Of a DNA stretch of 64,000 nt, positions 1 through 64,000 are shown one piece after another. The notes below the pieces were generated by a model, which saw only the letters and a list, made by a program, of their open reading frames with translations, was not told the origin of the DNA and did not search any database. Source of the DNA: Tetramitus jugosus. Taxonomy: Eukaryota; Protista; Heterolobosea. Positions within the stretch are counted from its first letter, which is position 1; each line of letters opens with the position of its first letter. Made by a program: the position numbers and the translations under genes. The stretch covers positions 434,001 through 498,000 of the forward strand of contig OW569349.1 of the NCBI GenBank assembly GCA_937625935.1. Direction: 5' to 3'.

Positions 1-81
1 GCGAAAAACGATCCCCCTTTTCCGGAAAATGTCCGATTTCCTTCCATCCAACGACTGCCCTGTTCCACTTGGCAGCTCAAC

Positions 82-2142
82 TCACGTGAACCGTGAATAG
101 TGAGTTTCGGAAGCAGGTTGACTACTGGAAATGAACTCTGAGCTCTGATCATATGTTGTATCGCCCAACAACTTGCTATGATTCTTCACCTTTGCCGCAC
201 GTCGCTGCCTCTTCCGTCTCTTTGAACAGCACAGGCCGCAGCATTTGTTGGATCTCCGTTCATTCCAATATCCAATGACATCACTGAGCACAATGACAAC
301 CACAAACAAAAAGCCCTGCAATGCTGCTGAAATATTATGTGCATACTCGAGGCTCAATGGCACACCATTTCCAATCACAGTCTTAATTCTTCGTACGGAA
401 GGCGCGATCCAAATGAGAACAAACACAATGGGCAAACCCAATAACTTAATATACAGCCTTAGACTGATTCTCACATGACTAATCAGTGTCTTCCGATTGT
501 TATTGTTGTTTTGAATGTTCTTGTCTCTGTACGTTGTATTGGTCAATTCATCGTCATCAATGTTTACACTGTGCAAGTCAATGTCATCACCACCGTTGAT
601 GGTAGATACAGCCATCATTCTGTTGTTTCCGCTGTCATACTCGCTCTCCTCAAAATCGTCATCAACGTATTCTTCATTCAGTGTCTCATCATCATCGAGA
701 TAGGCATGCGTGATATGAGGATGACTCTTGACATGAATTCTGGATTGAGTAGTCGTATTGAATGGAGAGGCATTGGCAGCAGAAGTGGTGGTAGTTCCAG
801 CAGTTGAGGAAGCATGTGTACCCATGGATGACAAGTACTGCACTCGAATCAATCGAACACATGCAATCAAGCATGTGCACGTAATGAGAATCATGAATAT
901 CCACAGAGGTATATAGTATGCAATGAGAATGAGTGATCTGCCCTTTGCTGTCTTTCCACTGATCCAACAATAACTAGCACCATTGGACTCTATTGCACCA
1001 GCTGCAAACGGTATGACAGTGAACACTATGGATACGGACCATGCAAACACATGAGAAGCAATCTCCAATACAATCAAATGATTCCTCCGATTCAACACAA
1101 CAATGTAAAACATCCATACGCTAATGACAAACAACCAACAATACGTGTTGAGACCAAAGAATTGTGTCATGAATGCTTGAAATCTGCATGCTCTCATGGG
1201 CACATTTGCATCCAACCGATTATAAATGAGATTGACAATCGATGTGCTTGCAACGAGCCAATCCGATATCAACAATAGGAAGACGAGACGTGCAATGGGA
1301 CGAGCAAACAAGTAGCATGAACTTGTCATGTCACTCATGAAACTTTTGAATCTTGTTACAAATAATCTACCACCACCGCCACTACCACCACCACCACCAT
1401 CACCACCACTATTACTACTATGACTACTACTATTCTTATTATTGTTAGTCTCATAAAAGTGATACTGATGAGAGTAATAATCACTGTGCTTGTTCTTATT
1501 CTTTGCTGCACAACACGTCGTCACAAACACATTGAGCAGTGATCGATAGGGAAATGTAACCAATGTTCGAATCAATAGATACAGGAGATAGATGAATAGA
1601 GAGACCCATGTGATGATATCACATGTATCGACCAGGTAATCCAACACGACATCATCTGATGGTTCATCATTACTTGTGCCATTATTGTTTTTGTTATTGT
1701 CAGTCTGATTCGTGTTCACTGTGAGATGAAGAGGCAAACTGTTCCAATACAATAGAGAGGAATGCTGTTGATGATTCATGAGTTGTACGATGTCATCATC
1801 AGAATGGTCATCATCATTGTCATGCTGCCTCCGATGATGATTTGATCGTTGTTGTTGAGCATTATAGTACATGATGAGGTCATTGTTATGGCCATGGTGG
1901 TGGATGGAGACATCTGTTGTTGTTGTTCTTGTTGCGATGGGTGATGAGAAAAAATGAGTCGTCATTGGTGATTCATTCATGAAGAACAATAATAGAATGG
2001 TGGTGGCACCAGTCAACAACAATATAATCACCACAAGAGCAATCACCATAGATGGAACAATGACATGACTTTGTTTGTCTAGTTGTAGTCGACAATGTTG
2101 TGGTGGTAATAATGGTGCTTGTTGTTGTTGTATGTGATTCAT
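82..2142 (-). CDS. 7TM G-protein-coupled receptor, cAMP-receptor-like (Dictyostelium CAR/Crl, Git3-like)
   Basis: Seven hydrophobic segments with CAR-type motifs: RLVFLLLISD, CRFQAFMTQFFG, YCWIS, YYIPLW, FVLIWIAPSVRR, ALQGF. First ATG is at 2142 (the ORF-track start at 2169 is GTG). There is also an extra N-terminal hydrophobic segment. Confidence 0.8.
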   Translation of the reverse strand: MNHIQQQQAPLLPPQHCRLQLDKQSHVIVPSMVIALVVIILLLTGATTILLLFFMNESPMTTHFFSSPIATRTTTTDVSIHHHGHNNDLIMYYNAQQQRSNHHRRQHDNDDDHSDDDIVQLMNHQQHSSLLYWNSLPLHLTVNTNQTDNNKNNNGTSNDEPSDDVVLDYLVDTCDIITWVSLFIYLLYLLIRTLVTFPYRSLLNVFVTTCCAAKNKNKHSDYYSHQYHFYETNNNKNSSSHSSNSGGDGGGGGSGGGGRLFVTRFKSFMSDMTSSCYLFARPIARLVFLLLISDWLVASTSIVNLIYNRLDANVPMRACRFQAFMTQFFGLNTYCWLFVISVWMFYIVVLNRRNHLIVLEIASHVFAWSVSIVFTVIPFAAGAIESNGASYCWISGKTAKGRSLILIAYYIPLWIFMILITCTCLIACVRLIRVQYLSSMGTHASSTAGTTTTSAANASPFNTTTQSRIHVKSHPHITHAYLDDDETLNEEYVDDDFEESEYDSGNNRMMAVSTINGGDDIDLHSVNIDDDELTNTTYRDKNIQNNNNNRKTLISHVRISLRLYIKLLGLPIVFVLIWIAPSVRRIKTVIGNGVPLSLEYAHNISAALQGFLFVVVIVLSDVIGYWNERRSNKCCGLCCSKRRKRQRRAAKVKNHSKLLGDTTYDQSSEFISSSQPASETHYSRFT

Positions 2143-2385
2143 TGTGTGTGATATTTTGTGATCTATCACACTGGTGTGAGTGAGCGAGACTGGACACCCT
2201 GGGGAACTTTGTTTTGTTGTTATCGTGTGTTATTGAGTGTCTCGGGGGGCCGCGATTCATTGAAGGATGACAACCTCTGATGAATTTCTCAAAGCCATTC
2301 CCCGACATCCGCTTTCGGGTTATTGTGAATTATCGGTGAAATTTCACAACTCTCTCCAGAAAGAAGAAAAAGAAACAGAAAAAGG

Positions 2386-4035
2386 ATGAAGAGATGGATC
2401 AACCACATGGCAGCAAATGCTACAAAAACAACAACAAGAGCTCCAACCACAACAGTGACAAGAATTCTAATTTCACCAGCGACTCGTCTTTCCATGAATC
2501 AATTTCACACCACCATTATTCAACCATCCACATCCACATCAACGACTCACAACAATAGCAACACAACCAACCATCGTGGTAACATGATGAAACATTATCA
2601 TCACAATACTGTTCACCATGATCACAATCACAATACTAATGATCACAATCATACTAACCATAATAATAATACTAATACTAATACTAATAATAATAACAAT
2701 AATAATAATAATAACAATAATAATAATCACACGGATGAAGATTTGCCATTCATCAGAGCAGAACAACTCCAATCTCCACTCGTTACTCAACAATGGTTCA
2801 TTCACTACTACAACACACAATCATCAACCACCACGAATGAAAAACAACATGCACTGATCCAATCCATTATGAATGACATTACAAAAGAACGATTGTTCAA
2901 CAGTGATACCATGAACATTTGTGTCGTATTGTTGGATCAACCAATGAATCCATTGCAGAATATGAATTCATTTGCAAAGCAATTGTATGATTGTTGGTCC
3001 ATGGGCAATCACACAATTGTCATGACTGTGAATCAAACCAATCACATTGGTCTCTATGTGGTCGATGAACAGAATTCGATTGCAAGCAGACCTGTTCCCT
3101 CTGTATTCAACAAGGAACTCATTAAACAGTTGACAAGTATGAAGAAATCAACAATTGGTAGAGAGATTGAAGAAGACAAATCTGCTACTGCTGCTATGAC
3201 CACAGGAGAGAACAACCATTCAACTACTGTGAACACTACTACTACTACTACCTCTACTACCACTGCTACTACGACTACTACGACTACTACTGATGTTGCT
3301 GCTGCTGCTGCTTCACTGGATCATGGTGGTGAAGAAAAGAGTGCAACAGCAGCAGCACAAGCAGCAGCAATTGATTATGAATTGGTGATTCAAGTGCTGC
3401 AAGTCATGCTCAAAAAGTTGAAGACACAGTATTCACCCATCAGTGATCAATTTCTAACTGCACAACAACTCAAGAGAAAAAACTTGGAATCCATTATTCA
3501 ACATCACAATGGTACTAACGAAAGATTCAATCGTCAGTATCGCCACAAGAAGTTGCATCGAATGGGTAACTCAATTGTTGAGTTCCAATTTCAGAGAGTG
3601 CTTGGCTCCATGGTGCTGCTGGCGATTGTCGTGTACGGCGCTTATTCGTATTGGAAGAGTACGAGTACTTGTCCCAACTGTGACTCATTTGCACTCAAGA
3701 CAAAGAAGACGTATGATTCCAATGTGATTAGCAACGATGGACAAGCAATGAAGGAATGGGAACAATTGAGTTCTGCATCTCTCCTCACTCCAAACAACAA
3801 GAAGGAGTTTGAATTGGGCAGTTGTTCATTCACTCATAAAAAGTGCAACACATGTCAGTATGAAACAATGCAAAGAACAGTGAATCCGTCCTCCTCTGTT
3901 GGCCACTGTTACAAGTGTGACACTCTAGCACTCACTACTGAGATTAAGAATCAACCACAGGGCAGAATGGTTGTACGCAAGTGTCAATTCTGTGGTGATG
4001 AAGATGTGAAACCAAGTGCCTACCAGTCATCGTAA
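2386..4035 (+). CDS. TPM-domain membrane protein with C-terminal CxxC zinc-ribbon repeats
   Basis: NICVVLLD...FAKQLYDCWSMG resembles the TPM core. One TM helix follows (VLGSMVLLAIVVYGAYSYW), then CPNC, CNTC, CYKC, CQFC. The N-terminus is basic and Thr-rich, like a presequence. Confidence 0.65.
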   Translation: MKRWINHMAANATKTTTRAPTTTVTRILISPATRLSMNQFHTTIIQPSTSTSTTHNNSNTTNHRGNMMKHYHHNTVHHDHNHNTNDHNHTNHNNNTNTNTNNNNNNNNNNNNNNHTDEDLPFIRAEQLQSPLVTQQWFIHYYNTQSSTTTNEKQHALIQSIMNDITKERLFNSDTMNICVVLLDQPMNPLQNMNSFAKQLYDCWSMGNHTIVMTVNQTNHIGLYVVDEQNSIASRPVPSVFNKELIKQLTSMKKSTIGREIEEDKSATAAMTTGENNHSTTVNTTTTTTSTTTATTTTTTTTDVAAAAASLDHGGEEKSATAAAQAAAIDYELVIQVLQVMLKKLKTQYSPISDQFLTAQQLKRKNLESIIQHHNGTNERFNRQYRHKKLHRMGNSIVEFQFQRVLGSMVLLAIVVYGAYSYWKSTSTCPNCDSFALKTKKTYDSNVISNDGQAMKEWEQLSSASLLTPNNKKEFELGSCSFTHKKCNTCQYETMQRTVNPSSSVGHCYKCDTLALTTEIKNQPQGRMVVRKCQFCGDEDVKPSAYQSS

Positions 4036-4121
4036 GTTTGATACAAGACAAAATACAGCCGACACATGTGCTTACTTAGTGATTGTTTATTTCATATTTT
4101 CAATTGTTTCTTCATAATACT

Positions 4122-5451
4122 TTATTCGTCATCTTCCTCATCGTCATCTTCATCATCCTCGTCTCCTTCATTGTCAGACATTGTGCCCAACAATTCTCCC
4201 AGTGATGATTCCTCCAGTGCAGCCAATGCCTTTGCAGAGAATTCATTACCATTCAATTCCACTCTCTTGAGTTGTGTCTTGTTGCTGAGTGCCTTGATCA
4301 ACGCATAGACAGCTTCATCTCCCATTTCATTAAACACTAGATCCACGTGCTCCAACTGTTCGTGACCTTGTTCAATGGCTTCTGCAATGAGAATACCACC
4401 CTCTGTTCCCAACAAGCAATCACCCAGATTCAAGTGCTTCAATCGATTCATGGATCGAATGGCATTGGCAATGGATTGAGCACCATCCACCTTGATTGTA
4501 TTGTCACTCAAGTTCAACTCTGTAAAGTTTTCACTGTTGACAGAGATGGCATTGGCCAGTGCAGTGATGCCCTCTGGTCGAATACCGTTCTGTGGCAGAT
4601 GCAAACTGGTCAATGTTCCCATCTTTTGAAAAGCGATGGCCAACTCTGTTGCACCATTGTTTTCCAATCGATTTCTTCCTGCTTCAAACGTTTCAATCGA
4701 TGGCTTACTACTACTACTACTACTACTACTATTGTTGTTGTTGTTGTGATTGTTATTATTTTCATTGTTATTCTTGTCTAGTGCTTCCACCAATGATTGT
4801 GCAATAATGGTGCCACCACCAATTCCAAGTCCATTGTTGATGACCTTGAGTGTCTTAATACAGTGATTGTTCATAATCAATTCAACAAATGCACGTGTGC
4901 CTGCTGGTCCAAATGCATTGTGTGACAAATCAACAGTGTGCAAATGTTGCTTGTCAATGAGTGATTGAACGAGGTGAGTCAATGCAGGTGGTACCTCTTC
5001 AATCAATCTTCCAGTGAAAATGTCACTCAAATCAACATGCTATGATTGATATGATTATGATTGTTATTATGATTGTTAGTATGATTGTTGTGTATTTGCA
5101 TTTCATATTTCAATTTGCAAAAGTGTGTCAATGTCAATGGATTCAACAATCAAAAAAAAACAGAATACAAAAAAATCCTCACACAATCATTCAACAACAT
5201 ACTTGCAAATGATTGATGGTTTGAATGGTTTGAGCCAATTCCTTTGCTGCATCAACACCAATCGTGTTACCACTCAGTTTAATATGGAATGGGTCACTAG
5301 GGTTATCATTGATCAACTGTTGTAATTGTTGTATGATTTCAGAAACGTCTTGTTCATTGTTCAATTTGAGAGTTTTGCCTGCAAATGATGAGAAGTCAAT
5401 TGCTGCCTTACCGAGGGACAATTGTTGTAATTGTTGTTCAAGTTGATCCAT
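4122..5451 (-). CDS. RANGAP1: Ran GTPase-activating protein (LRR + acidic tail); exons 5451-5203 and 5039-4122
   Basis: Removing GT-AG intron 5040-5202 gives LSGNTIG...HVDLSDIFTGRL. Also present: DLSHNAFGP, NNGLGIGGG, GRNRLENNG, PQNGIRPEG and an acidic C-tail. Confidence 0.92.
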
Positions 5452-5639
5452 TCTCGCGCGAAGATGTAGTTCTTGATTTGTTATTGATTTATTGTTGTTG
5501 TTGATTCGTGTGCGTGTGGAATATTGTTGGTGTCTTTCGGAAGAAAAAGGGCGCGCGAATGCAATTTTCAAGAAACATTTTGAGCTGCGACGTTGGCAGC
5601 AACTGTTGAATTTACAGGTGCTTCTTCTTGAACTGAGAC

Positions 5640-6557
5640 ATGTCTCAAATTCAAAAGTTAGTCGATCAAATATCAATCAACTTGATTCATTTTTTAGAGA
5701 ATCATCAAGGAGTTCGCAATGTACATTTCAAGGTGCAAGAACCAGTGTCGAACACTCAGCTAATTCACTCATGGCCCAGTCAACTTCCTGTATCCCTCGA
5801 CTCGAACTTTCTCTCCCTAAAGTCCCAAATCAAGCTACCTGAGGACTACAAAGCTTTTCTTAGCTGTTGCAATGGCCTCACGTTGACTTATGAGATGCAA
5901 AATTTGCCATTCGGGTATCTGCATATCAATTCACTGGAAGAAATGAGTTCTATCGATAAAGAATCTCTCATTACACTACGAGAGATGTGTCCTCTAGTTG
6001 TATGTGCCTTTCATATCGATTCGAGACCTAATAATGGCAGAGTTGCACTTGTATTTAAGAGAGAAGAACGTAGTTTGGACAAGATAGTCAGTGAGATTTG
6101 GTTCCAAGATCTAGCAACAGAGTGGTTTTTCATTACATTCTCATTCACACAATACTTTCGTTTGAGTTTACTTCATCTTGGTGTCCCTCATTGGCAGTAT
6201 GCCTTCACTTCCTCTGGTCTCCCACCCCAGAGCAGGATGTGGTTTGCTTTTCTATCTCCTGAGCGATTAGAAATTGATAAGCATGGGAACCAACAGGCAA
6301 AAGAGGGATTCAATCGATCTGTTTCTCTATCTCTTAAAAAGGAGAGTAAGAAGTCAACGAATCATACAAGAATCGGAAGTCAAAGAATTGACTTAAGTAA
6401 GGTTAATCAGATACTGAAAAGACAGAATAAGTCCAGTGAGACTACAAAGTCAACAAGGCCTTCCTCTTATCCTCAGCGACGGCCTGCTACACCAACGGCC
6501 ACTAGTCACCGAGCACAAAGTTCGTCAGCAATGCGAAGAAGACCATCCTTCAAATAG
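5640..6557 (+). CDS. TPGS2: Tubulin polyglutamylase complex subunit 2 (SMI1/KNR4-like fold)
   Basis: LPEDYKAF...NGLTLTY, IWFQDL, FTQYFRL...HLGVPHWQYAFT..GLPP..WF match TPGS2. Confidence 0.85.
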   Translation: MSQIQKLVDQISINLIHFLENHQGVRNVHFKVQEPVSNTQLIHSWPSQLPVSLDSNFLSLKSQIKLPEDYKAFLSCCNGLTLTYEMQNLPFGYLHINSLEEMSSIDKESLITLREMCPLVVCAFHIDSRPNNGRVALVFKREERSLDKIVSEIWFQDLATEWFFITFSFTQYFRLSLLHLGVPHWQYAFTSSGLPPQSRMWFAFLSPERLEIDKHGNQQAKEGFNRSVSLSLKKESKKSTNHTRIGSQRIDLSKVNQILKRQNKSSETTKSTRPSSYPQRRPATPTATSHRAQSSSAMRRRPSFK

Positions 6558-6634
6558 TTGATTAGCTAGGAAGTGTCTTCCTTCACCGAATATGCCCACC
6601 ATATGGTTGAACTGATGTCAAGAGTACCCTTTTC

Positions 6635-7123
6635 ATGGCATTCTACATCGTAACAGTTTTCCGGGACGAGCAGGTACCCATCAATGATCGTACTCGGTGG
6701 ATTCATGACTTTGTTGCCTCTAAATCAATAAAATACGTACGCCATCATGATGCCTCATCATCTCTACTTTGGACTTCCATGTCTCATGACCCACAGACAC
6801 CATTCCAACAATTCATCAGTTGCCAGAGTTTCAGCATGATATTTCTGGGAGTAATGACAGATGCCATTGAGTATCAGAATCAGCAATCTGGTTCAGAGAA
6901 CGGTTGGTGGCGAGAATTTCCTGGAAAGGTCTTCGATTTGCAGGAAGAGAACAGACGTCATCTGATAAATCAAATTCCATCAATACAACCTACCGAACGT
7001 GTAAGTGAACGACCCACATTTTCACTCTTTTGCGCTCGACTGTTTCCATATTACTACAATTTTTATTACAAAGCAAACTGCATTTGTTGTCACTTGGTTG
7101 AGATGCCAAAAGTGAGTCAGTGA
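6635..7123 (+). CDS. Hypothetical protein
   Basis: ATG-initiated 162-aa ORF filling the gap between two genes; no recognised motif. Confidence 0.35.
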   Translation: MAFYIVTVFRDEQVPINDRTRWIHDFVASKSIKYVRHHDASSSLLWTSMSHDPQTPFQQFISCQSFSMIFLGVMTDAIEYQNQQSGSENGWWREFPGKVFDLQEENRRHLINQIPSIQPTERVSERPTFSLFCARLFPYYYNFYYKANCICCHLVEMPKVSQ

Positions 7124-7162
7124 TGATGATCTCAGATCAGAGAGGAAGAGGAACCAGAGATT

Positions 7163-9125
7163 TTAGTTTTTGTTCTTCAATGCATTTCTCTGGGCCAAAA
7201 TCATACTCATCATGTCTCCGCCACCGCCACCGCCACCTCTAGGGGCAGCACCACCACCACTGCTGCTACCACCACTGGAAGGCTTCGTGCTCTTCAATGG
7301 ATCATCATTTGGTCTTTCAACCTTCTTCAATGCAGCACCAGCTCGAATACTGGACAACAAATCACCTCTGCCTGCACTTGGATCGCCACCGCCAATTTTT
7401 GGAGCAGCACCACTCTTGAAGGGCTTTGGTGCGTTCATTGGTGGTGGAGGTGGACCAGAAGGTGGAGGTGGAGGAGGACCACCACCGCCCATTGCTGGTG
7501 GACCAGGAGGTGGAGGACCAGGAGGAGCAGGCTTGCTGCTTGTTGGTGGAGGAGTCATTGGAGGAGCTGGCTTACTGGTAGGAACGGATGGTGAAGGTGA
7601 CGGTGGACCAGGAGGAGAAGGCTTGCTGGTCACTGCTGGCGTAGATGGTGGAGCAGGTTTGCTGGCAGGTGGTTCTTGCTTGGATGCCATTTGATTTCTT
7701 CTTGCCAAGATCATGCTCATCATATCACCACCACCGCCACCGCCGCCGCCGCTACTTCCACCACCACTGCTGCTGCCTCCACTACTAGAACCACTAGAAC
7801 CACCACCACTGGATGGCTTCATGCTCTTCAATGGATCATCATTTGGTCTTTCAACCTTCTTCAATGCAGCACCAGCTCGAATACTGGACAACAAATCACC
7901 TCTGCCTGCACTTGGATCACCACCGCCAACTTTTGGAGCAGCACCACTGCTTGGTGGCTTTGGTGCGTTCATTGGTGGTGGAGGTGGACCAGAAGGTGGA
8001 GGAGGAGGTCCAGAAGGTGGTGGAGGTGGACCACCGCTCATTGCTGGTGGTCCTGGTGGAGGAGGTCCAGAAGGAGGTGCAGGTGTCGATGGCGGTGCAG
8101 GTCTATCCATTGTTGGAGGAGGTCCTGGAGGTGGAGCTGGCTTGGATGCGTTCATGGATGGCATGGAGAGCGAAGGTGGTGTCACAGGTGAAGAAGACAC
8201 ACTGCTTGGTGTGTTTGGTGTGTTTGGTGTGCTTGGTACGTTGAGATCATGGAGACTGATGGATGCAGAACGGGCGAATGAACTGTTGGTACGGCTCAAT
8301 GATCCATTTCTTGGAGTCAGAGTAGGTGCCTCTAGCGATGGAGGAGCACCACTGCTTGCTCCATTGGCAGCAGAACTGAAATCAGTCTTGGATCGATAGT
8401 CTGTGCTGTGATGAGTGCTGCTACTACTGCTATCATTGTAGTGATGATAGTGATTGCTCGTGTTACCGATCGGTGGTCCCAACGCAATACCCACCGAATG
8501 ATACTTGTCAAAGTTAATGTCCGGAATGTACTTGTTCTCTGCCATGTTGTACAAGTCGGCTTGTCTCTCAGTGACCTTTCTTCTTCTGCGACCGACTTGA
8601 CTCGTTGGCTGAACTGATTGCATCTTCAACAACTCGTCTCTACCGCACTCTGACCTCACTTGTTTCAATCGATCGGACATGATGACCATTTGAGCACCGA
8701 GCTTTTCAACTTCCTGAGCCTGCAAATCAATCATGTTCATCAAATCGAGTGACGCAGAGTGAATATAGTAGGTTACATTGGTGAGGACAGCTGTGGCGTA
8801 TTCCTTTGTTTTGGCCAATGTGGCATCCTTGTCATCATTGACATAGGTGAATTGACACCTAAGGTTGTGTGGTTGTTTTTGTTGTGTGTTGTTTGTGTTG
8901 TTGTTGTTGTTATTTCATGTTTGATTCCACACACACACACACATATAAAGTGTTCATATATGAACGTTAGCTTCAGGTTGTCAACAACAACAAAACAAAA
9001 AAACATGTTGACAAGTCACGCACGTACCATTTGATAATATCACCAATTTTCTTCTCAGTTTCATTCAGCTTTTCAATGCTGGACGGCACTGTTTCATTGA
9101 TGGCGGTGACTAATTGTGGATTCAT
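7163..9125 (-). CDS. ABI: Abl-interactor (Abi)-family WAVE-complex subunit with two WH2 modules; exons 9125-9028 and 8858-7163
   Basis: Removing intron 8859-9027 gives MNPQLVTAINETVPSSIEKLNETEKKIGDIIKWCQFTYVNDDKDATLAKTKEYATAVLTNVTYYIHSASLDLMNMIDLQ, which aligns by eye to the Abi N-terminal/HHR region. Polyproline tracts and two copies of GRGDLLSSIRAGAALKKV follow. Confidence 0.82.
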
Positions 9126-9483
9126 ATCTTATTTGTTGAGGTTGGTTATATACACTGAGCAACAACACAAAATGATAGGTAATCCGAAAAGTATGTTTTT
9201 TTGTTTGTTGTTCTCCACAGGAACAGCGATGATGACAGGGGAAAATTATTATGACATGCGATTTGAGTGACGGCCAGCTGGTTTACAACATGGACAAATC
9301 TCCGATCATTGGTTTCCTCAACAACAAATATCAAAACAGAGGACGTTCATGGCTCTTTCACACATGTGAATAAGGATCTGACGCAACACTCACTTGGATG
9401 CCAAAGATCGTGTTTGGATTCGAAGTTGGGTTTTAGCCGACAAAAACCGGTTCGAAAATTTACGGCAAAAATCAAAAAAAGAG

Positions 9484-12400
9484 ATGCAGAGATTATTCAG
9501 TAATTTGAGAAAGAGTAGTAACCTGAAATCTCCAGACACCAAATCGCCTGACTCTCATGTAATTTCTAGTCCTCCGATGGAGGGATATGTCAAGGAGAAG
9601 GTCGATGATTATGAACGGCTGGTGCAGAGCCAGAAATATATCGATTTCAATGACATGCCACCCAAAGATGAACTTGACCGCATGTTTGAAGAGTTTCTAG
9701 CTGATTTTCTAGGTGATGCCCCTGGCAATGAGAGGAATATGAGAGAGAAGATGATGAGAGCTCAATCAGATCAGTCAAAGTGGAAAATTATTAAGATGAA
9801 CTCCACAATGAAGGTAAACATCATATTCGTATTCTATTAAGCATAGAAGTAATAATCTAATCATTTTATGTCCAGGATAAGTTAACAGAAGACAAGCCTC
9901 AACCTTTTCTCGAGAAAATGAAGAAAAGTCGATCTAGAGCTGAATTGTTAGAGTATCTAAAGAAACTTGATGTTATCATGGATTCCACGAATGTTAATTG
10001 GATTAGAGAGTTCATCCGATTCAAAGGGGTGTCAGTTTTGTTCAGCGGATTTGAAAAGTATACATCTGGTGTAAAGTAAGTTATCCTGATCAATTTCGTT
10101 TCACAGTTCATTTCATTGACTCTATGCATATTAGAAAGGACGAACAAGAGAGTCTCCAAGTTGTGTCACTCATATTGAAGATATTAGAGAGGATAATGCA
10201 ACATCACCAAGGAGTTTGTGAGTTTCTTAAAATTCAATATGGTATACGAGAGATTACAATGTCGCTAGCATCAAGTGACAGTAATATTAGAAATTCTGTC
10301 ATCTCTGTCCTGACAACTCTTGTGAGTCTAGACGATACCTTCCTGAAAAGAGCTAATTCCACCATTACGCCAGAGGGAGTTTACAAGTTAGTTGTGGATG
10401 GGATGGACTGCCTAAAGACTCATAAGGGAGAAGTCAGAAGATTTAGTCCAATTGTAAGATTAGTTCAAGACACAAATGGTAGCGATAAATCATCGTCCCA
10501 GAGTCGCCTAAAACTGTTCCAGTTTATTAGTGTAATGCTAGCTCTAGATGAGAGAGGCGACATGAGAGATGATTGTGAACATCTAGATTTTCTCAAAGTT
10601 ATTGAGGATATTGAAGAGAATATTAAAGGGTCGGAAGATTCTATTGACCAACAGATATTGCAGCACATTGAAGTGATACAATCTGTGCTATCAGAGGATA
10701 GAACAGAAGTAGAAACTGATATAGAAAAATTGATTGATGGAGCATCTTTAGATTATGAACTATCCTCCAAGGTGCGGAACTCTCTATCACTCTTTTTCTC
10801 AGTTCTTCGAAGTGGAACCATTCCAAGAGAGAATCTTATTGATGAAATTAACGAAATCTTGAGTGGGCAGGTTTCTCTCGCAATGATCAGGGAGAGAATA
10901 CGAGCACAATCCATCGAGCTTGTTTCTGTGCAAAGCGAGTCAAAGGAACGAGAAGAGGAGAAAAACAAATTAATTGGACAACTGAACAAGATGTTGGAGG
11001 AAGTCGCAAACCAGTTGAAGCAGCAAAAGGAAGTGAACTTAAAAAATTTGGAAGAAATTGAAGCTCTGAAACAAAAAATTTCCTCTCCAAAAGCTGAACT
11101 GAGCAAAACTGTTCATACATACGCAATCGAACAATTGAAAAAAGAGAATGAATTGATGAGACTGAGAGTGTCTGAGATGGAGACCGAGGTTCGTAAGTTA
11201 CAAGACCAAAAACTGAATGTTGATTGTCAGGGATTACCAGCAAACCCTCCTCTGGTTACCACTACTCTTAATAATACTGCTCCACCGCCACCTCCCCCAA
11301 TGAGTGGGTTCCTATGTCAACCCCAACCACCACTGGTGATGTCTGGAATACCGCCTCCACCTCCTCCTCCAATGGGACTGAACATGAGTAGAGGGCCACC
11401 ACTAGTCGATCTCTCATTACCTATGATTACTCCTCCACCAAAGATGAATGGAATTCCTCCTCCACCTCCTTTCATGATGGGAGGGTCTCAAATGAGTGCA
11501 CCACCCTCAGTAGGCGGCACCCCTCCACCTCCAATGAACATACCTCCACCTCCTCCTCTAATGGGTGGAGGTATGCCTCCTCCTTTACCGCCCATGATGG
11601 GTGGTCTTGCACCTCCTCCGATGATGGGAGGTATGCCTCCTCCGATGATGGTGCCATTGGCTCCTGTCAATCTCTTACCAAAACTCCCAACCAGCACACC
11701 AAAGGAAAAGATGAAAGCTCTAAATTGGGTCAAGTTGAGCGAAAGTACTGTGCCAAAAACGATTTGGATGAAGTCAGGAATTATTGCTGATTTAGGTACT
11801 GTCAAATTGAATGAGGATATGATCGAGAAATTGTTCTCGCAGAAAAAGGTGGAGAGAATAGAGGTGAAGGAGGTGAGAGATAGTACTCCAAAAAAGATTT
11901 GTCTCTTGGACGGAAAGAGGCAACAACAACTTTCTATATTTCTTGGATATCTTCGAAAGTCCAATGATGCCATCAAAAAGGCCATTCTTCAGATGGACAC
12001 AACCACTCTCGACCCAGAGACAATTGTAAAATTAATTAATATAGCGCCCACAGAGGAAGAAATAGCCTCTAACAGAGAATACGAAGGGGACGAAGCAATG
12101 TTATCCCCGCCTGATAAGTTTGTTCGAGAAATGATGTCTATTCCTCGTTTAAAGTTCAGATTGGAGTGTTGGGATTTTATGCAGAAGTTTGAGTCCTCTA
12201 TCTCTTCGCTTCAGCCAAATATCACAACAATGAAGGAAGCTTGCAAAGAATTGAAGAATAGTCCACTCTGGGAGAGTGTATTAACTACAATCTTAGCAAT
12301 TGGAAATTTCATCAATGGACAGAATAATAGAATTGGGAACAGTTATGGCTTTAAAATTAAGTCGTTAAACAAGATCAAGGATACAAGAGCACAAGATAAC

Positions 12401-13024
12401 AAAAGTAACCTCTTGCATTTTATCATTGGTTACCTGAAAGAAAATAATCCAAATTCCATTGAGTTCTTGTCGGAATTGACCAACGTCGAATTAACTTCAA
12501 AGGTGCCTTTCGAAACTATTGAGGTGGAGTTAGGAAAATTGAAAAAGGGCTGTTCTCTTATTGAAAGAGAATACAAACTCCAAAAAGAGAGAGATCCATC
12601 CGCAAATGATCGATTCACATCTCTTCTCCAACAATTCATTGATGAACAACTGCCACAAGTGTCGGTCGTAGAACAAAGTTATCAACAAATGCAATCAGAA
12701 CTGTCTAATATTGCAGAGTTGTACGGAGAGGATGTGAGTAAATTCCCAAAGAAACCAGAAGAGTTCTTTCAAGATCTCAGAGAATTCTTCGCTGACTGGA
12801 GGAAGACAACACTTGAAGTCCAGAAAGAAGAAGCCAAAGTTGTTAAAACTCAAGATGCCTCAACCAGTTCCCCTCCCCATTCTGTACAGGTTCAGACAGC
12901 AACTGATGATCCTGCAAAGAATCTTGCTCGATTGTTAGATCCTTCCGAAATATTGAAGAGAAGAGAACAAATGAAACACAGAAGAACAGGCACCATCCTC
13001 AAATCTAAAATACCAGCCTTGTAA
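9484..13024 (+). CDS. Diaphanous-type formin (GBD/FH3-coiled coil-FH1-FH2); exons 9484-9813, 9876-10075, 10135-13024
   Basis: Introns 9814-9875 and 10076-10134 restore the frame. Motifs: GBD-like NWIREFIRFKGVSVL, polyPro FH1, FH2 (MKALNWVKL, LLDGKRQQQLSIFL, ILAIGNFING, YGFKIKSLNKIKDT), basic DAD-like tail. Confidence 0.93.
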
Positions 13025-13032
13025 ATATTTTA

Positions 13033-14495
13033 CTAGCTCTTCAACTCGGCCAATAAAATTCCATTCATGTACACACTCTTACACGGTCCAATACCAACTG
13101 CAACCAGTATATCTTTTGTTTGGTTCTTGAATGTTCTCTGATCAAAACTCAACCACAGAATGGTTGAATTGCTCGTCCTAAATTTTGAAACAAAACTTCC
13201 AGAGATATCCCAAACATGAATATATGGATCACATCCAGCAGACAATATTTTTGAATCAGGTGTGAACGATACAAAGTTCGTGAACGATTTCGACGGTATG
13301 ATAGATGTAATGGCTTTTGATCGAATGTGCATAACACCTATAAAATAACCAGCTGAAAATGCAATCCAACTATTGTCTGCATCAACAGTAATAGAATTGA
13401 TATCGAACAAGTTTTGATCGCTACTGTTATTATCTTTGCTCATAGGATATATGATGTCGAGCAACTCTTCTGTTTCAATATCCCACACTCTAATGGATCC
13501 ATCGGTGCAACCTGAATAAATGAAATTGCCAGAGATGGCAATCGATGATATTCTTTCTTTCATACTACCACTATTGCTATTATTAATGTTATTATTGCCA
13601 TCATCATCACATGTCAACTTTGAAATCTTTTGTCCATTGTCGATATCCCACACATAAATGCATCCATCACCCCACACACTAAACAATTTTTCAGAATTGG
13701 AGTCGTAGCACAGACTGGTACACTCGGAATGCTCCATTGACATTTTTCGATCTGTTAAATAGTTCTCATCTGCTCTCAACTCCATTTCATAGGGACAACT
13801 GGACAATAACAATGATGTGGTATCCATTCCTGTTGGTGTTGAATGAGTGAGTGCTGATTCATGATTCACTGTGGTGGTGGTGGTGGTGGTGGTGGTGGTG
13901 GTGGTGGTCAAAGTAGCAACAGCTCGCTTTGAAATTTCGTCGCGAGCTCTTTGAACAATGTCTGAAAAATTCCAAAGCCTCACTTGTTGATCACCACCTG
14001 TCAACAAGTAGACAGTGGGAGAAGAAGAAGCTTGATTTTCTCTCGTGATCCACTCATGGCAATAAACTGGTCCTTCATGAGCTTGAAACACAAACTGATC
14101 AATCACATGTGATACACATGAGCAGATGTCAGGCGATGGATCCAGAATTAATATTCATACTTCTGTGTGTGTTGTTTGTGGAATGAAAAAAAAAACACAC
14201 ATACCGCTGGATAAATACTGTTGTTGTTGTTGCTAGACTGCTGTGGAACGAGGTGGTCAGAGAAGAGATAGACTTGAACTTGACCATGACTCGTACCACT
14301 CAACAAGTATTGAGAGTCATCACTGCTGCTACTAATAGGCGCCCAACAACTCCAATAGATGCGTTGATATTGACTCTGATTGTTCATCATGTGAAGTTGA
14401 TTGAGATAATTGAGTTGAATTTGAGTGGGATTGAAGGAGTTGGACGAGAGAACGTTGTGATCCGTCCAAGATGAATGAGTATTGCTGTTGGTCAT
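13033..14495 (-). CDS. THOC6: THO complex subunit 6 (WD40); exons 14495-14205 and 14094-13033
   Basis: Intron 14095-14204 joins YLLSGTSHGQVQVY...YPA to FVFQAHEGPVY...LLTGGDQQVRLW. WD40 repeats follow in the THOC6 pattern. Confidence 0.78.
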
Positions 14496-14797
14496 TGTCT
14501 GCTTGCAAAAATGGTCTGCTGGAGATTTGTTCAAGTGGTAAAAAGAAAAAGAAAAAATTGTTGGGAAGAATTGATCAGGCAGTACAAGTATTATTTACTT
14601 GGATCAGCGACAATTTGTCTCAAGGTTTACAATTCGGCATCATTCAATTATCACATGGACATGGAGAATGCCAACCATCGAAATATGGACTGTGGATTCA
14701 AGAAACAGCAATAAATATTGTGGGACGAGCAAGCATGCTGGTTTTTTTTACGATGAAACGGTTGTCGGAGCGTCCAACAATCCGAAACAAAAACAAA

Positions 14798-15948
14798 ATG
14801 CCATCCAGCGTTCAATCGGGAGTGAGTACATTTTCAAAGGGCAGAATTGGTATTCATGTGTAAGTTCCTTTTTAGTTCTTATTGAAATTTCTTTGGTTGA
14901 TATTAACTCAAACAGAGATGAGAGAAACAGTAATGACACTGGTGTGGATTGGGAGAGCTTAGAATCAAAGTTTAATCAGCTAATGGAGTTTTTGAACGCC
15001 CCAGTTCGAAATACAAGTACAGGGGAGAATGCAGTGCAACAGAGAGAGTTGCAACAAAAGAGTTTTGAGATTGGATTGGAAGCAATCATAGAGGTTGCTT
15101 TAAGCGAGACAAACATGCTCTTACAAATTGGCGATTTCCGCAATGCAATCACTGGAGGATTGAAAGCTTTAAATTTTGTTCAACAATTGTATGGATCGAA
15201 TGCAATCGAACAGATCGAACCTTATTTCCTTCTAGCGAAAGCCAATCAATACTTAAACAAGTATCAACAAACCGAAGAGTTCTTATCGATTGCAAGCTGG
15301 ACCATTATGAAAAATCCAGATACACCCGCTCATATTACTGCAGAACTTCACTTAAATTTTGGCCTCCTTTACGTGTCAAAAGGGAATATGGAGAAGGCAA
15401 CTGAACATTTGGCAACTAGTGTATATTATCTCGCCTTGCTCCATGGAAAAGATCATTTAGTGACGAGTTTTGGATATTTCAATTTGGGAAACGTGTTTGC
15501 CACCCAAGGGAAAATGGACAAAGCTCTCGACTTTCTTCGTAAGGTGACTGACATATGGTATGAAAGGTTAATAGGAAGTGTCTTGAAGGAGAAGAATAAT
15601 GCTCAAGAAATAGAGCCAATTGAGGAGTTAGAGAAGAAGAGTTTTCTGAAGAGAAAATATGGAGAGAAGAAAATTCAAGAAAACAATCTTGATAGTTTAG
15701 ATGAAGAGAAGATTTTCGAAGCAAATCGAATGTTTGAGCATATTTTGACGATTGAGTTAGATAGATATGGAGAAAGACATATCGAAACAGGAAGAGTGCT
15801 GATGGTTTATGGTTTGTATCATTATTGGGTGGGGGAAGTAGTGAAGAGTCGCGAGTACTTAGAGAGAGCTCTCAACATTTTCAAATATGTTCTTGGCGAA
15901 AAGCATGCTCAGACGAGAGAAATTCACCAACTTATCCATCGAATGTGA
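14798..15948 (+). CDS. ZMYND12: ZMYND12/p38-like axonemal TPR protein without a MYND finger; exons 14798-14859 and 14916-15948
   Basis: LYGSNAIEQIEPYFLLAKAN, EEFLSIASWTIMK, LHLNFGLLY and TSFGYFNLGNVF match ZMYND12. Phase-2 intron 14860-14915 (GTAAGT...AACAG). Confidence 0.78.
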
Positions 15949-15993
15949 GTAACTCTGTTTGCAATGTATCAACGTGAATTGAACCATATCTAT

Positions 15994-16792
15994 TTACAAA
16001 AGCTCTTTCATAGTGTTACAGAGTAAATTTGCTTCCGCTAATACCTTCATACAATTAGAGACTTCATCTAAAAACTGTTGTGAAGCCTGATTGATAGATT
16101 GCTCTCCTGCCTCTGTTTTTGTTGAGACAGAAACGTCCCAAATCGAATCTCCATTCTCTGAAGTTGTCCACGAACTCTCCTTTGGCAGTTTGTATGGTTG
16201 CTCAATGTCGTAGGGCACTAGTTCTAACTAATACAATAAAGTTAATTCATAAAACCAATGAGGACAGCGTGCATTGTATCCATACCCTAAGTAACACATG
16301 TTCTCCGTTAATGTATTTAATGTTCTGAAATGAACTTCGAACAATAGTGTCGAAGCGGTTGGAATCGGATATAGGGTTGCCCTTCAAGTTTAGGTCGATC
16401 AGTTTTGATAAGTTGGAGATTTGAGAAATTCCATCAATGCTAGACACCAGATTGCCACTCAAATCAAGCTTGGTTAGGTTTGTTAGGTCATGGAGACCGG
16501 ACAATTGTGATATGTCGTTGTTGTTCAACAATAAGGTTCTCAACTTCTCCAAATTGTTCAGATTTTCAATCACAGATATGAGGTTGTCCGACAGATCTAA
16601 ATACTCCAGATTCATACATTGATCCAAACTACCAATCTTGAGAATGTTCAAGTGAGATAGAGTAAGCTTCTTGATACTTGACAAATGGAACTGACCACTC
16701 ACAATCACGAGGAGCTTTTTGGAAATTTCGCAGGAGGAACGATCTAAATCGTCTTGCTTTCTCCTTCCAAGATTGTTGCTTGACGAGCTCAT
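15994..16792 (-). CDS. Leucine-rich repeat protein, LRRC61-like; exons 16792-16286 and 16227-15994
   Basis: SDS22-type LRRs (LEYLDLSDNLI, LLLNNNDI, LDLSGNLV, LNLKGNPI); N-terminal SGQFHLSSI resembles LRRC61. Phase-0 intron 16228-16285. Confidence 0.7.
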
Positions 16793-17382
16793 AATGAAAG
16801 TTGATTGACAATGTGCGCGCTTCCCCTCGATTGTTGACATGGTGTCAAAAAATCAATGACCCCAATTTCGCAAAGGACACCCCTTTCGTATATTCGCAAA
16901 GGTCATAATCTATCGGTTTTCAATCAGAACCTGACGCAATACTCTGCAAACATTCAAAGATAACGAAATGTGAGATTTAAGCTTCCAGCGGGAAGAACGG
17001 CTTGGAAATTTCTCATCAAACGTCTAATTCACCCGAGTTCGAACAACTCAGACCATCTTGCAGCAACTCTCCGTAGCCCCTTGTTGAGAGAGGTATTGTT
17101 TCTGTGTTCCTGTTTCAGGAGAGGTGTGGTGGTTATTTCTAAACATCACAACAAACACAAGCACACATCACATTTGTCATCACCAATACCTAATATCACT
17201 CCTCACACACATCTAGCTAGATTGAGAGTTAGTTGCAGCAATCGATCACTGAGACCTCAGAAGCACCACTATATATAAATCTATAATCTTTCTGTCATTG
17301 GAGTTGGACGCGCAATACTATTATATTCACGCTACCACTGCAACTTTTTTTCAACAACAGCAACGGTTGAGCTCGAGTCCCC

Positions 17383-19641
17383 ATGTTTCATCCATATAAC
17401 AACAACTCCAATCGCAACAACAGCATGGACCATAACAACACGAACAACATGACTAACAATATGAATAACACCAATATCAGTGGCAGTCACAGCAATAATA
17501 CTAATCATGATAACAACAACAACAGTTTCTACTCTAGTATTCATCCAGCACTATTGCCATCTCATCTCCAACAACAACAACACCAACAACAACAACAACA
17601 ACCATTACCAGTTCTATTCGAGCCATCATCATCGTCATCCGTGACAACAACAACGACAACAACAATCGCATCTCCATCTGAACTCGACAATCTATTCTTG
17701 CGTTTGAACTATGAAGATGAAGACTTGGTGAACTATCCGAGACGGTCCTTTTATTCATTGGAGGAAGGTGATGCCATGGAAGATTTATTGGAGGCAGGTG
17801 CATCGTTGGATGAAAGCGGTGAAGACATTATCCAACAAGTCATACTGAACCAGAGCAAGGATCACAAGAATCACACAGCCATGGAACATCATCAACAGCA
17901 ACCACCATTTTTGTTTTCGTCATCCGGTCATGACATCTCTTCACCAATGAATGCGACCACTGCTACTCCCACGACGAGTACAACAATAGCATCATCGTCA
18001 TCCAATATCTCCATGTATTATACTCCATCACCCATGATGACACTCAATACTACCTATCAGAACAACAATAACAATAATAATAATAGTAGTAGTAGTAGTA
18101 GTAGTCATGGGAGTGGTGGCTCTACTATGAACATGACAAATGCTCCCACTACTCCTACGACTGCTGTTGCTACCAGTGGTGGTGTCGTTTCGACTCTCTT
18201 GTCCTATCAGTCATCCAGAGCCGCAGCGAACAACAATATGACTACTACTACCACTACTACAACCACTGGTACTGGTAATAGTAGTAGTAGGATGTCACCA
18301 CTACACCACCACCATAATTCGAGTGAAATGGATGTGTCATTGTCTCCACGTCAGCACATGCACTATCATCCCTATCATCCATACGCTCATCCCTATCCAC
18401 AGCAACAACTGCTTCAACCGCAGCAACAACCATTACCTCATCATCTTCAACCACAACCACAGATCATACCGAACATGCACACAATGGGTGGTAGTGGTGG
18501 CGGTGGTATTGGTCATGTAAATACAAATGTTCCAATGATGTTTCCAACGTCGATAGCAACAGCAAATTCCAACCATCCCTATCTCCCGCATCATCCTCTT
18601 GTCTATGCACAACAGCCTCAAGCTCAACCTCCATTGTTGCATACTAGCACAGCATCGTCGAGTCTACCGTCACCTCGTTCTCATCAGAGCTTTGACTACC
18701 ATAGCTTGTTGAATCCTATTGTACCTCACGTTCATTCCAATCATCCACCATCATCCTCTCAACAGCAACATCAGCATTCATTGCAACTACAAATTGTACC
18801 TCAACAGCAACCACAGCAACAAGTTACCTCACCACGGTATTCAGCATCTTCAGCATCCTCACCACGATATGCATCATCACTTGTATATAACAACCATACG
18901 AACAGCAATAACATGTCCATGGTTCAACAACCGAATACGACAACAGCTGTCGTACCAGCCTCTCCCATCACTCCACCACCCTCCACTTCTCATACTTCGC
19001 CACCTGTTCTCACCAATATGGTTGTGAATAACAGCAGCAGCAGTCAAACAAACAATCATACGAGCAACAATAGTGGCACCAACAACAACAATAACAACAA
19101 CAATGGCCAAGAAAATCTCATTTGGCACGTGCAAACAGAGAGTGAGCTCAGAGAGAGATCCATGAGAGCATCTCTAAAGAGAGCAGGACATCCTCATCAG
19201 ATGAACAGTGGTGGTAACACGATTTTTGAAGTGTACCCCACAATGACTACGACGACTTCTACATCGACTGCTGCGTCAATGACTCCCTTGTCGACAACCA
19301 AGGTGAATTTTGGATCGTGGTCACCTCCTCCGCTCTCCTCACCGTCATCAGCGTCATCCACATCGTATGATTCAATGATTTTTGGAGAGGTGTCTCCGCG
19401 AACCAGTAACATCGCTAGTCACTCGTATATGATGCCTCACCTCGGTTCTCACTCCTATCATCAACAGCAACACACTGTTGATTCTGTTATAGTGACTTCT
19501 CCAAGGTCTAATCAACCAAGCACGCTGGGTCCAGAGTCCAGTCAACTTGTGGAGGTCAACAATTTTCACAAGAAGAAAAATAAGCCATACGATAACATGA
19601 TGAGCATCTTAGCACCAGTAAAGAAACCTCCGTCTGGGTGA
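17383..19641 (+). CDS. Low-complexity N/Q/S/T/H/P-rich hypothetical protein
   Basis: 752-aa uninterrupted ORF, predicted largely disordered; no recognised domain. Confidence 0.7.
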   Translation: MFHPYNNNSNRNNSMDHNNTNNMTNNMNNTNISGSHSNNTNHDNNNNSFYSSIHPALLPSHLQQQQHQQQQQQPLPVLFEPSSSSSVTTTTTTTIASPSELDNLFLRLNYEDEDLVNYPRRSFYSLEEGDAMEDLLEAGASLDESGEDIIQQVILNQSKDHKNHTAMEHHQQQPPFLFSSSGHDISSPMNATTATPTTSTTIASSSSNISMYYTPSPMMTLNTTYQNNNNNNNNSSSSSSSHGSGGSTMNMTNAPTTPTTAVATSGGVVSTLLSYQSSRAAANNNMTTTTTTTTTGTGNSSSRMSPLHHHHNSSEMDVSLSPRQHMHYHPYHPYAHPYPQQQLLQPQQQPLPHHLQPQPQIIPNMHTMGGSGGGGIGHVNTNVPMMFPTSIATANSNHPYLPHHPLVYAQQPQAQPPLLHTSTASSSLPSPRSHQSFDYHSLLNPIVPHVHSNHPPSSSQQQHQHSLQLQIVPQQQPQQQVTSPRYSASSASSPRYASSLVYNNHTNSNNMSMVQQPNTTTAVVPASPITPPPSTSHTSPPVLTNMVVNNSSSSQTNNHTSNNSGTNNNNNNNNGQENLIWHVQTESELRERSMRASLKRAGHPHQMNSGGNTIFEVYPTMTTTTSTSTAASMTPLSTTKVNFGSWSPPPLSSPSSASSTSYDSMIFGEVSPRTSNIASHSYMMPHLGSHSYHQQQHTVDSVIVTSPRSNQPSTLGPESSQLVEVNNFHKKKNKPYDNMMSILAPVKKPPSG

Positions 19642-19703
19642 TATTAGTAATCAAATATTTTGTATTTATGATTGTTGAAAGGTATGGTAAGTGCATTGCA
19701 TCT

Positions 19704-20882
19704 TTATTGTTGTTGCTCTTGTTGTTGTTGCATTTCGTTCACCTGGTTTCTATAGTCGATAATCATGTCAGAGCTGATTGTATAGACTGTGTTACAGTAT
19801 TCACATGTGGCATTCAACTCTTCCTTTGTTTCATCAATCTCCTTCACTTCCTGATCTGTTAATGAGGAAGAAAACGCTCTAACAACTTGATCAGAGGAAC
19901 ATCGGCACAAGAAATCAGTAGCTGTGAAGCGAACAGTTGACTTATCGAGACACAAGATTGGTTGGACACCTTCCTTTGGCTCACCATTGACTTGGAACTT
20001 TGAGAAGAGCATTTCGTGAAGTTTGGCTCTCACTGCAAGATAGTCATCACTATTGGACTTTGCTGTCGACTTCAATTCATCACCAAACTGCACCACTTGC
20101 TCTTGAATCTCCATCAACTGTTGTCTAGTTCGATCTGTTTGCAGTTCTCTTACTCCAATATCGTAATTCTTTGATGGTAGTTCCTGCACGATAATCGCAC
20201 CTGAAAACAATGAATGTTTTCCTGACAAATTCAATGGATCTTCATCCGGTATCGTTGTCAATTGAACCACTGTTGGTATCTGTTCCGATGCATGGAAGAA
20301 ACGTGTCAAAATTTCGTCCACTGATTGTTCTTCACTGCACTCAACAGTGCTCACAATCGGTCTCGCATGATCATACATAATCTTCTGAACACTAAACATG
20401 TTACTGTGACCGTGTGCGGACTCATCAATCGGTTCGAGATATCCCCTGACTTCTCCTACTTGGATCGCTTCGGCACAGCAGTGAACATTTCCCTTGTTCA
20501 TTTCGACGCGAATTCGTTCTTCACCCTTCAAAAACGAACACAGTACGATCGAACTACTCATCACATCACCCATCTCTCTCACATGATTCAACTGTGCAAT
20601 GTTCCATCGTTTGCATACTTCATTGAGAGCGTCTGTGGTGTCGAGTAGTGCCACACGGAAACGACCATCGATGGACATGCCATTCACACAGTAATCTCTG
20701 ACTCTTCGCTTTGTTGCATAGCATCGTACAATGGGAGAAGTCAATTCGGAGTTTCTGGGCTGTCGGACAAATATCTGATTGAGATTGTGGAGATTGAGTT
20801 GATCACGGAGTTGATTGCGCTGGTGGGAGGTCATGAATTTGAATGCATGATTGGCAGTGGTTGCTCCTCTTCTAGTAAACAT
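19704..20882 (-). CDS. hslO: Hsp33 (HslO) redox-regulated chaperone, putatively mitochondrial
   Basis: C-terminal zinc switch CRCS...TCEYCNTVY, plus SEQIPT and GAIIVQELP. The Arg-rich N-terminal extension resembles a presequence. Confidence 0.85.
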   Translation of the reverse strand: MFTRRGATTANHAFKFMTSHQRNQLRDQLNLHNLNQIFVRQPRNSELTSPIVRCYATKRRVRDYCVNGMSIDGRFRVALLDTTDALNEVCKRWNIAQLNHVREMGDVMSSSIVLCSFLKGEERIRVEMNKGNVHCCAEAIQVGEVRGYLEPIDESAHGHSNMFSVQKIMYDHARPIVSTVECSEEQSVDEILTRFFHASEQIPTVVQLTTIPDEDPLNLSGKHSLFSGAIIVQELPSKNYDIGVRELQTDRTRQQLMEIQEQVVQFGDELKSTAKSNSDDYLAVRAKLHEMLFSKFQVNGEPKEGVQPILCLDKSTVRFTATDFLCRCSSDQVVRAFSSSLTDQEVKEIDETKEELNATCEYCNTVYTISSDMIIDYRNQVNEMQQQQEQQQ

Positions 20883-21061
20883 GTTTTGACTGATCAAGTG
20901 TTGTTATGCTGTCGCTATGTTTGTTGAATGTTTTTTGCTGTGTTTGTTTGAACATGCAGAATTTCTTTAAGCAAAGAATTTTCACACGGAGGAGTTTTAT
21001 AAGATTCTCCCGATGGAGAGAAAACAAAGCATAAGAACATTGAGAGGGAGAGTGAGTCATC

Positions 21062-22687
21062 ATGGGCGTCAAGGGTTTCACCAATGTTTTGCAAGCATAC
21101 TTTCCCAAGAGTACGACCAAAATTGATGCACTCATGCATCCAAAGCTCTTCCAATTTCAACGATTCGGAACAACCAACAATCCCTCATTGTCACTGCACA
21201 CAATGGCTAGTTCTAGTCCCTCTAGATCGGATTATTCTCGCGGGCTCAAGGACATTGAATCATTTTCTGAAATATTGAACAGTGATAGTTTTGCAAACTA
21301 TGATCATTTGTTGTTTGATATGAATTGTGTTTTGATTGCCAATTTGAGAAGAAAAGAGTTTCATTTGGAACATCATTCGTTGGACCAATCACAATCCACA
21401 CGGATAATGGAATCAATGAATCGACGGCTGTTTCTCACAGTTGACAATTACTTGAATGCGCTCATTTCTTCATTTGCTCCGCGTTCGACAGTGCATTTGT
21501 GTCTCGATGGTCCTGGTCCCGTTTACAAGATACCTACTCAATCGCGGAGTAGAAACAGAACCAATGATCGATGGTTCAATCTATTGCAGGTAACAACGGG
21601 AACACAATTCATGAGCGATTATCATTCCTATGTGAGAAAAGTTTATGGTGGATCAGTGTTGCGTCGATATGAACAATTGGATCAAGTGCACTTCTCATCT
21701 TCTAATATGCCTGGTGAAGGCGAGTGCAAGATATTTCAAAACATTGCACAATTGAATAGTGCTCCAAATGAATCGCCAATGTCCACATCGAAACAACAAA
21801 AGTTTGCAGTTTGCAGTGTTGATGCCGACCTAGTATTGTATGCTGTAGCTGCCCTCAATGCAAATGTCGATATTTTATTGTTGAAAGAGTCAAATAGTTA
21901 TTTACATATCAACACGAGCAAACTAGTCGATTGCTATCTGAAACCGCTTTACAGTGATGTTGCAGTAACGAGAAGAGATTTTGTTTTGTTATCTCTCTTG
22001 AATGGATCCGATTATGTGTCAAAGTTTGGTAGCGAATCACCACTCCATACGTGGTTGGAGTATTCCAAGATACGGTCAGCAGACAAAGGTACCTTTGCAA
22101 ATCGGTCCATTATCTCGTGGAATAACACACTGAGTCAATATGAGTTAGATATAGAATTTCTGATATCATGCATGCCGATGAGAAAGGTGGATGCGAGACA
22201 ACCAACCATTACACCAAAAATCGAACAAACTGTCATTAATTACTTCCAAATGGTGTTATGGAACTTTGAGATGTTACTCAATGGAAAATGCAATGATTAT
22301 TGGTTTTTACCCAGTGGATTTATCATTGCTCCTCGGTGGTTCGAAGTTGAGCAAGTGTATCGCTTCTTGGGACATGAAGAGTTCAATCGCAGGATTCAAC
22401 CAAAGGAACGCATTCACTTTGACCAAACGAGTAATCTATCTCCATTTTTCCCTCATGAACTATGTTCTGCTGTCTCACCTGGCTACTACCGAAACTTTGT
22501 TCCAAAATCATTGCAAGACCTGGATCCGTTCATCGACTTCGCTACAAGAAATGTCAACAATTGTATGCATCCTGAAGGCAGTTTAAACTTTGAAAGCTTA
22601 GTGTCCTATCAGGAGTTGATTCGAAGCGTCGTGAATGTCAGTGACTTGTCTCAGTTCGAAACCACAGACACCATCCACAAACACTAA
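21062..22687 (+). CDS. Short XRN-family 5'-3' exoribonuclease (catalytic domain only)
   Basis: MGVKGF, DHLLFDMN, LDGPGP..K...Q, TTGTQFM, SSNMPGEGECKIF, DADL, RDFVLLSLLNGSDY. Confidence 0.85.
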   Translation: MGVKGFTNVLQAYFPKSTTKIDALMHPKLFQFQRFGTTNNPSLSLHTMASSSPSRSDYSRGLKDIESFSEILNSDSFANYDHLLFDMNCVLIANLRRKEFHLEHHSLDQSQSTRIMESMNRRLFLTVDNYLNALISSFAPRSTVHLCLDGPGPVYKIPTQSRSRNRTNDRWFNLLQVTTGTQFMSDYHSYVRKVYGGSVLRRYEQLDQVHFSSSNMPGEGECKIFQNIAQLNSAPNESPMSTSKQQKFAVCSVDADLVLYAVAALNANVDILLLKESNSYLHINTSKLVDCYLKPLYSDVAVTRRDFVLLSLLNGSDYVSKFGSESPLHTWLEYSKIRSADKGTFANRSIISWNNTLSQYELDIEFLISCMPMRKVDARQPTITPKIEQTVINYFQMVLWNFEMLLNGKCNDYWFLPSGFIIAPRWFEVEQVYRFLGHEEFNRRIQPKERIHFDQTSNLSPFFPHELCSAVSPGYYRNFVPKSLQDLDPFIDFATRNVNNCMHPEGSLNFESLVSYQELIRSVVNVSDLSQFETTDTIHKH

Positions 22688-22734
22688 CACACTAGTGCAA
22701 CAATACAATAAAAACAATAACACTAGACTTTTTA

Positions 22735-23634
22735 TTACATGCGAATGATAGTTTCATCTTGCTTCTCCTCCACGGCAGGAGTGTGCAAGGTCTGCTGTAC
22801 CTTTTTGAATGACTCTGTTCTCACAGTCTTGTTCAATAGCTTGACCATGGATTGAGCCTTCTCCAACTTGTGCTTTGACGAATCTGTCATCTCATGATCC
22901 TTCTGTTGTCTGTAATGATAGAGCTTTGCTCTAAAGAAGCTCAACGTCTTTTGCAACATGTCCAAATCATGCTGAATAAATCGAGTCACTTCGGGCAATT
23001 CAAAGTACTTCTCCGTGTTCATCAACAAGTGAAGCATTGAATTAAATTTTTCTCTGCGGAGTTTGATAGTCTCTTCACTGAATGTGAAGAACCATGAACT
23101 GGGTGGCAATGGACACTCTTCTGCAAACTCTGGATAGTGTGATGTGACTTGTTCATGAAGTTTGACAAATTCATTGAATCTGCGGAACACGTAGTGTGAA
23201 TTGGATGAGATTGGATGATCAAATGACTCCTTGAGCTCTATTTCACCTGATGATGATGATGATGATGGTGGTGGTGACTTGTTGATGTCTAGAGCAGTGG
23301 TGGTGGTGTGATGATCATCTTCATTGGCATTGGTGGTGGTGGTGATGTGAGACTCACCATCACCATCATCATCATGAGTGATGGGTGTGACTCTAATCTC
23401 ATAAATTGTATACTTGTCGTTATCTTCCTCTCTTGTTTGAGTGCCTATAATGTCACAAGAGAATTTTGGATGGAATGATGATGATGGGGTTGTTGTTGTT
23501 GTTGTTGATGGGGACACGTCTACTGCGATACTATCATTGTTGTGTGATGAATATTCTTGTGTGTCAATTGCTGCCTCTTCATCTGGTATTGTGGTTGTTG
23601 TTGTTGTAGTCGTGTAGTAATCTGTGGTTGTCAT
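22735..23634 (-). CDS. PX-domain protein
   Basis: YTIYEIRV ... VFRRFNEFVKLH, PLPP, IKLRREKFNSML. Confidence 0.85.
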   Translation of the reverse strand: MTTTDYYTTTTTTTTIPDEEAAIDTQEYSSHNNDSIAVDVSPSTTTTTTPSSSFHPKFSCDIIGTQTREEDNDKYTIYEIRVTPITHDDDGDGESHITTTTNANEDDHHTTTTALDINKSPPPSSSSSSGEIELKESFDHPISSNSHYVFRRFNEFVKLHEQVTSHYPEFAEECPLPPSSWFFTFSEETIKLRREKFNSMLHLLMNTEKYFELPEVTRFIQHDLDMLQKTLSFFRAKLYHYRQQKDHEMTDSSKHKLEKAQSMVKLLNKTVRTESFKKVQQTLHTPAVEEKQDETIIRM

Positions 23635-24101
23635 GGTTCGGGTTGTGTTGTTGATCCGTTTGTTATGGTCAGAATGAAGTTTTTTCTCTCTGGTTCTTTT
23701 TGGGAGGAACAGACTTGTTCAACTTGAATGTTTTTTTTAGACAGTCAATTTTCACCGAGCAGGAATTGGATTTCCGTAAAATCGGGTTGCTTTGGTGGAA
23801 GGATCCTCTTCGGACTATTCGGCTCTGAGTGAAAACTGACACATGTTCAACCAAAGTTTTGTGAAAGCAAACAACACAAAATAAAAACACAAGAGAGTTC
23901 TGCGACAGCTTTTTTTCTCGCTGATTCAACAACTGCTCACCCCAAACAACCACACAACTTCAATAAACACGTTGTGAAACGTCAATCGCGCGCCTCAACT
24001 CGTCAATCACACGCTCAACAAACAACCGGTGTACATAGAAATAACAACATACAACACACACGACCGTACAAATACACACAAACACATTGAGCCATTAAAA
24101 T

Positions 24102-27100
24102 ATGCTGTCGACTTCTCAATTACAAGAGCTTGAATCCGTGCTCAACCAATTCTATGGTGATGCCACACTGAGCAACGACCAACGAAAACAATTGGAAAAG
24201 TGGTTGAATGATCGTTTTCATGACAGTGCCAATGCGTGGAGAATCGGATTGGAACTCATCAAAACAAACGCCACCACCAACTGTAACATAGGCACAACAA
24301 CAACAGGCAAGACCACCATTTCACCACAACAATTGTACATGACATGGTTCGGATTGCACTTGATTGAGAATGCAATCAAGAATCACTCTGTTTGGCAGAT
24401 TCAGATACCGTCCAATGACAAAAATCAACTCAAATCCGCTCTGTTCCAATTGATTACACAGCACAGAGCCATGCATGCATCCGTTTGGACCAAAATTTGT
24501 ACATTAATTGTGAATATTGCAAAAATGGAGTGGCCAGAACAGTTTCCAGACTTTTTGAGCAATGTGATGCAATTGTGTTGTCAACAAGACACAATTCCAG
24601 TCGGTTTAACAATGCTCTTGTCCGTTTCTGAAGAATTTTCAACGGATCGATCCGACATTCCAACCACGAGGAGAAGTCAACTAAAGAATCACTTGTTGAT
24701 GGAAGTGAACAAGATTTTTGATTTTTTGGGCCAAGTGCTGTTCACACTTTGGGAACAGAATGGAAAAGTGAATCAGTTTAAGAATGCACCGCAAGAGTTG
24801 ACCAATATTGTGTTGCTGTTACTCAAGTGCACATCTCATTTCTTGTCGTGGGTGCCCTTTGAAAAACACTTGAAAGTAGAAATGTTGGATATTTTGACTG
24901 TTTATGCCACAGTGCCCGCATCCGAAACCATTCGAATTCAAGCCCTGACCTGTTTTACAGAAGTGTTGGGCAAGCCGTTTGTTGCCACGAGTGCCGAGCC
25001 GCTCATGCTCAAATGCTTTCGTCAAGTGTGTCACATATTGGCCATGTTTGTCAATGCGAACACACCATCTACTCCTTCAGGAGTAGAGGATGTCGATTCT
25101 GATTATTTGGAAAAATTGGCGCTGTTGCAGCATTTCTTTATCGTCAATCATTTGAGAAGGATAGAGTCAACAGAACTGGCCATTCAATTCCTTGATCTCT
25201 TCCACAGATTTACATTTAATCATCACCTATCAACGGGCCAGTTCTTGTTGTGTATTGAATCATTGTCCTCATTTTTGGAGCATCTACAAAATAAGAAGGA
25301 AGGAGTGGACGCACCTTCGTTTGCTGGGCTTATTGCGCAGTACAGTGGCATCATGATTGAATTCGAGAAACAAATATTGGCATTGTGCATATTTAGACCT
25401 GACACAAGAGAGGAAATCTTTGAGTTGGATGATGTGAAAGTTGACAGTAACGATCAAACGGAGCTTGATCAATTTTTGAATCAATGTGTCGAAGTAGTTG
25501 CATTAATTGCTGATTTATATTTTGAGAAATCGTTGGAGCTGATGCATCAATTGTTCCATGCCGGTGCTGTCCAATTTAAGTCATTGGATAAGAGTATTGC
25601 GATCGTTCACTCGTTAGATCGCTTGTCAGACAAAGAGAAAGCTTCTTTTTGTGTGGCAAGAAACCTTGTCACGACACTGAGAATATATGGACAGTTGAAC
25701 GATAAATTTGTCCAGAATTTTGATGCGACATTGAGTGTGTGTTCATTCTTCCTCAGTGGTGCAATATCTATTCAGATGGATCTACTTGGAAATATGATCC
25801 ATCACAAGGGAAAAATTTTCAGTTTATTGTCCAAAGAAATATTTGATTGTCTTCAAATGTTTCATCCTTGGATGAAAGCATTCTCCACAAAGGACCATAT
25901 TCGGGGAGAGTTTGAAAAGTTGATTGTGGTCATTTTTGACTCGTTCGTTAAGAGTTTAGATCCATCGACAAATGCTACAGCTGATATTCTTAATGGTTGC
26001 ACAGGATTAATGCTCACTATCTTTTATAACTTTGGATCACTACCATTGACCGAATTGTCACAATATAAGATTATTATGCAGAATCTGCCACAGCTTACTC
26101 AGTACTTGGCAACTAAATTCCCATTCGAAGAATTTGAACCAATTGTGAAGAGACTCTATGCCGCATTATCAAACTCGATACTGTTGAAACAGATGAGTAA
26201 CGCAAGTGCATTGATAGAATGGCAGAGACAGAATTATGCACAATTCACTAGCTGTTTCCTCCAAGATCATTTCCAAAAGATTCTTGTCCTATTGCAGAAC
26301 AATCAATTCAATGATGTAACTATTCTAAACACTTTGCCAACCATTATTACGATCGCTAGATCAATAGTCGATTCTGTACATGACAAAAACAAAGTTACCA
26401 AGGCAATTGTGCATGAGAATCTAAAGTTTTTGACTGACAACTTGTTGAACCTGTTTAAGGTTTATATTCAATCGCCACATATATCGAACCTCTTGCTGGG
26501 ATTTATGTTGTCTATTTTCAACTCGCTTTCCACTCAAGTTGGTTTGGATTTCATTCAACAAACTGTTGAATCATTTTTTGACTTGTTCACCCAAGAAGCA
26601 GCTCAAAGATTTGCTGCAGATACAAATGGAAGAACAGTTCTCATCAGCTTTTTAGAACTGTTAAATGCGTTGATGAGTGAAGGAAGTTCAAGATTTGTAT
26701 CCCTCACTGGGAGAGTAGTTGCCGTGTGCCAAAATGTCATCTTCCCAGCGATCATGCCCAATAATTCAGCATCATACCTCTCTGCCAAAACATCTATTGA
26801 TGTGTTGCTGAGGTACTCGAATCTCATGCACACAATTCTGCATTCCAACTGGAAATATTTCTTTGACATGAAGCAGGAGCCTACAAATCAGCAGTCCCTC
26901 GCTCAATTTATCTTTGTAATGCATTGTTTCCTCCAAAACTTCCAATTGCCTGATATTGATGTCTTTAAGGAGACCATCAAACTAATTGAGCAACTAAATT
27001 CATCCCGAAAACTCTACTCCAGGCCAATATTTATTGACCAAATGATGCCAACATTCTTAAAGGTATTATTCGATGTGTTGGTAGCCAAATCACACTTCAT

Positions 27101-27350
27101 CATTCAAGAGGATATCATATTGATCATTCAGAACATTGCAAGCTCAAGTGGCTCTGTGTTTGAAACAAACTTTTTGCCAAACTACCTGTCAAGTATCAGA
27201 TCAAATCAAAACACAGCCCTGAACCAACAACAACAAGTCCTCCTCCGTCAATACTTTGTGAATGTGGATGACCGCTTCTCTAGCAAATTGGACAGTTTCT
27301 CGAACGATGTTCGCTACTATTTGAATGGTCAAACCTCAATGAGTGCATAA
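24102..27350 (+). CDS. XPO6: Exportin-6 (profilin-actin nuclear exporter, importin-beta family)
   Basis: N-terminal LESVLNQFY...RKQLEKWL, KICTLIVNIAKMEWP and GLTMLLSVSEEF...RRSQLK, plus C-terminal LVAKSHFIIQEDI...NDVRYY, match XPO6. Confidence 0.85.
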   Translation: MLSTSQLQELESVLNQFYGDATLSNDQRKQLEKWLNDRFHDSANAWRIGLELIKTNATTNCNIGTTTTGKTTISPQQLYMTWFGLHLIENAIKNHSVWQIQIPSNDKNQLKSALFQLITQHRAMHASVWTKICTLIVNIAKMEWPEQFPDFLSNVMQLCCQQDTIPVGLTMLLSVSEEFSTDRSDIPTTRRSQLKNHLLMEVNKIFDFLGQVLFTLWEQNGKVNQFKNAPQELTNIVLLLLKCTSHFLSWVPFEKHLKVEMLDILTVYATVPASETIRIQALTCFTEVLGKPFVATSAEPLMLKCFRQVCHILAMFVNANTPSTPSGVEDVDSDYLEKLALLQHFFIVNHLRRIESTELAIQFLDLFHRFTFNHHLSTGQFLLCIESLSSFLEHLQNKKEGVDAPSFAGLIAQYSGIMIEFEKQILALCIFRPDTREEIFELDDVKVDSNDQTELDQFLNQCVEVVALIADLYFEKSLELMHQLFHAGAVQFKSLDKSIAIVHSLDRLSDKEKASFCVARNLVTTLRIYGQLNDKFVQNFDATLSVCSFFLSGAISIQMDLLGNMIHHKGKIFSLLSKEIFDCLQMFHPWMKAFSTKDHIRGEFEKLIVVIFDSFVKSLDPSTNATADILNGCTGLMLTIFYNFGSLPLTELSQYKIIMQNLPQLTQYLATKFPFEEFEPIVKRLYAALSNSILLKQMSNASALIEWQRQNYAQFTSCFLQDHFQKILVLLQNNQFNDVTILNTLPTIITIARSIVDSVHDKNKVTKAIVHENLKFLTDNLLNLFKVYIQSPHISNLLLGFMLSIFNSLSTQVGLDFIQQTVESFFDLFTQEAAQRFAADTNGRTVLISFLELLNALMSEGSSRFVSLTGRVVAVCQNVIFPAIMPNNSASYLSAKTSIDVLLRYSNLMHTILHSNWKYFFDMKQEPTNQQSLAQFIFVMHCFLQNFQLPDIDVFKETIKLIEQLNSSRKLYSRPIFIDQMMPTFLKVLFDVLVAKSHFIIQEDIILIIQNIASSSGSVFETNFLPNYLSSIRSNQNTALNQQQQVLLRQYFVNVDDRFSSKLDSFSNDVRYYLNGQTSMSA

Positions 27351-27402
27351 ACTATGGTATCAATTTAATTGTCCTGAATATCATTTTTCATTGTTTTATT
27401 GA

Positions 27403-28179
27403 TTACGCGAGAGATATGTTGTCTCTACCCTCGAATACAACCATTAGATTCTTCTTCAAGAGGAGGTTGGCTACAGGGTATTGTCTAGAGACGGAGTCAA
27501 CAAATCTTGTTTCGTCCTTCTCTAACTTATCCTTGTCTTCAAGAGCAGGAATTACTTGATCCCAGAAAGTGTGTTTGGATGGTGTATTGAGAACCAAGAT
27601 GATTTGCTCGCAATTGTTCTCCAAGAATTTCAAGTTCACAGTGATTCGATCTGGAATTGGACGCTTGTCTGTTTTGGTGTGAATGACCACATCATCTGTT
27701 TCAATTTCTTTGCTAGATAAAGGAGGAAAGAGTCCAGCAACTTGGCCATGTTCTCCCATCTTAACGGCCATTAAATCAATCTTACCATTCTCTTGAAGAA
27801 GAGACTTGATTCTCTCGTTGTAGTCTTTGACACACTCATTCAATTGCAATGTGTCCACTCTTGGATAATACAAAGTGACATCTGGTAAATCTTGCAGTAG
27901 ATACTTGTGACTGTTGGCATCTGGATGACTACTGGGAACAAATCTATCATCCGATAAGAAAAATATGGCATTTGTCAAGTCAATCTTCTCTTGTTGTATT
28001 TGATCTCGGAGGAGTCGATGAATGGGAATAAAGGTGAAACCACTGCTGAGACCAATTACAGTTTTCTTATTCTTTTCTTTTGGTTCCTTTAATTTTCTTA
28101 CAATTTCATCCACGACAAAATGATGCAACTGGTCATAGTTTACCTCGGAGTCCACTTGGAAGTGAAAGTGATCCATCAT
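27403..28179 (-). CDS. 6-phosphogluconolactonase-like protein (divergent active site)
   Basis: IGLSSG, FFLSDDRFVP..HPDAN, MGEHGQVAGLFP, PDRITV (NagB/6PGL fold). First ATG is at 28179. Confidence 0.75.
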   Translation of the reverse strand: MMDHFHFQVDSEVNYDQLHHFVVDEIVRKLKEPKEKNKKTVIGLSSGFTFIPIHRLLRDQIQQEKIDLTNAIFFLSDDRFVPSSHPDANSHKYLLQDLPDVTLYYPRVDTLQLNECVKDYNERIKSLLQENGKIDLMAVKMGEHGQVAGLFPPLSSKEIETDDVVIHTKTDKRPIPDRITVNLKFLENNCEQIILVLNTPSKHTFWDQVIPALEDKDKLEKDETRFVDSVSRQYPVANLLLKKNLMVVFEGRDNISLA

Positions 28180-28423
28180 AGTTTCTGACACTAATGGGTT
28201 TGGAATCACGAAATCCGAGTTGATAATTTCACACTTTGATCGCAATAGGGACAGAAATACACCCAATGTTGTATTTTGGATCCACCTTTTCCCCGAATCA
28301 AAGATTATACTCCGGCGAACTTGGCTTGAACTCAACCGAACGGACAGCACAAACCAGACGAACAAAATCATGCTCAATTTTTTGATAAGTTAGCCGTGTT
28401 GCTTTGATTATTTAGTTTGAAGA

Positions 28424-29212
28424 ATGTCCTTCCATGATCCTGATTCAATGACCTACGTGCCACTTGCTTGTCAAGAAAACACCGATCTCTCGCACCACCA
28501 TCATTCTCCACTACGGTTCGTCGTTTTATCCGACACTCACAATACTCACAACGATTTCGAAGATTTACCAGAGGGCGATATTCTACTGCACACTGGAGAC
28601 TTCACCAAATGGGGACTCATCAATGAGCTATCTGACTTCAAAAGCTACTTGCATCGGCAGAGTAACAACTTTAAGCACATTGTTCTGATACCAGGGAATC
28701 ATGAATTCTTCCCTGATATGGTCAATAGCTACTTTTATTCATGGATTCATGGTTTAGACAGCACAAAGGTTCACTATCTACTCGATTCCGTGATTACAAT
28801 CGAGGGAGTAACAATTTACGGCTCTCGGTTCAAGCCCCACTCTCACTTTAACTGGCTGTATCCCACAGGGAGAGACTGTGATGCCAAGACATCTTTTGAT
28901 GATGTTCCAATGGACATACCGATCGATATCGTTCTGACTCACCAGCCTCCAAAGTTATCATCCCTTGACAGACAATTCTTCAGAAGAGGCAACCAGGAAT
29001 TAACCCAGATCATTATGAAAAAAGATCCAGCCGTTCATATATTCGGTCACAACCATGAGAGTTTTGGCTACAGGTATGCACGAGATGATCCAAACAATGA
29101 ACTCTCCCACTTGAAGACAACCTTTATCTCAGCACCATCCATCCATGGCTATCACGGCGAAAAAAGGAGGAAACCTATTGTATTTGATTTTGTTCCCCGA
29201 TCAAGTCAATAA
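28424..29212 (+). CDS. Calcineurin-like metallophosphoesterase (MPPED1/2-like)
   Basis: SDTH, GDILLHTGDFT, PGNHE, LTHQPP, HIFGHNHE. Confidence 0.9.
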   Translation: MSFHDPDSMTYVPLACQENTDLSHHHHSPLRFVVLSDTHNTHNDFEDLPEGDILLHTGDFTKWGLINELSDFKSYLHRQSNNFKHIVLIPGNHEFFPDMVNSYFYSWIHGLDSTKVHYLLDSVITIEGVTIYGSRFKPHSHFNWLYPTGRDCDAKTSFDDVPMDIPIDIVLTHQPPKLSSLDRQFFRRGNQELTQIIMKKDPAVHIFGHNHESFGYRYARDDPNNELSHLKTTFISAPSIHGYHGEKRRKPIVFDFVPRSSQ

Positions 29213-29293
29213 ACGACACCAATGTTTTAGTTCGTATTGTTGTGTTCCTTCGGAAGATCTTCCAGCTTTACAAACCAATCACAACGAAACAGA

Positions 29294-30154
29294 ATGCATC
29301 CGTCAGAAGACACTTCTAGTGGAAAGTACTATTCCTCTACCTCCAGCAACTTGATCGCTGGACTTTTGTCTTCCACCATTGTCAGAACAGCGATGAGCCC
29401 TATTGAGCGCCCAAGACTTCTTCTCCCTTGTACGGCGAATGATCCGAGGTGTGACACATGGTACCATAGTTTTAAGCATTGGAGAGATTATCCAAGGATA
29501 TACAAGGCAATTCTTAATCAAGAAGGAATTTTTGCATTGTGGAGAGGAAATCTGGCTAATTTACAGAGATACGTACCGCTCAAGACACTGCAACTTGTAA
29601 CCAAGGATGAATTCAGAACTTGGCTACACGCAGCAGATACCAAAGGCTCTCAATTACTTGCTGTGAATATGGGATCTGCCGCCCTAGCAGGTTTCTGTCT
29701 CTATCTAGTCCCCTATGACCGATATCAGTTGGAGCGAATGAAATCTGGTGTGACACTAAAATCTCTCTACCAACAAGGGAAAGTCGGGTCTGTATTGTAC
29801 AAGCACTTTGGGATATCAGCATTTGGTGTCTCAGCCTTCTCCTCCATTTCGCTCGGTCTCTTCGACACGTTTGTAATGCATACAGAACAACCTGGTTTGT
29901 TGTCTCAGATAGTAGTCGCACAATCAGCCTATATCATGGCTACCTTGATCACCTATCCATTGGACACTGTCCGAAGGAGACTTTTTCGATGCGAGGATAC
30001 ACCAAGTTCTACATATCAAATGGCTAAAGGGATAGCCCAGAAGGAAGGCATTCCTTCACTTTATAGAGGGGCTCTAAGGAATATATTCAGGGGATCTGGT
30101 AATTCGCTGTTGATTGTTGTCTACTATCAAATTCAAAAGTACCTGTCTGATTGA
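29294..30154 (+). CDS. Mitochondrial carrier family protein, ADP/ATP-carrier-like but divergent
   Basis: PIERPRLLL, QEGIFALWRGNLANLQRYVP, YPLDTVRRR, EGIPSLYRGA..NIFRG. Confidence 0.8.
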   Translation: MHPSEDTSSGKYYSSTSSNLIAGLLSSTIVRTAMSPIERPRLLLPCTANDPRCDTWYHSFKHWRDYPRIYKAILNQEGIFALWRGNLANLQRYVPLKTLQLVTKDEFRTWLHAADTKGSQLLAVNMGSAALAGFCLYLVPYDRYQLERMKSGVTLKSLYQQGKVGSVLYKHFGISAFGVSAFSSISLGLFDTFVMHTEQPGLLSQIVVAQSAYIMATLITYPLDTVRRRLFRCEDTPSSTYQMAKGIAQKEGIPSLYRGALRNIFRGSGNSLLIVVYYQIQKYLSD

Positions 30155-30505
30155 CATGTTGCCTCTCAGCACCTGGGTGTTGCTTGTCCGAAAGAAACAA
30201 ATACGTTGTGAAACCTTCCATGGACCTGCTAAACAACTCACCACTGCCCGTCCGTCTACAGGAAGAAACCAACTGTAGTTGATCTCAAATGAACATTGGT
30301 TGTATTTCTGTCGTGGGAAAAAATAGTAAATTCGGAGATTTCAAACGACTATTTTTGTTGAAAAGTCCAACCTGGGCAGCAGGCATAAATTGAAACGACT
30401 AGCTCAAAGTCGAAAGTGAGAGCAAAACCCACTCATTTCACACCCATATTATCCATACTCCCCGTAAATACTTCCTAAATCCCAAAACACCGAAGTAGTG
30501 CAACA

Positions 30506-31522
30506 ATGTCAACAACAACCATTCAGTCTTCAACGACAACCGCAGAACGAACTGCCGCTAGTTGCAACAAGGAAACAACCACAACGACAACCGCTACCAC
30601 AACGACAGTTATCATGGCACCTCAAACAGCAGGTTATGTAACCACGATGCACTCTCCATTGAAACTGTTTCAAGTATCGGCCTTCCTACTTCATTCCTAC
30701 GCTTATTTCTACCTCTTCTTCCTGCGACAACACAACTATGACTATGGCTATGGTGGGCAGTTCAAATTTTTTACCGTGTGGACCCATACGTTGAACGTTC
30801 TATTCTACACATTGTCCGTGTTCAACATCTTGTCCGACAATGCCAAGGCATGGCTGTTTAAGCTCTCATTTGTGTCCAGTGTTTGTGTCTCCCTCATGTT
30901 CTGGGGCGTTCAATTGTTGATTGACCCGGATGCCTTCCAACTCGACCCAAGAAACTACCCTGCTTGGCTCAATCACGCTCAACACACGGCACCCTGCATA
31001 ATTGCCTTGTTAGAAATGTCACTCGTGCACTATGCGTATCACAGTATTTTGTTGGAGATACCATTCGTGTTTGGTTATGCTCTGGGATACTTTTCGTTTG
31101 CTTATAGAGCCAAGATTGTCTCTGGTCGCTATCCTTACCCATTCATGGACTCGTTTACTGATGTGACAACATACCTGTGGTTCGGTTTCATTACGTGTGT
31201 GATTGCTGTGTTGGTGCATGTGATTGGACGTACAATGTCAGCTGTTGTGCACAGGGACCTGTACAGAAAGCCAGTGCTCGAGACTCAATTGACTACTCGC
31301 AAGAACAACAATGACTCTGGGCTGGCTACTCATTCATTGACTGATGGCACTACCAGGACTACCGAGGAAGCTTCAAACGTCAAGCGTCAAAAGAAACACA
31401 AGAGAGGACTATTGGCTTCCATCAAGAGAAGACATCAGATGATCATTGGTTCATCATCCTCTAGCTCTCGCAACCCTTCAAATGCACAACAAGCAAGAAG
31501 TCGCTCACCACTCTTTTTATGA
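30506..31522 (+). CDS. FAR-17a/AIG1/ADTRP-family membrane lipid hydrolase
   Basis: YGGQFKFFTVWT (catalytic Thr), NHAQHTAP (catalytic His), YPYPF and six TM segments. Confidence 0.88.
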   Translation: MSTTTIQSSTTTAERTAASCNKETTTTTTATTTTVIMAPQTAGYVTTMHSPLKLFQVSAFLLHSYAYFYLFFLRQHNYDYGYGGQFKFFTVWTHTLNVLFYTLSVFNILSDNAKAWLFKLSFVSSVCVSLMFWGVQLLIDPDAFQLDPRNYPAWLNHAQHTAPCIIALLEMSLVHYAYHSILLEIPFVFGYALGYFSFAYRAKIVSGRYPYPFMDSFTDVTTYLWFGFITCVIAVLVHVIGRTMSAVVHRDLYRKPVLETQLTTRKNNNDSGLATHSLTDGTTRTTEEASNVKRQKKHKRGLLASIKRRHQMIIGSSSSSSRNPSNAQQARSRSPLFL

Positions 31523-31613
31523 CCTCCCAACTAATAAATACGCCACCGGTTTACAAATTCAAATCCAAAGTTGACTTGTGGAAAGCGATCACCAACAACA
31601 AACGAAAAGAAAC

Positions 31614-33035
31614 ATGACAAGTTCCAACGACAACCTCGATGACGACAACAGTGATCATGATGATGAACAACCATTCATTAGCGCAACAGAAACAAGTTCT
31701 TATCGTCGGCACAGACATCAAGCAAAGAAAGATCCCCAAGGCAAAAACAACAGCCACAACAATCAGAGTAAAAGAAAGAAGAACAAAACCACAATGGATA
31801 GTAAGGAACAGTCAGAGAAGAAGAGGACACTACCCAAGTTTGGATATGTAGATACCCACGCAGTGCTTCCCTCTTGTATCATGAGAACAGTGCTGTCGTT
31901 GACTCATTCCACACGAATTCAGAATCAAATTCTCCAGAGTGGTGAGAATGAGTATCAATTAGAGCTCATGGTTTCCAAGTTGGGTGCGATCCAAGGTCAA
32001 TATATGATTGGTGATGATACGGGGTCTGTTCAGTGGAATGCAATCACCTATCCTCGCTTTGGTGGCTATTTTCCCATGGGATCAAAGATCTGCTGTACAA
32101 GTGATGATAACAAGTCATTTATTACTCTGCAACTAGAGTTTAAGAGCTTGAAGGAGAATCCTACGACAGCGAATCAAATGCTCTATCGACCCGTCTTGAA
32201 TCAAATGATGATGGTCAATCCAATGCAACTCCTGCCCTTAGAGAGCAGCAAACACAAGAGAACACTGCTTCATTGTTCTGCCATTTTATTGAATCCAGAA
32301 TTCACAAAGGTTCTCGTTGGAAGAAAGGTGCATAGCGATCACTTTATCGAATGTATGGAAGCGATCGATTATTACTTTAGAGAACATTATAAGAATCGAC
32401 ATACACAGCTAAGGCAACGATACTTGTGTAACAAGAAAGCGATTGAAACATGGAGCAATTCAGAACTAGAACTCGTGGCGCATTACCTTCCTCAATTCAG
32501 TAACTCAAACGACGAGAGTGAAGAAGCAACTGTGTATCGGACTGCATGGAAAAAGAATTGGATGTTTGATGAGACATTGATTTACTTGTCAGAAGTTGCA
32601 CAAAGAGAGCTGAATACCAGAAGAGAACAATCGATCAATCGTAAGCACAAATGTTGGAGCTTTCCTTCTGCTACATGTGCATGTAAAATACAAGAGAAGC
32701 GGTACAAATTCGAGGTAAATTTGGAAACTGCAAAGCGAGCTGTATGCTTCGAAACTGGCTTACAAATCAAACTGAACAGCGATTGTCCATTCTTTGACCA
32801 CCATTCAGATCAAACATTTGAGAGTAACCTTTGTTTTGATCGATTCTTCATAGTGCATATGCCATCAGAGAATGCTGTACAGAGCATAAGCAAGCGCGGA
32901 TACTCGCATTGGAAATGGCTGTCAATCGATGATATCATCTCCAATGAAAAGTTCTCCAGTCATCTCCAATCCATTGCACAAACTCTTACACAACATATTC
33001 ACCAATCCAAATCACAAACCGATATCATTGCATAA
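31614..33035 (+). CDS. Protein with a degenerate C-terminal Nudix-like domain
   Basis: CSAILLN...KVLV, WSFP, E...ETAKRAVCFETGL (Nudix-box-like), RFFIV, WKWLSIDD. Confidence 0.6.
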   Translation: MTSSNDNLDDDNSDHDDEQPFISATETSSYRRHRHQAKKDPQGKNNSHNNQSKRKKNKTTMDSKEQSEKKRTLPKFGYVDTHAVLPSCIMRTVLSLTHSTRIQNQILQSGENEYQLELMVSKLGAIQGQYMIGDDTGSVQWNAITYPRFGGYFPMGSKICCTSDDNKSFITLQLEFKSLKENPTTANQMLYRPVLNQMMMVNPMQLLPLESSKHKRTLLHCSAILLNPEFTKVLVGRKVHSDHFIECMEAIDYYFREHYKNRHTQLRQRYLCNKKAIETWSNSELELVAHYLPQFSNSNDESEEATVYRTAWKKNWMFDETLIYLSEVAQRELNTRREQSINRKHKCWSFPSATCACKIQEKRYKFEVNLETAKRAVCFETGLQIKLNSDCPFFDHHSDQTFESNLCFDRFFIVHMPSENAVQSISKRGYSHWKWLSIDDIISNEKFSSHLQSIAQTLTQHIHQSKSQTDIIA

Positions 33036-33116
33036 ATAACAAGAATAACATCAACAGTACATGTTAGTAGATTTCAAATATTTCCCATCCACGCCTATAA
33101 AAGATCCCCAAGCGCT

Positions 33117-33701
33117 TCAACGCTTCTCCACAAGCTCAACAACAGCTCCCATTGCCTCACTCTCACTCGCTTTCTCCTTCTCTGCTTTCAACTGCGCCTC
33201 TCGTCTCTTTTTAACCATCATATACACAGAAAATCGATACACAATGAACAATACAATGGCAGCCAACAAGAAATGTCGACTCATCTTTTTTCTGTTTCTC
33301 ATTCGAATCTCATGTCCTTCAAACTCCTCACTAACACCACCAGGCTCACCATAACGACGCATAAACTCAGCGGCTGTTGCACTTGGATGACTCTGATGGT
33401 GTTGGTGACGAAAGTGCTGCACACTGTTCTCATCCCCGCTCATGAATAGGCTCATATTGTAATGTCTCCTCTGTTCATCATCAATCAACGTTTCATATGC
33501 GTTCGTAATCATTTTGAATCGATGTTCTATTGACTCATGCGTCTTGTTAGAAGCAGGGGCACGCTTCTTGTGTGCATTCGCGTCTGGATGATACAGTTTT
33601 GCTAGTTTGAGATACGCAGAACGAATTTCCTTCTTGTTGGCCGATTGAGCAACACCTAGTAGCTGATAAAAGTTTCCAGTCAAGTGAGTATTGAGGGGCA
33701 T
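33117..33701 (-). CDS. DnaJ-domain protein with C-terminal TM helix
   Basis: NFYQLLGV, EIRSAYLKLAKLYHPD, FKMITNAYETL, RRHYN. Start codon is uncertain. Confidence 0.85.
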   Translation of the reverse strand: MPLNTHLTGNFYQLLGVAQSANKKEIRSAYLKLAKLYHPDANAHKKRAPASNKTHESIEHRFKMITNAYETLIDDEQRRHYNMSLFMSGDENSVQHFRHQHHQSHPSATAAEFMRRYGEPGGVSEEFEGHEIRMRNRKKMSRHFLLAAIVLFIVYRFSVYMMVKKRREAQLKAEKEKASESEAMGAVVELVEKR

Positions 33702-34321
33702 TGTTGTGTTATCGTTGCTCGTTTGTAGTTGATCTTTTGTTTTGGTGAGGTATTTTGGGCTCGACTTCTCAGTCAATCATCTTTTGAAGGTTTTTTGATT
33801 GGCCTCTTTTTCGGGTGTTCCTTTGACCAGGTTTGTATTGTGGAATTGCGCGATATTACACCGCAATATTGTAAACCATTGAAGAACACAACTCCTTCAA
33901 ACTTAATACAATGGCCATTCAAAACCGTGTATCGTTGGGGATTATCAGGAAGTTTTGAACTTTCATCAAGAAGGCTCTTCACTCTAACCAACCTTAGATG
34001 ACATATCTCAATCTCTTCTTGATGATATTGTTAGATACCACATGAAGAATGAAATCATATCATTCCTCTGACTGTAAACATGTCACACATCAATGACTCG
34101 TCATGTCACAGATGAAATGAATCCTTGTCGGAATAAAATCAATATTGTAATCAATGCTTATTCACCCGACTCGAACGGACTTGATCTTCAGTTGTCGCTT
34201 GGAGACGTCAAGAATCAAAGCGTGGCAACTGCATCAGCTTTTGTAGTTTTTTTCGTGGCTAAAAAACAAAAACACACAACAACAACACCTGTATTCTACA
34301 TTCAACAACAACAACCCAACA

Positions 34322-35761
34322 ATGGCAACTCAAGACCTTTCTCAATTGATCTCTAGACTCGAACAAGTCACCTCTCGTTTGGAAACACTCAAGGTTGGTG
34401 GTGGCTCCAGTAGCTCTGGTGCTTCCAACTCTGCTGCTTCTGTTGCTCCACAAGTTGCTGCCTATGACAACTATGTCAGTGAATACTTGCAACCATTCTT
34501 GAACACTTGCGACAAGATTGGTGCACCATTGGACAAGGCAAAGGCAATCATCCAAACTGGTTTTGCTGAAGTGAGAGCTCTGATTGATAGAGCAAGCAAG
34601 TCCAAGAAGCCTTCTGATGAAGAATTGGCTCCTGCTTTGGCTCCAATCTCCAAGGTGATGAATGATTTGCAAAACTTGAGAATGGACAACCGTCAAAGCC
34701 CATTCTTCAATCACTTGTACGCAATTGATGAAGGTATGAAGTGCTTGGCATGGGTATCCGTTCCAAACATTACTGTGAGCTATGTTCAAGGCATGGTTGA
34801 CTCTGCTCAATTCTACAACAACAAGGTGCTCGTCGAATTCAGAAAGAAGGAAGGTGGTGAGACTCATGTTCAATTCGTTGAACAACTCAAGCAATCCATT
34901 ACCGAGTTGGCTGCCTATGTCAAGGAGAATCACATGACTGGTTTGACCTTTAACCCAAGAGGAGGAGACTTCAAGAGCGCTACTGCTTCCGAGTCTGCTG
35001 CTCCAGCTACCTCTGCACCAGCTACTGCTGCCACCAGCACATCTGCTCCAGTCAAGACTGCACCTGCACCTCAGAGACCTGCTATGGGTGGTGACTTGTT
35101 GGCATCCATCAAGGCCAAGCAAGACAATGCTGCCTCTGGATTGTCCAAGGTGACTGATGACATGAAGACCAAGAACAGAACTGACAATGTATCTGTTGTT
35201 TCTTCATCCACCGCCACCAAGGCTACCGGTGTTGTTCCAAGAGCTACTGTCGACAAGTTCAACGGTACTCCAAGATTCGAATTGGAGAAGGGTGTTGGTG
35301 AGAAGTGGGTCGTTGAGTATCAAAAGAACAATAATGCTCTTCAAATCACTGACACTAACTTGAAGCAAAACGTCTATGCTTACAGATGCTTAAACTCTCT
35401 GATCACCATCTCTGGTAAGGTCAAGAATGTTGCCATCGATGGATGCAAGAAGTGCGGTGTCATTGTTGATGAAGTTGTTGGCTCTATCGAGTTTGTCAAC
35501 TGCGAGAGTGTTAAGCTCCAAATCAACGGAAAGTGCCCAATCATCAGCGTCGACAAGGTTGATGGCTTCCAATTGTTCTTGTCCAAGGACTCTTTGGACT
35601 CCAAGCTTGTTGCCAGCAAGAGTTCTGAGATGAACATTAATGTTCCATCCAAGACTGACGAGGATGACTATGTTGAGTCTGCCGTTCCAGAACAATTCGT
35701 CACCACCTACAACGTTGCTTCTGGCAAGTTCACCACCGAAGTCAACAGCGTTTTCATGTAA
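34322..35761 (+). CDS. CAP: Adenylyl cyclase-associated protein (CAP/Srv2)
   Basis: LISRLEQVTSRLE, FFNHLYAIDEG..CLAWV, SAQFYNNKVL, WH2 (LLASIK...LSKVTDDMKT), CARP domain (KWVVEYQ, SKSSEMNI, PEQF). Confidence 0.96.
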   Translation: MATQDLSQLISRLEQVTSRLETLKVGGGSSSSGASNSAASVAPQVAAYDNYVSEYLQPFLNTCDKIGAPLDKAKAIIQTGFAEVRALIDRASKSKKPSDEELAPALAPISKVMNDLQNLRMDNRQSPFFNHLYAIDEGMKCLAWVSVPNITVSYVQGMVDSAQFYNNKVLVEFRKKEGGETHVQFVEQLKQSITELAAYVKENHMTGLTFNPRGGDFKSATASESAAPATSAPATAATSTSAPVKTAPAPQRPAMGGDLLASIKAKQDNAASGLSKVTDDMKTKNRTDNVSVVSSSTATKATGVVPRATVDKFNGTPRFELEKGVGEKWVVEYQKNNNALQITDTNLKQNVYAYRCLNSLITISGKVKNVAIDGCKKCGVIVDEVVGSIEFVNCESVKLQINGKCPIISVDKVDGFQLFLSKDSLDSKLVASKSSEMNINVPSKTDEDDYVESAVPEQFVTTYNVASGKFTTEVNSVFM

Positions 35762-35810
35762 AAAACTTGTTTCTTCTTTTCGACACAATTTCTGTTCTTT
35801 TTATTTGCAT

Positions 35811-38351
35811 TTAGGCAATCTTCTTCAGTTCTTTTTTCAGCTTGTGAAGCAGCTCTTTGAACTCTTTCGTTTCTCCTTCCCTCAAATGGAACACGATGAA
35901 CAAACTCTCATCGATCGTCCTTTCAGCAAAGATTGCAAACTTCATGTTTCGTTTCGTCGAGATGCACTTGATCACCACCAGAGGTTTGGTAGCGATAGGT
36001 GTCACATGAGGAAGCTCCAACTTGTCAAACTTTTCTTGTGTTGGTTTCTCACCATTCATCTCAATCATATCCTGTTCTTGTTCTTCCAGTTCGTCAATAA
36101 TTTCCTTCATCAATATTTCGTGGTCTGTTCGAGCAGGACATAACTTGAAATGACAACCGAGACAAGCCAAGTTCTCACACAATATCGTCGTTAGTGTCCT
36201 GACAGCTGACTCGACGTCCTTGAAACGTTTGAACCATGAGGAGATCTCAAAATTCTCAATAACCAACTGTGCTCGCTTCTTCTCACCTTGCATCCATGGA
36301 TGCAACAGGATTTGATCAAGTGGCACTCTATCATCAGGATCAGAGCATAGCATTTTCCTAATGAGATCCCTAGCCTCTGGTGATACTCTGTCTGAGTCTA
36401 CGTAGCCATAGTTGATTGATTTAATATCTTCAAACATTTGTGTGACATCAGCCTCGTTGAAAGGCAGTCTGCCCGTCACAAAGCAATAAAGAATGATACC
36501 GGAGCTCCATGTATCAACCTTCTCACCAGAGTACACTTCTCCTCTAATTTGTTCAGGTGACAAATGATAAAGTGATCCAACGAGTTGTGTGCTGAACAGA
36601 TCCCATCCCTTTCTGAAGATACGTGCCTGTCCGAAATCGGTAATCTTCACGTTTCCATCATTATCCATGAGAAGGTTCTCCAAACGCAAATCCCGATGGC
36701 AAACACCCATATTGTGACAATAAATCAGACCAGTAATTAATTGGTGGAAATAGAAGCGAGCAAGTGGTTCGGGGAATGGTCCATTCTGCAAATGCTCATA
36801 CAGAGAACCACCACCACACAGCTCCATTTCCAAATAAATATGTAAATCATCCGAGTCTACGCTGTACAGTCGTACAACAGATGGATGTTTCAACATTTGC
36901 ATTGCCTGAATCTCAATATCCAACTGACTGAGCTCCGAAACATTGCCCTTCTTCACTACTTTGATGGCACGTCTAGAGTCGTCCTCTTCATCATCATCAC
37001 TCTCCTCATGCTTACCAGTCGGAGTAGAAGTGGTAGTTGCAGTGTTGTTGTTGTTTTCAGAGCGATCGGCAGCAGCAGCAGATCTAGGGCTTGTTACCTT
37101 TGCCTTTGCCCCTCCTATTGTTGTAGCGGCAGAGTTGCTACTGCTACTGCTATAATCCCTTTCATCATAATCAATCATCTCCGACTCATCAACAACCTTC
37201 TCTGCATACTTGACAATACCATAACTACCTTTTCCGAGCGTGTACAGCATTCGATAGTGACTGCAGACAATGTTACCATACAATTCATCATTGTTGTTAT
37301 TCAATTGGAATCTTCCCTCATACAAATTCAAAATCACATCGGCCAATCGGAAGAATTCAGACTTGGACAAGTAACCAGTGTCTGTCACATTGTACTCTTG
37401 CATAATCTTGTGAACTACATCATCATCCTCCTCTGGCTCATCAAACAATAGACCCGACAGATTGATACCATCTCTCTGAACAGCACGCAAAATAATGGAC
37501 AAGTCTGCTTCGGACACTGAATTGACTCTTCCAATATCAGCCAATTTAAACAACCATTCAATAAAGTGTTTCCTGTTCTTTGCACCGTACATTTCCTTGT
37601 TCAATGTGGGCAACAATGCAATCGTAATTTTGTTTCTCAATTGAAGGTGAATGTCCTTTGTTGATTTCTTGTTGTGACAAAAGAGTTTGGGAGAGTTGAA
37701 CATGGAGACGTAGCCATCGACAGGACTGACTGGAGCAGAAGTGGATGACATGGGTGATAATTGGGGTGCATAGAGATTGTTGCTGCTACCACCATTGTTT
37801 GTTTGTATCGTCAAATGGTGATCAGAGTCAGAGTCATGATGATGATGATGGTGATGATGATGATCCATGTCATTCAAGTGAGACGATGATTTAGCTTTGA
37901 AGAAGCGTTGAAAGAATTGAGGAGTTTCGCTCTGATGACTCGCACTCTGATGATAGTGATGTGATTCTTGCTTCATTGCTTGTTTTTGAATACTGTGAAC
38001 AAATTTTTCCATTTCCGAGTATTCTTTGAAATTGAGAGAACATGTTCTCTCTTGATCAAACTAAGATGGGTGTGAGATGGGTGTGTAAGAAAGATAAAGA
38101 GTGTGATTTGAGTTAGTTTCTCTCTGTGTTTGTGCTATTGTATGCTATTGTGTGATGACTCAAAGACAATCAAAAAAATGATGATGACAAATAACAACAC
38201 ATACATGATAGAGAGTGGCAAGTGAACATAGCATGGGAACGTCACTTGTGTGGGTATCACTTAACAAAATTTCTTGCAAATTGACACGGCCACACTTTTC
38301 CTTATCCAATTGTTCAAAAACTTTACGTGAAGTTGTTGGTGTATTTCCCAT
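35811..38351 (-). CDS. EF-hand / CIPK(SNF1)-like Ser/Thr kinase fusion; exons 38351-38205 and 38060-35811
   Basis: Phase-0 intron 38061-38204. MGNTPT N-terminus and four EF-hand-like loops, then a kinase domain (GKGSYG, AIK, HRDLRLEN, DFG, SPE, DTWSSG) and a KA1/CIPK-C-like tail. Confidence 0.85.
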
Positions 38352-38799
38352 TTTTTTCTAAAGTTTTGGTGTGATAGTGGTGTGAGTTGATTGGTGGTGG
38401 TGATGGTGGTGGAGTGAGTTTGTGGTTGGTTGTTTTTGGTTGGTGTCTTTTCGATGGAAAGTTGTGGAAAGCTTTTGGTAGAGAGCGCTGTATGAGATGA
38501 ACAATGCTACTTGTTGGCTTTTGTTGATGGAAGTGGTGCTTGATGCAAAAAAATAATTAGTTTGGTTGTTGTTTTGTTGTTGGTGTTGTTCTCGTTGTTG
38601 CTTGCAGAAGCTTTAGTGTGAAGATCGTGTGCGAGCTCACAAAGCTAACAAAAGCAGAACAGGCTCGAACGAGATTGAGGTCACACAATAATACACGTCG
38701 TACTTTTTTGTTGAAGGAGAAATCGAGGACTCCAATAGCACATCTCCATCGCGTGTGATGTGTTTTGCGGAATGGACAGTCTGTGAAAAGATCAGATAT

Positions 38800-40008
38800 C
38801 TACGAACATTTGAACTCGCTTTTTTTATTCTCCATGTCAAGCAACGTTACACACTCGCACCATATCCAAGAGTACCACTTGTGCCAACTAACTGAATTGA
38901 GTAACACCTTTTTGTACAGATAATCAGAGTCTATGAACCAGATATGATACCAGATTGTGTCATACCTGCCAGAGCTCGAGAGGAGAATTTTGATGCTCAA
39001 TGTCAGTAACTTGAAGTATTCTTTGAGAGGTGTGTCAACTTGTCCAGCTACGGAATTATTAACGGTATGGTATTCAGAATGAATTAACTGTTCCTCTAGT
39101 GTTCTCATGTGCTCTGTAAATCTTCCACTCACGAGTTCGATCATTACGTTAAGTTCATCGCTAACGGCTGATTGATGATTGTTGACCCTTTCTACGCTCA
39201 TTCTATTTACAGATTCAGATAGAGTTTCTTGAGGCGAACTAGACTTAGTAACACTGGACCTCTCATGTTCTGAGTATTTCTCTTGTATTTCCTCTAGAGC
39301 AAGCGATAACTCGTCATTATGGTGTGATAGATACAAGTTTTCGGATTCAATATTACTTAACGTTTCTCGAAGTTCATTGATCATGAGTTCATTGGCGAAT
39401 TGTTTCTCGTTCCAATAAATATTCAATGATTCTAGCTCTCTTTGGTATTCAGAGAGAGTTGATTCTAACTCTGTACAGGAGTTATTCTTCTCATCAAGCA
39501 TTTCTTCAAGATGAGAGTATTTACTTCTCAGACTCTTCATTGTCTCCCTTGCAGAATCGAGCTGTCCTTGAAGCTGTTCATTCTTCTTCTGGAACTCTAG
39601 AATCAACAGTTCATTTTTGCTTCTTTCTTCCTTCAACCACACAACATCTTCTTGGCACTTGTTTAGCTCACTTCTCAATTCTGCCACATTTATCCAAGAG
39701 GAGCTATTGACTTGATCCAAAGCGAGTAAGGCCTGCTTTGTTACCAAGGGTTGAGCCAATTCACTGAATGTTGATACAGGTGCTTCCTTTGTCGTGATTT
39801 GTTTCTTCTTGACATGAACACTCTCCAACAGTTGTTTCAAGCCCACATTTTTCTCTTTCAACTCTTCATTCTCCTCCTTGAGGGTCTTCACGAGCTGAAT
39901 CAGTCCTGTTGAGAATTGAATTGCCTTGAAAAAATCATCCTTTGAGAAATCGAACTGAGAGAGATCAAAATCTTCTTGCATCCCCTGGTTTCCGAGCCAA
40001 TTTTTCAT
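38800..40008 (-). CDS. Coiled-coil hypothetical protein with Trp-rich C-terminal domain
   Basis: 402-aa ORF with a long heptad E/K/L-rich region and C-terminal WYHIWFID..LY..V....VSWHKWYSWIW. Confidence 0.7.
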   Translation of the reverse strand: MKNWLGNQGMQEDFDLSQFDFSKDDFFKAIQFSTGLIQLVKTLKEENEELKEKNVGLKQLLESVHVKKKQITTKEAPVSTFSELAQPLVTKQALLALDQVNSSSWINVAELRSELNKCQEDVVWLKEERSKNELLILEFQKKNEQLQGQLDSARETMKSLRSKYSHLEEMLDEKNNSCTELESTLSEYQRELESLNIYWNEKQFANELMINELRETLSNIESENLYLSHHNDELSLALEEIQEKYSEHERSSVTKSSSPQETLSESVNRMSVERVNNHQSAVSDELNVMIELVSGRFTEHMRTLEEQLIHSEYHTVNNSVAGQVDTPLKEYFKLLTLSIKILLSSSGRYDTIWYHIWFIDSDYLYKKVLLNSVSWHKWYSWIWCECVTLLDMENKKSEFKCS

Positions 40009-40036
40009 GAGTTTCCTCTTTTACTTTCATTGGCCT

Positions 40037-40077
40037 TTTCGCGCGGACCAAAACTGTAAACGCTCATGGGCGCGAAA
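40037..40077. promoter_or_regulatory. Inverted pair of E2F-like TTTCGCGC motifs in a divergent promoter
   Basis: TTTCGCGC at 40037-40044 and GCGCGAAA at 40070-40077, between the divergent starts at 40008 and 40138. Confidence 0.4.
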
Positions 40078-40137
40078 ATCTCGCGCAGGTCTTTTGTGAA
40101 AGATGACGAGAGCAGAGTGTGTGCTTGATCGAGAGAA

Positions 40138-41139
40138 ATGCAAATACCCTCTTCAGAATCACTGCCCCAACGACAGAGAACTGTCCTATTTCTAGGGGAT
40201 GAACCAAGGGGGACGCCCAATCACAACAGAGCGATCAGAAGAAATCACAACAATCACCTCTTCTCCGTCATGATGCAAAATGATCAATCTCCATCTCCAG
40301 TGGAACTGAAGGAGCAACAGGCTGTTGTGAATACCTTATGGGATGAAGAAGACGATCAGGTTCCGGTCCCTGACCGTCACAATGAACAGGAGCGCAAACC
40401 CAATCTGATTTGGCAGTTCGTCAAGTTACAGAGTTCGGTGTTCGCCAAGAAATGGACCAAGCATTTTTATCGGTTGTTGTTCAACTCTCAGACATCATGT
40501 CTCATATGGGTTCTGGTTGTGTGTTCATTGTTGTTGGCTCTGCCTTTCATCATTTTTGGATTGGCGCCTCGCAATCGCTATAGGAGAACCTATGCTGTGA
40601 AACATGATTGTAATGTGACGTCGTTTCGGCTGGAGAGTGCTGCTAATGGTTCACTGGATCTGACAGCCGAGGACCCTGCAGGAAGAGTTCGTGGTGTGTG
40701 GAGCCTGTTTATCCCAAGTGACAATTTGACGGTGCCTGTGGCATACTTTGAACCATGGCCTCGGATATGGGATGCTTCTAGGAGTCAGATATTGCACATG
40801 GCATCATCTGAAGGAAATTTTCATGTGAATTCTACCATCCGGTCATGCCTCGTACCTAAGAAAAACTCACGGAGCAGCTACGGATTTATTGATGCAAATC
40901 ATGCACTCTCTCTCAGTAGGGCATCTCTCACACTTGGATATAGTGCATTAGGTTGTTTGTGCGCTTCGATTGTTGTATGCCTATTTGTTACATTGATGGC
41001 ATGTCTAAAGGAATTCAAGACAAAGAAATCGAAGATACAACAATTGAAGGAGGAGATGGAAGAGGAAGAAGCATTTAGAATGATGTTTGATGGTACTTCA
41101 GAATCAGACTCAGATTGGACCACAATATCAGACAACTAG
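40138..41139 (+). CDS. Hypothetical two-TM membrane protein with Cys-containing loop
   Basis: Two hydrophobic helices (LIWVLVVCSLLLALPFIIFGL; LGYSALGCLCASIVVCLFVTLMACL) flank a loop with NxT/S sequons. Confidence 0.7.
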   Translation: MQIPSSESLPQRQRTVLFLGDEPRGTPNHNRAIRRNHNNHLFSVMMQNDQSPSPVELKEQQAVVNTLWDEEDDQVPVPDRHNEQERKPNLIWQFVKLQSSVFAKKWTKHFYRLLFNSQTSCLIWVLVVCSLLLALPFIIFGLAPRNRYRRTYAVKHDCNVTSFRLESAANGSLDLTAEDPAGRVRGVWSLFIPSDNLTVPVAYFEPWPRIWDASRSQILHMASSEGNFHVNSTIRSCLVPKKNSRSSYGFIDANHALSLSRASLTLGYSALGCLCASIVVCLFVTLMACLKEFKTKKSKIQQLKEEMEEEEAFRMMFDGTSESDSDWTTISDN

Positions 41140-41149
41140 TTTTATGTAT

Positions 41150-42400
41150 TTAGTTCGAGTCTTGAAGATCTCCCAATACTTTGAACTCATGCTCTTTGGT
41201 AAATGCTCCACGCTGAGAAACTCGGCTCTTTGGGAACTCTAGCACTCCAGTGCTCGGTTCTAGGGCACTTAGACATGGTACACCCGTGGAATCGAATTGA
41301 CCTCTGTATATGAATGCATTGCAATCCCATACTCCTTGATGGAGTTTACCCTCCTCAAACTGGCCAATGTATCTGGATCCATCTTTACGGAAATGGTACT
41401 CTCCTTGTCCACATTTCACTCCTGATTGAAATTCACCGATATAGGAGTCACCATTTAAGTATGTCATCTTTGCTTGGCCATGCATTTGGTTGTCTTTCCA
41501 TCCACCATAGTATCTGTTTCCATTCGGGTAAAGTTGATAACCTTTGCCGTTTTTCATATTATTCTCCCACTCTCCACAATAGAATGCGTCTACGAGGTTC
41601 TTCTTACATTTCTTCGTTTTGTACATGTAAGCACCTTTGCCATGCTTGAATCCATTCTTGTGCTGCCCTACATAAATGTCTTCGTTAGGATAGAGTGATA
41701 CCCCATATCCATTTTTCAAACCATTCTCGTTCATTGATCCCGAGTACACACCCATATCTCCTATCCTTCTTGCTCTTTGAACTGGTATCTCCAGCTCATC
41801 GGCTACGGATTGAGCAAAATCAGGTTCTGGTTCAACATCTTGATCTTGATCAAGGTGATCTTGATCAAGGTGATCTTCTTCCTCCTCTTCTTCGCTTTTG
41901 AGCTTCTCAATTAACTCATCTTCTACTCTCTGGCGTTCCTGAGTCCATCTTTCATTTATTTCCAGGGCTTGATCCAGTTTACTGTCTCCTCCGGGAGTCA
42001 AACCTGTTAATCTGAGACCATATTGAATGAACTTCTCTACTAGAAGAAAATGTCCATTATCAACTGCCCATTGGAATAAATTTCGGCCTTGTTCATCTCT
42101 CATGTGAGATAGCTGGCGTAGGCTGTACACTCTTTCATTTTCACTTTTCTGTGCTTCTTCCTCAGACAAGGGTTCTTCATCTTCAGTATCTTCGACTATC
42201 GGTGGAGCTTCAGAATCTTCTGGATAAGTTTCGACTGAGAGTTTAATCAACTTCATTATCATTGCACTAGTAGCGTTGCTATTCATATATTGCACGAGAA
42301 GAGGAGTTGGTTTTGGTCGTGGTTTCTTCTCTGCTACAGGAGTTTCGTCCTCTTCATTTCTCTCATCTTCTTGGTAGTCCTCATTATCAGAGTCGTTCAT
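41150..42400 (-). CDS. Ankyrin + MORN-repeat protein (radial-spoke RSPH1/RSP10-like candidate)
   Basis: Ankyrin-like DEQGRNLFQWAVDNGH, followed by repeated YxGxWxxxxxHGxGxxxY MORN units. Confidence 0.8.
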   Translation of the reverse strand: MNDSDNEDYQEDERNEEDETPVAEKKPRPKPTPLLVQYMNSNATSAMIMKLIKLSVETYPEDSEAPPIVEDTEDEEPLSEEEAQKSENERVYSLRQLSHMRDEQGRNLFQWAVDNGHFLLVEKFIQYGLRLTGLTPGGDSKLDQALEINERWTQERQRVEDELIEKLKSEEEEEEDHLDQDHLDQDQDVEPEPDFAQSVADELEIPVQRARRIGDMGVYSGSMNENGLKNGYGVSLYPNEDIYVGQHKNGFKHGKGAYMYKTKKCKKNLVDAFYCGEWENNMKNGKGYQLYPNGNRYYGGWKDNQMHGQAKMTYLNGDSYIGEFQSGVKCGQGEYHFRKDGSRYIGQFEEGKLHQGVWDCNAFIYRGQFDSTGVPCLSALEPSTGVLEFPKSRVSQRGAFTKEHEFKVLGDLQDSN

Positions 42401-42498
42401 ACTTTCTGTTTATCAATGGAGACATAACACAGCAGTAGAACCAAAAGCGCGCCACAACTTTCCCTGAACAACTCCGAATTTACAGACCAGTTGAACAA

Positions 42499-43845
42499 AT
42501 GATGAGCAATGAAGATGAAACAATATTGTACGTAAACTCTCATAAGACCAACAAAACGAACATCAACTTGTTCAACAGTGGTCAGGACTCTACATCGAGT
42601 AAAGACAGAAAAGCTACAAGACACTTGGAAGCCAGAGATGCCGGCGTTGATTATGCCTCCATCGAACGACAGTTACTCAGTCAATACTTATCACCGATCC
42701 CCAGATCAGGTGATGACTCTAGAAATTCAAGCATACAGGCAATGCAAAATGCTGTCTCAAGAGATCTACTACATTCTTTGCAAGCCGAGGGGGTGACAGA
42801 AGAAGAAGAAGGATTAACACACCTAATATCTGATCTGGAGCAGCAATTAGAATCAGCACAAAGGACAACAACTCGTTCTTCTTATCAACCCCAAGTTAGA
42901 AGTGTAACTGGAAATAGCAACACATCTGGTAATGGAGCTGAACTATCGGCGTCAGATAGTCGAGATAACGCTCTGTTAAAGACTCAGAAGACTGATATCG
43001 GAGTGATCAAGAAGGAGTTGAGAGTATCCATTGAAGCGGAAGATGATTCGTCTCCCTTCCACAATACTACTAGTAGCATGGAGGAGATCTCCTCATATCA
43101 CAAGAGTTACTACAGCGATCCAGAGAGTAAGTTGGTTATTCTTTCAGAAAAGTATCAACACCTTGAGTCTCAAATCCATGTCCTAAGAGCAAAGTTATCA
43201 GACGTAATATCAACCGAGGAACGTAATCGAGCGATAGCTAAACATAAATTAGAACGGATTAAAAGGAAGAAAGAGAAGACAGATGATTGGATTTTATCTA
43301 TTGTTACGAATTATGAACAAGAGATAGAAAGGATAACAGAACGATTGAAGAAGCTCAATCCTTATAGTACTCAAATATTCTCCCTATCTGAAAAGTTAGG
43401 TGTTGGAGAAGAAGAAGTAGAAGAGAGTATTGACCAATTGAGCCAAGTAGTAAACACTGCAGTGCCCAAAATGCAACAGTTCATACAAGATATTTGCCAA
43501 ACGATACAAAATCACAGCCAGGATAAAACCGAAATCACTCCAAAAGATGTGGTCACGATCATCGAGTCTTTGTACAATACCAAAAAGGTTGATCATCAGT
43601 CAGAAGAGGAAACCAATACAGTTGAACTAAGTGATAATGATCCCGCTGTCACTCATTTTATGAAACTATTCGGATTAACAGGTCCAGATCAAGTTAAACC
43701 CAAGATGAATGCCCTATTCATGTACACATCCCAGGCGAAACATTATCTTCAAACAATAACGAAAATACTGTCATATGATTCTGATGTCATGTCTAATGAG
43801 GATAAGGTGAATAATTGCAAGAAGTTACTCTCCGAATGGAAATAA
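42499..43845 (+). CDS. Coiled-coil protein with CEP70-like C-terminal motif
   Basis: C-terminal HFMKLFG...VKPKMNALF resembles CEP70 HFQKLFD...VYPRMNEVY; central coiled coil. Confidence 0.55.
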   Translation: MMSNEDETILYVNSHKTNKTNINLFNSGQDSTSSKDRKATRHLEARDAGVDYASIERQLLSQYLSPIPRSGDDSRNSSIQAMQNAVSRDLLHSLQAEGVTEEEEGLTHLISDLEQQLESAQRTTTRSSYQPQVRSVTGNSNTSGNGAELSASDSRDNALLKTQKTDIGVIKKELRVSIEAEDDSSPFHNTTSSMEEISSYHKSYYSDPESKLVILSEKYQHLESQIHVLRAKLSDVISTEERNRAIAKHKLERIKRKKEKTDDWILSIVTNYEQEIERITERLKKLNPYSTQIFSLSEKLGVGEEEVEESIDQLSQVVNTAVPKMQQFIQDICQTIQNHSQDKTEITPKDVVTIIESLYNTKKVDHQSEEETNTVELSDNDPAVTHFMKLFGLTGPDQVKPKMNALFMYTSQAKHYLQTITKILSYDSDVMSNEDKVNNCKKLLSEWK

Positions 43846-43876
43846 TCAAGCCGAATATAAAAGACAACTAGTTTCA

Positions 43877-44938
43877 CTACCATCTCGTTGGTTTTATTCC
43901 CACGACGTGAATATCAGGTCTATCATCCTTATCTCTCGCATATGCGAGCAGATATTCCTCTGGATGCCAACTTAATGCATTGACGCCTGTACCAACCGAA
44001 TACTCATACACTCTTTCACCAGTTTCCACATGGGAAACATCAATAACCTTTTCTTCGCTCGCATGAGCAATCAATTGACCATCAAAACTGAAACTAACTG
44101 TTCTAATTGGATGCTCCATTCTTCCTATCGTATTCATACAAATCATATCCGGTAGAGACCATATACTGACCATGGCATCCGCTGATCCCACAGCAAAGTA
44201 CTTGCCAGTCGGATCAAGATCAATGCAATAAATACCACTCGTATGCGCGCATATACTTCTCGCAAGCGTCCACGGTATCGAATCTTTGAGTGGAGGTGCA
44301 GCGTCAATCACCTCTGGAATATATCGATTTACTTCAATGGTTCCCAATCCAGTACACATGAGCAACAATCGTCCAGAGTGATCCCACTTGACTTCATTCA
44401 CCTCATGTCTGTACTGCACCTTTGAAACAACCTTGTGTTTTCTCACGTCAATCACACTAATAATATCCTGCTTATTGCCCACAATAATATGACTTCCATC
44501 TCTCTTCCAACACAGATTGATATTCTCACCTTCTGTACTAATCTTGTGCGTGCACTTTTTCATTCTACAGTCCCATATGCGAACAGACTTGTCTGATGAT
44601 GCCGTGGCCAACTGGAGCCTTGATTGAATCTGAGTTGGATTGAACGCCAATTGATAAATGCGTTCCGTGTGACCCAACAATTCAACATCACTCACAGAGG
44701 TACCTGCTTGAGTGACGGACCATATCCTAGCACTACAATCGTCGCTTCCAGTGGCTAGCTTGTTGTTGGTGCCTGGTGCCCAAACGAGGCATCGAGCCAC
44801 TTTTTTGTGACCACGGAGTTCCTTGGAGAAGGTGTTGGCCTTTTGAGCAAACAATTGTTGGAATTGAGAGAGTTGTTGTTGGTTGTTGGTTGTAGTAGTT
44901 GTTGTTGTTGTTGTTGGAAGGAGTGGATTGGGATTCAT
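43877..44938 (-). CDS. THOC3: THO complex subunit 3 / Tex1 (WD40)
   Basis: ELLGHT, ATASSDKSVRIWD, TEGENINLCW, VGNKQD, EVNE..W, LDPTGKYFAVGSADAMVSIW, RTVSFSFDG, ASEE..IDV. Confidence 0.9.
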   Translation of the reverse strand: MNPNPLLPTTTTTTTTTNNQQQLSQFQQLFAQKANTFSKELRGHKKVARCLVWAPGTNNKLATGSDDCSARIWSVTQAGTSVSDVELLGHTERIYQLAFNPTQIQSRLQLATASSDKSVRIWDCRMKKCTHKISTEGENINLCWKRDGSHIIVGNKQDIISVIDVRKHKVVSKVQYRHEVNEVKWDHSGRLLLMCTGLGTIEVNRYIPEVIDAAPPLKDSIPWTLARSICAHTSGIYCIDLDPTGKYFAVGSADAMVSIWSLPDMICMNTIGRMEHPIRTVSFSFDGQLIAHASEEKVIDVSHVETGERVYEYSVGTGVNALSWHPEEYLLAYARDKDDRPDIHVVGIKPTRW

Positions 44939-45044
44939 CGTGTCTGTCTGTGTGGGTGGTTGTTGGACCTTGTGTGCCGTTTTCAATTGTCAGGGAAAAA
45001 AGTTGTTTTCTGGTGTGGTTGAAGGATGCACAAGATCAAATTTT

Positions 45045-45052
45045 TTTCGCGC
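45045..45052. promoter_or_regulatory. E2F-like motif TTTCGCGC in the THOC3/TMEM237 divergent promoter
   Basis: Exact TTTCGCGC about 45 nt upstream of the ATG at 45097. Confidence 0.35.
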
Positions 45053-45096
45053 GTCAGCCAAAAAATCTTTACAGATAAAAGTCAGATGAACAAAAC

Positions 45097-46683
45097 ATGT
45101 CAGATAATAGTGACAAGATGGAAGTGATTGAACCTCCAGTCGTAAGAAGAGAAGAAACCGAACCAGAGAATGTGATTGGACCTCTAGAAGTTGAGAGAAA
45201 AAGAAAGGTGCGTCGAACATTACCGAAGCTCCAAACAGTTTCCCTCGAGGATCGAATCTCAGAGAACCAAGCTGATGAAAGTAAAAGTAAAGTCGAAGTA
45301 TCATCATCGACGAACAATACTCTCAAGAGAAGGAAGAAGAAAAGGATGAAACCAATTCCGTCAGAGTCGCCCGCTGACAATACTGAACATCCGATAGCCT
45401 CCGTTTCGCAAAAGTTGGATTCCAGTAGTTCCGAGGCACCTATTCCACCAACAGGTACAGTGACTATTGCCGAAAATCAAGTGAAAAAGGAGGGAAAGAA
45501 AAGTAAAGAAAAGGAGAAGCAAACAAGAAATCAAGTTGAAGAACAGATCAGTCACTACGAGCAAATTGACGAAGATGATTTTATCCAAGCTACAATCGAA
45601 GAAGCGAATGACACGAACCAGGTAGATACCAACACCGAACTGAGCTCGGAAGAAGACACGATTCACAAGAAGGACGTTCAAAGGTTTTGGTCGAAAAACT
45701 CTGCCCAGAAAGGAGTGTTCGTAGAAAACCCAATCAGTGGTCAATTCTATCGGGTAACAAACATGTATGAAGCAAAAGATGAGATAGGGGGACTGGGTGA
45801 GATGAGCGAAGATGTAGTGATGGGTGATGATGTACATCGGTTGAACAACAGAATTCAGAAAGCTGTGACAGATCTACATTCAACATTCCGAATGATTGTA
45901 TTTTCTATCGAGGGATTAGTAGCTGGAGTAAGCTTCATTCTCCTTGTGTTATCTTTTACGACTTCTCCTGTGGACAGAGCGCATTTCGCCTCTTGGTTCT
46001 CTCCAATAGCGGGGTGGATTGAGAAGTTGTTCCACATATCTTCTTCGATTGGAATAGTTAGCTCTCTCTATATGTTCATCAATGAATGGATACCAGTTAG
46101 TAAGAAGGGAAACGTGATGAATTTCTTTAGTTTCTTCTCAACGATGCCCGTTGCGAAGTTGAGTACACTTGAGAATGAAGTCATGTTGGCCAGGTTTAGG
46201 AACAGGAAGAGTGAGGAACGATCACTACAGAGGATCAAACACATCACAAGAACTATACTAGGTGCTCAATTTGTGCTTTACTCCATAGGATTTTATATGG
46301 TGCTTGGCAATTTAGTGCAAGAAGATTACTTTTCAGTTAAATACTCTAGAAAGAAAGAATGGTATGTTGAGTTCAGTAAGAAACCATCAGATAAGAGTTC
46401 GAGGGAATTCAATAAGAGGATCACTACATGGTACGTACTGAACACAATCAGGTGTGTTTGTATGATCGCAGCTTGGATCTTGTCTCTGATATGCATGAGA
46501 ATCAACCGCCAACTTCAAACGGACGAGGAATGCAACCTCCACAACCTTCAATCAGAGTACGATAGCAAGCTGGAGCATCTATTTCAACTTGAGCAACATA
46601 TTCGAGTGAGAGAGGAAGAAGATGCATACAATTATTCCCTGAATGCCTTCCCTACAATGAATCTTTCAAGGAAAGTTGTATAG
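45097..46683 (+). CDS. TMEM237: TMEM237-like ciliary transition-zone membrane protein
   Basis: Charged disordered N-terminus, VFVE motif, then four TM segments starting FRMIVFSIEGLVAG. Confidence 0.62.
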   Translation: MSDNSDKMEVIEPPVVRREETEPENVIGPLEVERKRKVRRTLPKLQTVSLEDRISENQADESKSKVEVSSSTNNTLKRRKKKRMKPIPSESPADNTEHPIASVSQKLDSSSSEAPIPPTGTVTIAENQVKKEGKKSKEKEKQTRNQVEEQISHYEQIDEDDFIQATIEEANDTNQVDTNTELSSEEDTIHKKDVQRFWSKNSAQKGVFVENPISGQFYRVTNMYEAKDEIGGLGEMSEDVVMGDDVHRLNNRIQKAVTDLHSTFRMIVFSIEGLVAGVSFILLVLSFTTSPVDRAHFASWFSPIAGWIEKLFHISSSIGIVSSLYMFINEWIPVSKKGNVMNFFSFFSTMPVAKLSTLENEVMLARFRNRKSEERSLQRIKHITRTILGAQFVLYSIGFYMVLGNLVQEDYFSVKYSRKKEWYVEFSKKPSDKSSREFNKRITTWYVLNTIRCVCMIAAWILSLICMRINRQLQTDEECNLHNLQSEYDSKLEHLFQLEQHIRVREEEDAYNYSLNAFPTMNLSRKVV

Positions 46684-46905
46684 GACGCAACTGGAAACGC
46701 AAGGCGCATTTTTATTTGCAGGAATCAATTCTGTTTGCGCAGGTAGGAGAAATAAGTTTACAATCAACTTCGAGATTGAATTTCGCACAAAAGTACCATA
46801 ATCGCGACACTATTTATTTCACACAACGATTTCACTACCGACACAAAAAAACACATCAAACAAACACACACATTACACACACACACACACACATACAAAA
46901 AAAAC

Positions 46906-48120
46906 ATGGAAGCATCAAATTACGATACTATTGAAGTGATCGACGAGAAGGGAGAATCAGGCAAGAGATATGACGACAGAGAAATTAAGGACTTTGACGA
47001 TATGGAGTTGAAGGAAGAATTGTTGAGAGGTATCTACGCCTATGGTTTTGAAAAACCATCCAAGATTCAACAACGTGCCGTCTTGCCAATCACCACCTCC
47101 CAACCACCAGCTGACGTCATTGGTCAAGCTCAATCAGGTACTGGAAAGACCGCCACCTTTACCATCTCTTTGTTGCAAAGAATTGATACCACCAAGAATG
47201 AACTCCAAGGTCTCGTCTTGGCCCCAACCAGAGAGTTGGCTCAACAAATCCACAAGGTCATCTTGGCTTTGGGAGAGTACTTGAAGATCAAGGTTCACGC
47301 TTGCGTTGGTGGAACCAACGTTCAAGAAGATATGGCCATCTTGAAGTCTGGTGTCCACATTATTGTTGGTACCCCTGGTCGTGTCTACCACATGATCTCT
47401 GAAGAGATTTTGAACCCTGACACTGTCAAGATGTTGGTCATTGATGAAGCCGATGAGATGTTGTCTCGTGGTTTCAAGGAACAAATCTATGCCATCTTCA
47501 AGTGCTTGCCAGAAGACATGCAAGTCTGCTTGTTCTCTGCCACTATGCCACCAGAGGTCTTGGACATTACTCAAAAGTTTATGAGAGAACCAATCAGAAT
47601 CTTGGTCAAGAAGGAAGAATTGACCTTGGAAGGTATTAGACAATTCTACGTTGGTGTTCAACAAGAAGACTGGAAGTTGGAGACCTTGTGCGACTTGTAC
47701 AAGACTTTGACCATTACCCAATGTGTCATCTTCTGTAAGTCCAAGCAAAAGGTTGAATGGTTGGCCAAGGCAATGAATGAGAGAAACTTTACTGTCTCTG
47801 CTATGCACGGTGACATGAAGCCTGATCAAAGAGAGTTGATCATGAAGGAATTCAGATCTGGTTCCTCTAGAGTCTTGATCACAACTGACTTGTTGGCTCG
47901 TGGTATCGATGTCCATCACGTCTCCTTGGTCATCAACTATGACTTGCCAAGACACAAGGAAAATTACTTGCACAGAATTGGTAGATCCGGTCGTTATGGT
48001 AGAAAGGGTGTTGCCATCAACTTTGTCTCCAGAGACGACGTCCGTATCATGAGAGAAATTGAGAGATTCTACAATACTCAAATCGAAGAGATGCCTGAGG
48101 ATGTTGCCAATCTGCTCTAA
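46906..48120 (+). CDS. EIF4A: Translation initiation factor eIF4A (DEAD-box helicase)
   Basis: [48 protein letters not shown]; strong high-expression codon bias. Confidence 0.97.
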
Positions 48121-48339
48121 GCTAGATTATAAAGTTGTGATCGTTGTACGATCTCACAACACCTGAAACAACTCGCCCCTGTGATCTGTTTCAACCAAAA
48201 ACCCAAACGTGAGTTCATCAATTCTTTGAAAGTTTTCAGGCAGCGATCTGATACTGCTGATATTCAAAATTGAGTGCACTCGCATTCCCTTCATAAATGA
48301 CAACAAAATCATTACTATTACATAATAATTTATTCTTGT

Positions 48340-50520
48340 TTATTGTTTATTCAATCTTTCTTCAAGACCAGCAAGTTGTTGCAGTAGCTCTTTTGGGACT
48401 GACTCACCCTTCAAATCAGAGGTATAAAATTCTCGAATTGCCTCTACTTCATTCTTCCATTCATCCGGATTGATTGCGAACAAAGTACGGAGAGTGTGAT
48501 GATCAACTCCTTCCAAGCCTGAGATGTCAACTGCGTTAGCAGAAGGAATAAATCCGATGGGAGATCTCTTGGCAATTCCACTCTCGGCCACAGGTTCTGA
48601 AGTTCTATTGAAGATCCATTGCAGCACTCGAATATTGTCACCAAATCCAGGCCAGATGAATCTTCCTTGTTCATCCTTTCTGAACCAGTTAACAAAGAAC
48701 AACTTTGGAGAAGTGTGTTCTTCACTGTTCTTATTCATTCTTATCCAATGTGAAAAGTAATCAGCGACATTGTATCCAATAAATGGTTTCATAGCAAATG
48801 GGTCAGCTCTCAACTTGTTATTTTCAGAAGCGGAAGTTGGCTCTGAGAACATAGAAGATCCCAAGAAGACTCCATGATTCCAGTCGAATGCTTGATAAAC
48901 GAGAGGAATCGTGTTGTATCTTCTTCCACCGAACAAGATGGCATCGATTGGTACTCCAGATGGATTCTCCCAATTTTCATCAACAATTGGACATTGTGAG
49001 ATAGGGGCTGTGAATCTAGCATTTCCATGTGCAGCGGTCATTTTGTTTCCATTCTTATCGACTTGACCTGACTTGAATGGTTGACCTCTCCAATCGATCA
49101 AATTCTCTGGAACTTCTTTCGTCATTCCTTCCCACCAAACGTCTCCATCAGCAGTCATGGCAACATTAGTAAAGATGGAGTTCTTTGAGATTGCAGCCAT
49201 GGCATTTGGATTCGTAGTTTCGCTAGTTCCTGGCGCAACACCAAAGAATCCACTCTCTGGGTTGATTGCGTACAGTCGACCGTCCTTTGGATTTCTCTTG
49301 AACCATGCAATATCGTCACCGACACATTCGATCTTCCAACCAGGTAGAGTTGGAGTCAACATTGCCAAGTTTGTCTTTCCACACGCGGATGGGAAACTTG
49401 CTGCAACATATTTCTTGATTCCTTGTGGATTTGTAATACCAAGGATCAACATGTGTTCAGCCAACCATCCTTCATCCTTTGCCATGGCACTGGCAATTCT
49501 CAAAGCTAGACACTTTTTACCCAATAGAGCATTGCCACCATAGCCAGAACCAAATGACCAGATAGATCTCTCTTCTGGGAAGTGAACAATATACTTTTCG
49601 TCATTACATGGCCATGGCTTATCAGGAACAGACACAACTTCTCCAAATTCACCTTCTTGCCTCAACAATGGATAACCCACAGTGTGATGGCATGGAACAA
49701 AATTCTTTCCAGTTTTGTTCAATACCTCCCAGATCTGACTTCCCATTCTAGTCATAATTCTCATACTGGCAACAACATAGGGAGAGTCTGTTACCTGAAT
49801 TCCGATTTGAGAAATGTGAGAGTCCAGAGGTCCCATACAGAATGGAACCACATACATGGTTCTACCTCTCATGCTTCCCTTGAACAACTTGTAAAGCCTT
49901 TGCTTCATAATGGTTGGATTTTCCCAATTGTTAGTTGGTCCGGCATCTTCTTTTCTTTCCGAGCAGATGAACGTTCTGCCTTCTACACGTGCCACATCTG
50001 CTGGATCTGATCGAGCCAAGTAAGAGTTTGGTCTCAATTCATCATTGAGCTTAATTAAAGTCTTCTTTTGAACCATCTCCTGAATCAGAATATCATTTTC
50101 TTCTTGAGTTCCAGAGATGATGTGGATGTGATCTGGATCGCACTGTTCAACACACTCTCTGACCCACATTTGAACTTCGAGAGGTACCTTGTACTTTTCA
50201 AACTGTTCTCTCATTTCAAGGTCTCTAGTCAACTTGCTCTTTTGTGGGTGAGCTACGTGATGCAACTTTGGTTTTTTGTTCATGGATGCATAGTTGGCAG
50301 AGTTGATCAACACTTGTGTGAGCACTGATGAATCAATCTTGGTGGCTGATTCCACTTGAGCATTCATCTCTTCTCTCTTCACCACTGATACGCCAAAGGA
50401 TGAGGTAGGAGTCGGTGGAGAGCGTGGAGAAACAGATGGGGAGGTCCTAGAGGCCAATGTTTGAGCAGGAGCAAACTTGCGAGCTGAAGTGGAGGATACA
50501 CGATTTACAAAATTTCTCAT
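48340..50520 (-). CDS. PCK: Phosphoenolpyruvate carboxykinase (GTP), with presequence-like N-extension
   Basis: [61 protein letters not shown]. Confidence 0.97.
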
Positions 50521-50985
50521 GATGGTTAGATATAGAGATATAGATAAATTATAGCTTATGGGATGGAATGGGGGTAATTAATGATATATATACAAGCCCA
50601 CTGGAGTAGTTGCTTTTGTTTTGTTGTTGTGATGTTGTGTTGTTGTTGGAAAATGATGGACAATCAGGGGAGAGATGGAGCACTGCATTTAAAACGGGTG
50701 TGCAGGTGTTTGTGGTGACCCAGGCGGTGTAATCTGACCCACTGTCTAAAAACAATCTTCCTGTTGATCCCATGGCCAGAGAGTTTGTTTATTCAGTGTC
50801 CATTTTGATTGGTTGTGATTCGAATGATTGACAACGGTCGTTTATAGCTGATGGTCTGTCAAGAGTCCTCTACTGTGCGTCTATTTTCGAAAATGAAAGG
50901 GCGCGTTCGGAGTTGAAAAAAAGTTTCGTGGCGCCAACGAGAGTTTACTGTGCATGATTTCAAAAAAAAGAGAGACTTGCCCAAC

Positions 50986-52179
50986 ATGAACTATCGATTA
51001 AACTCTAGCAGTGATGAAACGAGTATTTCTCTGGACTTGAGCGATGACTATCACACCAGTTATTCAAAGTCCAGTTCTCATCATAATGAGAAAATGTTCT
51101 TTGACCAGCCTGTTACGGTCACCAGAAATGATATTTTAGAACAGTTGAAAGAACTCGGTTATACGAATGTTAGTGATGATATTGTTGAAGAGTTTATTCG
51201 AGAACTTCAATCGTCAGACTCCAATGTCAAGATTGTTGGAGATCACTACTCTTCCACTAGCAGTGTCAGTCAAGAAGGCAATAACAGTAGGAGGAGCAGT
51301 CACCCAAGCAGCAAAGATGTAAATAGTAGCAGCAACATTATCAGCACGATAAGTACAGATAGTCCCTATCGGAGTACTAGAATAATAGAAATTAGTTCCC
51401 CCAGCTCAAGTAGTGGCTATCAAACAAGAGAGACCTATCTATCGGACAGTCCAAAAACTGAAGAGGAAGAAAGTAGTGAGGAAGAGGAGTATGATGAAGA
51501 AGATGAGCAAGAAACGTACGGAGAAGATGAAGAAGGAGAAACAGATCACTCAGAGGAACATGATGAGGAAGAATCTGACGATGACAGTGAGTACGAGGCA
51601 GATAATGAAAATATCTCTTCTGTAGATGCTTTGGGAAAGCGATTGCAAAACTCATTGCGGTATTCTCAACAACATGATTCTAGAGAGGTACCTCGTAGTT
51701 CTTCAATCAATAGGTCTTTGAGGCGTTCGATTGATGATGAAATTCCAGTGAATCGAAGTTATTCTCCACCAAGACTTCCTAAACGATCTTCCAAGCCAGA
51801 CATCCCAAAGGTTAACACTTCGAACCTACAAAGGCCATCGACTCCTCAACCCCAAAAAGCAAATTTTGACAACTCTCCAAGAGAACGAGCTCGACCAAGT
51901 TCTGCATTATCAACTCGATCTCACTCTCAAACACCCAACAGTGCAAGATCGACTGCGCCTAGTTCAGCTCGATCTCAGAGCTCATACTTTGTTCCCAGGC
52001 CGAAATTAACTCCCGTATCATATCGCAAAAAAGTCCATGATCCAGTCTCACGATACCAGCAAATGAACAAAGTATGGACCAAAGATAAGTTTCTCACGAG
52101 TAGTAAGAGTCATCATGGCTCTCTACGGTGGCAAGTTAGAAAAGAGATGGGTGTTATTGCAGGCAACCTCATTCTCTGA
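50986..52179 (+). CDS. HYLS1: HYLS1-like centriolar/ciliogenesis protein
   Basis: C-terminal DPVSRYQQMNKVW...LRWQVRKEM matches the HYLS1 box; N-terminal EQLKELGYTNVSDDIVEEF. Confidence 0.75.
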   Translation: MNYRLNSSSDETSISLDLSDDYHTSYSKSSSHHNEKMFFDQPVTVTRNDILEQLKELGYTNVSDDIVEEFIRELQSSDSNVKIVGDHYSSTSSVSQEGNNSRRSSHPSSKDVNSSSNIISTISTDSPYRSTRIIEISSPSSSSGYQTRETYLSDSPKTEEEESSEEEEYDEEDEQETYGEDEEGETDHSEEHDEEESDDDSEYEADNENISSVDALGKRLQNSLRYSQQHDSREVPRSSSINRSLRRSIDDEIPVNRSYSPPRLPKRSSKPDIPKVNTSNLQRPSTPQPQKANFDNSPRERARPSSALSTRSHSQTPNSARSTAPSSARSQSSYFVPRPKLTPVSYRKKVHDPVSRYQQMNKVWTKDKFLTSSKSHHGSLRWQVRKEMGVIAGNLIL

Positions 52180-52317
52180 GCAAGAAGAATTAACATGTGT
52201 TTACTCGGAAAAACAAGATACACACGTCACTCCCATTTTCTGATTTCCACAACCGTTCACCCGCGCAAATCTTCACAAGAAAACAAATTCTCAAAGCCCT
52301 ACTATTGATATCACAAC

Positions 52318-54121
52318 ATGTTGAACAGAGTTGCACACAACTTGATCACAAAGAGAGCTGCCGTTGCAAGCCTCCAAAGATCCTCCTCCAGTCTCATTTT
52401 TTCCTCTCAACAAGTCAGAGGCAAGGTAAAGTATCATTCATCTGTTGTTGCAGTTTCTGATCAACACATTTTTCAAATCCACTCTCCCTAACACATTTTC
52501 AAAATTTTCGTTACTACAACTACAGTTTGATGCTTCATTGAATCAATCATTGGAGACTGTTGATCCAGAATTGTTTGACATTATTGAGCATGAGAAGCGC
52601 CGTCAATTCACTGGCCTTCAATTGATTCCATCAGAGGTATGTTTTTGTGTTGTAGTTGTTGTGTCATATGTGGTAGTTGCTGTATCATCATCGACAGCAA
52701 TTTCAATTGCAGTTTCTTTGTAGTCGCAGCGATGGATTGATTGCTCATACCTTACATTGTATCTTTGAATGTGTCTTTTTGTGTGTGTGTGTCATGTATG
52801 ATTATAGAATTTCACTAGTGTTGGTGTGTTGAATGCACTTGGTTCCGTCATGCAAAACAAGTACAGTGAGGGATATCCAGGTCAAAGATACTATGGTGGC
52901 AATGAGTTTATCGATATGAGTGAAAGATTGTGCCAATCTCGCGCTTTGAAGGCCTTTGGTTTGAATGAGCAAGAATGGGGTGTCAATGTTCAATGCTTGT
53001 CCGGCTCTCCAGCCAATTTCTATGTTTACAGTGCCTTGTTGAATCCTCATGACCGTATTATGTCACTTGATTTGCCTCATGGTGGTCACTTGTCTCACGG
53101 ATATCAGACTCCAACAAAGAAGATCTCTGCCGTTTCAAAGTTCTTTGAGACTGTGCCATACAGACTGGATGAGAAGACTGGATTGATCAATTATGATCAA
53201 TTGGCTGAAGTCGCAGAGCTGTACAGACCAAAGTTGGTTGTTGTTGGAACTAGTGCTTACTCTAGATTGATTGACTACAAGAGAATGAGAGAGATTTGTG
53301 ATAAGCATGATTCAATTATGTTGGCCGATATGGCTCACATTTCTGGATTGGTTGCTGCTGGTGTTGTCCCATCTCCATTCGAATATTCAGATGTCGTCAC
53401 AACTACCACTCACAAGAGTTTGAGAGGTCCAAGAGGTGCTATGATCTTCTATAGAAAGGGTACTAGATCTGTTGCTGTGCCAGGCAAGAAGGAACCAAAG
53501 ATTTACGATTACAGTGATTATGCCAACAAGATTAACTCTGCTGTTTTCCCTGGTCATCAAGGAGGTCCACATAATCATACTATTTCTGCTTTGGCTGTTG
53601 CATTGAAGCAAGCAGCAAGCCCTGAATTCGTTGAGTATCAGAAGCAAGTTTTGACCAACTGTAAGGCATTGGGAGACAGATTGAACGCACTTGGCTATTC
53701 TTTAGTTTCTGGTGGTACTGATAATCACTTGTTGCTGATTGATTTGAAGCCAAATGGTGTTGATGGTGCAAGAGTTGAGCGTGTTCTTGAGCTCTCCGGA
53801 ATCGCTGCAAATAAGAATACTGTTCCTGGTGATAAGAGTGCTTTGGTACCTGGTGGCCTTCGTATTGGTACTCCTGCTATGACAACCCGTGGTCTCGTTG
53901 AGTCAGATTTTGTTAAGGTTGCTGATTTCATTCATGAAGGTGTCCAAATTACTCAAAGAGTAAAGGAGGCAACCGCAGGCAAGAAATTGAAGGAGTTCAG
54001 CGAGGAGGTTGAAAATAACATGGAAAAGTACGGTGTTGCTCAACTGAAGCAAAAGATTGAACAATTTTGTGTTCAATTCGAGGCTGTTGGTTTTGACAAA
54101 GAAGCCATGAGATACAAGTAA
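52318..54121 (+). CDS. SHMT2: Serine hydroxymethyltransferase, mitochondrial type; exons 52318-52425, 52526-52636, 52808-54121
   Basis: Introns 52426-52525 and 52637-52807 give presequence + LQLIPSE|NFTS. Also [32 protein letters not shown]. Confidence 0.96.
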
Positions 54122-54157
54122 GTTTATAAATTTGGTTTGCATTACTTCACTTGAGTC

Positions 54158-56506
54158 TCAGACAGGAAGACCCCCATTTTGTTCTAATTTACTTCCTCTC
54201 CCTATGTATAGTTGGGAATATGATCCACTTACGTCATGTTGTGGATGTACAGAGATAGATTGCGAGCGAGAGTGAGATGACCTTGTCTTATTGATCTTCG
54301 GAGTGAAACTACAGTACTCTTGCAGTTCCCTCTGTTCTGAATTGCGACTAACTGTTGCTAGCTTGTTCTTCTTTGCTTGGAGCAATCGGTTAGTCAATTC
54401 CTCAATGTTCGATTGTTCGATTCTTTGGTTTTCAGGGCTGCTGGGTCTACTTTTCTTTTGAATTGATTTTCTAGTGTCTGGTTGGAAGGTACACTGAGCT
54501 AGTTCATCCTGTAATAGCTCTTCCTTTCGAATTTCCTTCTTAATCCTCCATTTCTCTTTCTCTCCCAACAACACTTCATGGATCCTTCCTGCACTGAGAG
54601 CTCTTCTCCGCTCTTGGCTCATATTAACCAGTTCTTCGGAATGTCTGTTTAGTCTTGGTTTAAATGTATAGTTTTCGTCTATTATTTGTAGATCTGTTGG
54701 ATCGATTTCCGTTTTAGTTTCTAATACCATTCTTTTCTTCTTAATTTCGGCGTTCTTTCGGGAGAAAGAGGTGAGAAGAGTAGTTTTTGCTCCTTGCAAT
54801 CTTGTATCCTCCACCCGAGCGAGCATATGATTCACAAACTCATCTAATGAGATAATAGTATTTTCTTCAAACTGTTTGAACACGAATTGTAACTCTTGAA
54901 TTAACTCAGGCTCAAGGTATTTCACATCGGAAACAATTGCGTGGATGTTGATGTATCCGTCATGATCTGAATCTAAGAATTCAAAGAGCTCTGTAATTTT
55001 TCGTATTTTAGCTATTTCGACTAGTTTCTGGCTGTTCTGATTAGTATGACTTTGGTTTGCCATCTTCTTGATACTCTCTTCATACTCTTGAATCATTTTG
55101 GATTTTGGATCGTCTACAAATCCCTCCTGCTTAAACTTCGAGGTTGAAGAATATCTAGATATGACCGGTTTAAATAATTCTCGACCTGTTTCTTGGTCAA
55201 TATTACTGTACATTTGTGTTCTCAATTGCGCTACATGCTTATCTGTTTCCTTCTTGGAATTTACGAGTCTGTTGATAAACTCATTCTTATCTTCGCCACG
55301 AATAAAGGAGTGTTTCCCAATTTCAGGTTTAAATGTTGCTTCTGAAGGCAAATAACACAAACTCTCTTGTTTCTTCTTTAACCTCAACTCTGCATCTTTG
55401 AACAACTGCTCATGAAGGTCGTCTTCCTCTTTAAAATGAAAATCATCGAATACAACAGATTCTCTTATTTTCTTCTCTTTTGCTAAGCGTTCAGAAGTTC
55501 GGCTAATTTTTGGACGGTATGTGAAAGTAGTATCTACTTGTGATTCCATCATAGGAGCCTTTGGTCTCCTGACACTCTTCTCCATGACTCTTTCTAAAAT
55601 ATCTTTGTTGTTGTTCATGATGAACTTGAATGAATTGTTGATTCTCGGCTGGAAGGTGGCCTCCACACCCTGCTTGGCTTCATTCAATCTCTTTTGTTGC
55701 TCTATCATCTCATCTTGTTTTTCTTTCATTGTCTTAGCCTCTGAATACAAGAATTCTCCATAATTACTGTATCGCTGGATGGTGTTTCTTGATCTGTCTA
55801 ACTCTCCAATGATTCGTTTTGACGTACTCGACATGGGCACCTTTGTTTCGTCAATCTTCTGTTTTTCATACATTTCCGACTCTATCTTTGCCTGTAATAA
55901 CTTGGCTTCCTTATGTTTAGCTGTTTCGTGCAATCGATCGAAAACTGGCTTTGTAAAGTACGGCAATCCTGCTATAATCTTTTCATTTTTCTTTTTGATC
56001 GCTGATTTGTTCACATCTTCACTCTTCTTCACCTCTGCTGTGGGAATGTGAGAGGATCTATAGTCTTTATCATCAAAAGAGTCGTTGAGAGCTGTTGTTG
56101 TCGACCGATGAGTTGCACCTAGATCTGTCTGATTCATCAAGTTGTTTGATCGATTCATCGTACTTTGTTGATTCTTGGCAGATAGTTCATTCACGTTCGA
56201 TCGAATGTACTCCGCGAGAGGTGCAAGAACATCTACAGACAGATCATGCTTCTTTTGAAATTGACTTGCCAGATCCTCAAACTCATCATCTGCATGAATA
56301 ATTATTGTATCACTTCTTCCATCTCCAATATCAACTGTCATGAGTAAAATTACCTTTCTAGTGGGAACACTGTTCATCGCATTGGAGAGTTGACTCATAT
56401 CCATCGACACTAAAGAGAATGGTTGTATTAGTACCAGCTCATGACTTAGAAGAGAAAATAGAGCTCTATCTTACGTACTCCTGTTTGATTTGGATTGGTT
56501 CATCAT
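54158..56506 (-). CDS. EF-hand protein with repeated TFxPxI motifs; exons 56506-56479 and 56409-54158
   Basis: EF loop DSDHDGYIN; about seven xTFxPxI-type repeats; N-terminal TVDIGDGRSDTIII domain. Phase-1 intron 56410-56478. Confidence 0.75.
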
Positions 56507-56866
56507 TCAAACTTGGTTTCACAATTTCGTAAATCCTGTTGTTTGACTGTCCAGCAAAACAAAATCGTAACGGCCATGATAAAACGCTTGTAGAAAAAAA
56601 GAGCGCCAAAGTGCTACGCGACAAACCAACAATGACTCAATTGAGATCACAGTGCTCTATATCCTCAACAGATGAGTGCTGTTGGCATTGACTTATCAGG
56701 TGTTTTGAAGTTCAAGTGAGGGGAATAGAATGAACCGAGCCAAGGAGTGATATCAAGGTGTGCAAAGAGGTAGAAAAGTCATGTGGATTGTTCACTCAGA
56801 ACCAAAAGGAACCAGGTTTACTGAATTCTCTGTCCACATTTGAGTTGATCACACAAACCCAATACA

Positions 56867-57514
56867 TTACTCTGTTTTCAAAAAGTAAAGAAAGTCCATT
56901 TCAGGGGCTTGTCCTCCACCCAGGTGTTGCATCACCAGACAACTGATTTGACCTCTGTGATGAGTGCCGTGATTGAATACATGGGTAAGCGCGTCACACA
57001 ATCGCCTTGAATACTCAGTGCCTTTCGTGTCCTTGTAAACAAAATTGTTGCCAAAGTCAGAATCAGACAGTGTCTCCAAATATTCAATCCAGAGATCACA
57101 CTGATTCAAGATTTTAGCTTGCATGAGTTTCTTGTCACACGCGAAAACCTGGTGCCAATGAAGTCCACCATTGGATGCTCCCAGTTTCCACAGTTCATTT
57201 ACATTGACATCTGGGTACAGTTGACTCAATTCATGAGCTTCACTCTGGACAATTCTGGAAAACCACAAATTCTCAGCCAATAGCAAATGAGTGAGAGTAC
57301 CATGGATCGAATAGGAAAATACTTGTTCTTGCTGGCCATACTCATCCGAGGACAAGAGATGAATCTTGTCAAACAGTACATTGTACGCCCATTTGTTGTA
57401 CCGGGCCATGTGGACGAAATGAGCCTTGATCATACTTTTTTGACAGGTTGTGTGTTTTGTTGATCTCAAAGAAAATTGAAGTTCGCGTTCCAACGAAGAA
57501 ATTGCTTGTTGCAT
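56867..57514 (-). CDS. DinB/YfiT-family protein (bacterial-type)
   Basis: MARYNKWA, SIHGTLTHLLLAENLW, HVFNHGTHHRGQIS (His triad). Confidence 0.88.
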   Translation of the reverse strand: MQQAISSLERELQFSLRSTKHTTCQKSMIKAHFVHMARYNKWAYNVLFDKIHLLSSDEYGQQEQVFSYSIHGTLTHLLLAENLWFSRIVQSEAHELSQLYPDVNVNELWKLGASNGGLHWHQVFACDKKLMQAKILNQCDLWIEYLETLSDSDFGNNFVYKDTKGTEYSRRLCDALTHVFNHGTHHRGQISCLVMQHLGGGQAPEMDFLYFLKTE

Positions 57515-57685
57515 TTTATATCTCTCGGGGAGTCATGACGTAAATGCACAATAAATGAGCACATCTTTCAATCAGCTCCAAGATCCTCTTTGATGAGAAA
57601 GAGTCATGAATACATCCCTCTGCGAACAGCCAGAGCAAATCAAATGAAAATCGCATCAATACCAATGACCAATTAGTGCCAAGTT

Positions 57686-58191
57686 TCACTCGCATTGTTG
57701 AATTGTGCTCGTGCTATCATTTACACTGCTACTCCTTGATGATGTCAACATTTGAATCTGTTGCTCCAACTCTTCCAATTCTTCAATCCAATTGCGCCTT
57801 CGTTTAATGCGATTCAAGCGATCCAATGTCTTTTTCAATCCATTCTCCAACCTTTGCACTTGTCTTTCACAAGTCAGTACATCCATTTGCTCCTCTATCA
57901 GTTCTTGTCTATCGTTGCCTTCTCGTAATAATCGCTGTTGTTCCTCTACTTGATCATGAACCACTGACAATGATGGCGACGGCGATGAGAATGGTCGAGG
58001 CGATACTGACATTGTTCCTGCAGCAACAGAAACATTTACATTCTGATGATATTGTTGTTGCTGACCCACCAATCTCGCATCCTGTGCCTTTTTCAACAAT
58101 GGTTGAGGATAAGTGTAGTTTGATGATGATGGCAGTGGCGGTGGTGGCGAAGGAGAAGTATTGTTGTTGACAAACGACGATGAAACTGCTA

Positions 58192-58223
<32 letters not shown>

Positions 58224-58594
58224 GGTGCGTTTGGTGGTGGTGGTGGACCATAGGGATGATACGATGACGAGTGTTGTTGTTGTCGACCACCTGATTGTTG
58301 TTGACGACTATAGTGTGGTGGTTGACGATATCGATGTTGTTGTTCACGATGAGTATTACTATATCGGTGTGGTTGTGGTGATAGTGAGACAGATGAGTGT
58401 TGTTGTAATTGTGGTTGTTGATGAACAGAATGAGGATGATTGTAGTGAGGAGGTGGAGGTGAGGAAGAAGGGGGTGGTGGATAGGAGCCTGGTCGAGCGG
58501 GCATGAATGATCTGGGAGGAGTTGATGGAGGTTTGTTGATTGCCCTGCTGCTAGATGGCGTGGGCAAGATACTGTTGTTGTGTGGTTCTTGCAT
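57686..58594 (-). CDS. Proline/Gln-rich protein with C-terminal coiled coil
   Basis: 302-aa ORF; PPPP tracts followed by a heptad E/Q/R region. Confidence 0.65.
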
Positions 58595-58643
58595 GTTTGA
58601 TTGTTTTGGGTTGTCATAAAGAACAGAACAAAAGGCAAAAGAT

Positions 58644-58714
58644 CTCGATCACCGGGAATCGAACCCGGGTCGCCAGAGTGACAGTCTGGAATGCTACCCC
58701 TATACCATGACCGA
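58644..58714 (-). tRNA. tRNA-Asp (GTC)
   Basis: Minus strand reads TCGGTCA TG GTAT AGGGGTA GCAT T CCAGA CTGTCAC TCTGG CGAC CCGGG TTCGATT CCCGG TGATCGA G. This folds as a cloverleaf with a GTC anticodon and is followed by T4 runs (Pol III terminator-like). Confidence 0.95.
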
Positions 58715-59099
58715 TTGTTGTTGTTAGTACACCTTTTACGTATTTCTGCAAAAGTCGTACCGTGAAATTAACGGCTAATCAATGTTGGCTTTGTCAGACT
58801 TTAGACTGGCCTGGTAGCGCAGTGAAAGATTGAATTATTCGCGCTCTTTCATCCAAGCGAACATTGGCTTCAACCCAAAAGAATAGCGATAATGAAATCA
58901 TCTCATCCACCTGCCTGATCGATGGTAACACTCGGGGATTACCCTAGACATTCATTGGATATTATTGTTGATTACTTACTCCAACCACTCTTTGAAGTGC
59001 ATTTTGTTGGGAACTGGCCACAGAACATGGGAACACAACAAAAGTTGGGCATCCCAAAAGTGGCCATCGAGAATTCGAAACCAAACAAACAACAAACAA

Positions 59100-59835
59100 A
59101 TGACAGATCAGATTAAATTTTGCTGCATTGCAACTGGTTCCCCTTTTGAAAGAACCAACCAATACCCCAGACAAGCACCCACAACTGAACTCGACAAGGC
59201 AATCAACGTGGTGCTTCAAAAGGTGAGCCGAGCGGATCACAGAAGAACACTGACACATGACAAGAGCAACCTTGTGATTCATTTCACTGTTCACAATGGT
59301 GTTTGTTTCATATGCATTGCTGATAGTCAGTCCAAGCAGAGGACATGTTGGGGATTGCTGGATGATATGGAACAGAATTGGGACAAGGGAGCCATCAAGG
59401 GAAGCAAAGGAGATCGATTTCTGAAGGAACGATTGAGTTTTTTCAATGACCCAAGTAATGACGTATGTTTTTTTTTGACATGACAGTATTGTGATTTCAG
59501 TTCAATAGAGCCCTAACAACCCAGTTCCATCGGTTTAGAAATTGACATTGTTGAATGAGCGTGTAAGTGAGCTCAAGGATGTCATGATTGAAAATTTTGA
59601 CAAGTTACTGGTCAGAGGAGAAGACATTGAACAATTAGTGAGTAGCACGAATGACTTGGTGGAAAGTGCTCATCTCATGGATCGAAAAGCCACAACAGTG
59701 AAGAGAATCTCAATGTGGAAACTGATTCTCATTGTGATTATTATTCTCGTGGTTGTAATTGTTGCAATTATTGTACTTATTTTGATTATCGTTGCAGCTG
59801 CTTGCAAGGGATTCAAGAATTGCAAGAAGAAGTAA
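59100..59835 (+). CDS. VAMP7-like longin R-SNARE; exons 59100-59462 and 59539-59835
   Basis: Longin domain (GVCFICIAD), R-SNARE motif (VSELKDVMIENFDKLLVRGEDIEQL) and C-terminal TM. Intron 59463-59538. Confidence 0.9.
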
Positions 59836-59970
59836 AAAGCCTCGCTTTCCAATGTCCAAGGTGTCGAATCAATCGAAGGGGTTGACGTCCGGGACTCCTT
59901 CACTTGTGAGTAGGAGTGAGTGCAAAATTTCGACCAATAAATGTGTGGATTTATTATTCGCTACAATTTC

Positions 59971-60816
59971 TTACAATTTGCTTACCTTGAAGAACTTCTT
60001 AATGGCAAGTTGTGCCTCTTGGCTCAACATTCGCTCTTTCAACATGTGCGACTCTCTTGCATTGACCTCATGAAGCACTTGCTTCTCTCTCATCAACTGC
60101 TTGGTAGCAATGAGTGCTCCAGGTGGATGGACAGCCAATTGTTTGGTGATAAATGCTTGTACTTGATCCATGAGTTGATCATGTGGAAACACCTGATGCA
60201 CCAAGTGATATTCCGTATTGGCCATCTGTGCACTCAGTTTCATATTCTGCAACAGAACACTGTTTGCCTTCAATTGACCCATCAACTTTGGAAAAGTGTA
60301 GCTCGAACAAGCTTCAGCACAAATTGCCAAGTTCATGAACGGTGTGTGGAATGTTGCTCGATCCGAACAGAACACAAAGTCACACAATGGTATCATTGTG
60401 ACACCAATGCCAACACTGGGACCATTAATTGCCAAAATCATAATTTTCTTAAAGTCAATCAGCACATCAACCAGTTTTTGAACACTATCAAAAATCAATG
60501 CGTCCAACCCTTGTTCAATCTCTTGTCTTGTTGCATTGGGCTTGAGCATGACACCAACATTGCCCAGATCATTTCCTGCAGTGAAAAACTTGCCAGACCC
60601 AGTCAAAACAACAAAAGTAATCTCGTCACAGATATCACAATACTGCAACACACGGATCAACGTCTGATATTGCTCATTGGTAAATGTGTTGAGCTTGGAG
60701 GGGCGATTCAGAGTGATGGTCACTGTGCGATTCTGTGGAGTGAATTGGGTGATCAGTTGATTGGAGGGAGATAATCTTGAAAGCATTTCCAAATCAATGG
60801 ATACGGTGGATGACAT
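59971..60816 (-). CDS. Peroxisomal enoyl-CoA delta-isomerase (ECI2-like, crotonase fold) with PTS1
   Basis: ITLNRPSKLN, FFTAGNDL, INGPSVGIG, FHTPF...EACSSYTFP; ends in SKL. Alternative in-frame ATG at 60966. Confidence 0.88.
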   Translation of the reverse strand: MSSTVSIDLEMLSRLSPSNQLITQFTPQNRTVTITLNRPSKLNTFTNEQYQTLIRVLQYCDICDEITFVVLTGSGKFFTAGNDLGNVGVMLKPNATRQEIEQGLDALIFDSVQKLVDVLIDFKKIMILAINGPSVGIGVTMIPLCDFVFCSDRATFHTPFMNLAICAEACSSYTFPKLMGQLKANSVLLQNMKLSAQMANTEYHLVHQVFPHDQLMDQVQAFITKQLAVHPPGALIATKQLMREKQVLHEVNARESHMLKERMLSQEAQLAIKKFFKVSKL

Positions 60817-61089
60817 TTTCGAGAGGAGAGTTGAATTTGTTGTGTAATTGGTAGTGAATCCACTGTTTGTTGTTGCAGCAGGAAGGAAAATTTGCACCTG
60901 AGGAGAAAAAAACGAGCAGGAGATACTCCAGTCAATAAATAGTTTTACTTGACCCTTCACAATCATTGTTTCCTTTCAATGCTTTGTTTCGATGGGTTCC
61001 ATTAAACAACAACCATGGAAAATACTGTCTCTAGTGAGAAAGAGCTTGCATTCCCAAAGATGCTTAATCCTTCATCATGAGTAACTGCT

Positions 61090-61491
61090 TCAAATCTCGA
61101 ATTCCTTGTTCTCGGTCATAAAACCTTTGGATAGATATCTTTCTCGTCCGTAGTTCACTTCAACCCTCTCGGGCTCAGATTGAGTTTCCTCACTGAACGA
61201 TTTCTCGTCAGTTTTGTGCGCTCCCTTCTTGGGAAGCTCCATAGAGCTACTGAAGGGTCTTGGGGCGTAGGATCTACTCTCCTTGGATTTCTCTTTGATT
61301 AAACTTTGATGAAGCTCTGACAACTCACCAGTGAGCCATTCTCTGGACACCACTCTCCGAATCTTAGGAAGGTTCTCTTTGAGAAAGCTATACTCGGACA
61401 CATCATTGTTACTATCCTCTTGATATCCAGCTAAGATGTCCAAGACATAAATCTTATTATTCTTGCCTCTGAACCACTTGGTTATCCACAT
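61090..61491 (-). CDS. Hypothetical protein
   Basis: ATG-initiated 133-aa ORF occupying an intergenic slot; no recognised motif. Confidence 0.45.
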   Translation of the reverse strand: MWITKWFRGKNNKIYVLDILAGYQEDSNNDVSEYSFLKENLPKIRRVVSREWLTGELSELHQSLIKEKSKESRSYAPRPFSSSMELPKKGAHKTDEKSFSEETQSEPERVEVNYGRERYLSKGFMTENKEFEI

Positions 61492-61819
61492 TAATCAATC
61501 TACTTGATCTCGTTTCTGTTGTTGAAAGATACTAGCATCAACACATTCCATTTCCTGGCAGTTTAATTTGGCCTCTCTATCATGTCGTTTCACTCACCTA
61601 ACGTTCAGTGAAGTTCGATGTTCTAATTGTCCTCTTTTGAACCTCAATGTTCAATCCGTCCCGTTTTGTCATATCATCCGTAGTGCATCCGATGTCATTT
61701 CACCGGAGAGATCATGTTTCGCGCCCAACATGTCGGAATATTGTTTCTCCACAATTCGAACAACCAACAACAGAAATCCGCCCACACAAAAACAATCATA
61801 AATTTGACAAACAGAGATC

Positions 61820-63510
61820 ATGGGTTTGCAACACGCTGTACCAATCAAGGAGACTCACAGTGGCCTCAATAACCACATTTACTATGCAAGCAGCAGTATG
61901 CAAGGCTACAGACCTGAACAAGAAGATGCTCATTGTAACGAATTGGACGTTCCGATCGATCCAACCAAGAATCGTTTCGATCAGGATTACAAGTTTTGTG
62001 TCTTTGGTGTTTTCGATGGTCATGCAGGTATGTGATCTAAACTGCTGCTGCTGAAAAGACAAAAGAAAAGCTTTTCAGTGGTTTTTTTTTCGTAGTGCAA
62101 TTTTTTTTCTCGTTTCTTGTTTGTTGAGCTTATTGGTTTTTTCAATCAAGCACTCTCCATGATGATTTTGTCCATTTGATCACTCACCAACCACTATTTG
62201 ATCCAATCATGAACATGATAATGACTCTTATTCTTGCTACACATTATCTAGGTGCCATGGCAAGTGAATACTGCTCAAAGCATTTGCTCCCATGCGTTGT
62301 ACAGTGTGAAGAAGAGCGTTTGGCTCAATTGCCTGACGACTGTGAAGACTCATTGAAGCGTGTCTGGGGATCCGATGACCTGTTCACCACAGCCTACCTC
62401 AAGTGTGATGCTGACTTGAGACAGTATCACTTGGATTGCAATGTTCAGCCAGAGTTGGGCGCTGGCACAACAAGCATTGCTGTGTATTGTAGATTGCCTG
62501 TTGACAAAACCAAACCTCATGAGATTGTCTGTACAAATGTCGGTGATTCAAGAGCAATTTTGTTTGATGGTGCAACGAATACTACGGTTGCTATGAGCAA
62601 GGATCAAAAACCATCCAACGACAAGGAGAGAACAAGAATTGAAGCTGCTGGTAAGATGGTGAGCATGGGTAGAGTCATGGGCAACTTGGCTGTTGCTAGA
62701 GCTTTTGGAGACTTTAGATACAAGAACAGTCCTGATGTTCCAGAGATACAACAGGCTGTGTGTGTCGAACCAGAGATTAAGAGATATGAGTTTACACCTG
62801 CTACTACCTTGACCAATGGGCAATATCAGTTTGTTGTGTTAGCGTAAGTAATATTACTGTTGCTTGTGTTTCTGCGATTGCATGAATGTTTGACAGACAC
62901 ATCAATGCCTAACTCTCTATCTCTGTTTCTGTTATTCTCTCTGTTTTCTCTTCAATGATGATTGTATTTTAGTTGTGATGGATTGTGGGACAAGATGTCT
63001 AACCCTGAAGTCTCCGACTATATTCGTCAACACTTGGCCGAGTATCAAATCTTTAATGAAGAGTATGCATTGACACAGACACAAATGGAACCAGTGCAAA
63101 GAACCTGGATGCACAAGCAAGTGTCCACATGGACCAGTGATGACATTGCTTCCTTCCTCGAGTCTATACCCTCCAAGTTCAAGAGATACTTTAGACTGAT
63201 CAACAATGGAAGAGATTTGGTCAATTATGTAACCAATGATGCTGTATGGGAATCTCTCATGCAAACCAAGGAAGGAATTGTCAATCCTCATGACTTTACC
63301 GAAGCTATCGGTCAAGAGTTTAGAGACATTGTCTTGAAAACCATTGAAGACAACAATGCCAAGCTAACGGCAGATGTTCAAATCAAGAGCACTACTGCTA
63401 AGCTTGCATTCCTCACTGAGAAACTGATTGACTTTGTTGTGTTCAAGAAGAGAAGTGAGGACAATGTCTCCGTCACGATCATTCTTCTGAAACCGACAAG
63501 TGAAAACTAA
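61820..63510 (+). CDS. PP2C/PPM phosphatase with internal SAM-like insertion; exons 61820-62027, 62252-62843, 62973-63510
   Basis: SMQGYRPEQEDAH, GVFDGHAG, GTT, NVGDSRA, LAVARAFGD, VLA|CDGLWD, SEDNVSV. Introns 62028-62251 and 62844-62972. Confidence 0.92.
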
Positions 63511-63711
63511 AGAGACCTCCCAACGGCCCACCCATCTCTCACTCAAAAAAGCATACGTGCGTACATCTCTCGTGTTGTATTCACTCAACAATATTCGCAT
63601 CAATAAACCTCAAATATTTCAAACAGCTTCAACAAGGCAAAATAATCAGCAAAATTTTCCACACAACAAAAAACAGCATCAATCAACAATCCATTCATTC
63701 ATCACAGAGAT

Positions 63712-64000
63712 ATGCACAAACTCCTATTGACAACTGTTGCGCCAAGAACACGCATGAACATGTCTTGCACTCACAATTGCATGATGATTCATCAAGTCAG
63801 AAGTGTCATCTCCTCCAAACACCCCTTTCAAAACCCTCATCACCCCAACAACAACAACAACAAAAAGAGGCACAATCATGCACAGCAAACACACCCAACA
63901 TCATCACCCCATGAAAAACATGAGGATCCATTGGACCAAGAGCTAAAGCAACTCATGGACGAACACATTGCACAGGAAGTGAAGGAAACGGAGCTTAAAA
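63712..64000 (+). CDS. 5' part of a gene running off the window (presequence-like N-terminus)
   Basis: MHKLLLTTVAPRTRMNMSC... stays open to the window end, preceded by a CA-rich leader like those of other genes here. Confidence 0.5.
   Translation, partial: MHKLLLTTVAPRTRMNMSCTHNCMMIHQVRSVISSKHPFQNPHHPNNNNNKKRHNHAQQTHPTSSPHEKHEDPLDQELKQLMDEHIAQEVKETELK

Follow-up and report, generated by a model that had tools for sequence, protein, structure and literature searches.

In eukaryotes, the passage from Ca2+ to protein phosphorylation is usually told in terms of CaM-CaMK, CDPK/CCaMK, CBL-CIPK, and the proposed SCAMK. The CBL-CIPK (SnRK3) system of plants and some protists pairs a myristoylated sensor with four EF-hands, the first EF loop having 14 residues, with a CAMKL kinase that bears a KA1-like domain. 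CDPK and CCaMK carry EF-hands and a Ser/Thr kinase on a single chain, in the order kinase, junction, and C-terminal calmodulin-like or visinin-like domain. KA1 domains are also borne by the CAMKL kinases SAD/BRSK, MARK/Par-1, MELK, Chk1, and AMPK alpha; in SAD/BRSK, MARK, and Chk1 they restrain the kinase. Calcineurin B and the NCS proteins are free-standing chains of about 170-200 amino acids with a myristoylated N-terminus of the MGN type and four EF-hands in contiguous pairs. The SCAMK of kinetoplastids, confined to Metakinetoplastina, is a proposed fusion of an SnRK3-like kinase and an EF-hand module, without an exact NAF motif and with EF-hands that follow the kinase and sit within the SnRK3 C-terminal region (PMC5924475). 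EF-hands N-terminal to the kinase occur in the EF-PH-kinase PITG_08008 of Phytophthora (PMC3019232) and in the apicomplexan CDPK7-type kinases (PMC7909640); the EF-hands of the former match the consensus weakly and bound no 45Ca (PMC3019232).

The window analysed here (64,000 nucleotides of contig OW569349.1 of Tetramitus jugosus, positions 434,001 to 498,000) holds an expressed, two-exon, single-copy gene from this heterolobosean soil amoeba, which belongs to an old, widespread, and conserved eukaryotic kinase family. The layout of the family is an N-myristoylation motif, an EF pair, a disordered spacer, a second EF pair, a CAMKL kinase, and a KA1 domain. Its best kinase matches are the KA1-bearing CAMKL kinases, which have the same KA1 fold (Z 10.6-12.9), and KA1 autoinhibition and the binding of acidic lipids are probably alike in both. 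The family differs from them by an Arg (not Lys) at D+2, by an invariant activation segment of its own, and by the N-terminal module of four EF-hands, predicted to be myristoylated, that none of them has; the window kinase moreover has neither UBA nor AIS segment, since its KA1 domain begins only about 12 residues past the kinase (from HPW to the first KA1 strand). Compared with CBL-CIPK, with which the shared logic would be Ca2+ decoding at the membrane, the family is one polypeptide without NAF/FISL, 14-residue EF1 loop, or FPSF, its EF module is no nearer to CBL than to calcineurin B/NCS, and its kinases form a separate clade. Relative to CDPK/CCaMK the order is reversed, the kinase is CAMKL, a long disordered spacer lies between the EF pairs, and a KA1 tail is present. 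SCAMK is alike in being an EF-hand and kinase fusion of Discoba that lacks an exact NAF, but the EF-hands of our family are N-terminal and it spans several supergroups. PITG_08008 and the CDPK7-type kinases are set apart by their descriptions, having a PH domain between EF-hands and kinase, another kinase lineage, and no KA1. Unlike those of calcineurin B and NCS, the EF pairs of the family are separated and fused to a kinase.

Gene model and expression

The transcribed region comprises:

38352 to 38602, minus strand: 5' UTR, covered by transcript
38205 to 38351, minus strand: coding part of exon 1 (147 nt, 49 codons, residues 1-49), with MGNTPTT and EF-hand 1
38061 to 38204, minus strand: intron of 144 nt, phase 0, GTATGT..CTAAC..TTAG, seen in RNA contigs
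35811 to 38060, minus strand: coding part of exon 2 (749 codons, residues 50-798), with the TAA stop at 35811-35813

An earlier note, made from the sequence alone, had joined the small first reading frame to the kinase frame by a phase-0 splice and had suggested an RNA check across 38060/38205. The joint is found at exactly that place: contigs from three independent metatranscriptome studies (RNA runs X7, X10, and X14) each omit precisely the 144 nt between these positions, and a JGI contig (L001, identity 98.8%) matches 38599-38205 and continues at 38060-35781. A contig from DNA run X2 is collinear through 37872-38650 and retains the intron, which contains in-frame stops and has its CTAAC 51 nt upstream of the 3' splice site. 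Both the RNA contigs and the collinear orthologues rule out a mis-joined gene model. Transcripts cover 251 nt of 5' UTR, which are free of ATG, with an in-frame TAG three codons before the start codon, and the spliced product has 798 amino acids. The 26.35-Mb genome contains one full-length copy. In our searches the exons were used separately and the database protein P0001 stood in for the full-length product; its exon 1 is identical to that of the window, and exon 2 differs by three substitutions and two one-residue length changes.

The family, its kinase, and the KA1 tail

At least 44 database proteins (P0001-P0044) make up the family, with full-length relatives matched at E values as low as 1e-254; over 99% of the query, identity is 53% for P0003 and 37% for P0005 of N. 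lovaniensis. Their sources are Heterolobosea together with one amoebozoan and one cryptist, as well as glaucophytes and red algae; named genera are Naegleria, Willaertia, Acrasis, Percolomonas, Luapeleamoeba, Goniomonas, Cyanophora, Gloeochaete, Galdieria, Rhodosorus, and Madagascaria. The layout is no one-off but is common to relatives in several eukaryotic supergroups, and we found no description of the family or its motifs in the literature. The catalytic half comprises:

36285 to 37259, minus strand: protein kinase domain of CAMKL type, residues 317-641, Pfam Pkinase E 1.7e-58
36969 to 37202, minus strand: insert of low complexity, about 78 residues long, which separates the Gly-loop hairpin from the AIK lysine strand and is still present in the mRNA
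36675 to 36701, minus strand: catalytic loop CHRDLRLEN, with Arg at D+2, a position held by Lys in other Ser/Thr kinases
36549 to 36638, minus strand: activation segment DFGQ...GWDLFST...SPEQ, with hardly any variation in the family
35814 to 36272, minus strand: C-terminal KA1 domain, residues 646-798

The 44 family kinase domains form one clade (SH-aLRT 100). With a family kinase profile, the best 60 solved kinases are all CAMKL, with BRSK2 first at 234 bits, and among them there is no CDPK or CaMK; CIPK23 and CIPK24 reach 224 and 221 bits, and BRSK2, SNRK, MELK, and Ssp2 score higher. The profile search thereby agrees with the earlier assignment to the SNF1/CIPK group. An NCBIfam scan gave partial matches to bacterial kinase models, well under the cut-offs. 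The low-complexity insert in the N-lobe was considered as a missed intron and excluded, as the RNA contigs are continuous there and their sole joint is at 38060/38205.

The kinase motifs flagged before as atypical, HRDLRLEN, DFGQ, and STQLVGSLYHLSPE, are present as quoted; they are however family signatures and not local decay. The window protein has all of these signatures, namely the MG start, HRDLRLEN, and DFG..GWD.FST..GS..SPEQ. Arg occupies D+2 in 40 of the 44 members, while Lys does so in 70 of 71 non-family matches. In the activation segment W138, D139, F141, T143, and P154-E155-Q156 (PEQ) are invariant in the family and S153 is nearly so; in the subclade of the window protein, Gln occupies the T-loop position that is canonical for CAMKL kinases, three residues ahead of the Gly.

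The tail, ending with LFIVFHLREGETKEFKELL as noted earlier, has the KA1 fold that had been proposed for it: a strand, a helix, a strand, a helical or disordered insert, three strands, and a basic final helix. It is closest to the KA1 of SAD/BRSK2 (Z 12.9, rmsd 2.2, 92 residues aligned), followed by SAD-B (Z 12.7), Chk1 (Z 12.0), MARK3 (Z 11.3), and the C-terminal domain of AMPK alpha (Z 10.9). The regulatory domains of SOS2 (Z 11.2) and CIPK14 (Z 7.6) match as well, the KA1 domains of SAD and Chk1 scoring above SOS2, and a sequence profile of the tail gives weak matches to the KA1 of BRSK2 and Chk1. No UBA domain was detected by Pfam in the window protein or in the relatives scanned.

The N-terminal EF-hand module

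Ahead of the kinase lie:

38271 to 38306, minus strand: EF1 loop DKEKCGRVNLQE, residues 16-27, 4 of 6 canonical positions
38022 to 38057, minus strand: EF2 loop DQERTCSLNFKE, residues 51-62, Cys in place of Gly6
37629 to 37940, minus strand: variable spacer, rich in His and Ser, that separates the EF pairs, about residues 90-193, predicted to be disordered
37539 to 37628, minus strand: conserved helices before EF3, LLPxLxKE...GRxxFxxWLFKL, residues 194-223
37503 to 37538, minus strand: EF3 loop DIGRVNSVSEAD, residues 224-235, without ligands at positions 3 and 5
37356 to 37391, minus strand: EF4 loop NVTDTGYLSKSE, residues 273-284

The N-terminus MGNTPTT agrees with the myristoylation pattern (Met-Gly start, G-{EDRKHPFYW}-x(2)-[STAGCN]-{P}), which is found in 24 of the 25 family members with an MG start; Gly2 accordingly keeps the standing of a predicted site that the earlier note had given it. 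All four EF-hand-like loops that it had listed are also present. In the window protein alone the Pfam signals are sub-threshold (EF-hand_7, E 8.9e-4, in exon 2; EF-hand_6, E 0.027, in exon 1), but in orthologues EF-hands score above the cut-offs at the same positions, at the N-terminus and immediately before the kinase, and the AlphaFold model of the module shows two EF pairs, both with pLDDT above 90, with a helix (P0001 residues 281-308) running toward the kinase. Between the pairs the family has about 100-250 variable residues; the spacer of the window protein includes an H9 tract (37836-37862), and its model is mostly of low confidence, with pLDDT under 50 over about residues 111-177.

We scored each loop out of six against the canonical 12-residue pattern (D1, D/N/S3, D/N/S5, G6, hydrophobic 8, E/D12). 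The loops EF1 to EF4 of the window protein score 4, 3, 3, and 3, the lowest in the family (21 aligned members); among the other 20 members, 10 have at least one loop at 6/6, and in 9 the best loop is at 5/6. The deviations are E3 and C5 in EF1, C6 in EF2, G3 and V5 in EF3, and N1 in EF4. Oxygen side chains are kept at positions 1, 3, 5, and 12 of EF1, EF2, and EF4, with the exception of Cys5 in EF1, and the module is 50% identical to that of P0003, whose loops are better. Since all four loops are eroded, the Ca2+ sensitivity of this copy is probably weakened and is doubtful; judging from the ligand positions that still hold oxygen side chains, EF1, EF2, or EF4 may be the only sites that keep it. 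Of the fused sensor-kinase proposed earlier, then, the single chain and the splice are real, while Ca2+ decoding is uncertain in this copy, whose loops are the least canonical of the family.

In searches of solved structures the best matches to a profile of the module are an ALG-2 homologue, calcineurin B, GCAP, and NCS proteins; calcineurin B aligns with both halves in register (E 1.1e-9), the calmodulin-like domains of CDPKs are matched too (E 3e-9 to 1e-5), and CBLs are absent from the best 60 chains. Fold comparisons were generic, with Foldseek at E 0.05 or weaker and VIA-align at Z about 6, tied among S100, CaM, CBL2, and NCS (AtCBL2: Z 6.0, rmsd 8.8), so that they cannot separate CBL, CNB, and NCS. 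A word-based profile search for free-standing relatives of the module returned two family members only, a weak negative, and an ESM Atlas feature search returned generic EF-hand kinase clusters, the nearest being CDPK-type EF-hand kinases.

Origin and possible working of the kinase

We consider it best explained, with a probability of roughly 0.6, that the gene encodes a family member with a myristoyl group, two EF pairs, a CAMKL kinase, and a KA1 domain, regulated as follows. Membrane attachment would come from the predicted myristoyl group together with the basic KA1 tail, and by analogy with SAD/BRSK, MARK, and Chk1 the KA1 domain would also restrain the kinase. One long helix plus a short linker connects the second EF pair to the N-lobe of the kinase, so that conformational changes in the EF module could be relayed to the catalytic domain. 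The likely phospho-switch is the invariant Thr of the GWDLFST activation segment. In orthologues with canonical loops the trigger would probably be Ca2+. What speaks against this explanation is the low loop scores and sub-threshold Pfam EF signals of the window protein, the Gln at the canonical T-loop position in its subclade, and the generic fold matches of the module.

A different account of the window copy is that its N-terminal module is blind to Ca2+ and purely a lipid-anchored structural or regulatory part, the kinase being controlled by phosphorylation and by the contact of KA1 with the membrane, independently of Ca2+. All four loops depart from the canonical pattern, the Pfam EF scores are sub-threshold here and above threshold in orthologues, and a precedent exists in the weak N-terminal EF-hands of PITG_08008 that bind no 45Ca (PMC3019232). 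That three of the loops nevertheless retain their oxygen side chains (save the Cys of EF1), that the EF fold is modelled at high confidence, and that the module is 50% identical to the better-looped one of P0003 argue against it, and we hold this account to be possible but rather doubtful. The earlier note itself favoured either a hard-wired CBL-CIPK or an inverted CDPK, and neither has fared well. The second, a CDPK/CaMK-type kinase whose calmodulin-like domain had moved to the N-terminus as in the N-terminal EF-hand kinases of apicomplexans and oomycetes, would fit the profile matches to CDPK calmodulin-like domains and the nearest ESM Atlas clusters; the kinase half speaks against it, as the best 60 solved kinases are exclusively CAMKL and the KA1 tail is a CAMKL feature, and Pfam finds no PH domain of the kind present in PITG_08008. 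We therefore regard it as highly improbable.

A CBL gene fused ahead of a CIPK gene, with subsequent loss of NAF, is slightly less improbable but still very unlikely. It would agree with the CAMKL kinase and its good matches to CIPK23 and CIPK24, with the tail matches to SOS2 and CIPK14, and with the place of AtCBL2 among the tied fold matches. In a tree with two CIPK references, both from one grass, a single polytomy gives rise to the family clade, CIPK, a CaMKK-like paralogue, and the AMPK/BRSK/MARK group; the AU test rejects neither a clade of family plus CIPK (p 0.54) nor one of family plus AMPK/BRSK/MARK, which fits at least as well (p 0.68, with a larger likelihood gain). Other CAMKL kinases outscore the CIPKs, as detailed above, and NAF (PF03822), of which the earlier note had rightly seen no canonical copy, was matched neither in the window protein nor in 10 relatives or the precomputed Pfam lists of P0001-P0044, whereas the grass CIPKs P0048 and P0051 have it. 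Searches of the same genome with the NAF profile and the regulatory half of a grass CIPK gave no match, although the controls were silent too. All 21 aligned members have an EF1 loop of 12 residues, no member has an FPSF motif, and the window protein starts with MGN, as against the MGC of CBLs. The 60 solved chains nearest to the module include calcineurin B, NCS, and ALG-2-like proteins and no CBL, the kinases keep to their own clade, and members of the family are present in red algae and glaucophytes, two lineages reported to lack CBL-CIPK (PMC4990929).

Surveys report no CBL-CIPK in red algae or glaucophytes, no CDPK-type (CFK) genes in glaucophytes, and CFK in one of four sequenced red algae (PMC4990929, PMC5482843), and the existence of a fused CBL-CIPK-like decoder has been called a long-standing question (PMC5924475). 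The EF-hand kinases described here, with their predicted myristoylation, represent a further, independent wiring of EF-hands to an AMPK-related kinase, and one wider than SCAMK, extending over Discoba, Amoebozoa, Cryptista, glaucophytes, and red algae. Tentatively, and with the odds somewhat against it, they may be an ancient, undescribed class of single-chain Ca2+ sensor kinase beside CaMK, CDPK/CCaMK, CBL-CIPK, and SCAMK, and a main EF-hand-coupled kinase in red algae and glaucophytes. If regulated by Ca2+, the family would partly close the gap in lineages that are reported without CBL-CIPK, and would be a compact system for the joint control of a kinase by an N-terminal EF module, a lipid anchor, and a KA1 domain. 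With its eroded loops, the T. jugosus copy lends itself to a natural comparison of orthologues that are competent for Ca2+ with ones that may be blind to it.

Gene structure, expression and neighbourhood

The kinase gene and its neighbours are laid out as follows:
38351-38205, minus strand: coding part of exon 1, with its ATG at 38351 and 49 codons (MGNTPTTSRK...LATLYH)
38204-38061, minus strand: intron of 144 nt, with a GTATGT start, a TTAG acceptor, in-frame stops, and CTAAC 51 nt before its end
38060-35811, minus strand: coding part of exon 2, phase 0, 749 codons
36969-37202, minus strand: Ser/Asp-rich acidic insert of about 78 residues in the kinase N-lobe, between the Gly-loop hairpin and the AIK strand
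34322-35761, plus strand: complete gene for an adenylyl cyclase-associated protein (CAP; CAP_N E 1.9e-47, CAP_C E 8.9e-55)
38800-40008, minus strand: upstream neighbour encoding a 402-aa coiled-coil protein, ATG16-like below threshold (E 4.5e-6, 27.4 bits against a cut-off of 33.7)

The phase 0 splice from 38205 to 38060, read from the sequence in the earlier note, is borne out by RNA. The JGI environmental contig L001 (98.8% identical) matches 38599-38205 and resumes immediately at 38060-35781. Exactly the same 144 nt are missing in contigs of three metatranscriptome runs from three studies (X7, X10 and X14), all of which join at 38060/38205, and the gap borders are CT..AC on the plus strand, that is, GT..AG on the gene strand; a contig of X2, a groundwater DNA run, retains the intron. 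No other joint is reported across the stretch, so the mRNA keeps the low-complexity segments of exon 2. Transcripts cover 251 nt of 5' UTR without any ATG, and three codons ahead of the start the frame is closed by a TAG, so the MGN start proposed earlier is the real N-terminus.

The genome (26.35 Mb, 56 contigs) carries one full-length copy of the gene; its remaining matches cover the kinase domain only, at no more than 44% identity. The exons were searched individually, with P0001, the 796-aa product of L001, as full-length stand-in for the spliced protein: exon 1 is identical, and exon 2 shows five differences (three substitutions and two length changes of one residue each). Coding low-complexity tracts vary in length among strains: the window has nine His at 37836-37862 where P0001 has eight, and NN around 37050 where P0001 has S, in frame; two RNA runs carry an in-frame 3-nt insertion after 37042. 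The CAP gene converges on the kinase gene, with 49 nt between the two stop codons. The kinase transcript runs as far as 35781 or beyond, and both genes lie on one RNA contig, so their 3' ends nearly abut or overlap. Within its family the kinase gene is unexceptional, and it is expressed.

Kinase domain and C-terminal tail

Pfam recognises the kinase domain (E 1.7e-58), which retains the Gly-loop, the AIK lysine, the C-helix Glu, HRD, DFG and SPE. Naegleria and Willaertia lack the acidic insert, and the two closest relatives have a shorter one. When a profile built from 17 family kinase domains was ranked against solved structures, the best 60 were CAMKL kinases only, with neither CDPK nor CaMK among them: BRSK2 (234 bits), SNRK (232), MELK (231), Ssp2 (225) and CIPK23 (224), then SIK3 and SNF1 (223), CIPK24 (221), MARK (about 220) and AMPK (213). 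In a small tree the family kinase domains form a single clade (SH-aLRT 100) within a polytomy with two grass CIPKs, a CaMKK-like paralogue and the AMPK/BRSK/MARK group. Both a CIPK sister (p 0.54) and an AMPK/BRSK/MARK sister (p 0.68) survive the AU test, the latter with the larger likelihood gain. From this ranking and these tests, the label 'SNF1/CIPK-type' is correct at group level, and a specific CIPK origin is no more than possible.

The NAF motif, which the earlier note already did not see, is absent from every family member. UBA is lacking too. The motifs that had seemed atypical are present, but are rather the signature of the family: Arg stands at D+2 of the catalytic loop (HRDLRLEN) in 40/44 members, against Lys in 70/71 non-family hits, and DFG..GWD.FST..GS..SPEQ is nearly invariant. 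Three members carry Lys at D+2, so the two residues are seemingly interchangeable there. Three residues before the Gly, at the canonical activation-loop site, this subclade has Gln and the red-algal and glaucophyte subclade Ser/Thr.

The KA1-like fold suspected for the C-terminus holds. KA1 begins about 12 residues past the kinase end, and the last 153 residues are modelled as strand, helix, strand, a helical or disordered insert, three strands and a basic final helix. The first fold match is SAD/BRSK2 KA1 (Z 12.9, rmsd 2.2, 92 residues), followed by SAD-B (Z 12.7), Chk1 (12.0), MARK3 (11.3), the SOS2 regulatory domain (11.2) and the AMPK alpha C-terminal domain (10.9). Foldseek ranks them in the same order, and the tail sequence profile weakly hits the BRSK2 and Chk1 KA1 domains.

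The EF-hand module and possible calcium binding

In the window exons the EF-hand signals lie below the Pfam threshold (EF-hand_7 E 8.9e-4, EF-hand_6 E 0.027). Orthologues exceed the cut-offs at the same positions, pair 1 at about residues 6-68 and pair 2 directly before the kinase, which settles the identity of the four EF-hands read earlier. An alignment of 21 N-terminal modules (A1) conserves M1-G2, EF1 (F12, L15, D16, G21), an SLxTLYxFD motif before EF2 (F50, D51, G56, E62), a GRxxFxxWLFKLxD helix running into EF3, a DGIDL segment, EF4 (G277, L279, F284) and a long exit helix; the spacer between the pairs is free to vary in length and sequence. From this alignment AlphaFold models both pairs with pLDDT above 90 and, in each, the brief strand pairing that characterises EF-hand pairs; pLDDT drops below 50 across residues 111-177, and a helix at 281-308 points towards the kinase.

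The reading of this module as CBL is not supported. The best solved-structure matches of its profile are an ALG-2 homologue, calcineurin B (both halves in register, MG start included), GCAP, NCS, hippocalcin, KChIP and CDPK calmodulin-like domains, with no CBL among the top 60. Fold searches are generic (Z about 6), and the CBL hallmarks were not found: the EF1 loop is 12 residues long, FPSF is lacking, and the start is MGN instead of MGC. From profile ranking, fold scores and missing hallmarks, the module is calcineurin-B/NCS-like in a broad sense, not demonstrably CBL.

Scored over six canonical loop positions, the window loops reach 4, 3, 3 and 3, the lowest set among the aligned members; of the other 20, ten have at least one loop at 6/6 and nine reach 5/6 at best. 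The EF3 loop (D-I-G-R-V-N...), with no ligand at position 3 or 5, is probably non-functional; in EF1, EF2 and EF4 most ligand positions keep oxygen side chains. On these scores the proposed Ca2+ decoding can reasonably be inferred for the family, but is doubtful for the Tetramitus jugosus copy. The weak N-terminal EF-hands of Phytophthora PITG_08008, negative for 45Ca, serve as a warning (PMC3019232).

A family of EF-hand-fused kinases

The fusion is no one-off: a word-based search found at least 44 proteins sharing the architecture wholly or partly, from Heterolobosea (Naegleria lovaniensis, Willaertia magna, Acrasis kona, Percolomonas), Amoebozoa (Luapeleamoeba hula), Cryptista (Goniomonas avonlea), glaucophytes (Cyanophora, Gloeochaete), red algae (Galdieria, Rhodosorus, Madagascaria) and the unplaced Eukaryota sp. 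TZLM1-RC. Its affinities within this set place the source organism itself among the heteroloboseans. The N-myristoylation pattern fits 24/25 members with an MG start; those without one look truncated or mis-modelled. Several database models begin at an internal Met, without the first exon or EF1 (P0002, a JGI protein of 692 aa, begins at the first Met of exon 2), so the MG start and first EF pair are under-reported by automatic annotation.

In the proposed mechanism, the protein would be anchored at acidic membranes through myristoyl-Gly2 and the basic helix of KA1. The KA1 domain would also hold the kinase in check, as happens in SAD, MARK and Chk1. The EF3-EF4 pair may pass on a change in the N-module, Ca2+-dependent or other, through the exit helix and short linker to the N-lobe, and the invariant Thr of GWDLFST is a putative activation-loop phosphosite. 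The same genome holds further CAMK-type kinases, labelled by motifs and tree position only (Pfam gives just Pkinase): L003 (C35:337399-341109) clusters with BRSK and fungal KA1 kinases, L005 (C14) has an AMPK-alpha-like tail, and L004 (C17) looks CaMKK-like and would, as such, be a candidate upstream activator.

The nearest described layouts differ. Kinetoplastid SCAMK is the opposite, with the kinase first and EF-hands inserted in its C-terminal region (PMC5924475), and PITG_08008 has a PH domain between EF-hands and kinase. No published description of the family was found, and the Porphyra 'CDPKs' may or may not belong to it; it is apparently undescribed. The observation in the earlier note is confirmed; its interpretation finds partial support. 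Our confidence in the overall account, with its putative Ca2+-sensor role, is moderate, and the eroded EF loops of the window copy temper it. The family is one of EF-hand-fused sensor kinases with a variant layout. CBL-CIPK is reported absent from red algae and glaucophytes (PMC4990929), and CDPK-type genes are reported from no glaucophyte and only one of four red algae (PMC5482843); the presence of the family in both groups is therefore notable.
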